DNA of 64,000 nucleotides from Minisyncoccota bacterium (GTDB lineage Bacteria > Patescibacteriota > Minisyncoccia > Phycocordibacterales > Zambryskibacteraceae), in NCBI GenBank assembly GCA_020059045.1, contig JAGVCW010000029.1, positions 39,469 to 103,468 on the forward strand, given 5' to 3'. This document shows positions 1 through 64,000 of this stretch, piece after piece. Numbering within the stretch: position 1 is the first letter of the stretch; each line of letters opens with the position of its first letter. The translations under genes and the position numbers were made by a program. The notes beneath the pieces were generated by a model. That model was given only the letters and a program-made list of their open reading frames with translations, was not told the DNA's origin and did no database searches.

Positions 1-977
1 TGCTGTCGGGGTTTCTGATTACCTATCTATTGTTAAGAGAAAGAGAAAGGACTGGAGGTATATCCTTAAAAAACTTTTATATAAGAAGAATTTTGCGTAT
101 CTGGCCGGTGTACTTCACTACTCTTATTGTAGGTTTTTTTGTTCTGCCATATGTTATGTATCAACTGATAGGTAATGAAGTTCTTCCTTTTCTTGCTAAT
201 CCACCGCTTGAAGCTTTGCCAAAATATATTTTTTTTCTGGCTAATTTTTCACTAGCATTTAATGGAGGAGCTAGTGTGCCAACAGATATACTTTGGTCTA
301 TATCTGTAGAAGAACAGTTCTATCTTGTCTGGCCCTGGGTTCTATCAATTGTACCGGAAAAGTATCTGACAAAAGTTCTATACATAATTTTGATTATTGC
401 GGCAGTATACAGGTTTGTATACGCTTCAACTTATGAGATTGTAGCCTATTCTACTTTTTCCGTAATGTCTGACTTAGCAGTGGGCTGTTTGCTTGCAATA
501 TTTGTAATAAATAAAAGCCGATTCCTAGAGGGTCTTAAAAATAGAACAAAATGGCTAACGATCCCAGTTTATATTTTTACTGCCGCACTAATTATGGGAA
601 GACATGCGATCTTTAGTTCTTTTGTAGATAACACAATTATGTATTCATTATCTGCCGTATTTATTCCGCTAACACTTACTTTGTTATTTGCGTTTATAAT
701 TTTTGAGCAAAATGAGTCAGTGTTCTCACTTTTCAAGGCTGGCCGATCTCGCTTGCTAACAAATCTAGGTAAAATTTCTTATGGTCTATATTCATACCAT
801 ATGATAGCTATATCTATTGTTATGATATTTGCTATTAAACTTAATCTTCTGGTTTTTTATTCTTCCCTTGTAAGATGGATACTTTTTGGAGTTGCCTCAC
901 TTCTAGTTGCGGTCCTTCTCTCACTATTATCATATAACTTTGTCGAGAAGAAATTTCTTAATAAAAAACCGATCTAA
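1..977 (+). CDS. Acyltransferase family 3 (OafA/YrhL-like) integral-membrane O-acyltransferase, 5'-partial at window edge
   Basis: Frame stays open upstream of the TTG at 30 to the window edge (…LSGFLITYLLLRE…). Motif SGFLITY…RRILRIWPVYF is typical of Acyltransferase_3. Multiple predicted TM helices. Confidence 0.6.
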   Translation, partial: LSGFLITYLLLRERERTGGISLKNFYIRRILRIWPVYFTTLIVGFFVLPYVMYQLIGNEVLPFLANPPLEALPKYIFFLANFSLAFNGGASVPTDILWSISVEEQFYLVWPWVLSIVPEKYLTKVLYIILIIAAVYRFVYASTYEIVAYSTFSVMSDLAVGCLLAIFVINKSRFLEGLKNRTKWLTIPVYIFTAALIMGRHAIFSSFVDNTIMYSLSAVFIPLTLTLLFAFIIFEQNESVFSLFKAGRSRLLTNLGKISYGLYSYHMIAISIVMIFAIKLNLLVFYSSLVRWILFGVASLLVAVLLSLLSYNFVEKKFLNKKPI

Positions 978-984
978 ACTTGTA

Positions 985-1671
985 TTACTGTGCTGTAGTT
1001 GTAGCTTTTTCTTGTCTCTCGTTTTCAAGCCTCCATACTTTGAGTTGAGGAATAATTGTTTCCATTTCGTCTATATTTTTGTAGTTGTAATAAACGTCAT
1101 CACCAATTAGCAGGGCTGGGAAATTCTCTTCAATTTTATTGATAGATATAAGGGTTTGGAGGGCACCCAGATCAAGGTTGTAGTCAAAAGAGTACACTCT
1201 AAGCTCAGGGAAGTCTTCTCTAAGCTTCGTAAGAACTAGACTTTGTTTGCCGCAGTCCTCGCATTTTGCTCCGTAAAAGTAAATTATAAAAACATGCTTT
1301 GTCCCACATTTTTCTCGAATCCGGTTCATTAGTAGATAATCCTTAATTTCGAGCAGTGAGTAATTTCTCTTCAAGGCCATGACTTCAGGATCGTCACTTC
1401 CACGGCTAACTTCCGTATATGATAGTTTCTCGCCAAGAGATCCTAACTCCTGTGACAGAGCAGTGGTTCCTATTTCCTTACAAGAGAACTGCTCAAGAAG
1501 GGCAGTCTGCACCTCTGAAGAGAGAATATTCACAGAAATTTGGTCATGTATGGAGCGTATCTCCTCGACACGTTTGTCGCTAAAATATCTACTAAGTGTT
1601 ATAGCTGAAAAGAAAATAATTGCTGTAATAAGAAATGTAAAAACATATTTTTTCCAATCAACTTCATGCAT
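985..1671 (-). CDS. Membrane-anchored thioredoxin-fold protein with CxxC (CEDC) motif
   Basis: N-terminal TM helix. C-x-x-C in 'FYGAKCEDCGKQ' in a thioredoxin-like context. No closer family recognised. Confidence 0.45.
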   Translation of the reverse strand: MHEVDWKKYVFTFLITAIIFFSAITLSRYFSDKRVEEIRSIHDQISVNILSSEVQTALLEQFSCKEIGTTALSQELGSLGEKLSYTEVSRGSDDPEVMALKRNYSLLEIKDYLLMNRIREKCGTKHVFIIYFYGAKCEDCGKQSLVLTKLREDFPELRVYSFDYNLDLGALQTLISINKIEENFPALLIGDDVYYNYKNIDEMETIIPQLKVWRLENERQEKATTTAQ

Positions 1672-1675
1672 GCTG

Positions 1676-2911
1676 TTATTTCCACGCTACACTTCTAGAA
1701 AAAATGGTGTTAAAAAGTGCACTTAAAAGCCAGAATGGAACAATAAAGCTATAGAAAGCAAGAAAATATATGATGTCCATTGAAAAATAAAAATGTCCAT
1801 CAGTGAGACGTCTTGAAAGTACTAATATGCAAATAATTAGTGCAATTCCCACAACAGTTAGAAATATTGCAGCACTAGAGCTTACAAAAAACCAGTCAAA
1901 TGATAGGCTAAACTCGGGCCCAATGGTCATGAGTTTGGTGATGCTTTCCTGAGCTCGTACTGCGTTACTCCAAAAAAGAGAAAAAAGGAAGAATATTGAA
2001 GAAAAAATAGAAATGATTGCCATAGGCAAAATGTAAAGTCCTATGTTTCCATATTTCTTGTTTAGAAAAAGAAATTTGTAATCCAAGGAATTGTTCAGAA
2101 AGCCGTATGTCCAGCGTCTACGCTGCTTGTAAAGGGTTTTTAAGGTTTTTGGAGCAACAGTATAAACGATGGCGTCATGCGCGTTCACTATTTTAAGGTG
2201 GTTGGCCTGCATTCTAAGAGCAATTTCCAAGTCTTCTGTGTTATGGGCATGTCTGTAGTCTCCAATAAGACTAAATACTTCTCTTCTGTATATTGAAAAA
2301 GGTCCTGGAGTAACAAAAATAGCACCCAAATAATCAAGCATTTTGCGGTAAAATATTCCCCAGGCATACTCAACTTTCTGCATTAACTCAAGTACATTCT
2401 TAGGGTCGTGGACTCTCACGGCGGGAGTAACCGCCATCGTTTCGGCGTCATTGAAATGATTCATGATTCTTTTTAATGCAGATTTCTCTACAAACGAATC
2501 TGCATCAAGACAGCCTACAAATTCTCCAGATGTTTTCTGCAAACCAAAGTTTAGAGCCGTATACTTCCCACCATTTGGTTTAGAGTAAACTTTAATTTGA
2601 TTACTACTATTAAATTGATCAAGAATTTTTAAAGTATTGTCACTACTCCCGTCATCAATTACTAGGATTTCTAACTTATCTTTTGGGTAGTCAAGCATAA
2701 GTAGGGAAGAAAGAGTTTTTAGTATAGTCTCTTCCTCGTTGTAACAGGGCACCATTATTGAGACTGTGGGGAAATGGGCAGGTTCCTTATATTCACTCTG
2801 TACCTTAAGTGTGGAGCGTTTTTCAAAGTATGTTATAAGCAAAAATATCTCAAAAAAAAGTGAGAAAAATAAGGAAACATATACCAGTACCTCTGAAATG
2901 GCTCCAAACAT
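1676..2911 (-). CDS. Processive family-2 glycosyltransferase (NodC/PgaC/cellulose-synthase-like)
   Basis: DDGSSD, DADS (DxD) and QRRRW (QxxRW) motifs. N-terminal TM plus C-terminal TM bundle. Confidence 0.7.
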   Translation of the reverse strand: MFGAISEVLVYVSLFFSLFFEIFLLITYFEKRSTLKVQSEYKEPAHFPTVSIMVPCYNEEETILKTLSSLLMLDYPKDKLEILVIDDGSSDNTLKILDQFNSSNQIKVYSKPNGGKYTALNFGLQKTSGEFVGCLDADSFVEKSALKRIMNHFNDAETMAVTPAVRVHDPKNVLELMQKVEYAWGIFYRKMLDYLGAIFVTPGPFSIYRREVFSLIGDYRHAHNTEDLEIALRMQANHLKIVNAHDAIVYTVAPKTLKTLYKQRRRWTYGFLNNSLDYKFLFLNKKYGNIGLYILPMAIISIFSSIFFLFSLFWSNAVRAQESITKLMTIGPEFSLSFDWFFVSSSAAIFLTVVGIALIICILVLSRRLTDGHFYFSMDIIYFLAFYSFIVPFWLLSALFNTIFSRSVAWK

Positions 2912-2969
2912 AAGATAACAATTCTAACTTATTTAAGGCCATTTTTCAAGGGAATGCACTTCCTTCTCA

Positions 2970-3737
2970 TTGCGATCAAATCTATATATAATCAAGTATA
3001 TGGACTCTAAAAATGAGGAGGGGCACCTACATCCACTTACACATATAATCCAAAAAACGGGAAGTATTTTTCGTGAAATGGGTTTTTCTGTTGCTACGGG
3101 CCCAGAAATAGAGACTGAATATTACAATTTTGATGCTCTAAATATTCCCAGCTATCACCCTGCACGTGATATGTGGGATACGTTTTGGTTAAAATCTGAT
3201 GAGACAAAGAAGCTTCTTCGTACGCACACATCTCCAGTACAAGTTCGCTATGCAGAGACACACGAGCCGCCCATCCGGGTTATTGTTCCGGGAAAAACGT
3301 ATAGGCATGAAGCGACAGATGCAACGCATGAAGCACAGTTCTATCAACTAGAGGGGCTTATGATTGAGAAAGAAGTGTCACTTGCGAATCTCAAATGGGT
3401 ACTAGAAACATATTTTGAAAAACTTTTTGACTCTAAAACTTCAGTTCGATTTCGTCCGAGCTACTTTCCGTTTGTAGAACCAGGTGTGGAAATTGATATG
3501 TCGTGCTTTAAGTGTAATGGCAATGGCTGTACAACGTGTAAAAGTACTGGTTGGATTGAGATTATGGGGGCCGGGATGGTACACCCCAAGGTTTTGGCCG
3601 CTATGAAAATTGACTCAAGGAAGTATAAGGGCTTTGCTTTTGGTGGTGGGATAGATCGGCTTGCCATGCTTAAGTTTGGTATTCCAGATGTGCGCAGCCT
3701 GTATCATTCTGATTTACGCTTAATTAATCAGTTTTAG
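2970..3737 (+). CDS. pheS: Phenylalanine--tRNA ligase alpha subunit (short form, catalytic core only)
   Basis: FSVATGPEIE…YHPARDMWDTFW…GGGIDRLAML class-II motifs. Only 255 aa, so the usual N-terminal coiled-coil/tRNA-contact region is absent. Confidence 0.85.
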   Translation: MRSNLYIIKYMDSKNEEGHLHPLTHIIQKTGSIFREMGFSVATGPEIETEYYNFDALNIPSYHPARDMWDTFWLKSDETKKLLRTHTSPVQVRYAETHEPPIRVIVPGKTYRHEATDATHEAQFYQLEGLMIEKEVSLANLKWVLETYFEKLFDSKTSVRFRPSYFPFVEPGVEIDMSCFKCNGNGCTTCKSTGWIEIMGAGMVHPKVLAAMKIDSRKYKGFAFGGGIDRLAMLKFGIPDVRSLYHSDLRLINQF

Positions 3738-6080
3738 ATGAAAATTTCCTACAAATGGTTAGAAACATACTTTGATAGCCCCCTTCCCTCTTCAGAAAAG
3801 ATTTCGGAATTATTAACCATACATGCATTTGAGGTTGAAGGAATTGAGAGCCAAAATGGTGATTCAATTTTAAACATAAAAGTACTTCCCGATAGAGCAC
3901 ATGATGCTCTCTCGCATCTTGGCATGGCAAGGGAAGTGGCTCTACTTACTGGGCTACAAATTAAAAATGAGTTTATAAAGCAGAAGGTTGGTGTATTCCC
4001 AGAGTCAAATATCGCAAGAATAGAAGTTGAAAATGAAAAATTATTTCCAAGGCTTACACTGCTAGTAATTGAGAATGTTCGGGTCAACGAGAGTCCAGTA
4101 TGGTTGAGAGAGAGATTGGATTCCATAGGCCAAAAGTCAATAAACAATATTGTAGATGCCACCAATTTTGTAATGTTTGAAATTGGCCAGCCGCTGCATG
4201 CGTATGATGTTTCTAAGCTTGCCGGTGAGGGAGATATAAAAATAGGGGTACGCTACGCAAATGAGGGTGAAATACTTAAAACACTTGACGGTAAGGATCT
4301 TGTCCTAAATAAAGAAAATGTAGTCATATTTGATGGAAACACTGAAAATAAAAAGGCTTTGGGAGTCGCAGGGATAAAGGGTGGGGAGGCAAGCAAGATA
4401 AATTCAAAGACAAAAACTGTTGTCATAGAAGCGGCGAATTTTGACCCAGTGGCAATAAGGCTTTCATCCAAGTCTCTTGACCTACGTACTGATGCATCAG
4501 TCCGATTTGAAAATGGTATTACACCTGAATACACAGCGAGTGCTCTAAGTAGGGTTGCAAACATAATTCTTGATATTGCGAGCAATACAGACACTCGAGT
4601 GGAAGGGATAGCAGATTACTATCCTCGACGTGCAAATCCCTATAAAGTAGGAGTATCGCTTTCAGAAATACAAAGTGTAATTGGCACACAAGTCTCTCAA
4701 AATAAAGTTGAGGAAATTCTTCAGAGGAGAGGATATGAGTGGAAACTTGTAACACCTCGAGAGGAAATTGTGTCTCTTGCACAGAAACTAATTGGCATGC
4801 CCTATAAATTTGGCTCAAGTGTTACATATGACAGTCCAAGAACTTTTGATTGTTCTTCTTTTGTAAGTTATTTGTTTGTTCAGACGGGCATAGCGCTTCC
4901 TAGGATGACAGTTGATCAGTTTGTGTATACAGAGCAAGTTTTGGAAAGTGAATTACAGGATGGAGATTTAGTTTTTATAAATAGTAATGATGGAAAGATT
5001 CACCATGAATCAATAGAGTTTATGCAAGGTACTCCTGTACCGAAAGGTGTAGATCATAACGGAATATATGCAGGAGAGGGAAGTATTATTCATGGGTCAC
5101 CATTTCACAATAAAATCGTAAAGGAGAATATTAGTGAGGTGGTGAGTAGAGGCAGAACTCTTGTGGGCTATAGAAGAGTGTTGGGAATAAATGAGCCTCA
5201 CTTTGTGATTACAATACCCGCCGAGCGTCTAGACTTACGTATAAAAGAAGATTTAATTGAGGAAATAGTAAGAATTTATGGTTATGAAAACATAATTTCA
5301 AAAGAAATTAAAACAGAGGAAGCCGTAAATATTGATAAAAAATCTTATTATATAGAAAAAATAAAAAACTTCTTTGTTTCAGAGGGTTTTTCTGAGATCT
5401 ATTCATATTCATTCAAATCAAGAGGTGTAAGAGAAGTACTTAATCCCATTGCAACCAATAAGGCATTCCTCAGGGAAAATTTGGCTGACGAATTGAAAGA
5501 TGTTATGAAAAAAAACATTTTGAATACTGATCTACTTGGTTTGAGTAAAATTAAACTTTTTGAAATAGGTACAGTTTTCGGCGCAACAAGTGAGAATATA
5601 TCCCTGGCTTTTGCTATAAGTGGGAAGAAGGATGAAGCTTATATAGAGAAAATTAAATCTGCTCTTAATGATTTGCTTCAATCTGAGGTTGTTTATACCG
5701 AAAAGGGAGGGGTAATGGAGGCAAATATCGAGACTCCAATTGAGCGGGCAAATGGTCCACTTCATCCGTATGCATATAAAGGTAGTAAAAATGTAAAATT
5801 TAAGGAATATTCAGTATATCCATTTATTGTTCGAGATTTAGCTGTTTTCGTACCAAATGATTTGCCAAAAGATGCATTGCTCGATTTGATTCGGAAAGAA
5901 GCTGGGGAGCTATTGGTTAACTTGCGTTTGTTTGATGAATTTTCGAAAGATGGAAAAGTTTCTTATGCATATCGTCTTATATTCCAGTCAATAGATAGAA
6001 CTCTTACTGATGAGGAGGTGAATAGTGTTATGACAAAAATTGTGGGTGCGGTGACAGGAATGGGCTGGACTGTAAGATAA
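3738..6080 (+). CDS. pheT: Phenylalanine--tRNA ligase beta subunit with an inserted NlpC/P60 papain-like domain
   Basis: N-terminus MKISYKWLETYF… matches the B1 domain. B5 domain signature (…EEIVRIYGYENI) and a C-terminal FDX-ACB-like end. About 150 aa NlpC/P60-like insert (GMPYKFG…FDCSSFVSYLF…GDLVFINS…VDHNGIYAGEGSIIHGSP) sits inside B5. Confidence 0.9.
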   Translation: MKISYKWLETYFDSPLPSSEKISELLTIHAFEVEGIESQNGDSILNIKVLPDRAHDALSHLGMAREVALLTGLQIKNEFIKQKVGVFPESNIARIEVENEKLFPRLTLLVIENVRVNESPVWLRERLDSIGQKSINNIVDATNFVMFEIGQPLHAYDVSKLAGEGDIKIGVRYANEGEILKTLDGKDLVLNKENVVIFDGNTENKKALGVAGIKGGEASKINSKTKTVVIEAANFDPVAIRLSSKSLDLRTDASVRFENGITPEYTASALSRVANIILDIASNTDTRVEGIADYYPRRANPYKVGVSLSEIQSVIGTQVSQNKVEEILQRRGYEWKLVTPREEIVSLAQKLIGMPYKFGSSVTYDSPRTFDCSSFVSYLFVQTGIALPRMTVDQFVYTEQVLESELQDGDLVFINSNDGKIHHESIEFMQGTPVPKGVDHNGIYAGEGSIIHGSPFHNKIVKENISEVVSRGRTLVGYRRVLGINEPHFVITIPAERLDLRIKEDLIEEIVRIYGYENIISKEIKTEEAVNIDKKSYYIEKIKNFFVSEGFSEIYSYSFKSRGVREVLNPIATNKAFLRENLADELKDVMKKNILNTDLLGLSKIKLFEIGTVFGATSENISLAFAISGKKDEAYIEKIKSALNDLLQSEVVYTEKGGVMEANIETPIERANGPLHPYAYKGSKNVKFKEYSVYPFIVRDLAVFVPNDLPKDALLDLIRKEAGELLVNLRLFDEFSKDGKVSYAYRLIFQSIDRTLTDEEVNSVMTKIVGAVTGMGWTVR

Positions 6081-6136
6081 AAAAACGGCCCAAGTATTAA
6101 TTTGGGACGAATGGTTTTCTAACTCTTGGTAGAGGT

Positions 6137-6601
6137 TTACTTTCTCGAGGAAATTAGTCTCACCACTTCTGCTCGAAATGACTCAAGCGTTACTCCTGCG
6201 GCAAAGAGAATTTTTGCTGTGGAACTTGCACCTTCTCGAAGCAGACCAAGAAGTAAGTGCTCAGTGCCTACCCAATTGTGCTCAAGTTCTTCTGCTTCGC
6301 TACCTGCGAGGGCAAGGACTTTCTTTACTCGAGGGGTAAAGCGTAATTCTTCTTTTGGTATGTTTGACTTCACGTTAATATGTGGAAGTGAACCCTCAAC
6401 ATTTTCTCGAAGAATATCTAAGTCCACATTGAGATTCTCCAATACTAGAGTAGCTACTCCCATTCCTTCTTGAAGTAGCCCAAGAAGAAGATGTTCCACC
6501 CCGATGTGACCGTGGCCGGAGTGCTCCGCTTCCTCTCGCGACAGCTCGAGAACCATTAAAACTCGGTTGGTAAATAGGTGGTTGTTCAATTTTTCCTCCA
6601 A
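6137..6601 (-). CDS. Stand-alone Clp N-terminal (Clp_N/ClpR) double-repeat domain protein
   Basis: Two repeats carrying the 'GHxxIGxEHLLLGLL' Clp_N signature. No AAA+ module. Confidence 0.6.
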   Translation of the reverse strand: MEEKLNNHLFTNRVLMVLELSREEAEHSGHGHIGVEHLLLGLLQEGMGVATLVLENLNVDLDILRENVEGSLPHINVKSNIPKEELRFTPRVKKVLALAGSEAEELEHNWVGTEHLLLGLLREGASSTAKILFAAGVTLESFRAEVVRLISSRK

Positions 6602-6701
6602 GGAAAAGTGGAGAAGAACGTTCTATCTAAAAAATAATATAAAGAATTCAGTCTGTCAACAAAATTATTACAATTAAAAAACACCCTACAGTGAAGGTGG
6701 A

Positions 6702-7322
6702 TTAAGACTTAGCTTTGAGTTTGGAAACTTGTTTGCGGGTGGCTTCAAGAGTAACACCCGCATCCTCAAGAAGAGCCTTGGCAATGCACACATAGCACAT
6801 TAACGCTATTAGTAAATGGCCTGTCCCAGTACGCTTGTGCCCAAGAGCATTTGCTTCCAGTTGACTTGCTCTTAGAACTCTTTCAGCCATTGGGGTTAAA
6901 CCGATATTGTCACGAAGCTCAAAGTTTTCTGAATGAGTCTTCAATTTTGCCAGATTGTTGCGAATTTGAAGTTCCAGTTCGGGTTGGTCAATTGCAAGAT
7001 CATGAAGTGCGAGTGCACACGTTCCTTCGCCTTCCACTAACAGTGCAAGTAGAAGATGTTGTGTCGTAACAGCTCCCAATGTTGTTTTTGCTATTTCATC
7101 TTTTGCAAGATTGATGACAATTTCCAGACGCTTTGTAAATGGGGGATCGGGGATTGCGGTAGGTTTGATTGCAGTATTATCCCGATTGTCGTTCAATGCC
7201 AGCTTGACCATTTTCTCAGCTAAACTGTTATCCACGCTTTGCGTTATCGGTTCTGCCACCTCTCTAAGTCCAGCCCTTATAAGGCACTTAATTGACTCTT
7301 GTAGAACTGAATCTGTATCCAT
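6702..7322 (-). CDS. Stand-alone Clp N-terminal (Clp_N) double-repeat domain protein, paralog of the preceding gene
   Basis: TTQHLLLALLVEGEG… and GTGHLLIALM… Clp_N repeats. No ATPase domain. Confidence 0.6.
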   Translation of the reverse strand: MDTDSVLQESIKCLIRAGLREVAEPITQSVDNSLAEKMVKLALNDNRDNTAIKPTAIPDPPFTKRLEIVINLAKDEIAKTTLGAVTTQHLLLALLVEGEGTCALALHDLAIDQPELELQIRNNLAKLKTHSENFELRDNIGLTPMAERVLRASQLEANALGHKRTGTGHLLIALMCYVCIAKALLEDAGVTLEATRKQVSKLKAKS

Positions 7323-7584
7323 GGATCCTCAGTTTTGAGGCCACTTGGGGCCGCCAAGTACGGTGTAAAATGAGTAGAACTTCTTTTTATAAGACTATGT
7401 TTTCGGACCCATTTGTCAACATTTGTGGGCTTCCATTTTACTTTGTAATTTGCTATAATATCCTTATAAAATTGGTTATTTTAGAGTTTTTAGTGGCCAA
7501 AATTAAGGCCAATTTGTTTCCAAAAATAATAGCAGGACTTGGCAAATTTTTGCCGGACTGCATAAAACTAAAATTATTATAAAT

Positions 7585-9666
7585 ATGGCAAAAAATTTGG
7601 ACGGACAAGACGAAAAAAAGAAGAAAAATGCTTATAGTGCCGAAGATATAACAGTCCTTGAAGGTCTAGATCCCGTACGCCGGCGTCCTGGAATGTATAT
7701 AGGTACTACTGGTCCAGATGGATTCCACCATTTGATCTGGGAAATCTTTGACAATGCGCGTGACGAGGCCATGGGAGGATTCTCAAATCATATTGAAGTA
7801 GCACTCCTCTCAGGCAATCGTGTGCGTGTAGTAGACAACGGACGTGGAATACCTGTAGATACTCACAAGCAGACAAAAGTTTCTGCACTTGAAACTATAA
7901 TGACGACGCTTCATGCAGGAGGAAAGTTTGGCGGAGAAGGATATAAAGTTTCAGGAGGTCTACACGGGGTGGGAGCGTCAGTAGTAAATGCCTTATCGAC
8001 CTATATGAGAGTGGTGGTGCATCGTGATGGTGGTGAATATGTTCAGGAATATGCTCGAGGCAAACGTAAGGCTCTTGTGAAAAAAATTGGCTCGTCTAAA
8101 CAGAACGGTACGGTTGTTACATTTGAACCAGATTCTGAAATATTTCCTGACACAAATTTTGATTACACTCGAGTAATGACTCATCTTCGTCAGCAGGCAT
8201 ACCTTGTAAAAGGTTTGCGTATCAAAGTGATTGACGCAAGGAATTATGAAGGGAAGATTGATGCAGAAAAAGTAGTATATCTAGACGAACTTCTCATAGA
8301 TGTGCCGTCCACTACTTTCTATTTTGAAGGAGGGCTGCTCTCACTTGTGAAATTTTATAATCAGATACAGAAACCAATTCACAAAAATATTTTCTATATA
8401 GAAAAAAAGATAAACGAATATGAGTCTGTAGAAATGGCGCTTCAGTATGTTGACGATATATCTTCTAGAATTGTTCCATTTGCAAACAACATTCACAACC
8501 CTGAAGGCGGAACACATATAACCGGATTCAAGACTGCACTCACTCGAACTCTTAATACTTATGCTCGTAAAAATGGATATGTAAAAGAGAGTGAAGACAG
8601 CTTCACGGGAGATGATGTTCTCGAGGGTCTCACAGCAGTTATATCGGTTAAGCTTCGAGAAGTGCAGTTTGAAGGTCAGACTAAAGCAAAGCTTGGAACT
8701 GTGGAAGCTCGAGGTATGGTGGAAAGCGTCTTCAGTGAAGCATTTGACCGTTTCCTTGAAGAGAACCCAGATGATGCTAAAGCTATGGTTAACAAGGTTA
8801 TCCTTGCTCTCAAGGCCCGTAAGGCCGCAAAAGCTGCCAAGGATTCAGTTCTGCGTAAAGGTGCACTTGAAGGTATGACATTGCCGGGGAAGCTTGCAGA
8901 CTGTGAATCCAAGTCAGCGGAAGATTCTGAGCTCTTTATTGTAGAGGGAGACTCTGCCGGTGGAACGGCTAAACAAGGTAGAAACAGAAAGTTCCAAGCG
9001 ATACTGCCCCTTCGAGGGAAAATTCTTAATATTGAAAGAGCACGTCTTGATAAAATGCTTGGTTCTGAACAAATCAAGAATTTGGTGGTAGCGTTTGGTA
9101 CAGCAATTGGTGACACTTTTGATATTACTAAACTTAGGTACCACAAGATTGTGCTTGCAACCGATGCTGATGTAGACGGAGCCCATATTCGTACACTCAT
9201 ACTCACTCTTCTCTACAGATTTTTCAAACCGCTTATCGATACGGGGTATGTGTATATTGCACAACCACCACTTTATAAAATAAAGAAAGGTAAAGAAATA
9301 TTTTACGCTTATACTGACGAAGAGAAAAATAAAATTGTAGGGAACGCGGTAACAATCGAAGAAGAACCCTCAACTGATGAGGAGGGCGAGACAGAAGAAA
9401 ACTCTGAAGAATCAGAAGTTCAAAGCACAAAATCTGCAGTTAAAAATACGAAGATTTCAATACAGAGATATAAAGGTCTTGGAGAAATGAACGCTGAAGA
9501 GCTATGGGAAACAACGATGGATCCGGCTCGACGAATATTAAAGCAGGTGACTGTAGATGATGCACAGGAAGCTGACAAGGTGTTTGATATTCTGATGGGT
9601 ACAGATGTTCCTGCACGCAAGAGCTTCATACAATCTAACGCCAGAAGTGCAACGGTGGATATTTAA
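7585..9666 (+). CDS. gyrB: DNA gyrase subunit B
   Basis: GHKL ATPase N-terminus (LEGLDPVRRRPGMYIGTT…HHLIWEIFDNARDE), Toprim EGDSAGG, and a GyrB-type C-terminus. Confidence 0.9.
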   Translation: MAKNLDGQDEKKKKNAYSAEDITVLEGLDPVRRRPGMYIGTTGPDGFHHLIWEIFDNARDEAMGGFSNHIEVALLSGNRVRVVDNGRGIPVDTHKQTKVSALETIMTTLHAGGKFGGEGYKVSGGLHGVGASVVNALSTYMRVVVHRDGGEYVQEYARGKRKALVKKIGSSKQNGTVVTFEPDSEIFPDTNFDYTRVMTHLRQQAYLVKGLRIKVIDARNYEGKIDAEKVVYLDELLIDVPSTTFYFEGGLLSLVKFYNQIQKPIHKNIFYIEKKINEYESVEMALQYVDDISSRIVPFANNIHNPEGGTHITGFKTALTRTLNTYARKNGYVKESEDSFTGDDVLEGLTAVISVKLREVQFEGQTKAKLGTVEARGMVESVFSEAFDRFLEENPDDAKAMVNKVILALKARKAAKAAKDSVLRKGALEGMTLPGKLADCESKSAEDSELFIVEGDSAGGTAKQGRNRKFQAILPLRGKILNIERARLDKMLGSEQIKNLVVAFGTAIGDTFDITKLRYHKIVLATDADVDGAHIRTLILTLLYRFFKPLIDTGYVYIAQPPLYKIKKGKEIFYAYTDEEKNKIVGNAVTIEEEPSTDEEGETEENSEESEVQSTKSAVKNTKISIQRYKGLGEMNAEELWETTMDPARRILKQVTVDDAQEADKVFDILMGTDVPARKSFIQSNARSATVDI

Positions 9667-9721
9667 TGATTTGTTTATTTTAATTTAAAAAATAGTCTGG
9701 CTTATAAAAAGACAGACTGCT

Positions 9722-10096
9722 TTATTCTTTCTTCCTGAAGTCAGAAGCTTTCCAGAGTTCATAACTGCTGTGTCCATTGAAGACCAGTAACCAGCCAGCC
9801 CCGATGTCCCATGTTATTTCAACAATATGGAAACCCGAACCGGGTTCTTTTGGCCTTGTCTCGTAGTGGCAATGTACTGGGCGGGTTAAGTTTATACAAA
9901 CAACCGAGTCACCAATAGCAAAGGGACATGTAATTCCTTTCAGCCTGGCGAGCAAAATACCATGGACATACCGTGACTCCAAAGTTGCGAAACGACGCTC
10001 ATCCACATCAATGGAAGATCTTACTATCGAGCGTTCCAGATTGGCGTAATCCCTTAGTAGTATTGTGCTGTCTCTATTAAAGAAAGACTCTGGCAT
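9722..10096 (-). CDS. Hypothetical protein
   Basis: 124-aa ORF with no recognisable motif. Sits in a gap between convergent/divergent genes. Confidence 0.3.
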   Translation of the reverse strand: MPESFFNRDSTILLRDYANLERSIVRSSIDVDERRFATLESRYVHGILLARLKGITCPFAIGDSVVCINLTRPVHCHYETRPKEPGSGFHIVEITWDIGAGWLLVFNGHSSYELWKASDFRKKE

Positions 10097-10157
10097 ATGC
10101 CCCCGGTTAAGGATTCAATCTATGCCTATACTACCCAATTCATGTCAATTATCAATA

Positions 10158-10790
10158 TTAAAACTCCCTCGTTTCACCCTCGATGAAAGGTATGAATGCT
10201 ATTCCTTGAGGGGGGAGAAGCTCTGCTGGTATTCTGTGATCAAGACCGGAGCGCTTAAAGTCGTGTACTGGAAATGCAACTTTTGGTTGCAGCTCGAGAG
10301 CGTAATCTACTGAGTCAGAAATACGGAGCCAAGGTCCTGTTACTGGCAGGGCCAAAATTTCTATCGGTCTTTCCGGATTCGTAAATGAATCTCCGGGATA
10401 CCACAAACGCCCATCAATAAAAAAACCTGTATTTTCTGAAACAGGGATTGCGGTGTGAACCACTGCATGCTTCTCGCCAATTCCTACAAGACTAATTCCG
10501 CCAAGATCTGCCTTGTCCAAATGTTTAATTAAGACATGCTCTATTTTCTCGGCACTTAGAAGTTTGCTCACAGAAGTGTTTGCGTGTATTACCACATTCG
10601 GGTTGTTACTCACCACCTTCTTCAATGATACTAAGTGAAAATGATCTTGATGCTCGTGTGTGAAGAGAACATAATCCAAGTTTTTTATTTTAGAGTGAGT
10701 TTCTACACTATAACTTCCAGGGTCAGTAAGTATCCGCTTGCCCTTGGTCTCTATTAGCAAACAACATTGTCCTAGTTTGGTTATTCTCAT
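10158..10790 (-). CDS. MBL-fold metallo-hydrolase
   Basis: HxHxDH motif (THEHQDHFH) plus downstream His/Asp ligands. Confidence 0.7.
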   Translation of the reverse strand: MRITKLGQCCLLIETKGKRILTDPGSYSVETHSKIKNLDYVLFTHEHQDHFHLVSLKKVVSNNPNVVIHANTSVSKLLSAEKIEHVLIKHLDKADLGGISLVGIGEKHAVVHTAIPVSENTGFFIDGRLWYPGDSFTNPERPIEILALPVTGPWLRISDSVDYALELQPKVAFPVHDFKRSGLDHRIPAELLPPQGIAFIPFIEGETREF

Positions 10791-12016
10791 TATTTTTTTG
10801 AAGAAATTTCTTCAAGTAACTTTCTTGTGAAATCTCCTGTGCTTAATTGTCCAAGATTACCATTGTCACGTGACTCAACTTGTACTTTGTTTGCTTCAAT
10901 CTCCTTATCTCCGATGATAAGAATGTAAGGAACCTTTTCTGTTTTTACATTTCGGATTTTCTTGCCGAGAGTTTCATTGCTTTCATCAAGCTCAACACGG
11001 ATACCAGCTGTTTGTAAGTCACTAAAAATTTTCTTCGCATATTCGAGATGAGCTTCTGCAATTGGAAGTATTTTAGCCTGCACGGGTGAGAGCCAGAGCG
11101 GGAAAGCTCCCGAATATTTCTCTATTAGGAAAGCCATAATACGCTCGATTGCACCAATTGAAGAACGATGAACCACAAAAGCAGAATGTTCCTTACCATC
11201 TTCGCCCATATATTTGAGATCAAATCTATGTGGAGAAGAAAGATCGTATTGAACAGTGAAGGCAGTATCTTCCTTGCCATTGGCATTCCTCATGTTTATG
11301 TCAATCTTTGGGCCGTAAAAAGCTGCATCGTCTGAGGCTTCTTTGAAATCTACCTTGCGCTTCTTCATCGCTTCTCGAAGAAGGTTTTCCGCTTTTTCCC
11401 ATCCAGCATCGTCTTTATAGTATTTTTCTGTATTACTACGATCTCCTAGTGAAAGTACATACCAATAATCTTTGCCAAGTTCAAGATTAAATATGCTGTT
11501 GACATACTCAATAAGATCCAATGCTTTAGCAATTTCGTCCACGGCTTGTTCCTCGTCTTTACATATAATATGGGCATCAGACAGACAAAAAGCACGTACT
11601 CTAAGAAGCCCCATAAGTTCTCCAGACTGCTCGTAGCGATAAAGCTGAGCAAGTTCAGCTATTCGCACGGGAAGATCACGGTAAGAGCGAGGCTTCGATA
11701 GGTAGAGTTCGAAGTGATGAGGACAAGTCATTGGTCTTAGCATAAATTCTTCGTCATCAATCACAATGGGGGCGTACATCTTGTCTTTATACATTGGGTA
11801 ATGACCAGATTTTTTGTACAGATCAAGCTTAGCGATATCAGGTGTACGTACATGCAAATAACCTCGACGTATTTCCTCGTCGATAATAAAACGCTCAAGC
11901 TCTCGTCGAACTGTCGCACCCTTCGGAAGCCAAATAGGAAGTCCCTTTCCTATTGCGTCAGAAAAAGTGAAAAGTTCAAGCTCCCTTCCAATTTTTTTAT
12001 GATCCCTTTCCTCCAT
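10790..12016 (-). CDS. thrS: Threonine--tRNA ligase, catalytic plus anticodon-binding domains only (no N-terminal TGS/editing domains)
   Basis: Class-II core with zinc-site residues (MTCPHHFELY). C-terminal HGPT-like anticodon-binding domain. 408 aa, versus about 640 aa for canonical ThrRS. Confidence 0.85.
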   Translation of the reverse strand: MEERDHKKIGRELELFTFSDAIGKGLPIWLPKGATVRRELERFIIDEEIRRGYLHVRTPDIAKLDLYKKSGHYPMYKDKMYAPIVIDDEEFMLRPMTCPHHFELYLSKPRSYRDLPVRIAELAQLYRYEQSGELMGLLRVRAFCLSDAHIICKDEEQAVDEIAKALDLIEYVNSIFNLELGKDYWYVLSLGDRSNTEKYYKDDAGWEKAENLLREAMKKRKVDFKEASDDAAFYGPKIDINMRNANGKEDTAFTVQYDLSSPHRFDLKYMGEDGKEHSAFVVHRSSIGAIERIMAFLIEKYSGAFPLWLSPVQAKILPIAEAHLEYAKKIFSDLQTAGIRVELDESNETLGKKIRNVKTEKVPYILIIGDKEIEANKVQVESRDNGNLGQLSTGDFTRKLLEEISSKK

Positions 12017-12232
12017 TTTTGTTTAAATTAAAACGCCCTAGTAAATGCACAACAGCAGAGTTGTGAACTTACTAGGACGAATTATCGCGGTTCCACCTAG
12101 TTTCCTTTGCCTATTATTAGGTAAAAGCTCTCTTTTTAAAGAATTAGGCTTTCGCTCCATTTCAGGACTGTGGTTGGTAGCCACAACAATCTTCTTTGTT
12201 CCTTAATAATAAGAAAAAGATCTTTAGATGTC
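12017..12232 (-). promoter_or_regulatory. T-box riboswitch leader (Thr specifier, ACC) upstream of thrS
   Basis: Minus-strand GGUGGAACCGCG (T-box consensus GGUGGUACCGCG) at 12097-12108. Terminator hairpin CCUAGUAAGUUCAC…GUGCAUUUACUAGG plus U-run at 12021-12077 directly before the thrS ATG. Upstream stem GUGG/CCAC with loop CUACCAA displays ACC followed by a purine. Confidence 0.6.
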
Positions 12233-12234
12233 AA

Positions 12235-15200
12235 TCAAAGAACTTTTGCTTTCTCAATTATTATACTTGTCTCGTCGTTTCTCTTGGAGACCTTACCAAC
12301 TAAAGCAATAATTTTATCAGCAACGAAAATATCTTTATGGGTTTCTAGTGTTTTCGGGAACACGACAGCTTCGATGTTTCCAGTAAAGTCTGATATTTTT
12401 ATAAAAAGCATTCTCTGGTTTTGTTTGGTGAGAATTTCACGACAATTTTCTATAAGCCCGGCAATCATAACTTCTTGTCCTTCCTTCGACTCTGTTTTAA
12501 TTTTCGCTATGTTTATATCTCGTTTCTCAATCTTTTCTCTGTGTGCTTCCAGAGGATGGCCGGAAATGTATAGGCCCAAGAGCTCTTTTTCCCAGGCAAG
12601 GAGCTCTATCATTGTGGCGCTCTGCGCGGGTGGTAGTGAAATGCTTACATCAGATGTTCCAAACAAAGAATCCTGGTTGCCACCATCTACAATTCTTGAT
12701 TTGTGATACTCCAGCAGTAAATCAATATTTGAAAGCATTTGACCGCGCTCACCAAACTCGTCTAAGGCACCGCACTTTATAAGCGACTCAAGAGATTTCT
12801 TGTTTAGGTTTCTATCTTTGATTCGATCAAGAAAGTCAGCAAGTGATTTAAATTTTCCTGCAGATTTCCTCTCTTTCACTATTGTGTTTGCTATTCCTTC
12901 GCCAAAATTTTTGATAGTTGTGAGGCCAAATCGAATCGTATCTGGCGCATGTTCTTTACGAGCAACAGAAAATCCTTGGAAGCTTTCATTGACTGAGGGA
13001 GGAAGCACTGGGATGCCCAGACGCTTGCATTCGTTTATTAGGATACCAATCTTTTCAACTTCACCTGAGTCCGCAGTCAAAACTGCAGACATGTAAATTG
13101 CAGGCCAGTTCGCTTTGAGATAGGCGGTTTGGTATGCCACGCGCCCATAACTTGCGGCGTGTGCTTTGTTGAATCCATAAGATTGGAATGGTTCAAAAAG
13201 CTTCCACATCATTTCTGCAAATGCTTTAGTTTGTCCGTTCTTCTTTATCCCCTCAATAAACTTTTCCTTTTGGGCAGCCATTTCTGCTGGGATTTTCTTA
13301 CCGACGGCTTTTCTGAATTTGTCTACCTCAAGCCAGCTATATCCAGCAAGTTCGAGAGCCGAGAAAAGAAGATCATCTTGGTACACGAGAAGACCGTAGG
13401 ATTCCTTCAGGAATTTCTCCATTCGTGGGTCGGGGTACGAAACAAGCTTTGGGTTGTTCTTTCTTTTTATATAATCGGGTATTACCTCCATTGGTCCGGG
13501 ACGGTAAAGAGCAACCATAGCATTTATATCGTGGATAGAAGTCGGCTTGAGGTCGACAAGAAAGCGAGTCATACCCGCACCACTTAATTGGAAAAGACCT
13601 TCTGTGTCACCTCGAGCAAGAAGTTCAAATGTTTTCTTGTCATCGAGAGGTATTGTGTCAATGTCTATAACAAGCTTTTCTATTGTTTCAATTCTATGTA
13701 TTGCGTCAGCTATGATTGCAAGATTTTTGATACCCAGGAAGTCAAATTTGAGAAGGCCTGCATCTTCTATGGCATACATATCATATTGAGTAATGATTTT
13801 GCCTTCACCCTTTGGGTCAAATTGTAGAGGAACGAAGTTTGTGAGGGGCTCCGGTGAAATAACCACGCCTGCCGCGTGTACTGAGATGTGACGAGCACAA
13901 CCTTCAATCTTTTTACCCATGTCGATGATTGCTTTCACGTCCACATCCTTCTCGTAAAGTTCTTTCAACTCAGGCACAAGTGTAAAAGCTCGCTTAATAG
14001 TCATGGGGAAACCCTGTGAGCCAAGGGGAATAAGTTTGGCAACTTTGTCACCTGTAATATATGGATAGCCAAGTGCGCGTGCGACATCACGTACCACACC
14101 TCGAGCAAGCATTGTTCCAAATGTTCCAATTTGGGCTACCATTTCTCTACCATACTTTTGTCTTGCGTACTCGATCATCTCGTCACGGCGGTCGTCAGCA
14201 ATATCAAGGTCAATATCTGGAGCACTAGGTCGCTCAGGATTTAGAAATCTTTCAAACGGGAGTTTGTAGTCTAATGGGTCAACTGTTGTAATAAATGTTA
14301 AAAAGGAAACAATCGAGCCAGCAACGGAGCCTCGAGTGTTTGTCAAAATTTTGTTCTCACGGGCATAACGGATTAGGTCTGCCATTACGAGGAAGTATGG
14401 TGAAAACCCTTTGTTCTTTATCACCTCTAGTTCGTACTCGATTCTTTCTTTAATCTCTTGTGTTTCAATCAAGTTCCTCTTCTCCAAACCTTCGTAGACT
14501 AAACGCCTGAGCTCGCTATCGTACGTTCTACCTTCCGGAATTGTGTAGATGGGAAATACCCATGATCCAAGTTCAAGTTTAAGATTGCAGACATTTACTA
14601 TTTTTTCAACGTTATCAAGAGCCTCGGGCATACTCTTGAAATATTCTCTAGCCACTTTCTGTGATATGAAAGAAAAGTCCTCGTTACCGTCATTCCAATT
14701 GCGGTCTTTGTCACCAATGTTTTGAACAGCTACCAGAGTGTCGCGAGCCTTCTTATCTTCAGGGTCAATGTAGTAGACATCGTGAGCAGCAACTATTTGT
14801 GTACCCGTTTCTTTGGCAAGTGAAACAAGCTTTTCCATTTGTGCTGTGTGGTTATCTATCTCCGGGTGGTGGGTTATCTCAATGTAGAAATCGTCTCCAA
14901 AAACTTTTTTGTACCAACCTATGAGCTCTTTTGCTTTTGCAGTATCAGAGCCCTGCATGGCTTTCGCAATATCGCCAGAAAATGATGGAGAAATGCAGAT
15001 TAGTCCGGCAGAACTAGCTTCAAGTAAGTCTTTGTCTATACGAGGTTTGTAGTAGAAGCCTTCAATATGCGATTTTGTCACTAAATTAATAAGATTCCTA
15101 TAACCAGTAGCATCTTTAGCAAGAAGTACGAGTCTGTAGCGTGAACTATCAACGCCTGCTTGCTTGTCACTCATTTTGCGCAGGGCAAGATACGCATCAA

Positions 15201-15411
15201 TTCCGAGGATGGGCTTCAGACCTTCGTCTAGACACTCTTTATAGAATTCTATGGCTCCGTATAGATTGCCATTGTCAGTGAGAGCGAGAGCCTTCATGCC
15301 GTCCTCCTTGGCAGATTTCACTAGATCGGGGATCTTCGGTAGGGCACTCAGGAGACTGTAGTGGCTGTGGGTATGGAGATGGGTAAAATTCTTCATGGTA
15401 TTTGCGAACAT
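12235..15411 (-). CDS. dnaE: DNA polymerase III alpha subunit
   Basis: PHP domain HLHTHSHYSLL at the N-terminus. Pol III alpha core motifs. C-terminal OB domain. Confidence 0.9.
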   Translation of the reverse strand: MFANTMKNFTHLHTHSHYSLLSALPKIPDLVKSAKEDGMKALALTDNGNLYGAIEFYKECLDEGLKPILGIDAYLALRKMSDKQAGVDSSRYRLVLLAKDATGYRNLINLVTKSHIEGFYYKPRIDKDLLEASSAGLICISPSFSGDIAKAMQGSDTAKAKELIGWYKKVFGDDFYIEITHHPEIDNHTAQMEKLVSLAKETGTQIVAAHDVYYIDPEDKKARDTLVAVQNIGDKDRNWNDGNEDFSFISQKVAREYFKSMPEALDNVEKIVNVCNLKLELGSWVFPIYTIPEGRTYDSELRRLVYEGLEKRNLIETQEIKERIEYELEVIKNKGFSPYFLVMADLIRYARENKILTNTRGSVAGSIVSFLTFITTVDPLDYKLPFERFLNPERPSAPDIDLDIADDRRDEMIEYARQKYGREMVAQIGTFGTMLARGVVRDVARALGYPYITGDKVAKLIPLGSQGFPMTIKRAFTLVPELKELYEKDVDVKAIIDMGKKIEGCARHISVHAAGVVISPEPLTNFVPLQFDPKGEGKIITQYDMYAIEDAGLLKFDFLGIKNLAIIADAIHRIETIEKLVIDIDTIPLDDKKTFELLARGDTEGLFQLSGAGMTRFLVDLKPTSIHDINAMVALYRPGPMEVIPDYIKRKNNPKLVSYPDPRMEKFLKESYGLLVYQDDLLFSALELAGYSWLEVDKFRKAVGKKIPAEMAAQKEKFIEGIKKNGQTKAFAEMMWKLFEPFQSYGFNKAHAASYGRVAYQTAYLKANWPAIYMSAVLTADSGEVEKIGILINECKRLGIPVLPPSVNESFQGFSVARKEHAPDTIRFGLTTIKNFGEGIANTIVKERKSAGKFKSLADFLDRIKDRNLNKKSLESLIKCGALDEFGERGQMLSNIDLLLEYHKSRIVDGGNQDSLFGTSDVSISLPPAQSATMIELLAWEKELLGLYISGHPLEAHREKIEKRDINIAKIKTESKEGQEVMIAGLIENCREILTKQNQRMLFIKISDFTGNIEAVVFPKTLETHKDIFVADKIIALVGKVSKRNDETSIIIEKAKVL

Positions 15412-15487
15412 TATACTATATGAAAATTAGAGGAATTGTAGAAGGATTGTGGTTGGTAGAGTGAAGAATCGGATGTATTATAAGTGT

Positions 15488-16024
15488 ATGAAATATTTTA
15501 GAGTGCGTTTGAAAAGTGGTTTTACGCTCATGGAGCTTATGGTTGCTCTCGGTATAGTGGCGCTACTTGTTGCGATTGTTCTAACTAACTTAACGCAAGC
15601 CAAATCACGGGGAAGGGACTCCCAAGTCCGAGCAGATATTGGAAAGATTAGACTTGCACTTGTAAAAGTTAGAGAGAGTAACCCTCTTTATCACTATCCT
15701 GGAACTGCAGGAGCGTATCAATGCATTAAAACTACGGGAACTTGCTTTAAGGGGCAGTACAGTGCAAATACTACGCTCACTTCGGCCATTAGTTCGTACT
15801 TCCCAGGACAAGCTATACCTAAGCCGCCAGGGACAAATACAAGTGAAAATAGACATGACGCATATGTATTAAATCCCTATCTGCCGGCGGCCACTCCACT
15901 TCCAAATGGTCAATATGGACCGGTGCTTATCTGGTATCAAGAGAAGCCAATTCCAGATTGTAAGGGTTATGTAGCACAGCATGAAACAGGAATATATTAT
16001 TGTTACGAACAGCTTCCGTACTGA
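15488..16024 (+). CDS. Type IV pilin / pseudopilin-like protein (prepilin N-terminal motif)
   Basis: KSGFTLMELMVALGIVALLVAIV prepilin cleavage/methylation motif (G|FTLxE) followed by a hydrophobic helix. Start chosen at the Met nearest the signal; the ORF is open from 15449. Confidence 0.6.
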   Translation: MKYFRVRLKSGFTLMELMVALGIVALLVAIVLTNLTQAKSRGRDSQVRADIGKIRLALVKVRESNPLYHYPGTAGAYQCIKTTGTCFKGQYSANTTLTSAISSYFPGQAIPKPPGTNTSENRHDAYVLNPYLPAATPLPNGQYGPVLIWYQEKPIPDCKGYVAQHETGIYYCYEQLPY

Positions 16025-16626
16025 TGGGAAGAACTAGATTTAAGTTTGTTGTAGGAGTAGATGAAGTAGGAAGGGGGCCGCTTGCAGGTCCTGTGACCGT
16101 TGGGGTGTTGGTACTGCCAATACGCAATATTAAACAATTTATTTCCGTTAAGGATTCAAAAAAATTAAGTTCAGAAAAAAGAGAAGAGATGTATAAGCGT
16201 TTATTGAAGCTTCAAAAAAATGAGGAGCTTAGTTTTGCGGTTGTGTCGAGTAGTAACAATGTAATTGATAGGCGGGGGATAAGCGAGGCTCTCAGAATTG
16301 CTACAGAAAAAGCTCTAAGCAAACTGAAGATTTCTCCAGGGGATAGTCAAATACTTCTAGATGGCCTATTGTATGCACCTCAAAAATTTAGGAACCAAAA
16401 GACAATAATAAAAGGGGACGAAAAGATCCCTGTGATCGCACTTGCCTCTATTGTCGCTAAAGTCACTCGCGACAAGTATATGATTCGACTGGCAAGGAAA
16501 TATCCGAAGTATGGATTTGAAATACACAAAGGGTATGGAACAGCTAGACATCGGGCTGCAATAAGGAAATTTGGGGTAACTCCAATACACCGTAAATCAT
16601 TTTTGAAAAATCTTAGTGATAAATGA
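16024..16626 (+). CDS. rnhB: Ribonuclease HII
   Basis: VGVDEVGRGPLAGPV active-site motif. ATGA overlap with the pilin stop codon. Confidence 0.85.
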   Translation: MGRTRFKFVVGVDEVGRGPLAGPVTVGVLVLPIRNIKQFISVKDSKKLSSEKREEMYKRLLKLQKNEELSFAVVSSSNNVIDRRGISEALRIATEKALSKLKISPGDSQILLDGLLYAPQKFRNQKTIIKGDEKIPVIALASIVAKVTRDKYMIRLARKYPKYGFEIHKGYGTARHRAAIRKFGVTPIHRKSFLKNLSDK

Positions 16627-16747
16627 GGTATGTTGTGAGTTCGTGACAAAACATACTCAAGGGTTTCCTATTCTGTCAGTCGATGAAATAGGCAACATCA
16701 CTTTTTATTGCAATTGCCAAAATATAGAAATTGGCTATACTCTAGGC

Positions 16748-16978
16748 ATGGTTGTAAGAATGCGTCATACACGGTCACATACGGCTAATCGCCGTTCTCA
16801 CCATGCTTTAAAGCAGGGCAATTTTGCCATTTGTGATAATTGCGGTGAGAAGAAAATAAAGCACACGTTGTGTGCAAACTGCGGCAAGTATAAAGGCCGG
16901 GTTATAGTAGATGTGATTGGGTTAAACGCAAAGAAGGAGGCCAGGAAGAAAGAGAAAGCAAAGGAAGGGGCAAAGTAG
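16748..16978 (+). CDS. rpmF: 50S ribosomal protein L32
   Basis: RHTRSHTANRRSHHALK…C..CG…H..C..CG.YKGR zinc-ribbon L32 signature. Lys-rich C-terminal tail. The ORF is open from 16616; start chosen at internal ATG 16748. Confidence 0.75.
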   Translation: MVVRMRHTRSHTANRRSHHALKQGNFAICDNCGEKKIKHTLCANCGKYKGRVIVDVIGLNAKKEARKKEKAKEGAK

Positions 16979-17134
16979 TCACATTTAAAAGTTTGTGTTT
17001 CTAGCTCTTTAATATGGTCCTGTTAGAAGCCGCAATCGCGGGAGAAAACAAAAATAGTAGTAGAATAATGGGGTTGGCTTTTTATCATAATAATTATAAA
17101 AACATTTCGCAGTTCGCGATCTGTTTCTAACGGG

Positions 17135-18034
17135 ATGGCAAATCGTCACTTGGCAAGATCGGTTGTTCTACAGTCACTCTTTGAATGGGACTTTAGCAAA
17201 AAGTCCTCGGATGGTGCTATGGAAATACTTGCACGTGATGCAGAGGAGTTTGCTCCAGGCATGAAAGACACTTCTTTCATGAATGATCTTCTTAAGGGAA
17301 TTCTCGGTAAGCTCAAAGATATTGATGCGATTATTAAGAAGGCAGCACCCGACTGGCCAATTGAGAAAATATCGATAATTGATAGAAATATTCTAAGACT
17401 TGGGCTCTTTGAACTTCTTTTTTCAGATAGAGAGCAGGTCCCACCAAAAGTGGCTATAAATGAAGCAATTGAACTTGCCAAATCTTTTGGTGGAGAGACA
17501 TCTGGTAAGTTTGTAAATGGTGTTCTGGGTGCCGTGTACAAAGAGATGGGTGAACCCGGCAAAGACGCAGTATCTACGCGAAAAAAGAACAATAGAGATA
17601 TCCCAGATAGTGAATTACCGGTAGAAAATTACGGTGGGGCGATAGTATATGCAAGTGAGAAAAATAAAATATTTGTTGCTTTTGTTCATGATGTGTTTGG
17701 GCACTGGACAATATCGAAAGGTCACCTAGAGAGTGGTGAGGATGTAGAAGTGGGAGTAAGACGTGTGATCGAAGATGAACTCGGACTTGTGATAAATCTC
17801 AAAGAAAAGATTGGTGAAAATGCTTATGTGGCCTATGATCCAGATAAAGGGAAAATAAAGAAGCGTGTAACATATTATTTGGCGGATTGTAAGTTTGGTG
17901 AGCTCAAAGCGCCAAAAGGTGGTGGATTAGATGATATAAGATGGTTTGAAGTTGGGGATATTGGAGATCTAAACTTCTATGATGACATCTTGCCATTAGT
18001 GACAAAAGGGGTGACAATGCTGCCCAACAAATAG
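17135..18034 (+). CDS. nusB: NusB antitermination factor fused to a C-terminal NUDIX hydrolase domain
   Basis: N-terminal 140 aa is NusB (RHLARSVVLQSLFEWD…). C-terminal 150 aa carries a Nudix box (GHLESGEDVEVGVRRVIEDELGL, i.e. Gx5Ex7R[EV]xxEExGU). Confidence 0.8.
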   Translation: MANRHLARSVVLQSLFEWDFSKKSSDGAMEILARDAEEFAPGMKDTSFMNDLLKGILGKLKDIDAIIKKAAPDWPIEKISIIDRNILRLGLFELLFSDREQVPPKVAINEAIELAKSFGGETSGKFVNGVLGAVYKEMGEPGKDAVSTRKKNNRDIPDSELPVENYGGAIVYASEKNKIFVAFVHDVFGHWTISKGHLESGEDVEVGVRRVIEDELGLVINLKEKIGENAYVAYDPDKGKIKKRVTYYLADCKFGELKAPKGGGLDDIRWFEVGDIGDLNFYDDILPLVTKGVTMLPNK

Positions 18035-18152
18035 TAGATACGAATATACGAATAAATAAACGTCCTTGCCTGCCGGCAGGCAAGCAGGTACGAATGGATA
18101 AGAACAAGGCAATACAAATTAAGTAAATGCATATTGGTAGATAAAGTATTTT

Positions 18153-18851
18153 ATGAAAATGGATAATTTTGATGAATTCGAAAAAAAGGCAGGCACTAAC
18201 TTCCAGGATAAAAACCTTCTTAAACAGGCTTTTGCTCACCGCTCATATCTAAATGAGAATAAGGACTTTCCATTGGGCCACAATGAACGTCTAGAATTCC
18301 TGGGTGATGCTGTACTTGAACTTGTGATTACTGACTATTTGTATAAAAAGTATCCGGAGAAAACAGAAGGCGAATTAACAAGTCTGCGCTCGGCTCTTGT
18401 GAACTCAACCACCTTATATAACGTGGGTGTGAACTTGTCTGTAAATGATTTTCTACTTCTCTCTCGCGGAGAAGCCAAGGATACGGGAAGGGCAAGGCAA
18501 TACATACTAGCAAACACAATGGAATCGATAATTGGTGCGATATATCTGGATCAAGGTTATGAAAAATCAAAAGATTTCATTTATGCACACATCACTCCTC
18601 TAATAGATAAAGTTATTGAAGATGAAAGTTGGATTGACTCTAAAAGTCTTTTCCAGGAAAAGGCGCAAGGGCATGTAAGTGTGACACCCTCGTATAAAAC
18701 TATTAAAGAAAGTGGTCCAGACCATGATAAGAATTTCACTATTGGTGTTTATCTAAAGGATGAGTTGATAGCAACTGGCGAAGGGAACTCGAAACAAGAT
18801 GCTGAGCAAGAGGCGGCAAGGAGAGCTCTAGAGGAAAAAGGTTGGGAATAA
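18153..18851 (+). CDS. rnc: Ribonuclease III
   Basis: RNase III signature ERLEFLGDAVLELV. C-terminal dsRBD. Confidence 0.9.
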   Translation: MKMDNFDEFEKKAGTNFQDKNLLKQAFAHRSYLNENKDFPLGHNERLEFLGDAVLELVITDYLYKKYPEKTEGELTSLRSALVNSTTLYNVGVNLSVNDFLLLSRGEAKDTGRARQYILANTMESIIGAIYLDQGYEKSKDFIYAHITPLIDKVIEDESWIDSKSLFQEKAQGHVSVTPSYKTIKESGPDHDKNFTIGVYLKDELIATGEGNSKQDAEQEAARRALEEKGWE

Positions 18852-19351
18852 TTTAAGTAGGATAGTGTAAAAAGTAAATAGTAGACACTTCGTATAAATA
18901 CAAAGCGCGGACCCTTGTGGGTGCCGCGCTAGGAGAACCATTAACCAATCCCTGTTTTCTCACACTTCTCGTCGCAGCAACGCCCTAAAACAAACTACTT
19001 TTTCATTCTGTTGGCGAAAGCTTACTACGTCTTCGAAGTGCTAGATTACGGGGCTACGATCCCATGACACACAACTTGAGTGTATGAGAAAGACAGCGTT
19101 TGGAAAATGAGCATTCACCGACGACGGTGTTCAAGAGAAGAATCAAGTTCTCCTCAATGTCTTTTTTGTCGGTGACAGGCTTACGCCCTTTAACGAGATG
19201 CTAGCTCGGTGCGGGCAGACTTCGCCCGGTCAATGTAGTCTTTGTTAATAATACTCATTTTGAGTAATAATGTCAAATCTGATAATAGCTCTTGTTTGTT
19301 AAATGAAAAGCAAATTAAAAACCACACATATGTGTGGTAAGAAGGTTGAAA

Positions 19352-19726
19352 TTATCTTGTAACCACATGTGCGGAGCGACCTGCTCCAACAGATGGTACT
19401 GGTATGCGCAATTCGCTCGAACCCAGGTTTCCGTCCTTGGGTGTCAGGGTATTCCGAATGCTACTCACCAGACTCTCAACAATTGCTTGCCGAAAGGTTT
19501 TTTCTTCTTGAGTAGGCGGACCACTAACCTTGAATCCTACACCCCGACACGCAGAAATCATCATCTCACGAATCCGATCCTGCTCTGCCGGTGGAAACAT
19601 TTCTCTGGCCAAATTCTCGCCCATTTTCGTAGTAACGTTTGCAAGATCCTGATCGGTAATGGTTGTCCCGTTCGTTACATTCAGAGGCATATTCCGTTCC
19701 TGGTTAGAAGTAAAAGAGCGGTACAA
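19352..19726 (-). CDS. Hypothetical protein
   Basis: 124-aa ORF convergent with rnc. No recognisable motif. Confidence 0.3.
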   Translation of the reverse strand: MYRSFTSNQERNMPLNVTNGTTITDQDLANVTTKMGENLAREMFPPAEQDRIREMMISACRGVGFKVSGPPTQEEKTFRQAIVESLVSSIRNTLTPKDGNLGSSELRIPVPSVGAGRSAHVVTR

Positions 19727-19903
19727 GAAGGTATCCTACAAACTTAAATTCAAATGTCAATTTTAGTTTATGGACGGTATTGGGAGATAAATAAAGATGA
19801 ATGAGTATCAGGTAAGGATTACATTAAGGGATTAAGACCTTCTAGCTTTGGAGATTTCCGAGTGCTAAACTTATACAACTTAATAAACTTATTAACTATA
19901 TAA

Positions 19904-22180
19904 ATGCTCCTCAAAAGCATAGAACTCTCCGGATTTAAATCCTTTGCAAAGAAGGCTTCTTTCCAGTTCACATCTTCTATATCTGCTATTGTCGGGCCTA
20001 ATGGCTCTGGTAAATCGAATGTTGCAGAAGCATTCCGCTTTGTACTTGGAGAGCAGTCTATTAAGTCGATGCGTGGTAAGAAAGGTGAGGATCTGATCTG
20101 GAATGGGGGTAAGGATGAGCCAAGGTCAAACAGGGCAGCAGTTAAGGTGGTGTTTGATAACTCTAAGAAATTTCTAAACATTGATTACCCAGAAGTTGCT
20201 ATTGAGAGAGTGGTCCACAGAGATGGTGTAAATGAATACCTAATAAATGGGAGCCAGGTCCGCCTGCGTGACGTGGTGGAACTTCTTTCTAGTGCACATA
20301 TTGGATCATCAGGGCACCACATAATCTCTCAGGGTGAAGCAGACAGAATACTAAATACAAATCTCAAAGAAAGAAGAGAGATGATAGAGGATGCACTGGG
20401 ATTGAAGGTGTATCAGTACAAGCGTCTAGAAAGTGAAAGAAAGCTTGAAAAGACGGAAGAAAATATAAAGCAAATCGAGTCGCTAAGAAAAGAAATCGCG
20501 CCACACCTGAAGTTTCTTACAAAACAGGTAGAAAAAATTGAAAAGGCAAAAAATATGAAGGAGGAGCTTATGCAACTGGCTTTGTTCTACTTAAAAAAAG
20601 AAGATGAATATATAAAGGCAAGTGAAAAGGAAATTCTAGAAAAGAAGAAACCTCTTATACAGAAAAAGGAGAAATTAGAAAAAGAGCTCCGAGAGGCAAA
20701 AGCGGTTCTTGAAAAATCCAAATCCAGGGATGAGAAAACCGAGGAGGTCATAGACCTTGAACAGAAAATACAGAATACAAGAAAAGAGAAGGATCTTCTT
20801 CTTAAAGATATCGGTAGGCTTCAAGGAGAAATAGCGGCAGAAGAAAGAGTGATAGCGCGTGAAAAGATCGGCTCATCTATGGATGGTGTGGTTCTCTCGC
20901 AGAAGGAGATAGAGGATTTCAAGAGTGGAATTACAAAAGAGATAGAGGTTGCAAAAACGAGTGAGGATATAGTGTTTGTAAGAACAGCGCTTGAAAAAAT
21001 AAGTAGTCTTCTACTTGAGTTCCTTAAGGATAAAGGGAAGAACGCAAGTGATAGAAGCAAGGAGGCGGAAAATGGGGTTATAAAACTAAAATCTAATCTT
21101 TCTCTAAATGAAGATAAGCTTTCAAAGCTTGTGCACAGTGAGAGGACTCTCGAAGAAACATACGGGAAGATAAGGCAGGATATTGAAAAAGAAAAGGATA
21201 CAAACCGTGACGCAGAAAAAACACTGTTTAGGATAGTGTCTGAAGAAAACACTTTAATTGCAGAACTTTCTGTGCTTAAAAGTGAAGAAGAAAGAATACA
21301 CTTAGTCGTAACAGATTTTAAGCGAGAACTTGAAGAATGCTCACACCTTATTGGACGGCAAGTACTTTCATATGAAAAATATGAAATAGAGGGAGATGCT
21401 AACAAAGGTGAAGGGAGAGAGGTCCAAGAAGAAAGAAGACGGAATATGGAGAAAATAAAGATAAGGCTTGAAGATTCAGGTCTCGGGGGGGCAGAAGAGC
21501 TAATGAAAGAATTTTCTGAAACTAAAGAGAGGGACGAATTCCTAGAGCGTGAACTTGTTGATATGGACAAGTCGGCCATCTCACTAAAAGGGTTAATCGA
21601 AGAACTTGGCACTAAGCTTGATATTGAATTCAAAATAGGAATTGAAAGGATAAACAAGGAATTTCAGAAATATTTTGAAGTTATGTTTGGTGGGGGCGAA
21701 GCAAGTTTGAAAGTTAAAAATCAAATAGTAAAAAAGAAAAAAATAGATGAAGACTTTATCGGAGACGAACTGGAGTCAGTAGAAGATTTATCAGCCGAAA
21801 CTTCAGAGGAAGCTTTGGCGGACAAGGAAGGAATTGATATTGAAGTAAATTTGCCACGTAAAAAAATTAAAGGACTTATGATGCTTTCTGGAGGAGAAAG
21901 AGCGCTTACATCTATTGCACTTCTATTTGCAATGTCGCAGGTTAATCCACCACCCTTTATTATCCTCGATGAAACTGATGCGGCGCTAGATGAGGCAAAC
22001 TCAAAAAAGTATGGAGACATGATTGAAAGCTTGTCCAAACACTCTGAGCTCATTCTTATTACTCACAACAGGGAGACAATGTCACGAGCTGGAATTATAT
22101 ATGGAGTAACTATGGGTAGTGGAGGAGCGTCTAAAGTGCTGTCTATTCAATTTGAAGAAGCCGTGGTCGTAGCTAAGTAA
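19904..22180 (+). CDS. smc: SMC-like chromosome segregation ATPase (short, no obvious hinge)
   Basis: N-terminal Walker A (IELSGFKSFAKK…VGPNGSGKSNV). Long coiled-coil middle. C-terminal signature LSGGERALTSIALLFAM and Walker B ILDETDAALD. 758 aa, versus about 1100-1200 aa for canonical SMC. Confidence 0.75.
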   Translation: MLLKSIELSGFKSFAKKASFQFTSSISAIVGPNGSGKSNVAEAFRFVLGEQSIKSMRGKKGEDLIWNGGKDEPRSNRAAVKVVFDNSKKFLNIDYPEVAIERVVHRDGVNEYLINGSQVRLRDVVELLSSAHIGSSGHHIISQGEADRILNTNLKERREMIEDALGLKVYQYKRLESERKLEKTEENIKQIESLRKEIAPHLKFLTKQVEKIEKAKNMKEELMQLALFYLKKEDEYIKASEKEILEKKKPLIQKKEKLEKELREAKAVLEKSKSRDEKTEEVIDLEQKIQNTRKEKDLLLKDIGRLQGEIAAEERVIAREKIGSSMDGVVLSQKEIEDFKSGITKEIEVAKTSEDIVFVRTALEKISSLLLEFLKDKGKNASDRSKEAENGVIKLKSNLSLNEDKLSKLVHSERTLEETYGKIRQDIEKEKDTNRDAEKTLFRIVSEENTLIAELSVLKSEEERIHLVVTDFKRELEECSHLIGRQVLSYEKYEIEGDANKGEGREVQEERRRNMEKIKIRLEDSGLGGAEELMKEFSETKERDEFLERELVDMDKSAISLKGLIEELGTKLDIEFKIGIERINKEFQKYFEVMFGGGEASLKVKNQIVKKKKIDEDFIGDELESVEDLSAETSEEALADKEGIDIEVNLPRKKIKGLMMLSGGERALTSIALLFAMSQVNPPPFIILDETDAALDEANSKKYGDMIESLSKHSELILITHNRETMSRAGIIYGVTMGSGGASKVLSIQFEEAVVVAK

Positions 22181-22298
22181 GCTTAATGGTGGGGGTGTTG
22201 CGAAGGTCATGATACATTACGTTACCTTGACGATGATTCTTTTGTATGTAATATAATGAGCGGAACTTGTGAGTACCCAAACCCCTAGAGAGGTAATC

Positions 22299-22625
22299 AT
22301 GGCACGAAAACCTCAGAAAGAAGGAAAGTTGAAGCGAGGGTTTGCTGTGATGGATGTCGATAGGCAAAAAGAAATTGCAAGCAAGGGAGGTCGGACAGCG
22401 CATTCCAAAGGAACTGCGCACCAGTGGTCCAGGGAAGAAGCACGAGTTGCAGGGAGAAAGGGGGGTATGGCAGTAAGCCAGGATCGCGAGCACATGGCGG
22501 AAATCGGAAGGACCGGCGGAGAGATGCGAGGTCTCCCTCCTGGAGAGAGAGCAAAAAGGCGTTTGGAAAGAAGCTCAGATTACAAAATGCTTTCACCTGG
22601 CCGAGGGCCACACAAGGCTGACTAA
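22299..22625 (+). CDS. KGG-repeat general stress protein (YciG/con-10-like)
   Basis: Repeated …EIASKGG…/…AGRKGG…/…GRTGG… KGG motifs. The ORF is open from 22269. Strong terminator at 22640-22668. Confidence 0.6.
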   Translation: MARKPQKEGKLKRGFAVMDVDRQKEIASKGGRTAHSKGTAHQWSREEARVAGRKGGMAVSQDREHMAEIGRTGGEMRGLPPGERAKRRLERSSDYKMLSPGRGPHKAD

Positions 22626-22639
22626 CAAAGATGTTACAT

Positions 22640-22668
22640 GAGACAAGGGTTCTTGTCTCTTTTTTTTG
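22640..22668 (+). terminator. Rho-independent terminator
   Basis: GAGACAAG-GGTT-CTTGTCTC followed by T8. Confidence 0.8.
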
Positions 22669-22704
22669 TATTTGAATTTATATATGAAGTCTGGTTTCAC
22701 CGTA

Positions 22705-22733
22705 AATAAAAAAGCGCGTGTTATACGCGCGGG
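22705..22733 (-). terminator. Rho-independent terminator (minus strand)
   Basis: GCGCGT-GTTATA-ACGCGC hairpin preceded on the plus strand by an A-run, giving a U-run on the minus strand. Lies just 3' of the gene ending at 22752. Confidence 0.7.
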
Positions 22734-22751
22734 TGAATGACCTGGTTACTC

Positions 22752-23162
22752 CTATTCTGTTTTAAGCAACTGCTGTAATGCACTTTCTAATTTTCCTCGT
22801 CCTAGGGTATAGCCTCGTTTGGCGACATAATCTAGGATAGCCATCAAATCCCCTGGATTGTCCAAGTCGACAACTAAAAGAAAATAGAATGTTGGTTTTT
22901 CGTTACTGTCCAATTTATGAACAGTAGGAATGTCCAACCCAATGTCCACATTTATACCAATTGGGTACTTGGGTGTATCCAGGCCACCAGACATGGTATC
23001 TGCCAAGGCCCACCAACCCTCATTTTGGTCAACTACCAAGTGGTTACCGAAATTAATACCGCCCACATCCCCAACTTCTTTCAACACGACTCCATGTTGC
23101 CACTTGGGCTCTTCTTGCAAATCGAATGCATCAATAATGCATAAAGCCATGAGTTTACTCAT
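22752..23162 (-). CDS. Hypothetical protein
   Basis: 136-aa ORF with its own terminator. No recognisable motif. Confidence 0.45.
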   Translation of the reverse strand: MSKLMALCIIDAFDLQEEPKWQHGVVLKEVGDVGGINFGNHLVVDQNEGWWALADTMSGGLDTPKYPIGINVDIGLDIPTVHKLDSNEKPTFYFLLVVDLDNPGDLMAILDYVAKRGYTLGRGKLESALQQLLKTE

Positions 23163-23216
23163 GTAACCCTCACCGTTAAGGTTTCTGCTTTCAGGCTACT
23201 CTTTTAAGTTCCGCTG

Positions 23217-25148
23217 TCAAACAAATACAAAATCAAGAGTCCGACGGTCTAGATCGGCATTTGTTAGTTTAACTTTTACTTTGTCACCAAGGGCGTATCT
23301 CTTTTTACTTTTTGCGCCGACTATACAATAGTTCTTCTCATCAAGTGTATAAAAGTCATCAGTCATGTCTCGAAGTCGAACCATACCATCTGCCTTTGTA
23401 TTGACCTCCTCCACATAGACACCCCACTCGGACACTCCAGAAACTGTAGCATTAAAAGTTTCGCCTATATGAGTCATGAGGAATTCAACCTGTTTGTATT
23501 TAATCGAGGTGCGCTCTGCATCTGCTGCTGCGATCTCCTTTTCTGAAGCACTTGCCGTGAGCTTGTCGTATCTTGCTTGTTCATCCTTTCCAATTTTCCC
23601 CTTGATGAGATGTCTCTCAAGTAGGCGATGCACTAAAAGATCTGGATACCTGCGAATAGGAGAAGTGAAGTGAGTGTAAAACTCAAATCCAAGACCAAAG
23701 TGTCCAATGTTTCTCGTCGAGTATACTGCTTTTGACATGGATCTTATAGCAGCAGTCTTCACTAAAGACTCTTCTGGTTTGCCGCTTACTGCAGTAAGAA
23801 CTGCGTTTAACTCTTCTGCTGTAACTTCACCATCTTCTGCGTGCAGATCGTAACCTAAGGCTTTTAGAAAAATATTGAGATTTGCAATCTTGTCCTTGTC
23901 TGGCAGATCGTGAATGCGGTAAACGAAAGGTCCAGCAGAATTATTCTTGCTTGTAACACCGAACATGAACTTAGCAACTTCACGGTTTGCAAGTAGCATG
24001 AATTCCTCGATAAGCTTGTGTGTCTCAAGACGCTCTTTCTTGTAAACCTTGATCGGCTTACCAGTATCGTCAAGCACAAACCTAACTTCGTCATTCTCGA
24101 ACTCGATCGCGCCATTCGCTGCTTTTTCCGCTTGTAACTTCTTGGCAATGTTATTTAGCGTTGTAAGCTCGGAAACGTATTCGCCCTTGCCATAATCTAT
24201 GATCTGTTGAGCTTCTTCATATGTAAAGCGTCTGTCCGAGTGGATGACAGTCTTACCAAACCATCGGGATGATACCTTACCCTTGTCATCTAACTCAAAT
24301 ACAGCTGAAAATGTCATTCTGTCTACGTCTGGGTTTAAGCTACAGACATCGTTTGAGAGAATCTCTGGAAGCATGGGGATGGTGCGATCAACTAGGTAAA
24401 TGGATGTGCCACGTTTCTCTGCTTCTTTATCAAGAATTGTTCCTTCTCTTACATAGTGAGACACATCTGCAATGTGAATTCCGATCTCGTATTTACCATC
24501 ATCAAGATTCTTGAAAGACAATGCATCATCAAAGTCCTTGGCAGTGGCTGGGTCAATGGTAAATGTGAGAGTGCCACGGAAATCTCGACGAGTCTTGAGA
24601 TCTTCCTCTAAGTTCAATGCACTTTCTTTTACAATTCTTTCGGCATCACGATCAATCTCCTCGGGGAATTCTGATTCGAAACCCTTTTCAAGGACTATGG
24701 ATTGCATTTCTACGTTGTGAACACCTTTCCTCCCAAGAACCTTGAGCACTTTTCCCTCAGGGCTTTTCTCTGGATCCTGCCAGCTTGTGATCTCTGCATA
24801 CACCTTGTCGCCATCATGTGCTCCCATGGAGTTTGATGCACGTATAAATATGTCACGATAGAGCCTGCGATCATCGGCCGTTAGATAGAAAACATCTTTG
24901 CCGTCTTCTGAAAGAGTACCGACGAACTTGGTCTTCGACCTCGTTATAACATTCGTTACTTTGCCTTGAGGGCGGGGGAATGACCCCTGCTTCAGAATCT
25001 CGAGCTCTACCTCATCGCCGTGGAGAGCGGCGTTCATGTTCTCAGGCTGAACTTCGATATCATCTGCCACACCATCTTGACGAAAATAGCCCACACCTCG
25101 TGAGCTAACAATAATCTTGCCTATATGGGATTTATTAGTCATTTTCAT
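23217..25148 (-). CDS. rnr: Ribonuclease R (RNB family 3'-5' exoribonuclease)
   Basis: N-terminal cold-shock/OB domain, central RNB domain, and a C-terminal S1 domain (…VSGVSEWGVYVEEV…). Confidence 0.9.
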   Translation of the reverse strand: MKMTNKSHIGKIIVSSRGVGYFRQDGVADDIEVQPENMNAALHGDEVELEILKQGSFPRPQGKVTNVITRSKTKFVGTLSEDGKDVFYLTADDRRLYRDIFIRASNSMGAHDGDKVYAEITSWQDPEKSPEGKVLKVLGRKGVHNVEMQSIVLEKGFESEFPEEIDRDAERIVKESALNLEEDLKTRRDFRGTLTFTIDPATAKDFDDALSFKNLDDGKYEIGIHIADVSHYVREGTILDKEAEKRGTSIYLVDRTIPMLPEILSNDVCSLNPDVDRMTFSAVFELDDKGKVSSRWFGKTVIHSDRRFTYEEAQQIIDYGKGEYVSELTTLNNIAKKLQAEKAANGAIEFENDEVRFVLDDTGKPIKVYKKERLETHKLIEEFMLLANREVAKFMFGVTSKNNSAGPFVYRIHDLPDKDKIANLNIFLKALGYDLHAEDGEVTAEELNAVLTAVSGKPEESLVKTAAIRSMSKAVYSTRNIGHFGLGFEFYTHFTSPIRRYPDLLVHRLLERHLIKGKIGKDEQARYDKLTASASEKEIAAADAERTSIKYKQVEFLMTHIGETFNATVSGVSEWGVYVEEVNTKADGMVRLRDMTDDFYTLDEKNYCIVGAKSKKRYALGDKVKVKLTNADLDRRTLDFVFV

Positions 25149-25271
25149 ATCAGTTTACCAATTTTTATTATGTTGTATAGGCATGAAGTTACGAGCCGGC
25201 TGTACTTGCTATTTAGCTTGATTGATTTGTTATTTATAAGTAGAATCGTTATAGACTTACTTGGAGTTCAC

Positions 25272-25484
25272 ATGTCGGCAGAAAGCGTTTTCGCCTTTGA
25301 TGAGAAAGCCACGGCTTTGATTAACAGCAGAGCATATAGAAAAGGAATAAGTGAAGAAGAAGTTCTCCGGCACGCGCTCATGCTATACCATAGTCTAGAG
25401 GAGTGGCGTTCAGGAACAGATCCATCTTTGCCTATAACCTTTGACTTTGGTGGCAATAACAAAGTCCGATTAGTTGTTCCTTAA
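25272..25484 (+). CDS. Small hypothetical protein (possible ribbon-helix-helix-like)
   Basis: 71-aa reading from an internal Met of ORF 25125..25484. The upstream part of that ORF overlaps the rnr start. Confidence 0.3.
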   Translation: MSAESVFAFDEKATALINSRAYRKGISEEEVLRHALMLYHSLEEWRSGTDPSLPITFDFGGNNKVRLVVP

Positions 25485-25578
25485 ACAGCAGTTAGAATTC
25501 TTGTAGTAGCGCTCCATAATCCGGAGTTTTTTTATTGCAATTCTTGACCAAGCACTTTTCTTCTGCTACGATGTCCGG

Positions 25579-26082
25579 ATGCTAAAAATTCGGTTACAGA
25601 GAGTAGGACGCAAACACGAACCAACGTTTCGTGTAGTTCTCACTGACTCAAAAAATAGTACCAAGAGTGGAAGATTCCTAGAGGTTCTCGGCTCTTATGA
25701 CCCTCGTAAAACTACTGAGGTTTTCAAGGCTGATAGAATTAAACACTGGATCTCACAAGGTGCTAAGCCCACAGATACGCTCCATAACATTTTCATTGAT
25801 CAAAAAATCATAGAAGGTAAGAAGGTCAATGTATTACCAAAGAAAACTCCACAGAAGAAAGCAGTAGAGGAACCAACAACTAACAATGCACAACCTGCAA
25901 CAGAGGAAAAAGAAGCAGAAGAACCAGTAGTTGAGGAAAAGACAGAAGAAGTAGCTAGTGAAGTGGTACCTGAGACAGAGGTTAAAGATGCAACTGATGC
26001 GCTCGCGCAAGAAAGCCCTAACGAGACAAGTGAGGAAGTAAAATCCGAAGAGTCAAGAGCAGAGGAAAAACCGCTCGCATAA
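25579..26082 (+). CDS. rpsP: 30S ribosomal protein S16 with an acidic low-complexity C-terminal extension
   Basis: MLKIRLQRVGRKHEPTFRVV…GSYDP… S16 signature. E/T/A-rich tail of about 80 aa. Confidence 0.85.
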   Translation: MLKIRLQRVGRKHEPTFRVVLTDSKNSTKSGRFLEVLGSYDPRKTTEVFKADRIKHWISQGAKPTDTLHNIFIDQKIIEGKKVNVLPKKTPQKKAVEEPTTNNAQPATEEKEAEEPVVEEKTEEVASEVVPETEVKDATDALAQESPNETSEEVKSEESRAEEKPLA

Positions 26083-26185
26083 ATTCTCCACAAGCATCTT
26101 TCGTTTTTGTTTAGAGCATGTTATTTTTAATACACAGTACTTTATAATTCCGTACTGTCCGATTAGCAGTTAATGAAAGAAATAT

Positions 26186-26500
26186 ATGGAATCAGATGTA
26201 AAGTTTCTTGAATATGTTGTAAAAGCTCTAGTTGATAATCCTGATGATGTGAAGATTCATCGCACGGTAGATGAAATGGGAGTGCTTGTAACTCTTGATG
26301 TAAATCCAGCAGACATGGGCAAGATCATTGGCCGACAAGGCAATACTGCAAAGGCGATCAGAACGCTACTTCGAGTTGTGGGAATGAAGAATAATGCTCG
26401 AGTGAATTTGAAAATAAATGAACCTGAAGGTGGACGACCTATGGCAGGGAACTCACCAATGAAAGATTTCGATGAGGCGATTGAGGATTTGAAGGTCTAG
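26186..26500 (+). CDS. KH-domain RNA-binding protein (YlqC/UPF0109-like)
   Basis: GKIIGRQGNTAKAIRTLL KH GxxG loop. Sits in the conserved position after rpsP. Confidence 0.8.
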   Translation: MESDVKFLEYVVKALVDNPDDVKIHRTVDEMGVLVTLDVNPADMGKIIGRQGNTAKAIRTLLRVVGMKNNARVNLKINEPEGGRPMAGNSPMKDFDEAIEDLKV

Positions 26501-26575
26501 TTGATTAGCTTTTTAGCTGGGTTAGCTAATTAGCTAGTTAGGTTTTAGGAAAATGTGAGGCAAAAAAAGATCACC

Positions 26576-26758
26576 CTATTGGGTGATCCTGGCTTCTTGA
26601 ATTGCTTTCTTAATTTCGTGTGTCGCGGCGGCGATAGCCCCCACGATTGCAAATGTTGCAGAGCCAATTGCAACTATCATTGCATTACTCCACTCACCCC
26701 TGATGAAACAAATACCAATCGCCCATCCCATTAATGCAGGAAACCAACCAGACATTCC
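26576..26758 (-). CDS. Small membrane protein (paralog pair member)
   Basis: TM helix followed by AIGSATFAIVGAIAAATHEIKKAIQEAR. Start chosen at an internal Met of ORF 26576..26839 to avoid overlap. Confidence 0.4.
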   Translation of the reverse strand, partial: GMSGWFPALMGWAIGICFIRGEWSNAMIVAIGSATFAIVGAIAAATHEIKKAIQEARITQ

Positions 26759-26765
26759 TTTATCC

Positions 26766-27020
26766 TCATTTGACGGTGGTCTTGCTGTTTTCGATTGCCT
26801 GACGAATGGCGAGAGCGGCTCCGATAATTGCAAAAACAATGGCGGCCGTAGCCAGGGCTAGTTCCACTTGCAAAATACTTCCATTGAGTGCAATTGCATT
26901 TAACTCGTTATCTGAGCTCACCAGTTTGTCGGCGGCGGTTCCGCTCAGAAGTGACAGGGCAAGAATTGTACTAGTGAACACTAGTGCGTAAAAAATGAAA
27001 ACCAAGCCTTTCATTTTCAT
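26766..27020 (-). CDS. Small membrane protein (paralog pair member)
   Basis: Signal/TM region, then …AAIVFAIIGAALAIRQAIENSK, which is similar to the neighbouring gene's C-terminus. Confidence 0.45.
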   Translation of the reverse strand: MKMKGLVFIFYALVFTSTILALSLLSGTAADKLVSSDNELNAIALNGSILQVELALATAAIVFAIIGAALAIRQAIENSKTTVK

Positions 27021-27078
27021 TGCTTCTCCTGGAAGGGTCTTTGCTTAATATATCATATTATGGTAATATGTCAACATC

Positions 27079-27771
27079 ATGAATTTTCATATTATTTCTC
27101 TATTTCCAGGAACATTCAAGTCATACCTTGGAGAGTCGATTCTCAAAAGAGCTATCGAGGACAAAAAAATTAAGGTTAGATTTTATAACCCCCGTGACTT
27201 CGCCACTGTAGCAAAGCAAAGCTTGCTACGGGGCAAGCCCTCGCTTACACGGAGTGTGCGCATTGACAAGAAGCCGTATGGGGGAGGGCCGGGAATGGTG
27301 GTGCAGGCGCTACCTGTCATTAAAGCTGTAGAAACAGCTTTAAAAGTAAAAAGCAAAAATAAAAAAGGAAAATTAATTATTTGGCTCTCGCCGGGGGGGA
27401 AGCAATTTACAAATGAATATGCGAGAAAGGCTGTAAAGAAGTACACAGATATTATTATTGTATGTGGCAGGTACGAGGGAATTGATGCAAGAGTAAAAAA
27501 AGTTTATAAGGTTGATGAAATAACTGTTGGACCATTTGTGCTTACTGGAGGGGAACTGCCTGCAATGGTAATGATTGATGTTATGGCAAGACAGATAGAA
27601 GGAGTGCTTGGAACGTTTGATTCTCTTGAAGAAAGACGGATAAGTACAAGCGAAGTCTATACTCGGCCAGAGGTTATTAAATACAAAGGCAAAAATTATA
27701 AAGTGCCGAAGGTGCTCTTATCGGGGCATGCAAGAAAGATTGAGGAATGGAAAAAGAATAGTAAAAAGTAA
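27079..27771 (+). CDS. trmD: tRNA (guanine37-N1)-methyltransferase
   Basis: MNFHIISLFPG…YGGGPGMV SPOUT/TrmD motifs. Confidence 0.9.
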   Translation: MNFHIISLFPGTFKSYLGESILKRAIEDKKIKVRFYNPRDFATVAKQSLLRGKPSLTRSVRIDKKPYGGGPGMVVQALPVIKAVETALKVKSKNKKGKLIIWLSPGGKQFTNEYARKAVKKYTDIIIVCGRYEGIDARVKKVYKVDEITVGPFVLTGGELPAMVMIDVMARQIEGVLGTFDSLEERRISTSEVYTRPEVIKYKGKNYKVPKVLLSGHARKIEEWKKNSKK

Positions 27772-27877
27772 AAATTAAATAGAAAAAAGTAGACAGGAGG
27801 AATGGGGAATAATGAAGGGGAGGAGAATACAAAAGGAAAAGAAAAGCCGCACCGGGTGGTGCGGGGTTATGTAGACG

Positions 27878-28078
27878 CTAATCCCAATGGGTGATTGTCC
27901 TGGGGTTTACACGGCGACCTGCATACTTCATTTCCAGATGCGCGATGAGTGCGGCGATGAGTCCTGAGATTACCCCACCTGTGCGTCCGGCGCTTGTCAT
28001 CCCAACCCCGTATCCAACATAGAGGCCGGCTGCGATGCAGGCCAACAATCGAGCGAGTCTTGCTTTGACGGTGTACAT
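27878..28078 (-). CDS. Small glycine-zipper membrane protein
   Basis: 66-aa reading from an internal Met of ORF 27878..28204. GYGVGMTSAGRTGGVISGLIAALIA. Confidence 0.35.
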   Translation of the reverse strand: MYTVKARLARLLACIAAGLYVGYGVGMTSAGRTGGVISGLIAALIAHLEMKYAGRRVNPRTITHWD

Positions 28079-28314
28079 GAGGTTCTCCTTTGGTTTAGGT
28101 AGATTTGCTGTTCTGTGTATATTATAGCATAGTTCGTAGCAATTCGTCAAGCTATTATTTAAAGCTAGAAACAAGGGTATAAGAAGTCCAACTTCGGACT
28201 CCAAAGAAGTTGGACTTCAAATCGCGGCTTAATTAAGAAGCTCAGCTTCGGGTTCACAGAAGCCGAGCTTCTATTATCAAAAAGAATGCTATCCCCAGGG
28301 AGGGGAAATGGGTG

Positions 28315-28342
28315 TTGACAGTAAGTTTCAGGCGAGTATAAT
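28315..28342 (+). promoter_or_regulatory. Sigma-70-type promoter upstream of rpoB
   Basis: TTGACA, 16-nt spacer, TATAAT. Confidence 0.55.
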
Positions 28343-28494
28343 AACCCTCACTTCGGCAAGATTGAGTTGCGGCAAAAACGAAGGCGATAATTGTGCTTAA
28401 ATTCGTTTCAAGTCTTGCGTTCTAATTTTTCATAAAGGCATATTATTAATCGGCGCCCATTTAGAATTGGGTGTATTTATTCTTTGTTCCAAAT

Positions 28495-31400
28495 ATGAAA
28501 ACTCTATCTACGGGCAAAAGAGAGAAGAAGTATTTCAGTAAGTTTAAGAAGCCGCTAACAGAGATTCCTGATCTTGTGGTATCGCAAGTAGAGTCATTTG
28601 AATGGCTCGTAAAGACGGGACTCAAAGAGATATTCCAAGAGTTTTCGTCAATAAAGGATTTCTCAGAAAAGAAGTTTACACTCGACTTCGTTAACTTCGA
28701 GTTGGCACTTCCAAAACATGACGAGTATTATGCTAAGGAAAACAAACTTTCGTACGAGGCGCCGCTCAAGGTACGGGTACGATTGAAAAATCACATAATG
28801 AAGACAGAAAAGGAGCAGGAAATCTTCATGGCTGATTTCCCACTCATGACTACGCACGGAACATTCATCATATCTGGTATTGAGCGTGTGGTAGTGCCAC
28901 AGCTTGCAAGATCGTTTGGAGTCTTCTTCACAGATCAGCAGATTCGTGGACGACAAGTGTTTGGTGCAAAAGTGATCCCATCGAGAGGTGCTTGGATTGA
29001 AATTGAAACTGATCTTGAGGGAATCATGTATGTTCGTATTGATAAAAAAAGAAAGTTCCCCGTGTCAGTCCTCTTGCGTGCACTTGGTGCAAAGACAGAT
29101 GAGGATATGTATAAACTGTTTGAGAAGAACGCGTTTGCAAAAACTCACCTCGAGAAAACTCTTGCAAAAGATCATGCGAAAACTGAAGGGGCAGCATTTA
29201 TAGAAATACACAAGCGTTTGCGTGATGGGGACCTCGCTACTGAAGAGAACGCAAAGGAATTCTTCGGCTCAATATTTGGAACTGAAAGATATGATCTATC
29301 TAAAGTAGGGCGATTTAGATTTAATAATCGATTCGGCAAGTCAATGAGTGATAAGGAAATGGATCGCCGTACGATAACACTTGATGACATGGTAACTATT
29401 GTGGAGCATGTAATAAATCTCAACAATACTCCCGGATCTCTACCAGATGACATTGACCACTTGGGAAGTAGAAGAGTGCGATACGTGGGTGAAATGTTCC
29501 AATCAAAGATAAGAGTTGGAATGTCTCAAATAAAGAGAAATATTCAGAACCGAATGTCTACTGTAGACACGGATGTAACTTTGCCAGTGCAATTCATATC
29601 ACCAAAACCATTACAGGCAAGAATTAAGGAATTTTTCACAACAAACCAGCTGTCTCAGTTCATGCAACAGGAAAATGCTCTCTCTGAGATCGAGCATCTT
29701 CGTACGCTTTCTGCACTTGGTCCTGGAGGACTGTCACGAGCACGTGCAGGATTTGAAGTGCGTGACGTGCATCCATCTCACTACGGAAGACTTTGTCCGA
29801 TTCAGACACCAGAAGGCCCAAACATCGGTCTTATTTTGCGTCTTGCAACTTACGCTCGTATCAATGATTTCGGAATGATCGAAACTCCATATGCCAAGGT
29901 AAAAAATGGAAAATTAACTGGCGAAATAGAATATTTAAATGCGCTTGAAGAAGAGAAGTGGAATATTGCACACGCGGCAACTCCATATAATGAGGACGGA
30001 AGTATAACTGTAGCTCTTGCGGAAGTGCGAAGTCACGGAGAACCAATATCTGTACCCAAAGGAAAGGTGGATTATATGGACGTTGCAACGAACCAAGCAT
30101 TTTCTATTGTGACATCCATGATTCCATTCTTAAACCACGATGATGCCAACAGAGCACTGATGGGATCAAACATGCAAAAGCAAGCAACCCCATGCATTAT
30201 TCCCGAAGCTCCACTTGTGGCTACTGGTATTGAAGGAGTAGCTGTCAGAGATACTGGACGCCTAATAGTTGCCGAGGAAGCTGGAACGATCACACACCTA
30301 GATGGAAAGAAAATTGTTGTAAAGAATGAAAAGGGCAAGGAAAAGGAATATAGATTAATTAATTTCTCTCGAACGAACGGATTCACTGTATTTCATCAGA
30401 GACCAAGTGTAACTATCGATGACAAAGTGAAAAAGGGCCAGATTCTTGCAGATACTTCTACTTCTGAACATGGAGAAATGGCACTCGGACAAAATATTCG
30501 TGTGGCTTTCATGTCATGGTCTGGTGCAAACTACGAAGACGCGATCATTGTATCTGAGAGACTTGTAAAAGAAAGCAAGTTTACATCTATCCACATGGAG
30601 GAGTTCGTTGTGAACGTTCGTGATACAAAACTTGGACCGGAGGTTACAACTTGTGATATCCCTAATGTTGGCGAAACTAAACTCAGAAATCTTGCGGAAG
30701 ACGGTATTATCCGCGTAGGAGCAGAGGTAAGATCAGGAGATATATTGGTGGGCAAAATTACACCAAAAGGTGAGACACAGCTTACACCTGAGGAAAGACT
30801 TCTTCGATCGCTATTTGGTGAGAAAGCTCGTGACGTGAAAGATACTTCTAAGAGAATGGAGGGTGGAAAGCGTGGAAGAATTGTTTCTGTCCAAGTATTT
30901 TCTCGAGAAAAGGGAGACAAACTAGAAAGTGGAATTATAAAAAGAATTCATATAGAAGTTGCTCAGCTTCGAACAGTATCTGTCGGAGACAAGCTCGCCG
31001 GCCGCCATGGAAATAAAGGTGTTATATCCAGAATTCTTCCAGAAGAGGACATGCCTTATACAGCTGACGGTACTCCAATAGACATTATTCTTACACCACT
31101 TGGTGTTCCAAGTCGTATGAACCTTGGACAGATTCTTGAGATGCACCTCGGACTTGCTGCACACACACTTAATTACCAAGCAATCGTACCTCCGTTTATG
31201 GGAGCGACTGACACTGAGATCAAAGAAGAGCTTGTGAAAGCAGGTTTCCCATCTGACGGCAAAGTGGCACTCTTCGACGGACGCACAGGAGAATCATTCG
31301 ACCAAAAGATTGCTATTGGATATATGTACATATTGAAACTTCACCACATGGTAGAAGACAAGATCCATATGCGTTCTATTGGTCCATACTCTCTTATTAC

Positions 31401-31695
31401 CCAGCAGCCACTCGGAGGAAAGGCACAAGGAGGAGGACAGCGTTTCGGAGAAATGGAAGTCTGGGCACTGCTTGGTCATGGCGTGGCACACACACTTCGC
31501 GAAATGCTTACTATTAAATCAGATGACATACTTGGAAGATCTGCGGCGTTTGACGCAATTGTGAAGGGAGAAAAAATAACAGAACTAAACGCACCAGCAT
31601 CATTCGGAGTGCTTCTAAACAATCTACGGGGGCTAGCGCTTGATGTGGAACTTCAGGAAAACAAGGTTGAAGAGGATCAAAAAGAAGAAGCTTAA
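28495..31695 (+). CDS. rpoB: DNA-directed RNA polymerase beta subunit
   Basis: Full-length RpoB with conserved blocks. The ORF is open from 28471. Confidence 0.95.
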   Translation: MKTLSTGKREKKYFSKFKKPLTEIPDLVVSQVESFEWLVKTGLKEIFQEFSSIKDFSEKKFTLDFVNFELALPKHDEYYAKENKLSYEAPLKVRVRLKNHIMKTEKEQEIFMADFPLMTTHGTFIISGIERVVVPQLARSFGVFFTDQQIRGRQVFGAKVIPSRGAWIEIETDLEGIMYVRIDKKRKFPVSVLLRALGAKTDEDMYKLFEKNAFAKTHLEKTLAKDHAKTEGAAFIEIHKRLRDGDLATEENAKEFFGSIFGTERYDLSKVGRFRFNNRFGKSMSDKEMDRRTITLDDMVTIVEHVINLNNTPGSLPDDIDHLGSRRVRYVGEMFQSKIRVGMSQIKRNIQNRMSTVDTDVTLPVQFISPKPLQARIKEFFTTNQLSQFMQQENALSEIEHLRTLSALGPGGLSRARAGFEVRDVHPSHYGRLCPIQTPEGPNIGLILRLATYARINDFGMIETPYAKVKNGKLTGEIEYLNALEEEKWNIAHAATPYNEDGSITVALAEVRSHGEPISVPKGKVDYMDVATNQAFSIVTSMIPFLNHDDANRALMGSNMQKQATPCIIPEAPLVATGIEGVAVRDTGRLIVAEEAGTITHLDGKKIVVKNEKGKEKEYRLINFSRTNGFTVFHQRPSVTIDDKVKKGQILADTSTSEHGEMALGQNIRVAFMSWSGANYEDAIIVSERLVKESKFTSIHMEEFVVNVRDTKLGPEVTTCDIPNVGETKLRNLAEDGIIRVGAEVRSGDILVGKITPKGETQLTPEERLLRSLFGEKARDVKDTSKRMEGGKRGRIVSVQVFSREKGDKLESGIIKRIHIEVAQLRTVSVGDKLAGRHGNKGVISRILPEEDMPYTADGTPIDIILTPLGVPSRMNLGQILEMHLGLAAHTLNYQAIVPPFMGATDTEIKEELVKAGFPSDGKVALFDGRTGESFDQKIAIGYMYILKLHHMVEDKIHMRSIGPYSLITQQPLGGKAQGGGQRFGEMEVWALLGHGVAHTLREMLTIKSDDILGRSAAFDAIVKGEKITELNAPASFGVLLNNLRGLALDVELQENKVEEDQKEEA

Positions 31696-31712
31696 AAATT
31701 AATAATACTTCT

Positions 31713-34700
31713 ATGAACACAAAGAACCCAAGTCAAAATTTCGACAAAATTCTTCTTCGCATGGCCTCTCCTGAGAAAATTAAGGAATGGTCATTTGGTG
31801 AGGTAACAAAGCCAGAGACTATTAACTACAGAACACAGAGAAGTGAGAGAAATGGTTTGTTTGATGAAAAGATATTTGGCCCAGATCGAGATTATGAGTG
31901 TTACTGTGGAAAATATCGCGGTATTCGCTACAAGGGAATTGTCTGTGAGAAATGTGGTGTTGAAATAACACGCTCTATTGTTCGACGTGAAAGAATGGGC
32001 CATATTGAACTTGCGACACCTGTTTCACATATATGGTACTTGAAGAGTATGCCATCAAGACTTTCTCTTATTATGGGAATAACCGCGACTGAACTTGAGA
32101 AGGTGATCTATTTCGCAGGGTACATTGTGACCAAAGTATCTGAAAATGAGAAGCAAAGACTCTTGAAGGATCTAGATTCTGAATATAAGTCTAAAGTAAA
32201 AGTTCTAAAGGATGAGAAGTCGAAGGAGGCACTCAAGGAAATGCTTCTGAACACAAAGAAGGAGATTGAAGGAATTATAGAAGGAAAGGTACTTGATGAG
32301 GTGGAATATCACAACCACTCAATGAAGTACTCAACTTTGTTTGAGGCGGGGATTGGTGCTGAAGCAATTTACAATATTTTGAAAGGACTTGATCTTCAGA
32401 AACTACTTGTAAAGCTTGAAGAAAGTGCAGAGAAAGCAAGTGCAGTTGAAGCTCCAAAAGTAAACAAGAGACTCGGGCTTGTGAGACAGCTTATTGCTGG
32501 AGGATCAAGACCTGAGTGGATGTTTCTATCACGAATTCCTGTGATACCACCAGCACTTCGACCGATGGTGCCGCTTGATGGTGGAAGATATGCGACATCT
32601 GATGTGAATGACTTATATCGTCGAGTGATAAACAGAAATAACCGTTTGAAGAAATTGAAAGAGATTCATGCACCAGACGTTATCTTGCGAAACGAAAAAA
32701 GAATTCTACAAGAGGCAGTGGACGCGCTGATCGATAACTCGATTCGACATGGTAATGCGATTTCTGCTGGTGTAAATCAGGCACAGCGCAGACCACTTAA
32801 GTCACTCGCAGACAATCTAAAAGGAAAAAGAGGACTGTTTAGACAAAACCTTCTTGGAAAGCGTGTGGACTACTCTGGACGATCGGTTATTGTGGTTGGC
32901 CCTGAACTTAAGATGCATGAGTGTGGTCTACCAAAACATATGGTTCTTGAATTATTTAAACCTTTTGTAATTTCCGGGCTTCTCAGAAAGGAACTTGCAT
33001 ATAACATTCGTGGAGCGTCCCGACTTATTGAAGATAGTATCCCAGAGGTTTGGGCGATACTTGAAGAAGTGATCGCAGATAAATATGTGCTTCTAAACCG
33101 TGCGCCAACTCTGCACCGCCTAGGAATACAGGCTTTCAAACCTGTGCTTATTGAAGGTGATGCCATTCGAGTGCATCCACTAGTGTGTACCGCGTTCAAC
33201 GCTGACTTCGACGGTGACCAAATGGCAGTGCACGTCCCACTTTCTGATGAGGCGCAAATGGAAGCACGAGTGATAATGGCATCTGATAAAAATATTTTAA
33301 AGCCAGGAAATGGTGAACCCACAGTTGTTGCTAAAATGCTTGACATAGTGCTCGGCTGTTATTGGATGACCAAAACTGTTATTGGTGAAAAAGGTGAGGG
33401 CCAAATATTTGCAACCCCAAATAGAGCAATAACAGCATATGACTTCGGAGAAGTGGGATTCCGAGCGGCTATCAAAGTGCTCGGAACAGACAATTCAAAA
33501 TATGTAGGTTATGACAACCAGCTTTTCGAAACAACAATCGGAAGACTCCTCTTCAACAGTGTTCTTCCTTCGGACTACCCGTTTGTAAACCAGGAAGTAG
33601 ACAGAAAGAAGATGGCGGCGATTGTCGATGATCTTATTGAGAAATACGGCGTGGATAATGTTCCTCCGATTCTCGACAAAATAAAAGAATTCGGTTTCAA
33701 ATATACAACACACTCAGGTATCACGTGGGGTATTGATGACGTTAAGATCCCAGAAGGAAAAGCAGAAGTAATCAATAGGGCAAAGGTAAAGGCGGATGAA
33801 GTGTACGACCAATTTAACGCTGGGCTTCTTTCAGAAGAGGAGAGATTAAGAAAACATACCTCAATCTGGCACGAAGCTAAGGGTGAAGTGGAAAAACTTG
33901 TTCCGCAGTCTCTTGATAAAAATGGTCCTGTGTACGATATGCTTCACTCAGGTGCGAGAGGCTCAGTATCGCAGCTTACACAAATGGCGGGTATGAAAGG
34001 TCTTATTACAAATACTGCCGGTGAGACTATTGAGTTTCCTATTCTTTCTTGTTCTAAGGAAGGTCTTTCTCCTCTCGAATACTTCATCACTACCCACGGC
34101 TCACGTAAGGGTCTAACAGATACCGCTCTTAACACTGCAAAAGCAGGATATCTCACACGAAAACTATTCGATGTTGGTCAAGATGTGACTGTTAACGAAG
34201 AGGATTGTGGAACAAAGGAATTTATAAAAATCAGAGCAGTAAACGCTGCGGGTCTTGACTCATCTCTTGCAAAAGGAGTTCGTGGAAGATTCCTTGCTGA
34301 GGATATTGTAGACAAAAGTGGCACAGTACTATTTAAGAAGGGTCACTATGTGTCGAAGCGAGAGTCTCAAGCAATAGAGGCAGAGGGTATTGCAGAAGTT
34401 TCTGTGCGATCACCGCTTGTATGTAAGACACCTCATGGTGTATGTGTGAAGTGTTATGGAGCTGACTTAGGTAAACACAAGATTACTGACATTGGGGAAG
34501 CGGTGGGAACAATTGCAGCACAAGCAATCGGTGAACCTGGAACACAACTTACAATGAGAACATTCCATGCTGGAGGTACTGCATCAGTCGGTGGTGACAT
34601 CACACAAGGTCTTCCACGTGTGGAAGAAGTGTTTGAAAACAGAACCCCGAAAAATCCTGCAGTTGTATCACATGTAGACGGAACAGTAACAGCTGTTGAG

Positions 34701-35348
34701 AAAAATGGTGTTGATAGAGTGATTGTAATCTTGCCAGATGAGAGCTCAAAGACTAAGGATAAAATTGAGTATCCAGTAAATGCGGCAAGAATGGTACTTG
34801 TAAAACAAGGAGATAAGGTAAAAAAGGGTGAGCTACTGACTGATGGATCGGCTGATATTGATGAACTCTTCAAGTATGGAGGTCGCGAAGTCGCTCAGAA
34901 TTACATTATTACTGAAATATCAAAGCCTTATGAGCTGCAAGGTGAGACCGTGTCTAGAAAGCACATTGAGATCATTGTGAAACAAATGTTTTCCCGACGA
35001 AAGGTCAAAGATGCTGGCGGGACGAATCTTACTCGTGGAGAAGTGGCTGACGAGGTGTATCTTGCAGAAGTAAACGCTATAGCAAATGCACGTGGCCTAG
35101 GAGATGCAAAAACAGAGTCGGTACTCATGGGTATAACAGAAGTGTCACTCTCAAGAAAGAGCTTCCTTTCTGCGGCATCGTTCCAGCACACAACTCGTGT
35201 TCTCATAGCTGGGGCAATACGTGGCACTGAGGACAAGCTTGTGGGTCTCAAAGAAAATGTGATTATTGGAAGACTTATTCCTGCCGGTACTGGATTCCCT
35301 GGAAGTCCAAAGAACTTGATGATTGAAAGGATGAATGATCCAAAATAA
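31713..35348 (+). CDS. rpoC: DNA-directed RNA polymerase beta' subunit
   Basis: Zinc-binding CYCGKYRGIRYKGIVCEKCGVEI and NADFDGD catalytic motifs. Confidence 0.95.
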   Translation: MNTKNPSQNFDKILLRMASPEKIKEWSFGEVTKPETINYRTQRSERNGLFDEKIFGPDRDYECYCGKYRGIRYKGIVCEKCGVEITRSIVRRERMGHIELATPVSHIWYLKSMPSRLSLIMGITATELEKVIYFAGYIVTKVSENEKQRLLKDLDSEYKSKVKVLKDEKSKEALKEMLLNTKKEIEGIIEGKVLDEVEYHNHSMKYSTLFEAGIGAEAIYNILKGLDLQKLLVKLEESAEKASAVEAPKVNKRLGLVRQLIAGGSRPEWMFLSRIPVIPPALRPMVPLDGGRYATSDVNDLYRRVINRNNRLKKLKEIHAPDVILRNEKRILQEAVDALIDNSIRHGNAISAGVNQAQRRPLKSLADNLKGKRGLFRQNLLGKRVDYSGRSVIVVGPELKMHECGLPKHMVLELFKPFVISGLLRKELAYNIRGASRLIEDSIPEVWAILEEVIADKYVLLNRAPTLHRLGIQAFKPVLIEGDAIRVHPLVCTAFNADFDGDQMAVHVPLSDEAQMEARVIMASDKNILKPGNGEPTVVAKMLDIVLGCYWMTKTVIGEKGEGQIFATPNRAITAYDFGEVGFRAAIKVLGTDNSKYVGYDNQLFETTIGRLLFNSVLPSDYPFVNQEVDRKKMAAIVDDLIEKYGVDNVPPILDKIKEFGFKYTTHSGITWGIDDVKIPEGKAEVINRAKVKADEVYDQFNAGLLSEEERLRKHTSIWHEAKGEVEKLVPQSLDKNGPVYDMLHSGARGSVSQLTQMAGMKGLITNTAGETIEFPILSCSKEGLSPLEYFITTHGSRKGLTDTALNTAKAGYLTRKLFDVGQDVTVNEEDCGTKEFIKIRAVNAAGLDSSLAKGVRGRFLAEDIVDKSGTVLFKKGHYVSKRESQAIEAEGIAEVSVRSPLVCKTPHGVCVKCYGADLGKHKITDIGEAVGTIAAQAIGEPGTQLTMRTFHAGGTASVGGDITQGLPRVEEVFENRTPKNPAVVSHVDGTVTAVEKNGVDRVIVILPDESSKTKDKIEYPVNAARMVLVKQGDKVKKGELLTDGSADIDELFKYGGREVAQNYIITEISKPYELQGETVSRKHIEIIVKQMFSRRKVKDAGGTNLTRGEVADEVYLAEVNAIANARGLGDAKTESVLMGITEVSLSRKSFLSAASFQHTTRVLIAGAIRGTEDKLVGLKENVIIGRLIPAGTGFPGSPKNLMIERMNDPK

Positions 35349-35376
35349 TCCGGTCCTGACATTGTTTATCTCTAAA

Positions 35377-37107
35377 ATGATGTCGACATCAGTAGAAAAA
35401 ATAAAAGAAAAACTCGATGTGGTAGATGTAATAGGGTCGTATCTCAAACTTGAGAAAGCCGGCTCTAGCTTGAAAGCAAAGTGTCCGTTCCACAACGAGA
35501 AAACACCATCATTCTTTGTTTCACCGACAAGGGGAACATACTATTGCTTTGGGTGTGGGGCAAAAGGAGATATATTCACTTTCGTACAAGAGCTTGAGGG
35601 ACTTGATTTCGTCGGGGCTCTCAAAATGCTTGCAGAAAAAGCTGGGGTGGAGCTTGAAAAAGTAAATCCCAAAGAAAGAAGTGAAAAGGATCGCTTGCTT
35701 GAGGTGCTCGAGCTTTCGACAAGATTCTTCGAAAAGAATTTGGCAGAACATGATGCGGCTTCTAGGTATCTCCTAGGCAGAGGGCTAACACTTGAGACTA
35801 TAAAAAGCTGGAGGATTGGCTTTGCACTTCCAGAATGGAGGGAACTGCACAACTACCTGAAGAATCTGAAGGTAACAGACCAAGAGATGGAAAAAGCGGG
35901 TTTGATAAAGCAGAGTGATAAAACAAAAGGGGAGTACTATGATGTTTTCCGGGGTAGAATAATTTTCCCAATCTTTGATTCTGCGGGTCGTATCATTGCC
36001 TACAGTGGACGAATCCTCGTTGAAACAAATGAGGCTCCAAAATACTTGAATAGTCCGGAAACGACACTTTTCAGCAAATCAGAAACACTCTATGGGCTTG
36101 ATAGAGCAAAAGTTCCAATACGAAAAAAAGATTATTCAATCCTTGTCGAAGGTCAGGTGGACTTACTAATGTGTCATCAACACGGATTCGACATGGCTGT
36201 GGCGACATCTGGAACTGCGTTTACCGATGCACACCTTCTTAAACTTAAAAGACTTTCAAACAGACTGCTTGCTGTGTTTGATTCTGATAAAGCTGGATTT
36301 GTGGCGGCGACAAAGAGTGCAACACTTGCACTTCGTCTGGGTATGGAGGTGAAGCTTGCGGCTCTGCCTAAGGGAAGTGACCCAGCGGATATGATATATA
36401 AAGATATAAACGGATGGAAGGAGTCTCTAAAAAACTCAAAACACTTAATTGATTTCTATCTTGATGATTTGATGTCTATGAATCTGCCGGCACGAAAAAT
36501 GGGTAAGGAAGTGGAGAAAAAAATACTTCCATATATTGCAATGCTTGGAAGCTCTATTGAGCAATCACACTTTGTCTCACAAGTAGCAAAGAGAACTGGA
36601 ATCAGAGAAGAAGCTATATGGAAGGATCTAAGAAACGTGCCACGAGGAGCGATAGTAAGCGAGGCAGTAGAGGAAAGAAAAATGGTTGAAAAGGAAGTGA
36701 TGAAAAGGAGGAATTATATAGAGAAAAGACTTTTTGGAATTATCTTTTGGCAGGAAAAGGAAAAAACCCAGATCACAAAGCCAGGTGATATAAGAAAATC
36801 ACTCTTGGATCTATGCGGTAAGGAATATTTCGAAAAAACTCTTGCGGAGTATGAGGGGCAGAAGGATGAACTAATTTTTGAAGTGGAATCGTATTATGAA
36901 GGCGCCGATGAAATGGCGCTTGAAATTCCCGAAATGCTTGGGAATCTAGAAGAAGATATATTGCGGGAGAAGTTTGTAAACCAGATGGCCGCACTTGAGC
37001 AGGCCGAACGCAATAAGGATAGCAGTGAGTCGAGACGCCTTTTAGAAGAATGCCAGGAGATTACTAAGCGTCTTGCAGAGCTTTCAAAATTAAAAATTAG
37101 GAGTTAA
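35377..37107 (+). CDS. dnaG: DNA primase
   Basis: Zinc-ribbon [11 protein letters not shown]…CFGCG and a Toprim domain. The ORF is open from 35335, overlapping the rpoC end. Confidence 0.85.
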
Positions 37108-37124
37108 CCTTTAATAACATATAT

Positions 37125-38372
37125 ATGCCAAAAAAGAAACTAAAAAAAATTAATAAGAAAGCAAAAAAAGCGCCAAAACGCGCAAAAAAGGTTAATAAAA
37201 AGAAAGCTAAAAAAATCTTTAAAACAAAGAAGAGCAAGAAGCCTATAATATTTGATTCTGCTAAAAAGGAATCTGTGAAGCTCACTAAAAAAGCTCAAGC
37301 GGTGGAAGAGAAGGTGGGGCAACTTATGGCCAAGGGCAAGGATAAGGGATTTGTGACATACGATGAGATTCTTAGACAATTCCCAACTGTTGAAGATGAC
37401 ATCCTCTTTCTTGAGGACTTGTACCTACGGCTAAATACTGCGGGCGTGGATATTCTCGAGGGAGGAGGGTTGCTCGATGTACCACAAGAAGTGGATGAAA
37501 CGGGTAAGAAATACGAATATGGAAAAGGAGATGCTTCATATGACTCCATACAGATGTATCTGAAAGAAATTGGCCAGTACCCACTCATTACTGGAGCAAT
37601 GGAAAAGGATTTGGCAAAGAGAATTGAGGCGGGGGACGAGGAGGCAAAGAACTTGCTTGCTCGCGCTAACCTGCGACTTGTAGTATCTATTGCAAAAAAA
37701 TATGTTGGCAGAAGCCCGGATTTGACACTGCTTGACCTCATACAAGAAGGTAACCTGGGGCTATTCAAAGCCGTAGATAAGTTCGACTGGACAAAGGGAT
37801 ATAAATTCTCGACTTATGCTACTTGGTGGATCAGACAAGCTATTACTCGAGCACTTGCGGATCAGTCACGAACAATACGTGTTCCCGTCCACATGGTGGA
37901 GACTATTGCAAAGTACAAGCAGGTGGTGAGACGCCTTACGCAAGACTTGGGACGAGATCCACTGGCAGAAGAGATTGCAACTGAAATGAACCTTGATGTA
38001 GATAAAATTTATAATATTGAAAAGATTGATCAGTCCACAGTGTCACTTGAAGCACCCGTGGGGGCAGATGAGGCGGATGACGGAAAGAGTAAACTTGGTG
38101 ACTTTCTTGCAGACGACAAAATACTTTCACCAGACCAGGAAACTTCTAGAAGAATCATAGCTGATCAAGTGAAAGAGATTTTAAATGATTTGCCTCCTAA
38201 GGAAAGAAAGATTCTTGAAATGAGACATGGGCTTACGGACGGCTTCACCCATACACTCGAAGAAGTGGGCAAGGTATTCGGAGTTACTCGAGAGCGTATC
38301 AGACAGATTGAGGCAAAGGCACATGAAAAGATTCGTCAGCATGAAAGAATAAATAGGTTGAGGAATTACTAA
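37125..38372 (+). CDS. rpoD: RNA polymerase sigma factor (sigma-70 family, primary)
   Basis: Regions 1.2 to 4 are present, including the [13 protein letters not shown] 2.4 motif. Lys-rich N-terminus. Confidence 0.9.
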
Positions 38373-38442
38373 GTAGTAATTAGTAAAAAGTAGATAGTAG
38401 AGAGAGGAAAGAATTAAGAATAGCGATTCTGCGCAAATTATA

Positions 38443-38469
38443 ATAAAAAAACTCTGCGGTTAGGCAGAG
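38443..38469 (-). terminator. Rho-independent terminator (minus strand)
   Basis: CTCTGC-GGTTAG-GCAGAG hairpin preceded by an A-run on the plus strand. Lies just 3' of the gene at 38473. Confidence 0.6.
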
Positions 38470-38472
38470 CGG

Positions 38473-38940
38473 CTAATTTCGTGTAAGTAGTAGCTTTAGA
38501 GTTTTCCTATAGAATATGAGGATAAGTGTCGCAAAAGCGGCGGCACCCGAAATAGTTACAAGAAATAGAAAAATAGGACGTATTTGGGGGAGGCGTGGCG
38601 ACTGCATTAAGACAAAGAAGATAGCAGTGCGGCCAAGATGCCCGATGAAGATATGTACAAGTGAATTGAATTCTAAGGGCTTGGTACTAGAGCTTGCTTG
38701 CCGCGCATTACTACCATAGTGTTTCAACCTGTTTGCTAATTGCATTGTTAACCACGTAAAGAATACTATGGATATGCTTGCAATTAATACAACGGTAATA
38801 TCATGTAATGACTTCTCAATAGAGAATCCAGTCTCCTTGAGAATGAATACCGCACTAACTAGAGAATACGCAACCCCGATTGCAATAGAAATTTTCAACC
38901 CCTTTTTCATTTCAGCAAGGCCGGTATTCGATTTAAACAT
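38473..38940 (-). CDS. Hypothetical multi-pass membrane protein
   Basis: About 4 TM helices. Start chosen at an internal Met of ORF 38473..39111. Confidence 0.4.
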   Translation of the reverse strand: MFKSNTGLAEMKKGLKISIAIGVAYSLVSAVFILKETGFSIEKSLHDITVVLIASISIVFFTWLTMQLANRLKHYGSNARQASSSTKPLEFNSLVHIFIGHLGRTAIFFVLMQSPRLPQIRPIFLFLVTISGAAAFATLILIFYRKTLKLLLTRN

Positions 38941-39321
38941 ATGCCCTCGAAGTGAAGGTTTCAGTTCTAGTCCAATTCTAGCCTGAATAGATATTAATGA
39001 ATAGTAGTGATATAAGCTGAAGTTTGTGTAATATCTCCCGGGGTAAATAGTATGACGGTGGGTATTGTAATAAGAAGTACAAGACAGGTTTTCTTGAACA
39101 CTTTTTTCCAAACGCTATAAAAACTTTTATGCGATGGCATGTATGCCTCCAAGGTGTTAAAGGACAGTGTTCTTCATAAAGTATACTCTCATCTTGCAAA
39201 AGTCAAAGATACTGTAAGTTTGTGAATTTAAAAAATTTATAAAAAAACACCACCGTCGTTGTGACCAGTGGTTATAACTTCTGAAAACCTTGGGGTTACT
39301 GTGGTATGTTTTGTAGCATCT

Positions 39322-39558
39322 TTACCAGGAATGTATTGTTCCTAGTACCAAACCCACGAGAGACAACGCTAGAAAGGCGAGCGGTCGTACGGGTTGTACC
39401 AACGTAGCACCGACTGAATACCCAATGATGTAGGAAGCAAGCCCGGCATACATTCCCACGCTAGAAGGAAATGTGTAACTCCAAATGATTCCCGGTACCA
39501 GCCCGATAACAAGCGGCAAAACAATGTCGTGAGTCACTCGAATTTTCCGTGTAGTCAT
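39322..39558 (-). CDS. Small two-TM membrane protein, cassette copy A
   Basis: 78 aa, two hydrophobic helices. Has its own TTGACT/TATATT promoter and a near-identical hairpin terminator (39241-39272). Confidence 0.5.
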   Translation of the reverse strand: MTTRKIRVTHDIVLPLVIGLVPGIIWSYTFPSSVGMYAGLASYIIGYSVGATLVQPVRPLAFLALSLVGLVLGTIHSW

Positions 39559-39696
39559 TGGATCCTCGTGGTTGGATGTCGGTTGCTCTGTGTATAATAT
39601 ATCATAGCAAATTATATAAGTCAAATAAAAATTTAAACAAAAAAACACCACCGTCGTTGTGACCGGTGGTTGTGTGGATATCGAGTGCATTTCACT

Positions 39697-39963
39697 TCAT
39701 CCGACTGATGTTGCTTTCAAGGTTACTCCGAGAATCCAGCCCAAGATTGTTCCAACTGCAAGCATGAGGTAGAACAGGACGAGGGCGAGATTTACCGTCA
39801 GCTCCTTGATGACAATAATTGTGAGCATGATGAGAGGCACAAGGTAGACGAACATTATTGGGTCTTTCCAGGTAACGAAACTGAGCCCACCCCACAGTAT
39901 CCCAAGTAAGAGGGGAATCATGATGTTCTGAGTCCCAGCATGAAGTCTTTCGTCGTCAAGCAT
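39697..39963 (-). CDS. Small two-TM membrane protein, cassette copy B
   Basis: 88 aa. C-terminus …LGVTLKATSVG resembles copy C. The longer ORF 39697..40248 reads through the repeated terminator and is rejected. Confidence 0.5.
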   Translation of the reverse strand: MLDDERLHAGTQNIMIPLLLGILWGGLSFVTWKDPIMFVYLVPLIMLTIIVIKELTVNLALVLFYLMLAVGTILGWILGVTLKATSVG

Positions 39964-40108
39964 GGCAGTCCTCGGTGTGTGTAAGGGTATACAGTATAGA
40001 TCTACAAATATTATAGCAGAGTCAAATACATAAGTCAAATAAAAATTTATATAAAAAAACACCACCGTCGTTGTGACCGGTGGTGGAAATGTATCTGCGC
40101 CCCTCAGC

Positions 40109-40369
40109 TTATCCAACTGGTATGCCTTTGAGGGCAACTCCGAGAACCATCCCCCCAAACGACCCCAGGGCAAGCATGAGAAGGAACAGTTTGATTCGTG
40201 TCCTCCTGTTGAGGACAGGAAGGACCATTGCCATGAGGGTGAATGCAACTCCAGCGAAGAACCTCAGTGGGCTGTCCAGTGTCAGAACGAAGATCACCCC
40301 CGATACAATACCTCCTGCGAGAGGAACGGTGATGTTCTGCGTCATTGAAAGGAGTTTCTCGTTGCTCAT
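40109..40369 (-). CDS. Small two-TM membrane protein, cassette copy C
   Basis: 86 aa. C-terminus …LGVALKGIPVG. Own promoter (TTGACT, 17 nt, TATACT). Confidence 0.5.
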   Translation of the reverse strand: MSNEKLLSMTQNITVPLAGGIVSGVIFVLTLDSPLRFFAGVAFTLMAMVLPVLNRRTRIKLFLLMLALGSFGGMVLGVALKGIPVG

Positions 40370-40511
40370 GGTAGCCTCGGTGTATGTGGTTGTGTGTTCT
40401 GTGTATAGTATAGCATACCATACTCATAAAGTCAATATCTAAATAGTGCCTAAAAATATGGTTATTTTGACTTAAATTGTAAGACATAGGATTTATGACT
40501 TATGCTAAAAT

Positions 40512-41339
40512 TTGACTATGGCAAGAAAGAAATTTCCAATAGAACACTGGAGCTATTCTTCGTTAGTAACTTATCTTAGAAATCCACTGGCCTGGTATAA
40601 GCGATATGTGGAAGGTGTGTACGATATACCAGGCACATCATCATCAGTTCTGGGGCGCGCTGGTCACAAGGCACTCGAACATTTTTACAGTGGTGCGCCG
40701 CTCGAAGTTGCCATTCAACTTGGCTTGGAATATTTGCAGTCTGTGCCAGATTACGAAATAAACTTGGGTCAGTTTGCGACCGTTAAGGCTAAGAAAGTTA
40801 GAAGAAAGATGATGGAGGCAGAGTATAAGCAGGCAATCAACTTTTATCTTGAAAGGCCGCCTAGACACAAGGTCTTGGGTGTGGAAGTAAAGAAAACTAC
40901 ACGAATTCCTGGAATAGATATTCCAATAAAAGCCATATCAGATCTAGTGGTGGTTTCAAGTATAGATAAAAATGCTGTAGATATTGTCGACCACAAGTTT
41001 GTAGCGTCTTTTAGCGGAGAGGAGATCAACAACCCACTTTTTGTAATACAGGCACTCTTCAATTACTACACGGTGCTTTCTGAATTCAATAGGCCAGTAA
41101 AACGGTTTATAGTTTATGAATGCAAGAAAACGAAAAACAAAAACGGCAAACCCCAGCTAAGAAAGAATGTAATTGACTTTATGAAACACAAAGACGAATT
41201 TGAACTTTTTTACCGTCTCTTGCGCGATGCTACTAAGGATATTCGAACACGCAAGGTATTTCTACCGAACCCCTCAGACATTTTTGAGGGCAAGGACTCA
41301 CTAGATATTTATCGTTGGAATCTCGTGGATAGGGCTTAA
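40512..41339 (+). CDS. Stand-alone RecB-family PD-(D/E)XK nuclease (Cas4/AddB-nuclease-like fold without a Cys cluster)
   Basis: N-terminal SYSSLVTYLRNP…WY motif, GRAGHKALEHFY (G.a.H..lE), D…VDIVDHK ((D/E)xK) and QALFNYY (QhxxY) motifs. No C-terminal Cys-x-Cys. Confidence 0.55.
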   Translation: MTMARKKFPIEHWSYSSLVTYLRNPLAWYKRYVEGVYDIPGTSSSVLGRAGHKALEHFYSGAPLEVAIQLGLEYLQSVPDYEINLGQFATVKAKKVRRKMMEAEYKQAINFYLERPPRHKVLGVEVKKTTRIPGIDIPIKAISDLVVVSSIDKNAVDIVDHKFVASFSGEEINNPLFVIQALFNYYTVLSEFNRPVKRFIVYECKKTKNKNGKPQLRKNVIDFMKHKDEFELFYRLLRDATKDIRTRKVFLPNPSDIFEGKDSLDIYRWNLVDRA

Positions 41340-42058
41340 TTTGCAAGAGCCGCGTCTATTATAGATTTCAAAGTATCAAACGGCTGGTCACCCTCTAGAG
41401 TCACTTGCTCGCCACTTCTTGTCACTATGATCGATGATGGCGTGCCCTTGGATCCTGCTCTTATTGCGTCTTGTATACTTTCAAGCACTTTGTTTGCATG
41501 TCGGCCACTCTCGAAGCACTCTGTGAAATCATCTAGGTCTACGCCAACGGAAACTGCAAGAAGAGGGAGCTCCGCAGGGTCTAAACTGTCGTTTGAATTG
41601 GTCTTTTCAAATATTGCGTCAAGATACTCCCAGAATTTGTCGTTACCACCAAGCTCGGCAACACACTCTGTAGCTTCTGCTTCCTTGCGAGCTCTAGCGT
41701 GAAGCTGATCAATGGGGAACTGTCTGTATACCCAAGCGACGTTGCCATCTTTGCCATAACTTTCCATTATTCTGTGCATTGTCTTGTGGAAGGATTTGCA
41801 AAATGGGCATTCGGTATCTGAGTACTCAACTACAAATACCTCAGCATTTGGGTTGCCAAGTATGTGGTCCTCGGATGTCACAGGTTTCATCTTGCTATCG
41901 GATATGCCAGAAATTCCACTGTTTTGGGTTAGAGGCTTTGGAGGGTTCGTGCTTGAGAAATAAATTCCGGCACCTATGAGTAGACCTGAGATGATAATAG
42001 AAAAGGGAATGAGGAAAGGGCTTGGGCGTTCAAATGGTGGGTCTGGTTCACGATCCAT
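41336..42058 (-). CDS. DsbA-family thiol:disulfide oxidoreductase, membrane-anchored
   Basis: N-terminal TM helix. CPFC active site within a thioredoxin fold. Confidence 0.75.
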   Translation of the reverse strand: MDREPDPPFERPSPFLIPFSIIISGLLIGAGIYFSSTNPPKPLTQNSGISGISDSKMKPVTSEDHILGNPNAEVFVVEYSDTECPFCKSFHKTMHRIMESYGKDGNVAWVYRQFPIDQLHARARKEAEATECVAELGGNDKFWEYLDAIFEKTNSNDSLDPAELPLLAVSVGVDLDDFTECFESGRHANKVLESIQDAIRAGSKGTPSSIIVTRSGEQVTLEGDQPFDTLKSIIDAALAN

Positions 42059-42166
42059 AGTATTAGAGTTAAAAATATTGTAATGTTTTAAGCACCTTAT
42101 GCAATCTTCTATTTGTTAAGCAATGGTAGAATTATAACAACTAAAGTATTTATAACAACCAGTACA

Positions 42167-42958
42167 ATGAATTTCTTAGAAGCTATTATACTCGGGCTTA
42201 TCCAAGGTCTTACAGAATTCATACCAGTATCCTCGTCCGGCCACTTACTCTTAGTCCACGAGATACTGGGTAAGGGGTCACTTGACCTTGCAGTGGATGC
42301 TGTACTACAGCTCGCAACTGTACTTGCGGTTCTAATTTTTTTCCGCAATGAGATTGCAAGCCTTTCGAAATCTTTCGTTAAACTTATAACTAGGAAAGAG
42401 GTTGAGGCTACTGAAAAGACACTACTTTATGCAATGATACTTGGGACTCTGCCTGCAATACTACTCGGAATTATTTTGGAGGGCCAAATGGAAACACTCT
42501 TTCGGAACTCACACCTAGTGGCTTATGCACTTCTTGCGGGGAGTGCACTTATGTATCTTGCAGAAAAGATTGCTAAGCAAAATGGAAGTCTTACGGCAAG
42601 TAAAGGTTTGCTTATTGGGGTATTCCAAGCACTCGCACTTGTACCAGGTGTATCACGGTCTGGTGTTGTGATTTCAGGAGGACTGCTCGCAGGACTAAGT
42701 AGAGAGGCGGCAACTCGGTTTGGTTTTCTGCTATCGTTTCCAATCATTGCCATTTCTGGAATAAAGAAACTTATGGATCTATATGTCGGCGGAGAGATTA
42801 TTACGCTAGGCATGCCGCTTGTAGTATCTTTTTTAATCTCGTTTGTGGTAGGTCTCTGGGCAATAGGATTTCTAATCAAATATTTGAAAAACAATAGCCT
42901 GAACATATTTATCCTTTACAGGATTCTGCTTGCAGTTGGAATCTTCTTTTTTATTTAA
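42167..42958 (+). CDS. uppP: Undecaprenyl-diphosphatase
   Basis: MNFLEAIILGLIQGLTEFIPVSSSGH BacA/UppP signature. The ORF is open from 42113. Confidence 0.85.
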   Translation: MNFLEAIILGLIQGLTEFIPVSSSGHLLLVHEILGKGSLDLAVDAVLQLATVLAVLIFFRNEIASLSKSFVKLITRKEVEATEKTLLYAMILGTLPAILLGIILEGQMETLFRNSHLVAYALLAGSALMYLAEKIAKQNGSLTASKGLLIGVFQALALVPGVSRSGVVISGGLLAGLSREAATRFGFLLSFPIIAISGIKKLMDLYVGGEIITLGMPLVVSFLISFVVGLWAIGFLIKYLKNNSLNIFILYRILLAVGIFFFI

Positions 42959-42998
42959 AAAACTAGCCATATTGGCTAGTGATACTTGGGCTCAAGTG

Positions 42999-43418
42999 CT
43001 AAGGACGGCAGTCACCTACGAGGTCCACATCATCTCCTTGCCTTTCAACTTTCTTAATTCCAGGACAGGGAGGAGAGGGGAGATTATAAACCGCAATAAG
43101 TCTAAGCGCGTTGTTGTGTATGCCTAAAACGTAATAGCTATCTGACCCAGTCATCATGGGTTTCGCGTAGAATATTTCTAAGATGTCGTCTTGTTTCAGA
43201 ATGCCCTGATCAACCGCACGTCCAATTGCTTCGTTCCTACCTTCTATGTGGCCGTATATTCCAGAACAGAGACCAGTAAACATCAAAATAAACACTACCA
43301 TAAGGATCCGAACGCCAGCGATTTGATCTTTTGCTCCCAAATAAAGACCAATTGAAAGTAGAAATACTAGCACTATGGCAAGCGACATGGCCGTGTCCCC
43401 CTTATGATGAGTGAACAA
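42999..43418 (-). CDS. Membrane-anchored protein, PCPGIK-Cys family paralog 1
   Basis: Two N-terminal TM helices. C-terminal …YYVLGIHNN…LPSPPCPGIKKVE…LVGDC. Confidence 0.5.
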   Translation of the reverse strand: MFTHHKGDTAMSLAIVLVFLLSIGLYLGAKDQIAGVRILMVVFILMFTGLCSGIYGHIEGRNEAIGRAVDQGILKQDDILEIFYAKPMMTGSDSYYVLGIHNNALRLIAVYNLPSPPCPGIKKVERQGDDVDLVGDCRP

Positions 43419-43498
43419 CTTTCAGTATAATATCATATAAATTAGGTCTGTGCAATAGAATAAATAAAAAACCGGCTGGTCTGCCGGAAAGTGTACTG

Positions 43499-43963
43499 TT
43501 ATGTTTTACATGGACCTACGAGACGGACTATGCCTTTATCTTTTTCTACCGTTTTAATCCCAGGACATGGTTCTTCAAATGAGCCTGGTAAGTACAAGAG
43601 AAGTATTTTGTTCTTGTGGTAGCCAACAATATAGTATCCAGTAAAGTTTGGACCACTGGTAAAACTTTGCAGGAGTTCAAACTGGTCACCGTTCCCTAGA
43701 ATATCTACGGAGCCTACATAGCCAGCCTTCCTGAGACCGTCATTGAAGGCAAAGTGGAGTGATAGATATATCCCAATAAACATAACAACCATCGCAACCA
43801 CAAGCCTGAGAGCTAATTTATCTGCGACTTGTACAGCAACATGACATGTAAGTAAGAAACCCAGCATCACGATCGCAACGGCAATCCACGCTAAGTACAT
43901 GTGAACTCCATGAAAAGGAAGAACTGCTAAATGCAAAATATCACAAAATTTGAGAAGACGCAA
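43499..43963 (-). CDS. Membrane-anchored protein, PCPGIK-Cys family paralog 2
   Basis: …YYIVGYHKNKILLLYLPGSFEEPCPGIKTVE…LVGPC. Weak terminator hairpin at 43465-43489. Confidence 0.5.
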   Translation of the reverse strand: MRLLKFCDILHLAVLPFHGVHMYLAWIAVAIVMLGFLLTCHVAVQVADKLALRLVVAMVVMFIGIYLSLHFAFNDGLRKAGYVGSVDILGNGDQFELLQSFTSGPNFTGYYIVGYHKNKILLLYLPGSFEEPCPGIKTVEKDKGIVRLVGPCKT

Positions 43964-44635
43964 GTACTAAAATTCGGTACTTATCCCCTCATTGCAAGGA
44001 ACCAAAGATTTCGTGCTATATTTAAAAAGATGAAAGAAACTTACAGGATGTGGCAGATTGTCCGCCATTTTAAGAAGATAGAGCTTCTGATAGTAGGGTG
44101 GGATGAGATAAAGATTCAAAGAGAACCAAATGATAAGCTGGAATTACCTGACTATGTCCAGAAACTCACAAATGTTTTAATGCAAACTAGAGATCCTCGA
44201 ACTCATCGGTCTAGCTTAGCCCAACACTTTGGTATTGATAGATACACTAAGAAGTATCCCATGACTAAGGAATTTATGAAGAAATTTGGTGCAATGGAAC
44301 AGAAGGAAAAGGATAAATATAATAATTTAACAAGGAAATTTATTGAGGATGCACAGTTGAGGATAGGGAGTTGTATAGACGCTGGGTATATCAAGGAAGA
44401 CAGCGAAGATTCTAGAGATATTTATCTTCCTCTAAAGGGAAAAAAATTTGCCACTGTTTCTGGTCTTATAAATGCGTGGGGTGATGACATTAGTAGTATT
44501 CTAGGTTCATGGAGGGTTGCAATCATTGCCATTACAGGAACATCAGCAGTATTTAATTTAGATTGGATTATTAACAAGATCATTGTTATAACATGCAAAA
44601 TATACCCTGTGTTAAACTGGTGTAGTAATATATAA
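43931..44635 (+). CDS. Hypothetical protein
   Basis: 234-aa ORF. Its 5' end overlaps paralog 2, so the true start may be internal (for example 44030). Confidence 0.35.
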   Translation: MQNITKFEKTQVLKFGTYPLIARNQRFRAIFKKMKETYRMWQIVRHFKKIELLIVGWDEIKIQREPNDKLELPDYVQKLTNVLMQTRDPRTHRSSLAQHFGIDRYTKKYPMTKEFMKKFGAMEQKEKDKYNNLTRKFIEDAQLRIGSCIDAGYIKEDSEDSRDIYLPLKGKKFATVSGLINAWGDDISSILGSWRVAIIAITGTSAVFNLDWIINKIIVITCKIYPVLNWCSNI

Positions 44636-44640
44636 ATTAT

Positions 44641-44772
44641 ATGGACGACAACAATTATTTAAATTATATAAACCAGAATATTCAGCAAGTATCACGCAGA
44701 ATGGAGTATGTCTACATTCTTTTAGGTCTTATTTTGATATTGGGGATTATAGCTCTAGTGCATTTTTGGTGA
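44641..44772 (+). CDS. Small single-TM protein (43 aa)
   Basis: MDDNNYLNYINQNIQQVSRRMEYVYILLGLILILGIIALVHFW. Below the ORF-track length cutoff. Confidence 0.25.
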   Translation: MDDNNYLNYINQNIQQVSRRMEYVYILLGLILILGIIALVHFW

Positions 44773-44859
44773 ATTGTTCCCATGCAACAATTTGTTGCCT
44801 TTCGTATGTTGGTTGGAGTATAATATAAATACACAAAAGAAAACTCGCTGGCGGGCCCA

Positions 44860-45315
44860 CCAGACGAGTCTTCTCAACACTGGCCGATGTTTACTTCCTA
44901 GCTCTGGTGAAAACCAGAGCTTTGCGTTTTAGGAGTTAAGCAGGAACGCACATAGGCCAACCCCTTAGACCATATTGGTATGAGTCTAGAAGTCTCCCAT
45001 TTACTTTCCTGAACCTCCTAAAGATTAACTTGTACCCGAGGGGACAAGTATTCTTGTAAGTTGCCAAAGTAATTTTGGTTAAACCAGTAATTACTCGGAC
45101 GGCGCCGTACAAGTTTGCTTCTTTCTTACGAAAAAAGCTCCACTGACCGGTGCTTGAGGTCGAAAACGGTTACCCGCTAACGACCCTGCGCTATGCAGAG
45201 CCTTTCGACCCTGCAAGCACCCGTCACTGAAGCCTTTCGCTTTCGCTAGAACCCTTTGTCACGAGCACTGGCAACAACACCGGTCACCTTTCTTGCTATG
45301 CATTAACCAAAGGTA
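44860..45315 (-). ncRNA. Structured noncoding RNA with its own promoter and terminator; candidate RNase P RNA
   Basis: No ORF on either strand. Minus-strand promoter TTGCTT-17-TATAAT at 45321-45349. 3' hairpin plus U-run near 44840-44870. Internal GAAAGGCUCUGCAUAGCGCAGGGU…GCGGGUAACCG resembles the RNase P P4/P5-region consensus (GGAAAG…GCUCCAUAGGGCAGGGU…GGUAAC). Confidence 0.4.
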
Positions 45316-45320
45316 ACTCT

Positions 45321-45349
45321 ATTATAGCAAATTTTTTCCTGTAAAGCAA
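45321..45349 (-). promoter_or_regulatory. Sigma-70-type promoter driving the ncRNA
   Basis: Minus-strand TTGCTT, 17-nt spacer, TATAAT. Confidence 0.55.
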
Positions 45350-45359
45350 TCAAGATGTG

Positions 45360-46300
45360 GTAAGATTTCCACATGTCTGAAGAAAAATTCCGTAGATTAC
45401 TTGGAAAAGCTATCGGGAAGCCCGTTGAACTAAAGTCTGGAAAACGGGTATTGGGGAAAGTCTCTGATTATAGCGGAAAGCGAACTCGTCCACATAAGCT
45501 TGGAGGTGTTTCGCAGAAACGAAGTGGTAAGTCCCGCGGATAGAGCGTTTTAGCTGTCCCCAGAATCCCTCTATCGTGTTTGTGTGAATACCACCTCTAA
45601 CATACTCTCTCCTAGCGTGCTGGACGGACTGATTTTCATAGCCGATCTTGGGAAGCTTTGCATATACTAGAAACTCATCTGTCATAATGGTTGCATCCTT
45701 TGAGATATTGGCCTTAATCTTGCCGAGCATTATGTGAGTTTCCCTTGCACCGATTTTGTGCGCTCTAACTTTACCCTGTCTTTCTACCATTCCCATTAAA
45801 GCGGACTTGTTCTTAAACTTTGTAGCGTGAGTGCCCTTCTTTCCAAAGTAAGTCTCATCAACTTCAACTGTACCAGTTAAAAGGTTGCCGTCTTGCTCCA
45901 TGAGCTTTCTGATTTGAGTACCTATTCTCCAAGCACACTTATAGGTAACACCGAAGTGTCTTTGTAGCTCCTTAGCAGAGATGCCATTCTTGGCGATAGA
46001 GAAAAGGAAGATAGCCTCAAACCAAACTGTGAGAGGAGTAGAGGACTTCTTGAAGATAGTATCAGCCAGAGGGTGTATCTGGTGGCCAGCAGAATTAGTC
46101 CAGCACTTTCGGCCAGCGGTGCGGTAGTAGCCCTTTACGCTAGGGTACTTCTCTTTGAAAAGGTGGTTTAGGCACTTCTCCTCTGTCCCAAATTCCTTCC
46201 TAAAATCTTTAATGTTGTATTTCATTGCTAATTGGCTATCTACCTTGTAATACAGCCATTCTAGCAAACCCCTACTTGTTGTCAAGGGATAAGTACCTAA
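45360..46300 (-). mobile_element. IS1595-family insertion sequence (ends not defined)
   Basis: Single transposase gene with short flanks. Terminal inverted repeats could not be identified by eye. Confidence 0.4.
45410..46225 (-). CDS. IS1595-family (ISXO2-like) DDE transposase
   Basis: ISXO2-like transposase blocks …TDEFLVY…NTIEGFWGQLKR…YVDEFAFRYN. The ORF is open to 46285. Confidence 0.85.
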   Translation of the reverse strand: MKYNIKDFRKEFGTEEKCLNHLFKEKYPSVKGYYRTAGRKCWTNSAGHQIHPLADTIFKKSSTPLTVWFEAIFLFSIAKNGISAKELQRHFGVTYKCAWRIGTQIRKLMEQDGNLLTGTVEVDETYFGKKGTHATKFKNKSALMGMVERQGKVRAHKIGARETHIMLGKIKANISKDATIMTDEFLVYAKLPKIGYENQSVQHARREYVRGGIHTNTIEGFWGQLKRSIRGTYHFVSAKHLQAYVDEFAFRYNQRLSPIPVFQTLVQRASR

Positions 46301-46305
46301 AATTC

Positions 46306-46332
46306 AATAAAAAACCGATCTGTAGATCGGTG
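46306..46332 (-). terminator. Rho-independent terminator (minus strand)
   Basis: ACCGATC-TGTA-GATCGGT with an A6 run on the plus strand. Directly 3' of the gene at 46333. Confidence 0.7.
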
Positions 46333-46761
46333 TTACGGAATCGTGCCACAACTTGTTTCCCGACCGAGGTCAGGGATGAAAGTGGCAGTGCTTGTCGAGG
46401 GCTTCTTCACTGTATAGACTCCGCTACATAATGTGCTATCGAGAGGTATTAGTAGTAGCCTGCGCTCACCCCTTACAATTATGTGCAGGTAGTACATAAG
46501 AGAGTCGCGTTGTGAGATTTCACTAAATCTTACGTCAACACTCTCTCCATTCCTCAATGTTTCAGCACCCGCCGGTAAGCCGTAAGCTCGGGATTGGCCC
46601 CATTTGTAGGCAAGAAGTAGGGTGCCACAGAAGAACGCTAATACCCCAAAACAGGTTCTGAAGTTGACCACTCCTCCAAATTTCAATCCGGCCTTGTAGC
46701 CATATACAGTGAGAACTGAGCCAAGCACAATCATGGCTAGTGCTACGTAATACTCGAACAT
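46333..46761 (-). CDS. Membrane-anchored protein, PCPGIK-Cys family paralog 3 (divergent)
   Basis: Two TM helices. C-terminal …YYLHIIVRGERRLLLIPLDSTLCSGVYTVKK…FIPD…C aligns to paralogs 1 and 2. Confidence 0.5.
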   Translation of the reverse strand: MFEYYVALAMIVLGSVLTVYGYKAGLKFGGVVNFRTCFGVLAFFCGTLLLAYKWGQSRAYGLPAGAETLRNGESVDVRFSEISQRDSLMYYLHIIVRGERRLLLIPLDSTLCSGVYTVKKPSTSTATFIPDLGRETSCGTIP

Positions 46762-46838
46762 GTATCACCCAATGGTTAGGGGATTAGGGTTAGAACTATA
46801 CTTCTAAAACCATAACATTTTTATAAAAAAATGCAATA

Positions 46839-47414
46839 TTAAAAGGGCAGTGTGTGAGTGATGGCAGAATCGGAAGGTGTTTCCCACCGAGAGGTGTCGA
46901 GGGGGATTATGTTTATAATGCCACCTTCCTTGAACTTGAGGTGGTTGTGCAGGAGCGCGTACTCATAAATGGCTTTTGTAATCTTCACATCATCGGTGCA
47001 ATAAGAGACTACTTTGTCGTACTCACCGCGTTTCCACCACACTGTGGATTGTAAACCACCACCTGACTTGTTTATCCCGAGAGTTCCTTCGGCTATCTGA
47101 TCTAGCTTCATTCTCCGGCCGTATGACTTCTTGATTTCTTTCAAAATATCGAGACTTCTCACTTTCGTAAGGTCTCCAGAGTAGTACTTATTTAAAAGAG
47201 GAATATCAAAGTGCTCTGTATTGAAGCCAACTAAAAGATCGGCTTTCTCAAGTATTTGCCAAAGGCGTGGGAGATCGGCCTCAAAAAAATGCTCATACAC
47301 ATCACGCTCTGAATCATGTATTACTACTACTGCAAGCTCGAGAGCGGCGGGGTCGCTAGATCCCACCTCTGCAAAAAAGTTTGTGGTTTCAATATCAAAT
47401 ACGATTTTTCTCAT
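46839..47414 (-). CDS. DEDD-family 3'-5' exonuclease (DnaQ-like, DEDDy type)
   Basis: Exo I VFDIETT, Exo II NTEHFDIPLL, Exo III YCTDDV. Confidence 0.7.
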   Translation of the reverse strand: MRKIVFDIETTNFFAEVGSSDPAALELAVVVIHDSERDVYEHFFEADLPRLWQILEKADLLVGFNTEHFDIPLLNKYYSGDLTKVRSLDILKEIKKSYGRRMKLDQIAEGTLGINKSGGGLQSTVWWKRGEYDKVVSYCTDDVKITKAIYEYALLHNHLKFKEGGIINIIPLDTSRWETPSDSAITHTLPF

Positions 47415-47508
47415 AACATATGACCATTAAATAGGGTCTCATTATATAGGAAATATAATTATATATAGACATTGCATTTATTGGAAAACAAGGGTAGAGT
47501 GTTTCAAA

Positions 47509-49050
47509 ATGGCCAAGAAAATAATAGAAATCGGGCCAGACAAACATCTCTTATTTCAACAAGTGAATGATGTTTCGTACGGTCTTTATGATGTGAAGCT
47601 TTCAGCAAAGGCAAAAGAAAAAGTAAAAAAATCTAGAGCTACAATTGAAAAAATGATAGCTGATAAGAAGGTTGTGTACGGAGTTACAACAGGATTTGGA
47701 AATTTTAAGGATAAAATAATTTCAGCAGACGACGTTGAGGAACTTCAAAAAAATTTAATTAGAAGTCACTCTGCTGGAGTAGGTGAGCTACTTTCTAATG
47801 AACAAGTAAGGGCGGCAATACTTGTGAGACTAAATTCTCTTATCCAAGGATATTCGGGGGTAAGAATAGAATTGGTTGAGTTTTTGTGCAAATTAATAAA
47901 CCTGGGCATAACCCCAGTGGTTCCTTCTCAAGGGTCGGTGGGTTCGTCCGGTGATCTTGCCCCTCTTTCGCACATTGCCCTTGTCCTTATGGGCGAGGGG
48001 ATGGCCTTTTACAAAGATAAATTAATGACAGGGAAAGATGCCCTAGCAAAAGCCGGGTTAAAACCACTTACGTTTGCAGCAAAAGAGGGACTTGCGTTTA
48101 ACAACGGTACATCTGTTATGACGGGAATTGCCGCACCAATTCTTGTGCGATCAAAGAAAATAATTGAACTTGCAGATATAGCATGTGCCTTGACCCTCGA
48201 AGCAGTGTGCGGTGTATCCGCAGCATTTGATGAGAGGATCCACAAACTACGTCCGCACCCAGGACAAATTGTTGCTGCTAAAAATATATTATCTTTTGTA
48301 TCTAAATCTCGACTGGTGGGTTCCTTCCCCAATAGAATACAGGATTCATATTCACTGAGATGTTCTCCACAAGTCCACGGAGCAATAAGGGATGCATATA
48401 GTTATGTTGAAAGTGTTTTAGAAATAGAGATTAACTCAGCTACAGATAATCCACTAATTTTCCCTGATCAAAAAGAAGTTCTTTCGGGCGGAAATTTCCA
48501 TGGAGAGCCGATTGCAATCAGTTTTGACACACTGGGTATTGCACTTTCTGAATTAGCAAATATATCGGAAAGAAGAATTGCAAAACTGGTAGACTCATCT
48601 ACAAGTAACGGCTTGCCAGCATTTTTGGTACCAATAAAGAATGCTGGGCTACATAGTGGATTTATGATTCCACAATATACTGCGGCATCGCTAGTATCTG
48701 AAAACAAAGTATTGGCGCATCCTGCTTCAGTAGACTCTATCCCAACATCAGCAAACCAGGAAGACCACGTCAGTATGGGAACAATAGCTGTGAGAAAATC
48801 ATTGAAAATTTTGGAAAATACTGAATATGTTATTGCAATTGAAATTCTCGCGGCATGCCAAGCGATTGATTTTAGAAACCAAGATCACTTAGGTGTTTAT
48901 ACTAAAAAGATTTATAAAATCGTTCGAGAGCAAATACCGTTTATGGCAAAGGACAGACAAATTTCTTTGGATATTGAAAAAACTAAATCGTTACTACCAA
49001 GAATTTTCAGCGAAATTGAAAAAATAAAGGCAAATAGAAATCGAAAGTAG
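47509..49050 (+). CDS. hutH: Histidine ammonia-lyase family (aromatic amino acid lyase; MIO triad Ser-Ser-Gly)
   Basis: GSVGSSGDLAPLSHIA; canonical HAL has ASG at this position. Full-length HAL/PAL fold. Confidence 0.8.
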   Translation: MAKKIIEIGPDKHLLFQQVNDVSYGLYDVKLSAKAKEKVKKSRATIEKMIADKKVVYGVTTGFGNFKDKIISADDVEELQKNLIRSHSAGVGELLSNEQVRAAILVRLNSLIQGYSGVRIELVEFLCKLINLGITPVVPSQGSVGSSGDLAPLSHIALVLMGEGMAFYKDKLMTGKDALAKAGLKPLTFAAKEGLAFNNGTSVMTGIAAPILVRSKKIIELADIACALTLEAVCGVSAAFDERIHKLRPHPGQIVAAKNILSFVSKSRLVGSFPNRIQDSYSLRCSPQVHGAIRDAYSYVESVLEIEINSATDNPLIFPDQKEVLSGGNFHGEPIAISFDTLGIALSELANISERRIAKLVDSSTSNGLPAFLVPIKNAGLHSGFMIPQYTAASLVSENKVLAHPASVDSIPTSANQEDHVSMGTIAVRKSLKILENTEYVIAIEILAACQAIDFRNQDHLGVYTKKIYKIVREQIPFMAKDRQISLDIEKTKSLLPRIFSEIEKIKANRNRK

Positions 49051-49218
49051 TATTAAAACTCTGAATATAAAGTATTGCCAATATACTTGCATAGTTTGGA
49101 TTTCCGAGCCACTTAGAACCACTTATTGACATTAGAGAGTCTTCATTATAGTTTTAAATTAGAAAGTTGCTTTGGCACAGAACGCTAATCTGCACGCTCA
49201 CAACGCTAGGAGGGAACA

Positions 49219-49890
49219 GTGGAAAATGGCAAAGTAGTCTACTTTAAGTTTGAGTACCATCAATTCCGACATCTACTCCCTCAGATAGTCAGCTGTTATC
49301 GTGATGTCTTCGCCTCCCCACCGTGGAATGAGTGGAAGAAATGCGAAGAATGTGGTCAGAAATGGGGAATCCTGTCCCGGGATGAGCTCAACGCGGCAAA
49401 CCATGAGCATTGTGGCAAACAGGTTGTCGATTATTGGCCATCTGACGTAGTTATGGCAGAAATTAGCCGTGACCTTCAGGACAAGGAAACTTCTTGTTGG
49501 CTTGCAATGACAGGGTTTGGACAAGTTGTGGGTTTCATTTGGGGTTACCCCATTACACCTGAGGATCTTGCGCAAAAGCTTGGAAGACCAGACCTTGCAA
49601 GTAATTTGATCGAGAGGTTTGGTGATCATGAAAGGGTAGCATACCAGGATGAAATGGGAGTCCTCGAGGCATATAGAAGCAGGAAAATTGGTAAGGAACT
49701 TGCAAGGATGCGCTTAAAGGATTTCAAGCAGCAGGGATTAAAGGTAGGAGTTGTCCGTACTAAAACAATTCCTCCCACAGTAACCTATAACTGGTACACA
49801 AGAGATGGTTTCGAGACAGTATCTAGTTATGATGATCGCGACGGGAGAGTAGTTCTTGCTCGAAGTTACGAGGGTTACTATATTATTTAG
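49219..49890 (+). CDS. Hypothetical protein with N-terminal Cys/His cluster and a GNAT-like C-terminal region
   Basis: CEECGQKW…HEHCGKQ cluster. Loose acetyltransferase motif-A-like YRSRKIGKELARM. Higher GC than surroundings. Confidence 0.4.
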   Translation: MENGKVVYFKFEYHQFRHLLPQIVSCYRDVFASPPWNEWKKCEECGQKWGILSRDELNAANHEHCGKQVVDYWPSDVVMAEISRDLQDKETSCWLAMTGFGQVVGFIWGYPITPEDLAQKLGRPDLASNLIERFGDHERVAYQDEMGVLEAYRSRKIGKELARMRLKDFKQQGLKVGVVRTKTIPPTVTYNWYTRDGFETVSSYDDRDGRVVLARSYEGYYII

Positions 49891-49945
49891 TTATACTTTC
49901 GCAGTATTTGTCACATCTTCTGATGTGGCATTTTTTTAATATTGA

Positions 49946-50803
49946 TCACTTTGCCAAAACAAATACTTCACCGCCAATAGGTTTGTTCTCTCTGGGGAAA
50001 ATTATGTATTCGTTACTACCCGCAACATACTTTTTGTTTCCATCAGTTGCAAATATTTCTCCTTCCTTAAGCATTTCAAAATCATCATAGTGTTTTGAAA
50101 ATTTAAATTCATTTGTTTCCTTTATCCCAACTTTGAAAATATTTAAACGCACTTGTGGTTCCGAATTGTACTCAACACTCCGATCAATTAGGTCAAAATA
50201 TTGCAAAAATTGCTTAATAGATTGAATAGCAAGTGGCACGTTTTTCTCTGATTCAAATACCGAGCCACACTCAAGGCATAATGCACATTTACCTAGCGTT
50301 TCCATGTATTCATCTGATGATCCTTGGTGAAAATTGGACCATCCACCGGAGATGATTTCAAAGTTCATTAGTCGAGAGATATCTTCACTGAATTTGTTAA
50401 ATATAATGAATGGTTTTGTGTTCTTACTATTACTTGCATGTAAATCTAAGAGCGCATCACATTGGTCAAGTATACTCATTAAGTTTCTTGCAATAACATC
50501 CTCAGGTTCTGCCCCTGTGTTTCCTTTAAGAAAAAGCCTATTTAGGTTTATATTTACCTCTCGAACATTTGCTTTGATTGCTTCAGGGTTTGCAAGTACG
50601 AGATATAATTTTCCTCGTTTAATGTCTAACTTATCTGCCAATTGCTCTAAGGCATGTACCCCTGCTTTTTCGTTGCCATGTACTCCAGCAAAAATTGCAA
50701 CTGTTTTACCAGGTATGCCGCTGTCCTTCAGTAATATTGGATTATCTAAAGTTAGTTTCATACAAACATGATAGGCTGAATTGATTTTTTTGCAAAAACT
50801 CAT
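49946..50803 (-). CDS. Succinylglutamate desuccinylase/aspartoacylase (AstE/AspA) family zinc hydrolase
   Basis: AIFAGVHGNEKAG zinc-binding motif and downstream His/Glu ligands. Confidence 0.7.
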   Translation of the reverse strand: MSFCKKINSAYHVCMKLTLDNPILLKDSGIPGKTVAIFAGVHGNEKAGVHALEQLADKLDIKRGKLYLVLANPEAIKANVREVNINLNRLFLKGNTGAEPEDVIARNLMSILDQCDALLDLHASNSKNTKPFIIFNKFSEDISRLMNFEIISGGWSNFHQGSSDEYMETLGKCALCLECGSVFESEKNVPLAIQSIKQFLQYFDLIDRSVEYNSEPQVRLNIFKVGIKETNEFKFSKHYDDFEMLKEGEIFATDGNKKYVAGSNEYIIFPRENKPIGGEVFVLAK

Positions 50804-50914
50804 ATAATCCGGCTATAAATAATAAGATTGACCTAGCTATAAATAAATGCTAAAAATGGATCAGATTTCGATGGATTGGCTTACTAACATTTCACAAAAG
50901 GAGTACTCGAAAAA

Positions 50915-52243
50915 ATGTCTATAGAACCGAGGTTAGCATCAGGAATGAGAGACTATCTGCCTGAGGATATGATTCCTCGACAGAGAATGCTTGATAGGAT
51001 TCGAATTGTGTTCGAGTCGTTTGGTTTTGCTCCGCTCGACACACCGGGTCTTGAGCTCGAGGAAATCATCACAGGTGGTGATCCCAACTTTCGAATGCAG
51101 ATCTTTCGTGCAGGCTTGCGTGGTGGGGATGAAGAGAAACTTGCTCTTCGTTTCGATCTGACAATTCCACTTGCAAGAGTGGTTGCTCAATACGGCAGTC
51201 AATTGGAGCGCCCGTTCAAGCGCTACCAGATGGGTAAAGTATGGAGAGGTGAGAAACCTCAGGCTGGAAGGTTTAGGGAGTTTGTGCAATTGGATGCTGA
51301 TACCATTGGCTCAAGTATGATGACTGCCGATGCGGAGATCATTGCACTTATGTATGAAACAATGTGTGCGCTTGGCTTCAGCAACTTCCTAATGAGAGTA
51401 AACAATCGCAAGATTCTGAACGGCTTGTCTGAGTTCGTCGGGTTTGATAGTAAAATAATTCCCGATGTTTTGAGGATTATCGACAAGTTGGATAAGGACG
51501 GATGGGATGCAATTTCGGAAGAATTGGTGAAGGACCAAGCTTTCTCTCCTGAACAACTCTCCTTGTTAAAGCAGTTTCTCGATTTTCGTGCTATTAGCCA
51601 ACGAGCAACTATTGATGGTGTGAGGAAGCTAATGGCTAACTCACAAATGGCACAGGAGGGAATTGGGGAGCTAGAGGAGATTGTCTCATCTCTTGAAGCA
51701 ATGGGAATTCCCGACGACAAGTGGACCATTGATCTATCTGTTGCGCGTGGACTGGGTTACTACACTGGTCCTGTTTATGAAACAGTACTAACGGATGCTC
51801 CTGAGATCGGTAGTGTTTTCGGGGGAGGAAGGTATGATAACCTTGTCGCTCGATTTAGCTCTACGAGCGTGCCCGCAGTAGGGGTCTCAGCAGGTGTGGA
51901 TCGGATGTTTGCGGCAATGACCAAGCTTGGCATGATCAAGAAGGAACAGACCGTTGCCAAAGTTATGGTTCTCAACTTCGATAGCACATGCCGAAGTGAG
52001 TGTGAGAAAGTGGCTTCCTTGGTAAGACGCAGCGGAATCTCGACTGAGATTTATCTCGGGAAGGAGACCACTATCAAAGGACAACTTTCTGTTGCAGTAA
52101 GGAAGGATTACCCAATCGTTGTGATCATCGGCACACGTGAGAAAGAAAAAGGTGTTGCCCAAATAAAACAGCTACAATCGAGAAAGCAAGAGGATGTTCT
52201 ATTGGAAGATGTACCAGATGCGATTAAGAAAATGCTTGAGTGA
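50915..52243 (+). CDS. hisS: Histidine--tRNA ligase
   Basis: Class-II motifs (GMRDYLPE…, FGGGRYDNL). C-terminal anticodon-binding domain is present, so this is not HisZ. Confidence 0.85.
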   Translation: MSIEPRLASGMRDYLPEDMIPRQRMLDRIRIVFESFGFAPLDTPGLELEEIITGGDPNFRMQIFRAGLRGGDEEKLALRFDLTIPLARVVAQYGSQLERPFKRYQMGKVWRGEKPQAGRFREFVQLDADTIGSSMMTADAEIIALMYETMCALGFSNFLMRVNNRKILNGLSEFVGFDSKIIPDVLRIIDKLDKDGWDAISEELVKDQAFSPEQLSLLKQFLDFRAISQRATIDGVRKLMANSQMAQEGIGELEEIVSSLEAMGIPDDKWTIDLSVARGLGYYTGPVYETVLTDAPEIGSVFGGGRYDNLVARFSSTSVPAVGVSAGVDRMFAAMTKLGMIKKEQTVAKVMVLNFDSTCRSECEKVASLVRRSGISTEIYLGKETTIKGQLSVAVRKDYPIVVIIGTREKEKGVAQIKQLQSRKQEDVLLEDVPDAIKKMLE

Positions 52244-52299
52244 TATGGGGCGCACTATCGCCTAGTAATCACAATCGATCACATAAGTTGGTCGATTTT

Positions 52300-52346
52300 T
52301 TTTATAAAACAAAATCCCCGATCTGGCGCGAGCCAGACCGGGGGAT
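52300..52346 (-). terminator. Rho-independent terminator (minus strand; hairpin may also stop hisS read-through)
   Basis: TCCCCGATCTGGC-GCGA-GCCAGACCGGGGGA hairpin. A-rich on the plus strand upstream, giving a U-run for the minus strand. Confidence 0.6.
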
Positions 52347-52347
52347 A

Positions 52348-52797
52348 TCAAACTGTTTCTTTCTTCTTCTGATTGATCGCGGTAATGCCGATCACTACGA
52401 GGAGAATTGCTAGCCAGTGGTTCCAAACAAATTTGAAAAGCTCCACTGCGCCGATTAAAACCCCAAACACCACCATGGTCGCGATCAGGAACACAAAACT
52501 TACAAAGAATCCTAGAGCAACACCCAGAAATGCTCCTCCCGCTACCAGAAGCCACGATGGGGTTACTCTTTTGGGAAACCTGCTTGCCCAGCATACTGCC
52601 ACGATGCTTGCGAGTGCTGCGAGACCTGTGACGAGGATAATCTCCCACCACACGATGTTTGCCTCATAGTACAATCCCTTGGGATGATTCTGTGTTACAT
52701 CATGAAACAAAAGGGATACTCCCACGAATGCTCCAGGGATTGAAAGCAGCGATCCAAAAAACACAGCAGTGTACCTACCGACCTTTCCGGTTGTCAT
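52348..52797 (-). CDS. Hypothetical four-TM membrane protein
   Basis: Four hydrophobic helices, no recognisable motif. Terminator immediately 3'. Confidence 0.5.
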   Translation of the reverse strand: MTTGKVGRYTAVFFGSLLSIPGAFVGVSLLFHDVTQNHPKGLYYEANIVWWEIILVTGLAALASIVAVCWASRFPKRVTPSWLLVAGGAFLGVALGFFVSFVFLIATMVVFGVLIGAVELFKFVWNHWLAILLVVIGITAINQKKKETV

Positions 52798-52922
52798 GGT
52801 TTCTCCGTGGGTAGTCGTTTGTGGTTTCTATATATATTATAGCACAGTTAATGCACAAAAGTCAATACACAAAATATGGCCAAAAACAATGGTAAAATTG
52901 GAAATCAGAACCAGATAAAAAT

Positions 52923-53693
52923 GTGAAGACAAACCAAGAAATTTTGAACTTGTATAAACTGGAAGGAGAGACACCTCTTGAGTGCATTTTACGCTTCAAG
53001 AAAAATCATCCTGAATACGAAAAGGTTAATATGACATATGCTGGGCGACTTGATCCTATGGCTCGAGGAGTCCTCCTAGTTCTTGCTGGCAAGATAAATG
53101 AGCAGAGTAAAAAAGAGGTGATGGAGCTTGGTAAGGAGTATGAGTTTGAAATCCTATGGGGCTTTACCACAGATTCGTACGACGTACTTGGGTTGGTACT
53201 TGAAGTTAATAATATGCCACTCAAAAACTTTGATAGAAAAATATTGCCCCTTCTAAAAAATATTCAAAAAAAGAAAACTCAAGCTTATCCGCCATTCTCG
53301 TCTCGCACGGTGCTAGGCAAAGCACTTCATGCTTGGGCGAGAGAAGGGAAGATTGATGAAGTTGAGATACCAACTAGACATGTAAGTATTTTCACCCTCG
53401 AACATGTTCATACAAGATTGGTATCACAAAAAGATATTCTCGAGGATATCATAAGTCGAATTTCAAAAGTTAAAGGTGATTTCCGCCAAGAGGAAATAAT
53501 GAAACGCTGGAAGGAGGTAATTGAACCAAATGAACAAGCACTCATTTCACTCTGTAGGGCAGAAGTTTCGAGTGGCACATATATTAGATCACTTGCTCAG
53601 GAGATGGGAGAGATACTTGGCTGTGGTGCGGTAGCGTATTCGATAAAGAGAACTAGAGTGGGAGAGTACAATCAAATGAAAAGTCAAAAATAA
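52923..53693 (+). CDS. truB: tRNA pseudouridine(55) synthase TruB-family
   Basis: YAGRLDPMARGVLLVL catalytic-Asp motif. PUA-less short form. Confidence 0.75.
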   Translation: MKTNQEILNLYKLEGETPLECILRFKKNHPEYEKVNMTYAGRLDPMARGVLLVLAGKINEQSKKEVMELGKEYEFEILWGFTTDSYDVLGLVLEVNNMPLKNFDRKILPLLKNIQKKKTQAYPPFSSRTVLGKALHAWAREGKIDEVEIPTRHVSIFTLEHVHTRLVSQKDILEDIISRISKVKGDFRQEEIMKRWKEVIEPNEQALISLCRAEVSSGTYIRSLAQEMGEILGCGAVAYSIKRTRVGEYNQMKSQK

Positions 53694-53856
53694 AAGTGGA
53701 AAATCAAAATTAAGAATCATCATAAATTCTACGCTATCGCGGGAATTTATGATGGAAGTAAGAGGGGGGTATAGTCTTAAAGATTTCCCTACTTGGACGT
53801 TGGACGTCCAAGTAGGGAAGAGCGGTGCCAAGGTGGTGGAGGGTAGACGTCGAATT

Positions 53857-53885
53857 TGACAGCCAAGTACTCTTGTAGTATCATG
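53857..53885 (+). promoter_or_regulatory. Sigma-70-type promoter
   Basis: TTGACA, 17-nt spacer, TATCAT, upstream of the ORF at 53929. Confidence 0.4.
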
Positions 53886-53928
53886 TATAAAGGTACAGCA
53901 CAACAAAACCCCAACCAGGGAGGGAAAG

Positions 53929-54285
53929 TTGTTTACAAATCAGAACCAAGTTTACGAGGCTTACCAAGTATTCTGTTGGTGTCTACTCGGATTTACTCAA
54001 GTGGGTCTCTACCTTGGCACAAAAACAAGAAGCCCGAGAGTACTTATCGCCACAATTTGCTTGGTTCCAGGCAGTCTCGCTGTAGTTGGAATTTACGCGG
54101 CCATTTCCTATCGAAGTTTTCAAGAACAGACAAGTGGTTTCACAGTGGCAACTGGCGTGATTGCTGAAGCGACGGCGCTTACTGTCATCGCACTTTGTAT
54201 TATGTCAATGTGTTGGTGGACTAATACAACACGGGTTCTCTCGGGGATGGAACCAGATGAAAGTAGGGTGGTGGACAGAATGTAG
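53929..54285 (+). CDS. Hypothetical membrane protein
   Basis: Three hydrophobic helices, in a GC-richer segment. Confidence 0.35.
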   Translation: MFTNQNQVYEAYQVFCWCLLGFTQVGLYLGTKTRSPRVLIATICLVPGSLAVVGIYAAISYRSFQEQTSGFTVATGVIAEATALTVIALCIMSMCWWTNTTRVLSGMEPDESRVVDRM

Positions 54286-54430
54286 TTCCCCAGATGGTAG
54301 ATGACGTACTTCTTTAGTAGTCGTCTTTTTTTGTGCAAAGTTCTTTATTGTCACAAGTAGTTGACAAGTGGGTGAGAGATGGTATTGTGGGAGGTAGAAA
54401 TAAGCCCTTAAACAATCAAGCGAGGAGTGC

Positions 54431-55075
54431 GTGATGAAAACAATCATCAAGATTGACTACGAAAGTCTGATTTTCCAAGGGATCGGAGAGGCACAGGGCA
54501 GAGCTGAAGACATCGAGCATGTGAGAGCGGAGTGGCTGGTGGAAATCGGAAGACGAGCGGTGAAAAGGAGTAAGGATCCTACGATGGGACGCGACCAGTT
54601 CCCGTCATGGGTGGTCAGCCCCATTTCTTATTTCCACGGTGTACAATTTCATGTTGATTCTTCGATTGCTTTTATTTTGTCACTGGTTACAAGCGGAGAA
54701 ATTGTTCTTGCGAAATTGGCTCGTGGCAAAAAGGTTTATGTTGTTAGTGCCAAACGGATTCTGACAGGAGAAGAGTATGTAGATTACCTTGCAGAATTTG
54801 GCTTAAAGCCATGCGAGCACGCTCCCAATTATCTCCTTGGGCTCATGGCTAAAGTGCATCCATCAGACATGCCTGATGATCTAGAAAGAGTGCATATAAT
54901 TGCAGCTGATCCTTGCCAGCAAAGCTCCGCCTTCCACGTAAGAGGTTTCGATCATTTCTTGAGTGTGTGCCATAGGTCTAAAAGAGACGAAGGGCCAAAT
55001 AGATCTCTAAGTCTACACAGAAAGATAAATCCAGAATGGCCCCGTCGCAGTGCGTTCCTCGCTGAGGAAGCATAA
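54431..55075 (+). CDS. Hypothetical protein
   Basis: 214-aa ORF in a GC-richer segment. No recognisable motif. Confidence 0.4.
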   Translation: MMKTIIKIDYESLIFQGIGEAQGRAEDIEHVRAEWLVEIGRRAVKRSKDPTMGRDQFPSWVVSPISYFHGVQFHVDSSIAFILSLVTSGEIVLAKLARGKKVYVVSAKRILTGEEYVDYLAEFGLKPCEHAPNYLLGLMAKVHPSDMPDDLERVHIIAADPCQQSSAFHVRGFDHFLSVCHRSKRDEGPNRSLSLHRKINPEWPRRSAFLAEEA

Positions 55076-55123
55076 TGAAGGGCTTTTGAGCCCCTCAACC
55101 AGGGGCTCTTTTTTATACAAAAA

Positions 55124-56935
55124 TTATTTCTTCTCCCTAAGAGCTTTGGTCCGGGCCGACTCGGTGAGGTACTTCTTCCTTAGGCGAACGTCTTTCGGAG
55201 TGATCTCTATGTAATCATCTTCGGCCATTACTTCCATTGCTCTTTCTATCGAGAGCGACCAGGCTGGAGCAAGATAAATCCCTTCGTCTGACCCGGAGGC
55301 GCGCATGTTTGTAAGCTGTTTGCCTTTTGTAGGATTAACATAAAGATCATCTCCCTTGGTGACATTACCGACAACTTGGCCTTCGTAGATCTCATCACTT
55401 GGGGAAATATATAAAGTGCCTCTCTGTTGAAGATTGTCGAGAGAGAATGCTAAAACTTTTCCGTTTTCCATGGAAACCATGGATCCGTAGCTCTGCTTGC
55501 GAATGTCACCGACGTAATCTCTAAATTCGATAAATCTACTTGAAAGAATCCCAAGACCCTTGGTATCTATAATAAACTGCCCGCGGTAGCCAAGGAGTGA
55601 TCGTGTGGGAACTTCAAAAATTAGTCGTGACTGGTTGTCGTGCTCCTTCTTCAAACTCATGAGTGTACCACGCCTCTCTGTGAGCTTGCCGATGATCGCG
55701 CCCTCAAACTCTGCGGGAACATCGATGACCGTTTCCTCGAAGGGTTCTAACTTTTTGTTGCCCTCTTCTTTAATGATGACTTGAGGCTGTGAGACCTGGA
55801 GCTCGTAACCTTCGCGGCGCATGTTCTCAAGTAGAATTGCAATGTGAAGTTCGCCGCGGCCGTACACTGTGATGAACTCGTTTGATGAAAAATCAACTTT
55901 GAGACCTACGTTAACTTCTAGCTCACGCTCGAGCCGCTCCCGGATCTGACGACCAGTAACATACTTGCCGACGCGTCCTGCAAAAGGAGAATCGTTCACA
56001 AGGAAATTCAGAGAAATGGTCGGCTCATCTATGTTAATCGCAGGAAGAGGAGTGGTGTTCTCGTCACTTGAAATAGTTTCTCCGATGAAAATATTTGGGA
56101 GGCCTGCGATCATCACGATGTCGCCTGTGTTTGCCATTGGTGCTTCCTGGCGAGTGACTCCCTCGAATGTAAATAGTTTTGTGATCTTTCCAGAGTAGGA
56201 TTCGCCGTTTGGCTTCTTCACAAAAACGGTTTCGCCGGTCTTTACCTCGCCATCATATATGCGACATACCGCCATTCGTCCAAGGAAATTATCGTAGGCA
56301 AGATTGAATGATTGAAGTTTTGCAGGCATCTCGGGAGTGCTTATTGCCGGAGGAACTTCTTCGAGTATCAGATCAAGTAAGGGGAACAGATTGTCTGAAC
56401 TGTCTGTAAGGTTCTTTTTTGCAATGCCGTCGCGACCTATCGCGTAAACACAAGAGAAGTTCAACTGGTCGTCCGTCGCACCAAGCTCAAGGAAAAGTTC
56501 AAGCACAAGCTCGTGAACAACTTCGGGACGTGCGGCCGGCTTGTCGATCTTGTTTATAACTACTATTGGTTTCAAACCGAGCTCAAGAGATTTCTTAAGT
56601 ACAAACCTGGTCTGGGGCATAGGTCCTTCTTGAGCATCTACTACAAGAAGTACAGTGTCGATGGAGCGGAGTACACGCTCGACTTCGCTACCAAAGTCGG
56701 AGTGCCCTGGAGTGTCTACAATATTAATCTTTGTAACTGGTCGGCCAGAGCTTGCGGAAGGGTAGAAGACCGAAGTGTTTTTGGCATAAATTGTAATACC
56801 ACGCTCTTGTTCTAGAGCGTTTGAGTCCATAGTTACACCCTCTTCCACCATGCCGGTTTGGCGCATGAGGGCGTCTGTAAGAGTGGTCTTACCGTGGTCA
56901 ACGTGGGCAATTATTGCTATATTTCTGATTTCCAT
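55124..56935 (-). CDS. typA: Translational GTPase TypA/BipA
   Basis: IAIIAHVDHGKTTL G1 motif, DTPGH, NKIDK. EF-G-like domains plus a BipA C-terminal domain. Confidence 0.9.
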   Translation of the reverse strand: MEIRNIAIIAHVDHGKTTLTDALMRQTGMVEEGVTMDSNALEQERGITIYAKNTSVFYPSASSGRPVTKINIVDTPGHSDFGSEVERVLRSIDTVLLVVDAQEGPMPQTRFVLKKSLELGLKPIVVINKIDKPAARPEVVHELVLELFLELGATDDQLNFSCVYAIGRDGIAKKNLTDSSDNLFPLLDLILEEVPPAISTPEMPAKLQSFNLAYDNFLGRMAVCRIYDGEVKTGETVFVKKPNGESYSGKITKLFTFEGVTRQEAPMANTGDIVMIAGLPNIFIGETISSDENTTPLPAINIDEPTISLNFLVNDSPFAGRVGKYVTGRQIRERLERELEVNVGLKVDFSSNEFITVYGRGELHIAILLENMRREGYELQVSQPQVIIKEEGNKKLEPFEETVIDVPAEFEGAIIGKLTERRGTLMSLKKEHDNQSRLIFEVPTRSLLGYRGQFIIDTKGLGILSSRFIEFRDYVGDIRKQSYGSMVSMENGKVLAFSLDNLQQRGTLYISPSDEIYEGQVVGNVTKGDDLYVNPTKGKQLTNMRASGSDEGIYLAPAWSLSIERAMEVMAEDDYIEITPKDVRLRKKYLTESARTKALREKK

Positions 56936-57149
56936 ACTATTGAAATGCTTTGTTTATTCTCCCGCAACTTGCCCCGTGTGAGCTGTAAGCTATCGCTTTG
57001 GGGTGGTCAACGCGGGCAATTATCGCAATGTTTCTCGTTTCCATTATTCAAATATGAATGTGTACCTTAACATATAAATGACAATTAAAACATAGAATTC
57101 CTATCTGGAGAAGTAATCTGAATATGGGTATAATAAGAATTACAACAAA

Positions 57150-57386
57150 ATGATTGAAAACCCATTCATGGCGCTTGCGATAAGTGCAGTAAAGATAAAC
57201 AAGAATTTCTTGTGGGCGGCGCTCATTCTCGCACTTCTTTTCTACGTAATAATATCTGGGGTGCTCCTCTTCCATTGGCAGAGATACGGGATGGGGAGTA
57301 GGAAGATAAAGTTTGCACGCAATCTATATTTCCTAGTATCTGTAGCAATACTTTTCGGGGCTGTGACTATACTTACTTCTATATAA
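57150..57386 (+). CDS. Small two-TM membrane protein
   Basis: 78-aa ORF with two hydrophobic helices. Confidence 0.4.
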   Translation: MIENPFMALAISAVKINKNFLWAALILALLFYVIISGVLLFHWQRYGMGSRKIKFARNLYFLVSVAILFGAVTILTSI

Positions 57387-57394
57387 TTTCAATC

Positions 57395-57964
57395 ATGCTT
57401 CATCTTGACCCTGGCGAAACAATAGTGCTTGAAGTGCGGAAACACTGGTTCGTATTCTTCGCGTACGGATTCTCACTTGTACTTGCCGCAATCCTGCCAC
57501 TTGTATTTTTCGGGGCGACACTTCTTGTTGACCCAATTCAGAGTGCTGTTAACGATTTACATATCGGATCACTTGCATCATTTGCCTACATGGTCTGGCT
57601 CTTGGTGCTCTGGATGGCGTTCTTCGTCCAGTGGACCAACTACTATCTCGATGTTTGGTACATAACTGAGAAAAGAATTATTGATGTAGATCAGAAGGGA
57701 ATATTTCATCGTGAGATCACGAGCTTAAGATTTGATAAAATTCAGGATATTACTGTAGAGGTCAGAGGGCTACTTGCAACGTTTCTAAACTTTGGGGACA
57801 TCCGCGTACAAACTGCATCGGAAAGTAGTAAGGACTTCTACTTGAGACTTGCGGCGCATCCTGAGCGCATACGACAAATAATATTCTCCCATCACAACCG
57901 TGAAGCAGAAAAAGTTCAGTCTGTGAAAGTTCTGCCTCATGAACTAAATGAAACCAAAGAGTAA
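57395..57964 (+). CDS. Membrane protein with bacterial PH-like (YdbS/YdbT, DUF304-type) domain
   Basis: Two TM helices (…WFVFFAYGFSLVLAAILPL…, …MVWLLVLWMAFFV…) followed by a soluble domain with bPH topology. Confidence 0.5.
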   Translation: MLHLDPGETIVLEVRKHWFVFFAYGFSLVLAAILPLVFFGATLLVDPIQSAVNDLHIGSLASFAYMVWLLVLWMAFFVQWTNYYLDVWYITEKRIIDVDQKGIFHREITSLRFDKIQDITVEVRGLLATFLNFGDIRVQTASESSKDFYLRLAAHPERIRQIIFSHHNREAEKVQSVKVLPHELNETKE

Positions 57965-58823
57965 TAACACAATTCGCATTCTGCTTTGCGTGGTCTTTGT
58001 GATTGCGATTATTTGGGCTGTAAAGGGGTCGCCGAAAGTTGAGCTTGTTGTAAGAGACTTCCTAGATGGGGCAAGGATTGAAAATTTAATTGAGAATTTC
58101 CAGAAAGAGATTCGAAACCCGGGTGCTCTAATTGGCAAGATTGATGCACCGGAAACGGTACTGACAAAGGCAGGTGTAATGGCATTTACAAATAGGGAGC
58201 GTAGAAATGCGGGACTCACAGTGTTTCTAGCAGATGCCGAGCTTGATAGAGTGGCCCTAGAACGGGCACGTGATATGTTTGCCAAAGGATACTTCGAGCA
58301 TGTCTCACCAAGTGGGGAATCTGCTTCGACGGTGGCTGAAGATATAGAGTACGAGTACATAACTATTGGAGAAAATATTGCTCTGGGCAATTTTGCCGAT
58401 GATGAAACACTTGTGCAAGCATGGATGGATAGCCCGGGGCACAAAGCAAACATACTTCATAACAAATTTACGCATCTTGGAGTGGCGGCAGAGAAGGGGC
58501 TCTACAACGGAAAGCAAACATGGATTTCTGTTCAGATATTTTCGCGACCAATGTCAGAATGTCCAGCTGTGAGTGCAAGTCTTCGAGCGACAATTCAGAC
58601 GAATACAGACGAGCTTGATCAATTGCGAGTAAGGATTGATGTTTTGAAAAGTGAACTTGAAGAAATGAAAGGGGATAGAGGAAGTCGAGATGAATACAAC
58701 GCAAAGGTAGAAGAGCATAATGCACTTGCTAAAGAGATAAACGAGAAAGTCTCTGCACTTAAAAGCCAAATAGCAACATATAACCAGGAAGTAAAAACAT
58801 ATAACTCGTGTGTGGGAGAGTAA
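57948..58823 (+). CDS. CAP/SCP/PR-1-like secreted protein (YkwD-like) with C-terminal coiled coil
   Basis: N-terminal signal/TM. CAP motifs …GYFEHVSP…GENIA…HKANILHNKFTHLGVA. Confidence 0.7.
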   Translation: MKPKSNNTIRILLCVVFVIAIIWAVKGSPKVELVVRDFLDGARIENLIENFQKEIRNPGALIGKIDAPETVLTKAGVMAFTNRERRNAGLTVFLADAELDRVALERARDMFAKGYFEHVSPSGESASTVAEDIEYEYITIGENIALGNFADDETLVQAWMDSPGHKANILHNKFTHLGVAAEKGLYNGKQTWISVQIFSRPMSECPAVSASLRATIQTNTDELDQLRVRIDVLKSELEEMKGDRGSRDEYNAKVEEHNALAKEINEKVSALKSQIATYNQEVKTYNSCVGE

Positions 58824-58831
58824 GTAGAAAA

Positions 58832-59242
58832 CTAGTCTAGGTTTACAATGGTGATCTCACTTTCTATTACATTTACATTTGGTTTAGAGAGTCTCGTAGC
58901 GGCTGCATTGCGGATTGTGTAGTTGCCTGGGTTTAGGAAAACCATGAAGGAGCCTCGTGGGTTTGCAACAGTCTCTGTAACGACATTACCTCTAGAGTCT
59001 TCTATTACAAAATGATTTTTTGCTTTCGAGTTCTCCTCTCCTCTAACAGCTTTAATACCTGAGTGCTTGGTGGAGGTGCCAATAGTTAAGGAGTATGAGC
59101 CAGAGTCTGTCATCTCCAAATAGTTTATAGTGGCCTGGTATTGTCTACCAATATAAAAAGTCCAGATAGGCAGTATAAGAATGAAAAATATTACTGCCGC
59201 GAATTTGGAATACCATGTAACCCTGTCCCACTCAATGTTCAT
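58832..59242 (-). CDS. Hypothetical membrane-anchored protein
   Basis: N-terminal TM helix. No recognisable motif. Confidence 0.45.
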   Translation of the reverse strand: MNIEWDRVTWYSKFAAVIFFILILPIWTFYIGRQYQATINYLEMTDSGSYSLTIGTSTKHSGIKAVRGEENSKAKNHFVIEDSRGNVVTETVANPRGSFMVFLNPGNYTIRNAAATRLSKPNVNVIESEITIVNLD

Positions 59243-59375
59243 ATAGAAAATTATACTACATTAAATAAAAAAAGTAATACACTTAAGTCCACCATGTTTA
59301 TAAATATTTTAAGCCATTGAAAAAATGGTGAAAAAATAATAGCATAGTGAATTGTTAAGGTGTTTATGGCCCTAC

Positions 59376-59535
59376 TCATCTCGAGAGTACTCGAGATGAC
59401 GGGCAAGTAGCCCTATTCGCTTTGAGTACACTCGAAGCGACGGGCAAAGGCCCAATTCGCCTCGAGAGTACTCGCGACAATGGGCAAGCCCTATCGCCCT
59501 TCGGGGATACTCAGGACGATAGGTCTCTGGTTTTA
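59376..59535. repeat. Four degenerate tandem repeats of about 40 bp, each hairpin-forming and each starting with a copy of the tRNA-Glu 5' end (GCCCTAT…)
   Basis: Units at about 59376, 59418, 59458 and 59497. Internal palindromes around AGTACT (e.g. TCATCTCGAG-AGTACT-CGAGATGA). Directly abuts the tRNA at 59540. Confidence 0.7.
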
Positions 59536-59539
59536 AGTA

Positions 59540-59611
59540 GGCCCTATCGTCTATCGGTTAGGACACATCCTTCTCAAGGATGGAAGCGCGGTTCGATTCC
59601 GCGTAGGGTCA
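59540..59611 (+). tRNA. tRNA-Glu (anticodon CUC)
   Basis: Hand-folded cloverleaf: acceptor GGCCCTA/TAGGGTC, D-stem GTCT/GGAC, anticodon stem CATCC/GGATG with loop TTCTCAA, T-arm CGCGG-TTCGATT-CCGCG, discriminator A. CCA is not encoded. Confidence 0.8.
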
Positions 59612-59618
59612 CAAAGGC

Positions 59619-59647
59619 AAAAAATCTGCACTGCTGCAGATTTTTGT
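59619..59647 (+). terminator. Rho-independent terminator after the tRNA
   Basis: AAATCTGCA-CTGC-TGCAGATTT followed by a T-run. Confidence 0.65.
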
Positions 59648-59855
59648 GCACTTTGTGAAGTCGGAGGCATATCTCGCAAGCTTGCGAGAAGCCGAGACCG
59701 GGTCTGGAAAATTAGCTTTTGACGAAAAGCTAATTATTGTGGACCACACATGCTTAGTACGCGAAGTGTTCAACGTTGCCTAACTGCGGGCTTTATGGTA
59801 AAAGAATAGTAGAAGGTTCTTACAACTGAGTTTCTAACCTGAGACAGGAGAAATC

Positions 59856-60308
59856 ATGAATTCAGACAATGACCCGCTCGTTATGCCTTGGCAAAAAATG
59901 CTTGCTCTGTGTTGCTGCTTGGTGGTTGGACTCGGCCTGGTCGCAATTGGACAGATGGTGGCCTTACCGTTTCTGATCACAGTTGGTTTAGTCTTAAATG
60001 CATCAGCTACTGGTGCTCTGTTGATCAATGCTCTGGAACAACTGCGCGAGCGACAAAGCACCGTAGTGACCCATCGCTGTCGTCTCTATCGCACAGGCGA
60101 TGGTCTGACAGAAAGCTCACATGCGGGCAGCTTCGTTGAACTATGGGATACTAAAGGGCATCCCAGAGTCCAAAACTTGCCCAGGGGTAAGCTCTGGAAG
60201 ACGTTCACCGGAGCAAGTGGGCAAGAAGTGCGAGGGAAGATTGACTATTACCGATTAAAGCATGACATCATGCATGCCGGTGACTATGATAGTCAAGGCA
60301 TGATCTGA
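59856..60308 (+). CDS. Hypothetical membrane protein (GC-rich segment)
   Basis: Two N-terminal TM helices. About 50 percent GC against a lower-GC background. Confidence 0.45.
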   Translation: MNSDNDPLVMPWQKMLALCCCLVVGLGLVAIGQMVALPFLITVGLVLNASATGALLINALEQLRERQSTVVTHRCRLYRTGDGLTESSHAGSFVELWDTKGHPRVQNLPRGKLWKTFTGASGQEVRGKIDYYRLKHDIMHAGDYDSQGMI

Positions 60309-60463
60309 ACGTGAAGAATGAAAGTGAGCCGGCACCGTGATGGGTGTCCGGCTCTTTTATATTTTGTGACGACCGCGGTGATGCCGAAAACTTGCGAAGT
60401 CCAAGTAATGCTTTTGATTTTATACACGGACCCATCGAGTCCGTCTTGTGCTAAAATCAAAAT

Positions 60464-60901
60464 ATGAAAGAAATGCAATTCTCAATCGAGATACATGCTA
60501 CGAAAGCTAAGGTTTGGGATACTCTGTGGCAAGATGAAACACTTCGCGAGTGGGCAAGTATCATTGATCCAGGAACATACATGGTTGGAGAAATGAAAGA
60601 AGGAAATGAAATTCAGTTTATCTCATCTGAAAACGGGTACGGTGTAACAAGTAAGGTTATAAAGCTGACGCTAGGTGAATTTGTGCTCCTTAGACATCGT
60701 GCAGATACGAAGGCAAGTGGGGAGGAGGAGCGTGAAAAGGAGTGGACTGGCGGCGAGGAAAGTTACTCATTAATGGAGAAGGACGGCGCTACAACGTTAG
60801 TCGTTATCTTTGATGTTCCGCCAGAACTGGAAGAATATTTTAAGATCAACTATCCCAAAGCTTTGGAGCGAGTTAAAGTATTGGCCGAAAGACAGAAGTG
60901 A
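60464..60901 (+). CDS. SRPBCC-superfamily protein (AHSA1/polyketide-cyclase-like)
   Basis: …HATKAKVWDTLWQDETLREW… start is typical of AHSA1-like SRPBCC proteins. About 145 aa. Confidence 0.6.
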   Translation: MKEMQFSIEIHATKAKVWDTLWQDETLREWASIIDPGTYMVGEMKEGNEIQFISSENGYGVTSKVIKLTLGEFVLLRHRADTKASGEEEREKEWTGGEESYSLMEKDGATTLVVIFDVPPELEEYFKINYPKALERVKVLAERQK

Positions 60902-61002
60902 GTGTCCAAAATATTTACTTCTTGTTTTTAATGAAATGTGGTAGAAAAGGAGAGGAACGCTCTTACTACACGAATTTCAGGCCTGCAACCGGGAGAATCA
61001 AA

Positions 61003-61236
61003 ATGCTCAATAGTACTGATCGTATATGTTTTTTGGAAACGCAGCTGACTAAAATCATTATTTGCATAGGAGTAGGACAAATGTTGGTGGTAGCGGGAAT
61101 TGTCACTGCACTGCCAGCGTTGTTATACTCAAACGGAGTAGTAGTCACAATGGTAGCAACTGGAGCGCTTGTCTTAGGTGGTCTAAGACTAAGGAGCCAA
61201 GGAGAACAACGCAGTGCCGATATTCCCGCCGATTGA
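61003..61236 (+). CDS. Small two-TM membrane protein
   Basis: Reading from an internal Met of ORF 60898..61236. Confidence 0.3.
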   Translation: MLNSTDRICFLETQLTKIIICIGVGQMLVVAGIVTALPALLYSNGVVVTMVATGALVLGGLRLRSQGEQRSADIPAD

Positions 61237-61268
61237 CACGAACTTTAGACCTCCACGAGGAGACGAGA

Positions 61269-61481
61269 ATGAAATCGGAACAAGTAGTGCTCGTATTGTG
61301 GCGAACTGGATGGATGGCAGTGGCGGTAGGAGTGGCCATAATGATTGGATATCTGATTGTGGAGGAAGGTCCGGCACTAATTAGGATTCTTCTAGGGTTG
61401 GCTGCCGCTTTCGTCATAGTTACTTGTATTCTCATGGCGTTTGGTTTTCATGTAAGGCCCAAATCTAAGTACCACTTCTAA
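61269..61481 (+). CDS. Small two-TM membrane protein
   Basis: MKSEQVVLVLWRTGWMAVAVGVAIMIGYLIV… read from an internal Met of ORF 61062..61481. U-run terminator at about 61530-61545. Confidence 0.35.
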   Translation: MKSEQVVLVLWRTGWMAVAVGVAIMIGYLIVEEGPALIRILLGLAAAFVIVTCILMAFGFHVRPKSKYHF

Positions 61482-61569
61482 CGGAGTTAGATGTCCACAG
61501 TTCAAAGCCGTCCCTTAATGGGTGCCGGTTTTTTTTTGCTCTGTTGAAGTAGAAACTTTCGAGCGCTGC

Positions 61570-61604
61570 ACAAACAGTGCGAGGGGAGCCCTCGCACTGT
61601 TTGT
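61570..61604 (+). repeat. Conserved 35-nt hairpin element, copy 1 (ACAAACAGTGCGAG-GGGAGCC-CTCGCACTGTTTGT)
   Basis: 14-bp stem with 7-nt loop. The same element recurs at 62791-62824 and 63662..63696 with wobble-compatible changes. Confidence 0.7.
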
Positions 61605-61628
61605 TCGTTTGAAACTAGTATTGGTATA

Positions 61629-62765
61629 ATGACAAGAATGTTGCACACTCTAGCAAGATTTATTTTTATAGCTATCTTTGCAATTACTGCTTTTATTCCT
61701 TTTGGTACACATGCTCAGGAATTGCACGATGATTACCATGGCACGCTCCGAGGTAAAGTACTTGAAGTTATTAGCCAGGAACAAAAACAGATTCCTGGAA
61801 CAGATACTGAGCATCTTTTCCAGTCAATAAAAGCCGAGGTTATAGAGGGAGATAAAAAGGGAGAAATAATAGTTATTGATAATGATTATTTAGAACTAGA
61901 TGTTGGAGACAAGTTTTACTTTAATTATCTTGTGGATATAAATGGATTTGAAAGTTACGCAGTTATCAATATTGACAGGCGCGACTCACTAGCGTTTCTC
62001 GGTTTAGCGTTTATCTTTGCAGTTATCTTGTTTGGTGGAAAGCAGGGCATACGATCTCTCATTGCACTACTTGGTAGTTTTCTTGCTATCTTTTACGTTC
62101 TACTACCTGGGCTTCTCAATGGTTGGAACCCTATAGTGGCCAGTTCTCTCGTGGCAAGTGGCATTCTGTTTTTGGCAATATTTTTTACTCATGGTTTTAA
62201 CAGAGAATCATTGGTGGCATATGGAGGCACAATGATCGCAGTTTTACTAACTGGTTTGTTTGCGGTCGTGGCTGTAAACGGAACAGACTTATCTGGGTTC
62301 TCTTCTGATGAATCTGTCTATCTTAATTTTAACACTAGAGGAGCCTTGGATTTCACCTCACTTCTTTTGGGAGCAATTATTATCGGGGTTCTCGGAGTCC
62401 TTGATGATATAGCAGTTACCCAGGCTGCAGTTGTGAGCGAACTTTACAATAGCAATCCGGACGCTAGCAGAAAGGAAATTTACAATAGGGCTATTAGAGT
62501 TGGCCGAGAGCATGTTAGTGCTTTGGTAAATACTCTTGTCTTGGCATATACAGGGGCTTCCTTACCACTTTTACTATACTTCCACATGGCACCATCAAGT
62601 TTTGGGTCAATAATAAATATGGAAATTATTGCCACAGAGATTGTTCGAGCTATAGTCGGAAGCGTTGGTCTGATACTTACAGTTCCTATAGTTACCGTTC
62701 TCGCCGTTTTTTATCTTAAAGGATATAAGTTAGAGTACCACCACCAGCATACTCATACACATTAA
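61629..62765 (+). CDS. YibE/F-like multi-pass membrane protein with His-rich C-terminal tail
   Basis: Signal peptide, N-terminal extracytoplasmic domain, and about 8 TM helices. C-terminal HHQHTHTH. The YibE/F call is an architecture-level guess. Confidence 0.5.
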   Translation: MTRMLHTLARFIFIAIFAITAFIPFGTHAQELHDDYHGTLRGKVLEVISQEQKQIPGTDTEHLFQSIKAEVIEGDKKGEIIVIDNDYLELDVGDKFYFNYLVDINGFESYAVINIDRRDSLAFLGLAFIFAVILFGGKQGIRSLIALLGSFLAIFYVLLPGLLNGWNPIVASSLVASGILFLAIFFTHGFNRESLVAYGGTMIAVLLTGLFAVVAVNGTDLSGFSSDESVYLNFNTRGALDFTSLLLGAIIIGVLGVLDDIAVTQAAVVSELYNSNPDASRKEIYNRAIRVGREHVSALVNTLVLAYTGASLPLLLYFHMAPSSFGSIINMEIIATEIVRAIVGSVGLILTVPIVTVLAVFYLKGYKLEYHHQHTHTH

Positions 62766-62790
62766 TTAGTTTATTGGTGGTTCTAATCCC

Positions 62791-62824
62791 ACAAACAGTG
62801 TGAGGGGAGTCTCGCACTGTTGTT
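62791..62824 (+). repeat. Conserved hairpin element, copy 2; acts as the terminator of the preceding gene (U-run follows)
   Basis: ACAAACAGTGTGAG-GGGAGT-CTCGCACTGTTGT then TTTTTATT. Confidence 0.7.
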
Positions 62825-62951
62825 TTTATTATGGATCGTATCGAAAGTATAAAGATTAATATATGGATGAATTAAAGAAAAAGGTTTCTGAATCTTTAGA
62901 AAAGAATAAATAAAAAAGACCCGCTTCGCTTTCGCTAGGCGGGCCTCTGCT

Positions 62952-63464
62952 CTACTCGCCAGTTAGAAACGGAAGAGAAGTTACCTCTTCAATCTCTATG
63001 AGCCAATAGTTGTTCTCCAGTTCAGCACAGGCTACAGCTGATTCTGGTGGCCGCACGATACTGACGATGTTCGCTCGAAGCTTGTAGGCTGCGTGCCCGA
63101 GTGATTCGGCACTCAATATGCCGATTTGGTCGAAACAACCTTCCCGCTCAAGCTTCTTCTCCAGAATGTAGAACCTTCTGGAGTGAGTCTCTTGGTACTG
63201 TTCCCAGCACCACGATCCAACCGTCAGATGCTCACGCGGGTTCTCGGTTGCCCACTTACACGATGGACACTCGTGGTAACCGAACTCTTTGATGAGCCTG
63301 TCTTGCACTTCCCATGTTGCATCCATGATCCCGAGACTCACCGAATCCGATCCGGTGTTCCAAGGACCTTGAAGTGTAGAGAAGCTGTGAAGGTTCTTCC
63401 TGCCCAACTGTCTGCTAAGGTACGCAAGTGTAATCTTCCAAACGATCCAGCGCAACGGTCTCAT
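62952..63464 (-). CDS. Hypothetical protein (GC-rich segment)
   Basis: 170-aa ORF, Trp/Cys-containing. No recognisable motif. Confidence 0.4.
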   Translation of the reverse strand: MRPLRWIVWKITLAYLSRQLGRKNLHSFSTLQGPWNTGSDSVSLGIMDATWEVQDRLIKEFGYHECPSCKWATENPREHLTVGSWCWEQYQETHSRRFYILEKKLEREGCFDQIGILSAESLGHAAYKLRANIVSIVRPPESAVACAELENNYWLIEIEEVTSLPFLTGE

Positions 63465-63661
63465 TGTCTTCTCCTTAAAGTGGGTTTAGGCCAAATTAAG
63501 GATCTTATCCGCTTTCTACCTTAGAGTAGGGGCAAAGGATAAGCGACCACTGTACAGTCCTGATAGCCCAAACAGACTGTAACACTCTATCTACTATTAT
63601 ACTCTATTTCGTCTATTTTGTCAAGAATAAAATGACATACAAAAGTGGCTTAAAATAATAC

Positions 63662-63696
63662 CAAAACAGTGTGAGGGAAGTCTCGCACTGTTTTGG
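63662..63696 (+). repeat. Conserved hairpin element, copy 3
   Basis: CAAAACAGTGTGAG-GGAAGT-CTCGCACTGTTTTGG. Confidence 0.65.
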
Positions 63697-64000
63697 CGTA
63701 TTTTATGGTCAATATCTTTGCCAAATTGTCCTTGATAATACAACTCAAGTATGCTATAATTAAGATGTAGTTCTTTGTTACACCACGAGTAGGAATACTC
63801 ATCACTAAGCCAGGAATGGCTATCCCAGGAATGGGAAAGGAGAACCACATGTCTTTGAACATCGCGGAGCAGCTCGTGAGTGGCATTGAAAATATCGAGA
63901 GAATGAGAAAGGAGATCAAGATCGTTCTCACAACTCTCTGCAACATGCTCACCTATCACCTCAACAGATGGGCTGATAACCCGGGAGCCGAGGTTTTCCC

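Follow-up and report, generated by a model that had tools for sequence, protein, structure and literature searches.

The 218-nt gap between dnaE and thrS on the minus strand carries a predicted tRNA-Thr-sensing, T-box-type transcription attenuator with a non-canonical decoding domain, a reading that we hold at a probability of roughly 80%. The 3' half of this leader is a textbook T-box discriminator. The 5' half is a closed four-helix junction (P1-P4) in which the specifier hairpin is one arm, and judged from its sequence the element is a new structural variant of the T-box. We infer that the leader would bind tRNA and would discriminate between its charged and uncharged forms. A preliminary description had placed a T-box leader in this gap, and its marks were found there: the T-box core UAGGUGGAACCGCG, the UGGAACC bulge and the terminator. 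A T-box-type, threonine-specific attenuator is what stood of that description; the canonical T-box did not, as there was no match to Stem I.

The thrS locus and the leader class

The window, meaning the whole 64-kb stretch of DNA that was analysed, contains the following features around the leader.

15411..12235, minus strand: dnaE, 1058 aa, with PolIII-alpha domains
12237..12235, minus strand: dnaE stop codon
12206..12234, minus strand: sigma-70-type promoter, TTGACA at 12234..12229, 17-nt spacer, TATTAT at 12211..12206 (11/12 match)
12025..12079, minus strand: intrinsic terminator, hairpin 12079..12034 (dG -27.3 kcal/mol) followed by UUUUAAUUU at 12033..12025
10790..12016, minus strand: thrS, the gene predicted to be regulated, encoding a 408-aa ThrRS
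10158..10790, minus strand: metallo-beta-lactamase-fold gene, 210 aa, its start overlapping the thrS stop

The gap is read in the order promoter, structured leader (12199..12070), terminator with its U-tract, and thrS. The promoter lies directly 3' of the dnaE stop codon, and as TTGACA-17-TATTAT occupies 12234..12206 transcription most likely starts near 12199. The window also encodes an rpoD-type sigma factor. The metallo-beta-lactamase-fold gene is probably co-transcribed with thrS, given their overlap, and would thus be under the control of the same leader. Upstream of rpoB lie rpsP, a KH-domain gene and trmD in place of the rplK-rplL cluster. No EF-Tu gene was found in the DNA examined.

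The same architecture was found in 7 of 80 Patescibacteria thrS loci (7 genomes; the best 80 of 272 relatives) and on at least 120 metagenome contigs. ThrRS was encoded downstream in 95 of 120 loci, and most of the remaining contigs were too short downstream to tell. True members with enough sequence on that side were in every case followed by thrS. Class members were aligned by a covariance model and terminators were searched for separately. The class includes an AT-rich subtype. A promoter scoring at least 9/12 was present in 64 of 99 distinct leaders, and in 59 of these 64 the -10 element ended 11-15 nt ahead of GAUU, so that the position of the promoter is locked across the class. The 272 ThrRS relatives come from GTDB species genomes, and the best 80 of them are 68-84% identical across residues 1-408. 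In the nearest relatives among these 80, dnaE and thrS are 10-40 nt apart, with neither leader nor terminator in between, indicating that the leader is dispensable in this lineage.

The ThrRS has just two domains, the class II catalytic core (tRNA-synt_2b) and the anticodon-binding domain (HGTP_anticodon), and its N-terminus, MEERDHKKIG, is the beginning of the catalytic core. This domain content bears out the earlier claim of a 408-aa ThrRS without N1/N2 editing domains. The tie between leader and truncated enzyme that this claim implied did not hold, as most class members precede a ThrRS of 574-616 aa that keeps the N2 editing domain, and a special relation of the leader to an editing-deficient ThrRS is not supported.

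Discriminator half, terminator and Rfam scores

The 3' half of the leader is made up of a linker and the antiterminator, the latter delimited by the Rfam alignment and covariation.

12101..12137, minus strand: linker, with the purine string AAAAAGAGAG at 12137..12128, the Stem III hairpin CUUUUACCUAAUAAUAGGCAAAGG at 12127..12104 and AAA at 12103..12101
12071..12101, minus strand: antiterminator (T-box proper)
12101..12096 and 12076..12071, minus strand: helix A1, ACUAGG paired with CCUAGU
12095..12089, minus strand: 7-nt T-box bulge UGGAACC, whose UGGA is the predicted partner of the tRNA 3' NCCA
12088..12085 and 12080..12077, minus strand: helix A2, GCGA paired with UCGU, with G12088•U12077 adjoining the bulge

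The T-box consensus is a 14-nt sequence, AGGGUGGNACCGCG, with a 7-nt UGGN+ACC bulge between A1 and A2 (PMC11297988), and the core at 12099..12086 matches 13 of its 14 positions. The discriminator is marked by an RRRxG-Stem III-AA motif and by a G•U pair where A2 meets the bulge (PMC7583486). The window has all of them: a GAGAG in the purine string that fits RRRxG, Stem III (dG -6.0 kcal/mol, aligned by Rfam to the Stem III of its model with PP of at least 0.9), AAA and G12088•U12077. Across the class pairing amounts to 95.8% in A1, where 4 pairs covary, and to 98.3% in A2, the bulge-proximal A2 pair being G-C in 68 sequences and G•U in 23. Stem III is absent in about 45 of 99 members. The bulge reads UGGAACC in 91 of 92 sequences, and 118 matches had A at position N of UGGN while 3 had G, the chance match L182 among the latter. 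In T-boxes this N is complementary to the discriminator base (N73) of the cognate tRNA. The preliminary description expected a U73 in tRNA-Thr to match UGGA, and A and G are both able to pair with U. No tRNA-Thr gene was found by ARAGORN in the window or in any of 200 related loci (1.5 Mb, 6 tRNA genes in total), where the runs of N are scaffold gaps and not masked tRNAs.

Folded under constraint, the antiterminator has a dG of -9.3 kcal/mol as compared to -27.3 kcal/mol for the terminator. A2 and A1 share their 3' strand with the terminator, which uses it as its 5' arm (CGUCCUAGU...), and antiterminator and terminator are therefore mutually exclusive, as had been predicted. A terminator hairpin with a T-tract was present in 89 of 93 leaders of the class (median dG -31, median 19 pairs), with its 5' arm covering the CGYCC segment in 87 of these 89.

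The hairpin and U-tract could also be seen as nothing but the intrinsic terminator of dnaE, with T-box-like words around it by chance. The structure does lie downstream of dnaE and would also halt transcripts reading through from it. However, a strong promoter separates it from the dnaE stop codon, the nearest relatives carry no terminator in their short gaps, and the 130-nt element preceding the hairpin shows conservation and covariation in at least 93 distinct sequences with differing upstream genes. In addition, covariance models matched the element with E-values of 3.4e-6 (Rfam) and 2e-18 (class model). We consider the probability of this explanation close to negligible. The terminator faces thrS, and the earlier argument that the hairpin does not merely belong to dnaE is strengthened by the conserved leader and by the promoter that it has to itself, downstream of the dnaE stop.

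We also considered a translational T-box of the kind seen in actinobacterial ileS leaders, whose alternative helix would govern ribosome access and not termination. Specifiers in the apical loop of a short Stem I are known from translational T-boxes (PMC7583486), and here a 7-nt specifier loop caps a 6-bp hairpin. Against this reading, a U-tract follows the alternative hairpin in 89 of 93 members. In the window no Shine-Dalgarno sequence is present upstream of the thrS AUG (UUUAAACAAAAAUG), and the hairpin ends 17 nt ahead of the start codon. Translational control is thus improbable for this leader, and we retain transcription attenuation as its predicted output.

The Rfam T-box model RF00230 scored 43.1 bits (E=3.4e-6) over the whole window, with E=1.9e-8 when 351 nt around the gap were scanned. 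Its alignment is confident from the flank of Stem III through to the antiterminator. On the transcript alone the score was 30.3 bits, covering model positions 107-219 only and leaving positions 1-106 unmatched. No match in the window DNA reached the gathering score of 93 bits, nor did any of 20 class members. The preliminary description had named a below-threshold score as evidence against a T-box; the score is indeed below threshold, and the element is T-box-type all the same. An ordinary canonical T-box would belong fully to RF00230, and its standard Stem I would contain a K-turn, an internal specifier loop and a distal platform. Such a T-box would account for the good fit of the 3' half and for the presence of a Thr codon and UGGA. 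However, at its 5' end the Rfam alignment runs over the promoter and the tail of dnaE, and this part is an artefact. That alignment deletes the 70-nt interior of Stem I, the alignment of the transcript alone has PP of 0.3-0.4 and broken pairs in the Stem II part, model positions 1-106 have no counterpart in the transcript, and covariation favours a different fold. Together with the scores of the window and of the 20 class members, this makes a canonical T-box very improbable. The low score is explained by the replacement of Stem I, Stem II and the IIA/B pseudoknot with a four-way junction bearing an apical 7-nt specifier loop. A class model built without the window scored 89.3 bits (E~2e-18) and gave this leader as its sole match in the window, and the leader folded with z=-5.1 relative to shuffled sequences.

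The four-way junction of the decoding domain

The decoding domain is composed of four helices.

12138..12197, minus strand: P1, the outer closing helix, AAAGAA at 12197..12192 paired with UUCUUU at 12143..12138
Inner part of P1, minus strand: unpaired invariant GA at 12191..12190, UU at 12189..12188 opposite AA at 12145..12144, bulged U at 12146, closing pair G12187-C12147
12168..12186, minus strand: P2, the specifier hairpin, UUGUGG at 12186..12181 paired with CCACAG at 12173..12168
12180..12174, minus strand: 7-nt P2 loop CUACCAA, in which an A follows the Thr codon ACC (12178..12176)
12156..12167, minus strand: P3, a small variable hairpin, UCC at 12167..12165 paired with GGA at 12158..12156, loop UGAAAU
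12148..12155, minus strand: P4, a small hairpin GC-GAAA-GC, the final arm of the junction

Covariation backs every helix of the element. In the class alignments 94.7% of cells were paired as compared to 32-44% when the alignment was slid and 76% in shuffled controls, and 574 cells had double changes as compared to 201 in shuffles; these large alignments were fitted to a model that we built ourselves, which biases them toward its structure. RNAalifold independently recovered the same helices. In P1 the lower helix varies as AUCA/UGAU, AUCG/CGAU, GUA/UAC and CUU/AAG, and 85 sequences have G-C as the closing pair, as compared to 4 with C-G. Two registers of P1 were compared. Register B is favoured since all six deviating sequences, including the window, retain Watson-Crick pairs in it, and RNAalifold also predicts it; register A, with the first GA bulged, was dropped. 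The stem of P2 is 98% paired with double changes in 4 of 6 pairs. All four modelled pairs of P3 covary across the class (89.6% of cells paired, in agreement with RNAalifold). P4, also predicted by RNAalifold, has an outer pair of G-C (39), C-G (34) or A-U (6) and an inner pair of C-G (62) or G-C (8). We infer that the junction stands in for the Stem II / IIA-B hub of known T-boxes.

No S-turn, K-turn or elbow-binding platform was found in the leader, and P3 and P4, being small hairpins with variable loops, contain no conserved AGUA/GAA motif. A K-turn in P1 was rejected by inspection, as there are no tandem G•A pairs beside a 3-nt bulge in either strand orientation. A conserved pseudoknot of the P3/P4 loops with the linker was rejected on account of the variability of the loops.

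The P2 loop is arranged like the anticodon loop of a tRNA (Y32, U33, NNN, R37, A38). Among 92 sequences it reads CUACCAA in 84, CUACCAC in 6 and CUACGAA in 2. A codon-agnostic metagenome scan returned ACC in 119 cases, ACG in 1 and a single chance match with CGG. This last locus (L182), the only one with a non-Thr triplet, is not recognized by the class model and was rejected. Another candidate, L038, was likewise not recognized and has its T-box core on the opposite strand in GC-rich, coding-looking DNA. ACN encodes Thr for any N, so the ACG variants are no independent test of specifier identity. The threonine specificity given in the preliminary description agrees with the P2 loop upstream of thrS, which carries ACC and then A, and with the finding of only Thr codons in true members.

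The E. coli thrS translational operator is a mimic of the tRNA-Thr anticodon arm that is bound by ThrRS. An operator of this type, with autoregulation by the enzyme, would explain an anticodon-arm-shaped hairpin in a thrS leader. However, the loop triplet is ACC or ACG, which is a codon and not a Thr anticodon (NGU), making the loop complementary to tRNA-Thr and no mimic of it. The remainder of the leader, with its T-box core, bulge and discriminator and its terminator logic, would be left unexplained, and we regard this alternative as highly improbable.

In the window sequence alone the four-way junction (-7.5 kcal/mol) is not the minimum free energy (MFE) fold (-12.2 kcal/mol). Both P1 and P2 appear in the MFE folds of 49 of 99 class members. 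A long-range pairing of 12190..12175 with the T-box region in the MFE fold of the window was rejected, as it involves the A2 loop, which is variable, and lacks conservation. A thermodynamically weak decoding domain, together with the patchy distribution of the leader (7 of 80 related thrS loci, from the best 80 of 272) and its absence from the nearest relatives, would fit a window copy that is a decaying relic without regulatory function. Against this, all conserved class positions and helices are intact in the window and its two P1 deviations are compensatory, the leave-one-out score of 89 bits exceeds that of most members, and both the promoter (11/12) and the terminator are intact. We therefore judge a relic to be unlikely.

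The preferred reading, a tRNA-Thr-sensing attenuator, would operate as follows. Transcription would start from the leader's own sigma-70 promoter just past dnaE, and the first ~62 nt would fold into the closed four-helix junction, with P2 displaying the Thr codon ACC in its anticodon-loop-shaped 7-nt loop. The tRNA-Thr anticodon GGU would then pair with this loop, probably in a kissing interaction between the two loops. When the bound tRNA is uncharged its 3' NCCA would pair with UGGA of the bulge and stabilise the antiterminator (Stem III purine string, A1 and A2), allowing RNA polymerase to continue into thrS and the overlapping metallo-beta-lactamase-fold gene. When the tRNA is charged or absent, the far more stable terminator (-27 vs -9 kcal/mol) would form and transcription would stop at the U-tract.

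Relation to known T-boxes and significance

Canonical T-boxes (RF00230; Bacillus subtilis tyrS, thrS and glyQS leaders) share with the thrS leader the T-box sequence with its 7-nt UGGN+ACC bulge between A1 and A2, the RRRxG-Stem III-AA purine string, a terminator sharing strands with the antiterminator, and an NNC-type specifier codon that matches the regulated aaRS and is followed by a purine. Unlike the thrS leader, they have a long Stem I that contains a K-turn, an internal specifier loop with an S-turn and an AG bulge/distal-loop platform (IDTM), as well as a Stem II S-turn and a IIA/B pseudoknot. The thrS leader instead carries its codon in the 7-nt apical loop of one of the arms of a closed four-way junction. 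The two also differ in host, canonical T-boxes belonging to Firmicutes and the thrS leader to Patescibacteria. Among known T-boxes, Stem II with its S-turn and the IIA/B pseudoknot are missing only in those for Gly. These minimal glyQS-type T-boxes resemble the thrS leader in being compact, acting by transcription termination and having no Stem II domain, but they have a long Stem I with an elbow-binding platform and the thrS leader class has neither.

The actinobacterial ileS translational T-boxes, with a short or 'ultrashort' Stem I, include the M. tuberculosis ileS leader for which structures are available (PMC7583486, PMC10651847, PMC11297988). They are like the thrS leader in their apical-loop specifier on a short hairpin, their lack of an elbow platform and their conserved discriminator domain. 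In contrast, they are built from a linear Stem I (K-turn), Stem II (S-turn) and IIA/B pseudoknot (PMC10651847) and act by Shine-Dalgarno sequestration, whereas in the thrS leader P1 encloses the specifier hairpin together with two small hairpins and the output is an intrinsic terminator. They also respond to Ile and not Thr and belong to a different phylum.

T-boxes are regarded as mainly a Gram-positive feature, and to our knowledge very little RNA-based regulation has been documented in Patescibacteria (CPR). Our literature search found no paper joining a T-box or riboswitch with CPR, Patescibacteria or Parcubacteria, none on an editing-domain-less ThrRS in CPR and no description of an anticodon-reading half with this layout. 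The remark in the preliminary description that a T-box outside the Firmicutes is noteworthy is therefore well placed. With 0 of 20 members at the Rfam threshold, the class is systematically missed by standard annotation. The general picture of T-box function is unchanged by these leaders. As a compact tRNA-sensing switch of ~130 nt, the element may be of use in structural work and engineering.

Together these data extend the phylogenetic reach of the T-box to a working-looking example in the small-genome Patescibacteria. The half of the element predicted to sense aminoacylation is nearly unchanged and the half predicted to read the anticodon is rebuilt, providing a natural experiment on which T-box parts are essential. 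The elbow-binding platform and S-turn have been described as needed for transcriptional T-boxes (PMC7583486), and their absence weighs against the preferred reading. The class pairs an apical-loop specifier, previously tied to translational control, with a terminator and does so without an elbow-binding platform. On balance we lean slightly toward the view that these leaders form a third architectural class of T-box, with thrS of Patescibacteria as its sole setting to date. If true, it would be a natural counter-example to the need for elbow contacts in transcriptional T-boxes and to the indispensability of Stem III.

Architecture of the dnaE–thrS gap

The spacing between dnaE and thrS on the minus strand was 218 nt, and the fold of the entire gap was more stable than those of its shuffles (z = -5.1). 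The gap contained, in order, a promoter, a structured region, UAGGUGGAACCGCG, a long hairpin and UUUUAAUUU, and the T-box leader that the preliminary description had noticed here was borne out, with core, bulge, hairpin and promoter all present.

15411..12235, minus: dnaE, 1058 aa, with PHP, PolIII-alpha, finger, HhH and OB domains
12234..12206, minus: sigma-70-type promoter TTGACA-17-TATTAT, 11/12 match, directly 3' of the dnaE stop codon
12199..12070, minus: T-box-like leader
12127..12104, minus: Stem III, preceded by the purine string GAGAG (RRRxG) and followed by AAA
12099..12086, minus: T-box core sequence UAGGUGGAACCGCG
12079..12034, minus: long hairpin, then UUUUAAUUU
12016..10790, minus: thrS, 408 aa, with tRNA-synt_2b and HGTP anticodon-binding domains only

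The sigma-70-type promoter agrees with the rpoD-type sigma factor encoded in the window. The thrS ORF started (MEERDHKKIG) at the beginning of the ThrRS catalytic core, confirming an enzyme without N1 (TGS) or N2 (editing) that consists of only the class II core and HGTP domain. A metallo-beta-lactamase-fold gene (Lactamase_B_3, 210 aa, 10158..10790, minus) began at the thrS stop codon, suggesting that it is probably co-transcribed with thrS and under the same tRNA-Thr control.

Every feature of the aminoacylation-sensing domain listed in a 2020 review (PMC7583486) was present in the window leader, where Stem III and its flanks were followed by a 6 bp helix A1, a 7 nt bulge UGGAACC and a helix A2 whose pair adjoining the bulge is G•U. 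As in classical T-boxes, the terminator takes the 3' strands of A2 and A1 as its 5' arm, and its predicted stability far exceeds that of the antiterminator (-27.3 vs -9.3 kcal/mol). In the class as a whole (the window leader and its relatives) a terminator hairpin was found in 89 of 93 leaders (median -31 kcal/mol, 19 pairs), covered the CGYCC segment in 87 of the 89 having one, and had a T-tract at its end, about 52 nt after the core. The variable bulge base was always A or G among the class matches listed, both able to pair with U, a hint at most towards the U73 discriminator predicted for tRNA-Thr. Promoters of at least 9/12 were found in 64 of 99 leaders and in 59 of these 64 the -10 element ended 11-15 nt before GAUU, from which transcripts should start at the foot of P1, the outer helix of the decoding domain. 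In the window no Shine-Dalgarno sequence was found before the thrS AUG and the terminator hairpin was clear of the start codon, which points to transcriptional and not translational control.

A T-box half joined to a four-way junction

The window-wide Rfam search at gathering score returned a tRNA-Glu as its sole match. With permissive filters, RF00230 (T-box) matched 12070..12266 at 43.1 bits, with E=1.9e-8 when the 351-nt stretch was searched and E=3.4e-6 when the search covered the whole window; no Rfam 15 family other than RF00230 matched the leader. The gathering score of 93 was also missed by 20 of 20 other class members tested. The alignment was persuasive solely between the Stem III flank and the antiterminator; the 70-nt Stem I interior was deleted, and the 5' end of the model fell on sequence outside the transcript, namely the promoter and the last part of dnaE. 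On the transcript only (12017..12200) the score was 30.3 bits, with model positions 107-219 alone matching and the Stem II/IIA-B stretch showing low posterior probability and broken pairs. Formally this is the covariance outcome that the preliminary description had named as counting against its reading, but its cause is informative: the leader is a very good T-box in one half and something different in the other.

From a 9-sequence seed (A1 alignment) we proposed that P1 encloses a specifier hairpin, P2, whose loop has 7 nt, as well as the small hairpins P3 and P4, and that A1 and A2 form the antiterminator. In the seed 94.6% of cells paired vs 25-47% with partners slid 1-3 columns. A covariance model, R1, aligned 100 members (92 distinct), and in this alignment, large class alignments being fitted to the covariance model, 94.7% of cells paired vs 32-44% slid and 76% shuffled, with 574 double-sided changes vs about 201 in shuffles. 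None of 500 shuffles matched the observed paired percentage, double-change cells or covariation score, and covarying pairs were present in every helix. Independent prediction with RNAalifold recovered P1, P2, P3, A1 and A2 from the MAFFT seed, and all of P1-P4, A1 and A2 from a 69-sequence alignment, where 19 of the 27 pairs showed compensatory changes. The window leader is AT-rich and on its sequence alone the junction was not the minimum-energy fold (-7.5 vs -12.2 kcal/mol), and class-wide only 49 of 99 single-sequence minimum-energy folds held both P1 and P2; the case for the junction is thus one of covariation and not thermodynamics. In the minimum-energy fold of the window leader 12190..12175 paired with the T-box region, an extended pairing not conserved elsewhere in the class.

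The lower helix of P1 was unbroken (AAAGAA/UUCUUU in the window), followed by an invariant unpaired GA, UU facing AA and a bulged U. The helix was closed by G-C in 85 sequences, with C-G instead in 4, and the chosen register kept Watson-Crick pairs in all 6 deviating sequences, the window included. The P2 loop of the 92 sequences read CUACCAA (84), CUACCAC (6) or CUACGAA (2), laid out like the anticodon loop of a tRNA (pyrimidine-32, U33, three bases, purine-37, A38), except that a Thr codon takes the place of the anticodon. The loop (12180..12174, minus) also reads ACCA (the codon plus the conserved A), resembling a tRNA 3' end and complementary to the UGG in the T-box bulge (12095..12089, minus).

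Distribution of the leader class

Protein searches of GTDB species genomes found 272 ThrRS relatives, of which the best 80 (68-84% identity, all about 405-408 aa) were from Patescibacteria (Parcubacteria/Paceibacteria), Zambryskibacteria nearest. A T-box core was found upstream of thrS in only 7 of these 80 loci, and in the nearest relatives (loci L001, L003, L007, L009 and L010) dnaE–thrS spacing was 10-40 nt and the leader was absent, indicating that the leader is patchy within the lineage. Another group of thrS loci (L002, L004, L005 and L008) carried a different, promoter-like upstream motif, CTTTAAATAAG...TTTTCTGGTACTATT, giving at least three wirings of thrS in the clade.

A codon-agnostic DNA pattern taken from the common architecture of eight leaders (GATTS-N4-GGCT-NNN-A-N-CC, gap, then GGTGGNACCGCG) gave at least 120 matches in one metagenome scan. 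Among the matches listed 119 had ACC as the free triplet, 1 had ACG and 1 had CGG; the CGG locus (L182) was not recognised by the covariance model and was rejected as a chance match. ThrRS lay downstream in 95 of the 120 loci listed, most others having too little downstream DNA to tell. At L196 two leader copies (534-664, plus; 830-966, minus) faced each other across about 170 nt, and no thrS was found after either; the arrangement is probably an artefact of assembly, an inverted repeat in this metagenome contig.

Most members preceded a 574-616-aa ThrRS (e.g. L085:9715-11517, minus; L081-L200) that kept the N2 editing domain (Pfam PF07973) and apparently lacked TGS; a minority preceded a 406-435-aa ThrRS without either domain, as in the window. 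These are two shortened ThrRS forms in Patescibacteria, homologues of the longer being annotated Patescibacteria, Parcubacteria, Falkowbacteria and Paceibacterota. The implied tie between leader and truncated ThrRS was not upheld, as the leader class is a Patescibacteria thrS feature not specific to the truncated enzyme.

Because the window sequence was part of the first seed, a second model, R2, was built from 69 metagenome members only. R2 matched the window leader over its full length (12199..12070) at 89.3 bits (E about 2e-18), its sole match in 64 kb, and no second T-box was found there with RF00230 or the class models. The window encodes three further aminoacyl-tRNA synthetase subunits or enzymes, pheS and pheT (2970..6080, plus) and hisS (50915..52243, plus), and none of the three models used placed a T-box-like leader at these genes; the leader class is confined to thrS in the DNA examined. 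PheT (PheRS beta subunit, 780 aa, 3738..6080, plus) carried a clear NlpC/P60 peptidase-domain match (residues 353-472, 62 bits vs a cutoff of 23), flanked by B3_4 and a partial B5 and unusual as an insertion in PheRS beta, and a 299-aa ORF (17135..18034, plus) had an N-terminal NusB and a C-terminal NUDIX hydrolase domain.

Proposed control of thrS and relation to known T-boxes

In T-boxes generally the tRNA is chosen through codon-anticodon pairing, and the antiterminator becomes more stable when UGGN pairs with a free NCCA end (PMC7778990, PMC7583486, PMC11297988). In the leader tRNA-Thr(GGU) would dock at the P2 loop through a loop-loop contact. The four-way junction may take the geometric role of the IIA/B pseudoknot and Stem II of other T-boxes, fixing the orientation of the specifier arm and aiming the P1 3' strand at the tRNA acceptor end. 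With uncharged tRNA bound, polymerase would pass the terminator and transcribe thrS together with the MBL-fold gene that overlaps it. We consider a functional tRNA-Thr-sensing attenuator likely (probability about 0.8). The earlier reading as a Thr T-box is partly supported: the Thr codon, discriminator half and terminator hold, while the RF00230 score and the non-canonical decoding half do not fit.

An apical-loop specifier is already known from short Stem I T-boxes (PMC7583486). In the sources covered it is a feature of translational actinobacterial ileS T-boxes, which have a linear K-turn Stem I, an S-turn Stem II and a IIA/B pseudoknot (PMC10651847, PMC11297988). The Thr leader class is transcriptional, with no platform, no recognisable K-turn or S-turn and a closed junction. 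Full-text searches of an incomplete literature found no paper that deals with T-boxes or other riboswitches of CPR, Patescibacteria or Parcubacteria, nor any on ThrRS editing domains in CPR; an earlier description is possible. Stem III, termed indispensable in PMC7583486, was present in the window's leader, unlike about 45 of the 99 distinct leaders (L022, L027, L091, L137, L170 and about 40 more), in which a 21-30-nt linker (consensus AAAGAG-AAC-AAA-GUUG) kept the purine string and led straight into GGUGGAACCGCG. We file the leader, which by its sequence would work like a T-box and has a homologous 3' half, as a new structural variant and not a regular RF00230 member. On balance we lean slightly towards a new class that would break two generalisations on T-box requirements, that transcriptional T-boxes need a tRNA-elbow contact and that Stem III is indispensable.

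Follow-up and report, generated by a model that had tools for sequence, protein, structure and literature searches.

Few bacterial transcription factors are as conserved and as well studied as NusB, which binds S10 (NusE) and boxA and acts in antitermination; to our knowledge, all NusB structures solved so far consist of a helical domain of about 140 residues with nothing added to it. In the rrn antitermination complex of E. coli an enzyme fold, the inositol monophosphatase SuhB, has been recruited structurally, and we know of no described Nus system in which a direct nucleotide input reaches rRNA transcription and maturation. Nudix domains that are fused to another functional module and no longer act as enzymes are exemplified by NUDT9-H of the TRPM2 channel, where the box lacks a glutamate and the ligand is bound and not hydrolysed (PMC4974056, PMC6461439).

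In the window analysed here, by which we mean the whole 64,000-nucleotide stretch of DNA, a NusB domain and a Nudix domain are encoded in one polypeptide, a single ORF of 299 aa in which both Pfam domains score above their cut-offs, as the earlier note on this DNA had expected of a domain search. Current annotation of such fusion proteins reads "NusB" only and hides the second domain, and our literature search found no published description of a NusB-Nudix fusion. The locus is laid out as follows.

16000..16626, + strand: rnhB (RNase HII), the upstream and less constant neighbour (Pfam RNase_HII, E 6.6e-41)
16748..16978 (approximate), + strand: rpmF (L32), the conserved upstream neighbour (Pfam Ribosomal_L32p, E 2.3e-14)
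17135..18034, + strand: nusB::nudix, complete ORF with ATG start, 299 aa plus stop, carrying both Pfam domains
17135..17551, + strand: NusB domain, residues 1-139, all-helical (Pfam, TIGR01951, PDB matches, Foldseek, AF2)
17552..17620, + strand: linker, residues 140-162 (low pLDDT, column conservation)
17621..18022, + strand: Nudix-fold domain, residues 163-296, of the Ap4A/ApnA-hydrolase type (Pfam, phmmer against PDB, Foldseek)
17720..17788, + strand: Nudix box GHLESGEDVEVGVRRVIEDELGL, residues 196-218 (sequence; alignments to CT771 and NUDT2)
17765..17767, + strand: V211 codon GTG, replacing the glutamate of motif position 16 (sequence, alignments)
18035..18152, + strand: nusB::nudix-rnc spacer, with an imperfect palindrome at 18060-18089 (inverted-repeat search)
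18153..18851, + strand: rnc (RNase III), the conserved downstream neighbour (Pfam Ribonuclease_3 plus dsrm)

The proposal that residues 1 to about 140 are a normal NusB was borne out. Pfam NusB (PF01029) matches residues 7-136 (E 1.3e-33, 116.6 bits against a cut-off of 23.1) over profile positions 3-133 of 133, and with 129.3 bits the protein also clears the cut-off of the NCBIfam nusB equivalog TIGR01951 (88.35). Residues 2-138 are helical in the AF2 model, with pLDDT mostly 81-95, and superimpose on the Aquifex NusB chain 3r2d_B with a Foldseek TM of 0.89 and an rmsd of 1.8, at 30-32% identity, while in the PDB sequence matches T. maritima NusB reaches 6.8e-21 and E. coli NusB 5e-18. The motif KVAINEAIELAKSFGxExSxKFVNGVL of the C-terminal helix is common to this protein and E. 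coli NusB; D118 of the latter is T122 here in the HMMER alignment. The gene product is in all likelihood the organism's NusB, that is, its S10- and boxA-binding antitermination factor. Neither a second NusB or Nudix gene nor an rRNA operon was found in the 64-kb window, and rpsJ was likewise not identified there. The placement of the gene between rnhB/rpmF and rnc, as previously described, was confirmed by Pfam for each neighbour at the coordinates listed. Genes for RNase R and rpoBC lie farther along from nusB::nudix.

An identical protein is already on record at NCBI (P0001), a 271-aa JGI record is identical to the window protein over its length, and there are full-length homologues that are 61-74% identical to it. 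The best 120 protein clusters span 271-340 aa, and both Pfam domains are present in 118 of these 120. From a scan of the GTDB species representatives 80 loci were kept as the species-level set; all 80 match the query from residue 1 to at least residue 280, and in 79 the match extends to residue 293 or farther. Lineage labels, where given, are Zambryski-, Kaiser-, Nomura-, Vogel- or Giovannonibacteria, Parcubacteria or Paceibacterota, and the two that were checked belong to the Parcubacteria group. The same fusion is therefore found in related genomes, in 80 of 80 Parcubacteria loci returned; the architecture, which had been called unusual, is indeed absent from model organisms, but it is the regular form of NusB in all 80 of these loci. 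A frameshift or assembly error near 17560 joining two separate genes is refuted by the uninterrupted architecture that 80 independent species-level assemblies share with the best 120 clusters, and by the junction YKEMGEPGK, which is nearly invariant across homologues; judged from assemblies and not from raw reads, the chance of such an artefact is negligible.

The order rpmF - nusB::nudix - rnc is conserved in 78 of the 80 loci, and rnhB lies near the fusion in 54. The gap between the fusion and rnc is mostly short (median about 40 nt), with some genes overlapping by 4 nt, and rnc and nusB::nudix are probably co-transcribed. Even the distant member P0216, whose box is canonical and whose Nudix half is about 31% identical, is found in the context rpmF-fusion-rnc-smc. 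The fusion is old: it is present in all 80 Parcubacteria-type genomes returned, and its position between rpmF and rnc is fixed. The RNA-processing gene run to which the earlier note had drawn attention is thus strongly conserved (rpmF-nusB::nudix-rnc-smc); it should be noted, however, that the linkage of rnc and smc is an ancient arrangement, as in Firmicutes, so that the conserved run is in itself no evidence for decapping.

The spacers on either side of the gene were also inspected. The core of the E. coli boxA, GCTCTTTAA, occurs at 17004-17012 in the rpmF-nusB spacer; its chance expectation per window is a mean of 1.04, with at least one match in 72 of 100 shuffles, and when the region ahead of the fusion was searched in the 80 related loci, only 4 contained the 7-base core CTCTTTA and only 1 the full 9-mer. 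No conserved k-mer was found in the rpmF-nusB spacer of the related loci beyond A/G-rich coding tails. Autoregulation of nusB::nudix through boxA was rejected, the match being at chance level and poorly kept in relatives. The nusB::nudix-rnc spacer folds at -26 kcal/mol (z -3.1), and the corresponding spacers of relatives repeatedly contain long hairpins.

As to the C-terminal half, Pfam NUDIX (PF00293) matches residues 186-276 (E 1.8e-11, 44.6 bits against a cut-off of 21.1), the AF2 model of residues 163-294 is built of strands and helices, and Foldseek returned 526 matches at E <=0.001, hundreds of which are Nudix structures. The phmmer search against PDB gave CT771 (6.4e-08), Rv2985 (1.7e-05), the Aquifex Ap4A hydrolase Aq_158 (5.9e-04) and NUDT2 (2.8e-03), and the Foldseek matches include 9cxx, 5gg5, 3i7u (TM 0.87), 1ktg, 4mpo and 1vc8, with ApnA hydrolases or MutT1 in nearly every row of the top 25; the Nudix domain of NrtR is also among the Foldseek matches (3gz8, E 4.7e-09). 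The best matches in both sequence and structure are thus the asymmetric Ap4A/ApnA hydrolases C. trachomatis CT771, Aquifex Aq_158, human NUDT2, the C. elegans enzyme, T. thermophilus Ndx1 and mycobacterial MutT1/Rv2985, with which the Nudix half has the motif W-T-x-x-K-G in common. Judging from sequence and modelled structure, the Nudix half is a descendant of an Ap4A/ApnA hydrolase of the CT771 / Aq_158 / NUDT2 / MutT1 type.

Kinship with the RNA-decapping enzymes RppH and NudC, which had been suggested for this half, did not survive these comparisons. Against the RppH model NF001936 the protein reaches 18.8 bits, far short of the cut-off of 118, and no RppH occurs in the top 50 Foldseek matches. 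NudC appears in the Foldseek list at ranks 32, 41 and 45 only, with weak superpositions (two with rmsd >10), and inspection of the translation did not reveal the NudC motif SQPWPFPxS in residues 219-299 downstream of the box; the zinc site of NudC is absent here, and NusB stands in place of its N-terminal zinc-binding domain. What is held in common with RppH and NudC is the superfamily and the general Nudix fold, and an RNA-related setting is plausible for both. An identity as RppH or NudC is ruled out by the NF001936 score, the Foldseek ranks and the missing equivalent of RppH E53, all the more as ApnA hydrolases match best. The Nudix domain is acidic (pI about 5.2; median of the fused family 5.4), which argues against generic RNA-backbone binding and leaves a basic, generic RNA-binding surface on this domain unsupported.

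The Nudix box has the canonical spacing with two departures from GX5EX7REUXEEXGU, RE being replaced by RV and EE by DE. Its layout is G196 x5 E202 x7 R210 V211 I x D214 E215 x G217 L, so that the signature at G196-E202-R210-x211-x214-E215-G217 reads GERVDEG and the protein lacks the complete 23-residue box (GX5EX7REUXEEXGU). Of the C-terminal Nudix box and fold reported previously, the fold is therefore secure (PF00293, AF2) and the box is present but incomplete (V211, D214). V211 aligns with E53 of E. coli RppH and with E58 of human NUDT2. In RppH the motif comprises residues 38-60 and the E53A mutant is inactive (PMC6061791); the NUDT2 mutants E58A and E63A are represented by PDB structures 4ijx and 1xsa, of which 4ijx is titled E58A.

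Across the family, 16 of the 81 sequences at species level match the strict 23-residue motif, as do 44 of the 119 closest clusters and 7 of the 44 representatives that are fused. A natural orthologue with a canonical box is P0056 from Zambryskibacteria (GEREEEG). When representatives at 50% identity were compared, the fully canonical signature was present in 6 of 38 fused against 18 of 30 stand-alone-like sequences (Fisher p = 2.6e-4), the latter set containing at least one non-canonical member that is really a fusion broken at a contig edge (P0129); in a chosen set the box was kept in all 12 full-length stand-alones and in 7 of 53 fused forms. Most fused forms have thus lost at least one box residue that their stand-alone relatives keep. 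The substitutions in fused forms are K, V, I or A at 211, K at 214/215, N, S or D at 217 and S at 196, and in an NJ tree they are scattered, with the canonical fusions nearest to the stand-alone enzymes. Glutamate occupies position 211 in 48 of 125 fused sequences, and in the window's own sub-family E202, R210, E/D214, E215 and G217 are 84-97% conserved while 211 toggles between V and E. Every signature residue is kept in a fifth to a third of the orthologues (16-26 of 81), and this minority, together with the conservation in the sub-family, suggests that some members, possibly including the window protein, may still hydrolyse something. The catalytic base differs among Nudix enzymes (PMC4974056, PMC5526541), and the loss of E211 is accordingly suggestive and no proof of inactivity. 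Boxes are nevertheless degenerate in most fusions, and for this reason what selection has preserved here cannot be hydrolytic decapping.

The nucleotide pocket presents a different pattern. In a MAFFT alignment with human NUDT2, K195 corresponds to K42, Y231 to Y82, K243 to K89, Y282 to F128 and D284 to E130. In NUDT2 the P1-site sulphate is bound by K42 and Y82; K89 of the human protein, unlike the corresponding Plasmodium residue, makes no contact with it, and the adenine is stacked by a loop-5 tyrosine and F128 and hydrogen-bonded by E130 (PMC4734340). Among the 125 fused sequences K195 is K in 124, Y231 is Y in 120, K243 is K or R in 121, Y282 is Y in 122 and D284 is D in 111, a conservation of 89-99% at the phosphate- and adenine-contact positions. 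The residues equivalent to those with which Ap4A/ApnA hydrolases hold the phosphate (K195, Y231, K243) and the adenine (Y231, Y282, D284) are thus kept here, and the domain and its pocket also persist in lineages where 214/215 has become K or 217 has become N; conserved residues that are specific to the fused form are few. The property conserved throughout the family is the purine-nucleotide/polyphosphate pocket and not hydrolysis, the box glutamates having decayed repeatedly.

The two halves are joined by a linker with a near-invariant (G)EPGK start, followed in the column conservation by a variable Lys-rich stretch, and AF2 pLDDT falls below 50 at residues 140-155, indicating disorder. With an AF2 pTM of 0.52 there is no fixed inter-domain packing and no predicted contact between NusB and Nudix. 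Mean pairwise identity in the fusion family is 0.66 for NusB, 0.55 for Nudix and 0.46 for the linker; both the NusB and the Nudix half are under purifying selection.

Three close stand-alone relatives were examined in their genomic context. The apparent stand-alone P0129 is the broken fusion mentioned above and is followed by rnc; P0148, which lies in a phage-like region, does stand alone and has a canonical box; and the contig of P0182 is too short to tell a stand-alone from a fusion. No split nusB and nudix pair, which would represent the pre-fusion state, was found among these three. One relative within the Nudix clade, P0236, is fused to RNase E/G and has two boxes, each of them degenerate. 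Its Nudix region, used as a query, returned no relatives, and P0236 was set aside as independent support for a role at RNA ends, being real but a singleton.

The retention of the pocket together with the decay of the box glutamates and V211 leads us to infer that the domain is mainly a nucleotide-binding module. The explanation that we prefer, and which we consider to have about an even chance of being correct, is that this NusB has, tethered to it, a module which binds purine nucleotides and catalyses weakly or not at all, a reading drawn from the conservation pattern and from analogy with other Nudix domains. A flexible linker of about 20 residues would tether the ApnA-hydrolase-derived domain to NusB, and NusB would carry this module, with slow or no turnover, on the elongation complex. 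The domain might sense an adenine (di)nucleoside polyphosphate and so modulate assembly of the Nus complex, or it might keep the nascent leader RNA close to the complex by binding its 5'-terminal (p)ppA end. Taken further, the NusB of Parcubacteria could be a ligand-responsive antitermination factor whose pseudo-enzyme domain binds an alarmone of the adenine (di)nucleoside polyphosphate kind or the 5'-pppA end of the nascent pre-rRNA leader, thereby tuning Nus-complex assembly or holding the leader for processing by the RNase III that the next gene encodes; this is a speculative extension that we think has only a small chance of being right. It counts against a binding input that a fusion can persist without functional coupling and that, with no inter-domain contact predicted, the model shows no route from ligand binding to NusB.

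The coupling of decapping to transcription via NusB, as proposed in the earlier note, would require an active RNA 5'-end enzyme on NusB, either an RppH-like pyrophosphohydrolase or a NAD/Np4N decapping enzyme, which processes nascent (r)RNA during transcription. A Nudix fold tethered to an elongation-complex factor is what such a process would use, and ApnA-type Nudix enzymes can act on RNA ends, E. coli RppH also removing Np4 caps and human NUDT2 being reported to dephosphorylate 5'-ppp RNA. The flanking genes belong to RNA metabolism (rnhB and rnc, with RNase R and rpoBC farther on), activity is conceivable for the 16-26 of 81 orthologues whose signatures are complete, and P0236 links the same Nudix clade to RNase E/G. 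Set against these points, V211 stands at the site of the inactive RppH E53A and of NUDT2 E58A, boxes are degenerate in most members, the tests for RppH and NudC membership were negative, and P0236 has two degenerate boxes and no detectable relatives; decapping is therefore the less likely reading, and we regard it as quite improbable.

It is also conceivable, though unlikely, that the domain is a housekeeping hydrolase of Ap4A/ApnA or of oxidised or ordinary NTPs, fused to NusB when the intergenic region was lost from a streamlined genome, in which case the halves would be independent and only their expression coupled. Its nearest relatives of solved structure are ApnA hydrolases that stand free, the pocket for the substrate has been conserved, the linker is disordered without a predicted domain contact, and in the small Parcubacteria genomes some genes abut or overlap by 4 nt. 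A working hydrolase should however keep its box, which persists in 18/30 and 12/12 stand-alones against 6/38 and 7/53 fused forms, and domain and pocket are still present in lineages with K214/215 or N217; nor is a nearly invariant EPGK start expected of a passive tether. A Nudix fold serving purely as a protein scaffold in the antitermination complex, with no nucleotide ligand, fits the dispensable catalytic residues, the purifying selection on the domain and the precedent of SuhB in the rrn complex. Against it, the best-conserved residues are NUDT2 phosphate and adenine contacts and not a new surface patch, and few residues are conserved specifically in fused forms, so that a pure scaffold seems very unlikely.

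In relation to the known systems, then, this locus adds to NusB what no solved NusB protein has, an extra C-terminal region of about 160 residues made up of linker plus Nudix domain, and it joins to NusB a domain otherwise related to Ap4A/ApnA hydrolases. An additional nucleotide-pocket domain has been kept on NusB in at least 80 species of a large and little-understood bacterial radiation with tiny genomes while its catalytic residues decayed. Should the domain bind Ap4A-like molecules or RNA 5' ends, rRNA synthesis or processing would be linked to nucleotide signalling in a way unseen in model bacteria, and the model is directly testable with recombinant protein. The closest parallels to the preferred reading, a NusB carrying a nucleotide-binding module, are TRPM2 NUDT9-H and NrtR, in which, as in the family-level pattern here, a Nudix fold with a degenerate box and a retained pocket is attached to a functional module; if the reading is correct, an example from bacterial transcription would join this short list of Nudix pseudo-enzymes. 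The domains of TRPM2 and NrtR come from ADP-ribose pyrophosphatases and bind ADP-ribose, whereas that of the fusion derives from the ApnA-hydrolase branch and its ligand binding is predicted, and the partner is a channel or a DNA-binding domain in those proteins and an antitermination factor here.

The nusB::nudix gene, which encodes NusB followed by a C-terminal Nudix-fold domain, lies in a gene run annotated with Pfam as follows.

16000-16626, + strand, RNase HII (rnhB)
about 16748-16978, L32 (rpmF)
17135-18034, + strand, nusB::nudix, a single ORF with an ATG start and 299 codons
18153-18851, RNase III (rnc)

These flanking genes are those named in the earlier note, and the domain search confirmed its claim of NusB and NUDIX in one polypeptide: a complete NusB domain (E 1.3e-33) covers residues 7-136 and a NUDIX domain (E 1.8e-11) residues 186-276, both scoring above the Pfam gathering score, and with 129.3 bits the product clears the 88.35-bit cut-off of the NCBIfam nusB equivalog TIGR01951. 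The wider window (41.7% GC) contains housekeeping genes, i.e., pheS, pheT, gyrB, a class II aminoacyl-tRNA synthetase, dnaE, smc, RNase R, rpsP, trmD, rpoB, rpoC, dnaG and rpoD; no second NusB-like or Nudix-like ORF was found within the 64 kb.

Directly 5' of rnhB there is a pilin-like ORF (15449-16024, +) whose N-terminus matches the type IV methylation motif (E 6.3e-06); as it overlaps the longest rnhB ORF (16000-16626, +) by 25 nt, rnhB probably starts further downstream. The pheT product (3738-6080, +), a phenylalanyl-tRNA synthetase beta chain, has B3_4, B5 and FDX-ACB domains together with an internal NlpC/P60 peptidase-domain match (residues 353-472, E 5.5e-17); such an insertion within an aminoacyl-tRNA synthetase is unexpected. 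The SMC homologue (19904-22180, +) has only 758 aa, which suggests a much shorter coiled coil than in the typical bacterial SMC of about 1,180 aa; it is likewise short in about 65 related loci (roughly 750 aa by tblastn spans), with 852 aa in locus L081. The gap of about 1 kb between rnc and smc (18852-19903) holds small ORFs only, among them a minus-strand ORF of 124 aa without a Pfam match (19352-19726), and minus-strand promoter-like sites at 19276 and 19760; as the gap measures from 13 nt to about 2 kb in relatives, it looks like a variable insertion spot.

The same fusion is present in related genomes. A GTDB scan with one genome per species returned 592 relatives, from which 80 loci were kept; in all 80 the query matched from residue 1 to at least residue 280, and in 79 to at least residue 293. 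Both Pfam domains were also found in 118 of the 120 closest 90%-identity clusters, which are 271-340 aa long and, two records of the window's own protein excepted, 61-74% identical to it; where a source gives them a name it is 'NusB' only. Lineage labels among the kept loci, where named, are Zambryski-, Kaiser-, Nomura-, Vogel- and Giovannonibacteria, Parcubacteria and Paceibacterota, and the two names which were checked both belong to the Parcubacteria group of Patescibacteria; about 30 more records bulk-labelled 'uncultured Candidatus Saccharibacteria' were treated as carrying a generic label. In the alignment of closest homologues the junction YKEMGEPGK hardly varies, which, short of raw reads, excludes the sequencing error at about 17560 that the earlier note had considered as a possible cause of a merged gene; no split nusB and nudix arrangement was seen among the close 'stand-alone' relatives inspected, and an artefactual joining of two genes can practically be dismissed.

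The gene order around the fusion is fixed, with rpmF 5' and rnc 3' in 78 of 80 loci and smc downstream in 67; upstream there is rnhB in 54 and a divergent dnaE in 47. The distance to rnc is mostly short (median about 40 nt, with a 4-nt overlap in some loci), so that co-transcription with rnc is likely. As the order is fixed and a distant member with a Nudix half of about 31% identity (P0216) shares the gene context of the other fusion loci, the fusion and its location must be old. Mean pairwise identity is 0.66 for NusB, 0.55 for Nudix and 0.46 for the linker; purifying selection acts on both halves. A stand-alone Nudix protein with a canonical box (P0148, locus L084, 5001-5453) groups with the fused clade, and its surroundings are phage- or mobile-element-like (integrase, DNA methylase and a Phage_rep_O-like gene).

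The stretch that separates nusB::nudix from rnc (18035-18152) is unusually well folded (-26 kcal/mol, z -3.1), with a palindrome at 18060-18089. Among 24 related loci whose spacers measure 60-250 nt, 16 had a z below -2, the lowest being -7; these spacers often form near-perfect hairpins of 19-60 bp, without shared sequence and without a T-run on the plus strand (structured examples are L061 6910-7040, L058 6907-7010, L053 2991-3194, L067, L072 and L025). By analogy with E. coli rnc, the hairpins could serve as stem-loops for RNase III processing or for autoregulation in the rnc leader. A boxA-like GCTCTTTAA at 17004-17012 was rejected as a chance match.

The AlphaFold2 model of the fusion protein, made from a 66-sequence alignment (mean pLDDT 84), has an all-helical domain (residues 2-138), a disordered stretch (residues 140-155, pLDDT <50) and an alpha/beta domain (residues 163-294); a pTM of only 0.52 suggests two domains strung together like beads, without confident packing of NusB against Nudix. 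The NusB half matched NusB of T. maritima (6.8e-21) and E. coli (5e-18), shares the motif KVAINEAIELAKSFGxExSxKFVNGVL with the solved NusB proteins that it matched, and aligns structurally with Aquifex NusB as seen in the NusB-NusE-RNA complex (TM 0.89); by sequence and predicted fold the protein belongs to the NusB family. The Nudix half gave sequence matches to CT771 of C. trachomatis (6.4e-08), Rv2985 of M. tuberculosis (1.7e-05), Aquifex Ap4A hydrolase (5.9e-04) and human NUDT2 (2.8e-03), and structural matches to Rv2985, M. smegmatis MutT1, Aquifex 3i7u (TM 0.87, rmsd 2.2), C. elegans 1ktg, CT771 4mpo and the T. thermophilus Ap6A hydrolase 1vc8; it is a Nudix superfamily member by predicted fold and stands nearest to the asymmetric Ap4A/ApnA hydrolases. 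An RppH/NudC-like nature, as the earlier note had proposed, was not borne out: RppH was absent from the top 50 structural matches, NudC gave weak ones only, and the RppH NCBIfam model scored 18.8 bits against a cut-off of 118, so that identity with either enzyme was rejected. We are highly confident of these assignments and of the evolutionary statements on the fusion.

The Nudix box of the window protein (residues 196-218, G-HLESG-E-DVEVGVR-R-V-I-E-D-E-L-G-L) has canonical spacing; valine (V211) takes the place of the RE glutamate and Asp that of the first EE glutamate, and the protein lacks the complete box expected of a competent hydrolase. V211 is motif position 16, and as the motif of E. 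coli RppH spans residues 38-60 this position corresponds to E53, E53A being the standard inactive mutant (PMC6061791). In a MAFFT alignment V211 falls on human NUDT2 E58, the residue changed in structure 4ijx ('E58A mutant') and in 1xsa, where the sequence reads RATQEE. The NUDT2 sequence used for this mapping agrees with the 1xsa fragment and the residue numbers in PMC4734340. In the window's sub-family position 211 is V in 52 and E in 50 of 120 sequences and is the sole signature position which toggles; E202, R210, E/D214, E215 and G217 are 84-97% conserved, so that metal or polyphosphate coordination, perhaps with residual catalysis, may persist. The catalytic base differs among Nudix enzymes (PMC4974056, PMC5526541).

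A full HMMER search with the Nudix half, covering 1.84 billion representatives, yielded 747 matches at E <=0.001 (123 at <=1e-10); the NusB half was also present in 59 of the best 150, with Nudix identity down to about 27%. When the seven signature residues (G-E-R-E-E-E-G) were scored, the box was fully canonical in 6 of 38 fused 50%-identity representatives versus 18 of 30 stand-alone-like ones (Fisher p = 2.6e-4; at least one 'non-canonical stand-alone' of the latter is really a truncated fusion), in 7 of 53 fused sequences of a curated domain alignment, and in all 12 chosen full-length stand-alone relatives. The strict 23-residue motif (GX5EX7REUXEEXGU) was found in 16 of 81 sequences at species level, 44 of the 119 closest clusters and 7 of the 44 fused representatives. 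Ten further species (loci L005, L007, L015, L043, L046, L048, L051, L053, L054 and L065) form a sub-clade that keeps all seven residues and departs from the canonical motif by another route, a 5-residue insertion in the GX5E loop (GKIGDxPEIANET..., with the REIKEE helix intact). Box substitutions are non-conservative (K/V/I/A at 211, K at 214 or 215, N/S/D at 217, S at 196) and scattered over the neighbour-joining tree, with canonical fusions nearest the stand-alone enzymes. A 1074-aa metagenomic protein (P0236, locus L082, 6001-9225) carries S1 and RNase E/G domains and, at its C-terminus, two Nudix repeats that belong to the same ApnA-like clade, each with a degenerate box (e.g., RTVKGELGL); as a search with its Nudix region detected no relatives, it is for now a singleton.

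In human Ap4A hydrolase the sulphate at the P1 site is held by K42 and Y82, and the adenine stacks with Y82 and F128 and forms a hydrogen bond with E130; K89 makes no sulphate contact in this structure, although its Plasmodium counterpart does (PMC4734340). Across the fused family the ligand-contact positions aligned to these residues are near-invariant, unlike the box glutamates, a pattern which indicates a conserved pocket and dispensable catalytic glutamates.

Residues of the window protein, their NUDT2 counterparts and conservation in 125 fused sequences.
K195, NUDT2 K42: K in 124
Y231, NUDT2 Y82: Y in 120
K243, NUDT2 K89: K/R in 121
Y282, NUDT2 F128: Y in 122
D284, NUDT2 E130: D in 111
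W191, NUDT2 W38: W in 124
V211, NUDT2 E58: E in 48

The window protein is the organism's NusB, to which a domain of ApnA-hydrolase descent is flexibly tethered. The selected role of this domain would be the binding of an adenine nucleotide or polyphosphate, with hydrolysis slow or absent in many members including the window's; we see about an even chance that binding rather than hydrolysis is its main function. Given the tether to NusB, binding would occur at the boxA/S10/RNAP complex, where the domain could either sense a (di)nucleoside polyphosphate and so modulate Nus-complex formation, or capture the nascent leader at its 5'-(p)ppA end and keep that end close to the complex for RNase III processing at a later stage. 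With its acidic pI of 5.2, the domain would be expected to contact RNA, if at all, at the pocket and not along the backbone.

Active co-transcriptional processing of RNA 5' ends, the model of the earlier note, could still apply to orthologues with a canonical box; it is disfavoured by V211, the family-wide decay of the box and the RppH and NudC results, and we consider it quite improbable. That the domain is a housekeeping ApnA/NTP hydrolase fused without functional coupling is unlikely, since the box is kept in stand-alone relatives and not in the fused proteins, yet the latter retain the domain. A pure protein scaffold has a precedent in SuhB of E. coli; the conserved residues are however those which contact the ligand, and this reading seems highly improbable.

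A full-text literature search found no paper describing the NusB-Nudix architecture. It joins a known factor to a known fold, and this combination, undescribed and widely conserved, carries a pseudo-enzyme signature. For the ligand-binding role proposed here there is precedent in TRPM2, where the NUDT9-H Nudix domain has a degenerate box and acts as a ligand sensor (PMC4974056, PMC6461439), and in NrtR, likewise a degenerate-box Nudix ligand sensor, of which 3gz8 is among the structural matches of the window's Nudix half.

What the first reader, a model, noticed from the sequence alone, without database searches (positions are those of the whole stretch)
39200..40500. Triplicated about 400-bp cassette, each encoding a small two-TM protein with its own promoter and near-identical terminator
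There are three consecutive minus-strand genes (78, 88 and 86 aa; two hydrophobic helices each; C-termini …LGVTLKATSVG / …LGVALKGIPVG). Each is followed by the same 32-bp hairpin plus T-run (AAAAAAACACCACCGTCGTTGTGACCGGTGGT at 39241, 39638, 40053). Each is preceded by a TTGACT-17-TAT(A/T)(A/C)T promoter, with an identical ATAAGTCAAATAAAAATTT block in two of the units. The coding parts have diverged while the regulatory flanks are nearly identical. This points to ongoing gene conversion, or to selection on the flanks, with diversification of the protein. The array abuts a stand-alone RecB-family nuclease. Candidate roles include holin-, toxin- or immunity-like membrane peptides, or phase-variable surface proteins.
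Basis: seen in the sequence. Interest (0 to 1): 0.55.

Follow-up and report, generated by a model that had tools for sequence, protein, structure and literature searches.

The report
Triplicated orphan small membrane-protein genes
Three diverged copies of a small membrane-protein gene with no detectable relatives sit in tandem in an uncultured Paceibacteria (CPR) genome, each with its own promoter and a nearly identical terminator; the array is real and mildly curious, its function is unknown, and it fills a variable gene slot.

Summary
Three minus-strand genes (78, 88 and 86 aa) each have a TTGACT-17-TG-n-TATAAT-like promoter, a GAGG ribosome-binding site and the same 32-nt hairpin plus U7 terminator (3 hits in 64 kb, 0 expected). 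The terminator is 97-100% identical between units. Synonymous sites are saturated (pS 0.59-0.76), and the spacers between stop codon and hairpin are only 56-65% identical.

- The proteins have three hydrophobic helices, not two.
- The neighbouring PD-(D/E)XK nuclease is a conserved core gene, not a partner of the array.

The family is an orphan: an exhaustive profile search of 1.84 billion representative proteins found only the window's own genes. The genome is Paceibacteria (CPR). The order rpoC-dnaG-rpoD-[gap]-nuclease-dsbA is conserved in 139 of 160 related loci. The rpoD-nuclease gap varies from 24 bp to 8 kb and holds lineage-specific cargo. The array lies in this slot.

Best reading: a tandem-duplicated family of autonomous one-gene units. 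Their compact terminator-promoter junctions are kept alike by selection and/or recombination. Type I toxin, holin, integron and REP memberships fail the tests I could run. The function, possibly an envelope or immunity-type role, is inferred only. Interest is modest.

The parts
40407..40435 (-). Promoter of pep3: TTGACT-17-TATACT with TG extended -10 and an A/T-rich upstream region
   Evidence: 10 of 12 matches, TG, upstream AT 0.77; consensus match only, not tested
40375..40378 (-). GAGG ribosome-binding site, 5 nt upstream of the pep3 ATG
   Evidence: leader unstructured
40109..40369 (-). pep3: 86-aa protein with three hydrophobic helices (includes stop codon)
   Evidence: codon-position identity pattern 2>1>3 between paralogs
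40053..40084 (-). Terminator 3: ACCACCGGTCACAACGACGGTGGT hairpin plus GU7
   Evidence: MFE -17.6 kcal/mol for the 73-nt fragment folded, whose only substantial helix is this hairpin; followed by U7
40010..40038 (-). Promoter of pep2: TTGACT-17-TATAAT with TG. The terminator U-run and the A/T block upstream act as a likely UP element
   Evidence: 11 of 12, TG, upstream AT 0.95
39697..39963 (-). pep2: 88-aa protein with three hydrophobic helices (RBS GAGG at 39970-39973)
39638..39670 (-). Terminator 2: identical hairpin plus U7
39596..39624 (-). Promoter of pep1: TTGACT-17-TATATT with TG
   Evidence: 10 of 12, TG, upstream AT 0.91
39322..39558 (-). pep1: 78-aa protein with three hydrophobic helices, the most diverged copy (RBS GAGG at 39564-39567)
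39241..39272 (-). Terminator 1: same hairpin with one C>U change that keeps a G-U pair, plus U7. The -35 block downstream has decayed
38994..39140 (-). orf48: 48-aa ORF with one hydrophobic segment, a GGAGG RBS and a weaker promoter-like site (TTGACT at 39202-39207). Part of the same lineage-specific insert
   Evidence: no Pfam hit; no relative in 160 related loci. Coding status is inferred
38473..38940 (-). memb155: 155-aa orphan polytopic membrane protein, the last gene of the insert
   Evidence: only a weak DUF4396 hit; only itself in 5.8 billion clusters
38444..38470 (-). Unrelated intrinsic terminator of memb155 (GCUCUGC...GCAGAGU plus U7)
   Evidence: shows the pep hairpin is not this genome's generic terminator
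37125..38372 (+). rpoD: conserved left border of the variable slot
40512..41339 (+). PD-(D/E)XK nuclease gene: conserved right border of the slot, not a partner of the array
   Evidence: PF12705, E 7e-15

Best explanation
This is a lineage-specific tandem triplication of an orphan gene for a small integral membrane protein of about 80-88 aa with three helices. It lies in a hypervariable cargo slot between rpoD and a conserved PD-(D/E)XK nuclease gene of a Paceibacteria (CPR) genome.

Each copy is an autonomous one-gene unit. It has a near-consensus sigma-70 promoter with an extended -10, a short unstructured CA-rich leader, a GAGG RBS, the ORF, and an intrinsic terminator. The terminator's U-tract runs straight into the A/T-rich region upstream of the next promoter's -35. 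Together they form a compact terminator-promoter junction of about 77 nt.

Inferred history: the array grew by unequal homologous recombination or duplication of a promoter-gene-terminator unit. The ORFs then diverged to synonymous saturation under weak purifying selection. That selection preserved the three-helix hydropathy pattern and small-residue motifs (G-x3-G in helix 1, G-x2-L-G in helix 3). The junction stayed nearly identical through selection on its double signal function, through short-tract gene conversion between copies, or both.

Inferred function, with low confidence: abundant, probably oligomeric accessory envelope proteins, most plausibly with a protective or immunity-type role.
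For: Shown:
- Unit anatomy.
- The three proteins are paralogs.
- They are protein-coding: nucleotide identity by codon position is 2>1>3, and pN 0.40-0.53 is below pS 0.59-0.76.
- Three helices, from hydropathy and an AlphaFold2 model (H3-30, H34-49, H55-82; pLDDT 61, so low confidence).
- Terminator 97-100% identical, against 56-65% for the adjacent spacer.
- The -35/UP block is exact only in the two junctions that drive a pep gene and has decayed after the last copy. This fits selection on function.
- Internal control: the tandem paralogs p139/p154, at similar protein divergence (32%), share no flank repeat.
- Orphan status.
- Conserved synteny with a variable gap of 24 bp to 8 kb.
- In relatives, neighbouring cargo genes in the same gap also carry near-identical hairpin-promoter or promoter blocks (L044 4 x 49 nt; L028 34 nt at 97%; L159 68 nt at 88%).
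- Local direct repeats are about 8-fold denser in the gap than outside it.

Literature analogue: tandem esaG immunity paralogs share a homology block that covers the gene end and the intergenic region, and this block mediates recombination (PMC9484751).
Against: - No orthologous array exists in any collection searched, so selection and gene conversion cannot be told apart.
- Identity of the hairpin loop and bulge is more than a terminator needs.
- Differences between the two best junction copies cluster in a 4-nt linker and in the promoter spacer. That looks more like element-wise constraint than a recent conversion of the whole junction.
- GC3 of the pep genes (0.47-0.60) is above the core genes (0.38 +/- 0.05). 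This hints at foreign origin or biased conversion, and the simple duplication model does not explain it.
- Promoter and terminator activity rest on consensus matches and folding only.
- No evidence bears directly on function.
- Read coverage was not available.
Confidence: 0.6

Rival explanations
1. The array is a set of immunity or protection genes. The three diversified membrane paralogs would each neutralise a variant of a membrane-targeting toxin or block phage entry, like the tandem tsaI/esaG or superinfection-exclusion genes. The conserved junctions would serve as homology blocks for gain and loss of copies.
For: - Tandem non-identical paralogs with a conserved 3'/intergenic block, as reported for esaG arrays (PMC9484751).
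- Polytopic small membrane proteins; fast protein divergence (dN/dS about 0.5 for pep2/pep3).
- Location in an accessory slot.
- Strong stand-alone expression signals.
Against: - No toxin, secretion system or phage genes within about 10 kb.
- No hit in PADLOC, Pfam or PHROGs.
- No homologs anywhere, so no polymorphic family across strains can be shown.
Confidence: 0.15
2. These are type I toxin-antitoxin-like repeats, comparable to the tandem ldr/rdl or ibs/sib loci of E. coli. Each unit would encode a toxic hydrophobic peptide, and the conserved non-coding block would encode or control an antisense RNA.
For: [quoted passage not shown] Fozo et al. used this signature to find such loci (PMC2887945).
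Against: - The proteins are 78-88 aa with three helices. [quoted passage not shown]
- No conserved plus-strand promoter or terminator in the units.
- Leaders are unstructured and the RBS is exposed (z about 0), unlike translationally locked toxin mRNAs.
- Promoters are near-consensus.
Confidence: 0.06
3. The junction is a mobile or recombination element. The hairpin-promoter module, or whole promoter-gene-hairpin cassettes, would be inserted or captured at the hairpin, as in integron attC sites or REP/BIME elements. The genes would then be separately acquired cassettes rather than local duplicates.
For: - In L044, four copies of a hairpin-promoter junction separate non-homologous genes in the same slot.
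- L028 and L159 share promoter blocks, spacer included, between unrelated genes.
- REP-like palindromes with a Y1 transposase occur in related genomes (L034, L091).
- pep GC3 is atypical.
Against: - The three window genes are clear paralogs.
- The hairpin occurs only 3 times in 64 kb, and not at all in 160 related loci, the metagenome collection or the viral collection.
- No integrase or RAYT in the window near the array.
- The hairpin is 24 nt, has no GTTRRRY core, and has GTGG at the 3' rather than the 5' end of the palindrome.
- Each unit has its own promoter.
Confidence: 0.08
4. The array is a metagenome assembly artefact, in which three strain alleles of one gene were chained through the shared terminator and promoter k-mers.
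For: The contig is the only one carrying these proteins, so there is no independent assembly. The units share exact blocks of 19-32 nt.
Against: - The two internal junctions are distinct sequences that differ from each other, from the sequence upstream of pep3 and from the sequence downstream of pep1. Joining single-copy flanks could not produce them.
- The exact repeats (about 32 nt at most) are shorter than usual final k-mers and reads.
- The copies are far too different (32-42% aa) to be strain alleles.
Confidence: 0.03
5. The genes are holins or remnants of a phage lysis cassette.
For: Size and three predicted helices resemble class I holins (my own knowledge of the class).
Against: - No phage genes, endolysin or spanin nearby; the flanks are core genes with conserved order.
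- No significant PHROG or Pfam holin hit.
- No match in phage records or viral contigs.
- The C-terminal tail is short and almost uncharged.
Confidence: 0.02

Closest known systems
Tandem arrays of non-identical immunity paralogs in Firmicutes (esaG, tipC, tsaI; Garrett et al. 2022, PMC9484751)
   Same: - Strings of diverged paralogs in tandem.
- A block of high nucleotide similarity at the gene end and intergenic region, next to variable coding sequence.
- Recombination between copies is proposed as the driver of expansion and loss.
[quoted passage not shown]
   Different: - No cognate toxin or secretion system nearby.
- No sequence relationship to DUF600 or DUF443.
- Only three copies in one genome, with no population data.
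- Here the conserved block is purely regulatory (terminator plus promoter), and each gene is its own transcription unit.
E. coli long direct repeats and other tandem type I toxin loci (ldr/rdl, ibs/sib; Fozo et al. 2010, PMC2887945)
   Same: Tandem units of about 400-500 bp in an intergenic region. Each has a small hydrophobic ORF with its own promoter and terminator, and similarity extends beyond the ORF.
   Different: - The proteins are longer (78-88 aa against under 70 aa) and have three helices.
- No conserved antisense RNA signals.
- The RBS is open.
- No clustered polar or aromatic C-terminus.
Integron cassette arrays and recombinase-associated immunity arrays (rAID; bioRxiv 10.1101/471110)
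   Same: Short genes separated by a repeated, hairpin-forming conserved intergenic element. A related locus (L044) has unrelated genes between such elements.
   Different: - No integrase.
- The hairpin is 24 nt and lacks attC boxes.
- The cassettes carry their own promoters.
- The window's three genes are paralogs.
REP/BIME elements with RAYT transposases
   Same: A short GC-rich palindrome at the 3' ends of genes that can terminate or stabilise transcripts. REP-RAYT pairs exist in related Paceibacteria (L034, L091).
   Different: - Only three copies, all within the array.
- No RAYT in the 64 kb.
- The palindrome head does not match.
- A U-tract follows the hairpin, as in an ordinary intrinsic terminator.

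Membership tests
Rho-independent (intrinsic) terminator | GC-rich stem-loop immediately followed by a U-tract on the transcribed strand | tested here: met
   8+2 bp stem with a one-base bulge and a 5-nt loop, then GU7, just downstream of each stop codon (24-49 nt). The simple scanner missed it only because it allows no bulges, so it saw a 7-bp stem with a 10-nt loop, above its 3-8-nt limit. Activity was not measured.
Sigma-70 promoter with extended -10 | TTGACA-like -35, 17-nt spacer, TGnTATAAT-like -10 | tested here: met
   10-11 of 12 matches, 17-nt spacer and TG in all three units, with 77-95% A/T upstream. This is a consensus match only.
Type I toxin-antitoxin (Ldr/Ibs/Hok-like) | Toxin under 70 aa with a single TM helix and a polar/aromatic C-terminal cluster | tested here: not met
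   78-88 aa, three hydrophobic segments, C-tails KATSVG / KGIPVG / HSW. Criteria from PMC2887945.
Type I toxin-antitoxin (Ldr/Ibs/Hok-like) | Cis- or divergently encoded antisense small RNA conserved in each repeat | tested here: inconclusive
   No conserved plus-strand promoter or terminator (only one weak site, in unit 2). No Rfam family. RNA data are lacking.
Type I toxin-antitoxin (Ldr/Ibs/Hok-like) | Toxin mRNA with a sequestered ribosome-binding site | tested here: not met
   Leaders fold no better than shuffles (z -0.1 to -0.4) and GAGG is largely unpaired.
Type I toxin-antitoxin (Ldr/Ibs/Hok-like) | Tandem duplication within one intergenic region | tested here: met
   Three units with 398- and 414-nt spacing.
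Integron gene-cassette array | Adjacent IntI tyrosine recombinase with attI/Pc | tested here: not met
   Neighbours are rpoB, rpoC, dnaG, rpoD, the nuclease, dsbA and uppP. The only transposase is an IS1595 DDE type 5 kb away.
Integron gene-cassette array | attC sites of about 57-141 nt with R''/L''/L'/R' boxes (R' GTTRRRY) and mostly promoterless cassettes | tested here: not met
   The hairpin is 24 nt with no GTTRRRY, and every unit has its own promoter. The attC criteria come from my own knowledge.
REP/RAYT system | Many dispersed palindromic copies and a Y1 (RAYT) transposase flanked by them | tested here: not met
   3 copies in 64 kb, all in the array. tblastn with the L034 RAYT finds nothing in the window (E above 2). 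The rest of the genome could not be searched.
Class I holin | Three TM helices with a charged C-terminal tail, encoded in a lysis cassette next to an endolysin | tested here: not met
   Three helices are present, but there is no charged tail, no phage context, no significant PHROG or Pfam hit and no phage or viral match.
Tandem polymorphic immunity-gene array (esaG/tsaI-like) | Tandem non-identical paralogs with conserved homology blocks that include the intergenic region | tested here: met
   compared with PMC9484751.
Tandem polymorphic immunity-gene array (esaG/tsaI-like) | Linked cognate toxin or secretion system, or homology to a known immunity family | tested here: not met
   None within about 10 kb. 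No Pfam or PADLOC hit.
Tandem polymorphic immunity-gene array (esaG/tsaI-like) | Protection against a toxin | not testable with these tools
   Needs an experiment.

The most novel reading that the evidence does not exclude
The rpoD-nuclease gap of Paceibacteria may be a cassette-accretion site that works without a dedicated recombinase. Short one-gene cassettes bounded by shared hairpin-promoter junctions would be gained, duplicated, exchanged and lost by homologous recombination at the junctions, like an integron without an integrase. On this reading the window's array is one snapshot. Its three diversifying membrane proteins would serve envelope defence (toxin immunity or phage exclusion) in an episymbiotic bacterium.
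Probability: 0.12. Interest if true: 0.6.

Novelty: new member of a known kind. Interest (0 to 1): 0.33.

Why it matters
On its own the array adds one more orphan membrane-protein family to CPR 'dark matter'.

Two points could be of wider use:
- It is a clean natural example of regulatory signals (a terminator fused to the next promoter) staying nearly invariant while the genes they serve diverge to saturation. It could therefore serve as a test case for concerted evolution against constraint on bacterial terminators.
- It marks a conserved, easily located variable slot (rpoD-nuclease) in Paceibacteria. Lineage-specific small genes with shared expression modules accumulate there. The slot could guide searches for accessory, host-interaction or defence genes in these uncultured symbionts.

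Tried and rejected
- **Homology searches, all empty apart from the window's own proteins:**
  - Pfam, PHROGs and PADLOC scans;
  - word-indexed search of 5.8 billion clusters;
  - exhaustive profile search of 1.84 billion representatives. Its third hit, P0003, is a repetitive low-complexity protein and is spurious;
  - profile and single-sequence searches of six-frame ORFs of the 160 related loci; the first 80 had also been searched with the profile with HMMER's speed filters off;
  - viral contigs; phage and plasmid records.
- **Hairpin DNA pattern:** no match in the metagenome collection, the viral collection or the fetched loci.
- **Source contig and closer relatives:**
  - The source contig could not be retrieved, so sample metadata and coverage remain unknown.
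  - No relative closer than 70% (nuclease identity) exists in the genome or metagenome collections, so no orthologous array was available.
- **Structure:** the AlphaFold2 model has pLDDT 61. I used it only for secondary structure and ran no fold search, because matches to a low-confidence three-helix model would be meaningless.
- **Rfam:** only sub-threshold chance hits.
- **Double-glycine leader idea for the N-terminus:** rejected. The GG is not conserved, the segment is the first hydrophobic helix, and no C39/ABC exporter is nearby.
- **Conserved motif TTTGGACAAAC in relatives' gaps:** I first took it for a slot-specific element. It turned out to be a promoter consensus also found outside the gap (27 of 39 hits).
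- **First script on the enlarged locus set:** it timed out and I reran it.
Full report
**Observation**

Three minus-strand ORFs encode 78, 88 and 86 aa: pep1 39322-39558, pep2 39697-39963 and pep3 40109-40369. The hairpin plus T-run sequence occurs three times in the 64-kb window and nowhere else. The first copy has one mismatch, and none is expected by chance. The repeat finder extends it to a 77-nt family with 398- and 414-nt spacing. A promoter scan reports TTGACT-17-TATACT, TATAAT and TATATT upstream of the three genes, each with TG before the -10. The block ATAAGTCAAATAAAAATTT is exact in two units.

**Anatomy of a unit**

Reading the minus strand, each unit has these parts:
- a near-consensus promoter whose upstream 22 nt are 77-95% A/T;
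- a leader of about 30-45 nt that is CA-rich and folds no better than shuffled sequence;
- a GAGG site 5-6 nt before the ATG;
- the ORF;
- 24-49 nt of unconserved spacer;
- a hairpin ACCACCGG-UCACAACGA-CGGUGGU (8+2 pairs with one bulge and a 5-nt loop) followed by GU7.

The U-tract and the following A/T block lead directly into the -35 of the next gene. Terminator and promoter therefore form one compact junction. After the third terminator come a weaker promoter-like site, a 48-aa ORF with one hydrophobic segment and a GGAGG site, and a 155-aa polytopic membrane protein. That last gene ends in an unrelated terminator. All five genes of the 2.1-kb stretch lie on the strand opposite to the flanking genes.

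**Conservation asymmetry**

| Segment | Identity between units |
|---|---|
| 32-nt terminator | 97-100% |
| Stop-to-hairpin spacer | 56-65% |
| CDS, nucleotides | 56-61% |
| CDS, amino acids | 32-42% |
| Third codon positions | 28-48% |

The Nei-Gojobori estimates are pS 0.59-0.76 and pN 0.40-0.53; dS is about 1.1 for pep2/pep3 and saturated for pairs with pep1. Identity by codon position runs 2>1>3, which shows the ORFs are real coding sequences. At the observed synonymous divergence, 32 neutral sites would stay identical with a probability of about 4e-13.

The single change in unit 1 (C to U) keeps a G-U pair. The UP/-35 block is exact only in the two junctions that drive a pep gene and has decayed after the last copy. 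Between those two junctions the differences cluster in a 4-nt linker and in the promoter spacer.

There is an internal control. The tandem paralogs p139 and p154, 3 kb away, are equally diverged (32% aa) and share no flank repeat. Conserved flanks are therefore not the default for old duplicates in this genome.

**The proteins**

The three are paralogs: pep2/pep3 are 37% identical (E 5e-14), and the N-terminal half of pep1 matches pep3 (E 6e-7). Hydropathy shows three hydrophobic segments, broken by charged turns at about residues 31-36 and 53-60. The AlphaFold2 model (pLDDT 61, low confidence) gives three helices at 3-30, 34-49 and 55-82. The 'two-TM' description is therefore wrong.

The positive-inside rule suggests N-in, C-out for pep1 and pep3; this is an inference. 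Invariant residues include T10, I13, P16, L17, G20 and G24 in helix 1 (a GxxxG motif) and G73, L76 and G77 in helix 3. These suggest helix packing or oligomerisation, again by inference.

No family in Pfam, PHROGs or PADLOC matches. A word-indexed search and an exhaustive profile search of 1.84 billion representatives return only the window's own proteins plus one spurious repetitive protein. Viral, phage and plasmid searches are empty. The 155-aa neighbour is also an orphan.

**Genomic context**

The adjacent 275-aa gene is a PD-(D/E)XK nuclease (PF12705, E 7e-15). Its relatives, at 55-70% identity, are all in Parcubacteria/Paceibacteria MAGs. The gene order is rpoB-rpoC-dnaG-rpoD-[gap]-nuclease-dsbA(-uppP). 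rpoD and the nuclease are found in this order in 139 of 160 fetched loci.

The distance from rpoD to the nuclease ranges from 24 bp to 8 kb, with a median of 651 bp. Of 225 candidate cargo ORFs in these gaps, 127 are singletons. Small hydrophobic ORFs occur in 32 of 114 loci with a gap of at least 200 bp. None of the 160 loci holds a relative of the pep proteins, orf48 or memb155, or the hairpin.

The array is therefore lineage-specific cargo in a conserved variable slot, and its adjacency to the nuclease is incidental. Overall GC of the array is unremarkable. GC3 of the pep genes (0.47, 0.57, 0.60) exceeds that of the core genes (0.38 +/- 0.05).

**The same design in relatives**

- In L044 the same gap holds four copies of a junction on the same relative strand. 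It consists of a 10-bp GC hairpin, a T-rich tail and a conserved block of about 35 nt. The copies separate genes that are not paralogs.
- In L028 and L159, unrelated neighbouring genes share promoter blocks including the spacer (34 nt at 97%; 68 nt at 88%), often directly after a GC hairpin.
- Exact local direct repeats of at least 20 nt are about 8-fold denser in the gap than elsewhere in the loci (16.2 against 2.1 per 100 kb). This control is crude, because the gap holds more intergenic sequence.

Sharing of expression modules between neighbouring cargo genes thus recurs in this slot. Where the genes are unrelated, duplication followed by divergence cannot explain it.

**Mechanism**

My preferred reading is a tandem-duplicated gene family made of autonomous one-gene units. 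Its junctions stay alike through selection on a dual-function signal, through short-tract recombination between copies, or both. The conserved blocks in turn provide the homology for unequal crossing-over. This is the mechanism documented for tandem esaG immunity paralogs, whose third homology block covers the gene end and the intergenic region (PMC9484751). Which force dominates cannot be decided without orthologous arrays.

Function is inferred only. Strong stand-alone expression signals, polytopic small proteins, fast divergence and an accessory location point to an abundant envelope component, possibly protective.

**Rivals**

- Type I toxin loci share the tandem layout. They fail on size, helix number, C-terminus, exposed RBS and the lack of conserved antisense signals.
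- Integron and REP readings fail on the recombinase, site structure, copy number and the presence of promoters.
- A holin reading fails on context, tail and homology.
- An assembly artefact is unlikely because the copies are highly diverged and each junction is a distinct sequence. Coverage was not available.

**Verdict**

The finding is real and correctly described apart from the helix count and the implied link to the nuclease. It is a new orphan family arranged in a familiar way (tandem paralogs with conserved intergenic blocks), so I rate interest as modest. The more unusual possibility is that the rpoD-nuclease slot accumulates cassettes by recombination at shared hairpin-promoter junctions. 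My evidence does not exclude it, but it rests on a few loci.

Noticed in passing
L019 9262-9302 and 9907-9947; also L067, L054, L073, L077, L102, L120 (same rpoD-nuclease gap): In 22 related loci the gap holds a gene of about 195 aa with a winged-helix N-terminus and a PaaX/Cas2-like domain (PF20803, E 3e-20). A 41-nt imperfect palindrome (TATCCA-N26-TGGATA type) lies just upstream of this gene and again about 55 nt upstream of the nuclease gene, and its arms covary between lineages. It is probably an operator for autoregulation and for control of the nuclease. It is absent from the window.
   Followed up: partly
L044 1421-3227 (minus strand): Four copies of a hairpin (CAGCCGGGCG...CGCCCGGCTG) plus T-rich tail plus a conserved block of about 35 nt separate non-homologous cargo genes in the same gap. 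This is a junction array like the window's, but with unrelated genes.
   Followed up: partly
L028 7536-9671; L159 1180-3547: Unrelated small cargo genes share near-identical promoter blocks, spacer included (TTTGGACAAAC...TAGGAT type), often right after a GC hairpin. The motif itself is a promoter consensus also found outside the gap.
   Followed up: partly
L034/L135 5061-6052 (L034 coordinates); L091 3512-4247: An IS200-like Y1 transposase (PF01797; RAYT-like) is flanked by three copies of a perfect palindrome (TGTGGAAGTCGGACTTCCACA; in L091 TAGTGACCTACGAGGTCACTAA). REP-RAYT-type systems therefore occur in Paceibacteria, here between rpoC and dnaG or after the nuclease gene.
   Followed up: partly
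window 42999-43418 and 43499-43963 (minus strand): A second tandem paralog pair (139 and 154 aa; 32% identity, E 8e-15). Each has an N-terminal hydrophobic region and a shared C-terminal PCPGIK..VE....V.LVG.C motif. There is no Pfam hit, no conserved flanks and no relatives in the related loci.
   Followed up: partly
window 45410-46285 (minus strand): An IS1595-family (ISXO2-like DDE) transposase gene lies about 5 kb from the array. I found no terminal inverted repeats, and it is not linked to the array.
   Followed up: partly
window 39322-40369: The pep genes have GC3 of 0.47-0.60 against 0.38 +/- 0.05 for 15 core genes, although total GC is ordinary. Foreign origin, expression-linked codon choice or GC-biased conversion could each explain this.
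   Followed up: no
window 40512-40520: The nuclease ORF is listed with a TTG start, but the homologs align from the ATG at 40518 (MARKKFPIEHW). No Shine-Dalgarno sequence is visible, and a TGnTAAAAT-like -10 lies just upstream, so the mRNA may be leaderless or nearly so.
   Followed up: no
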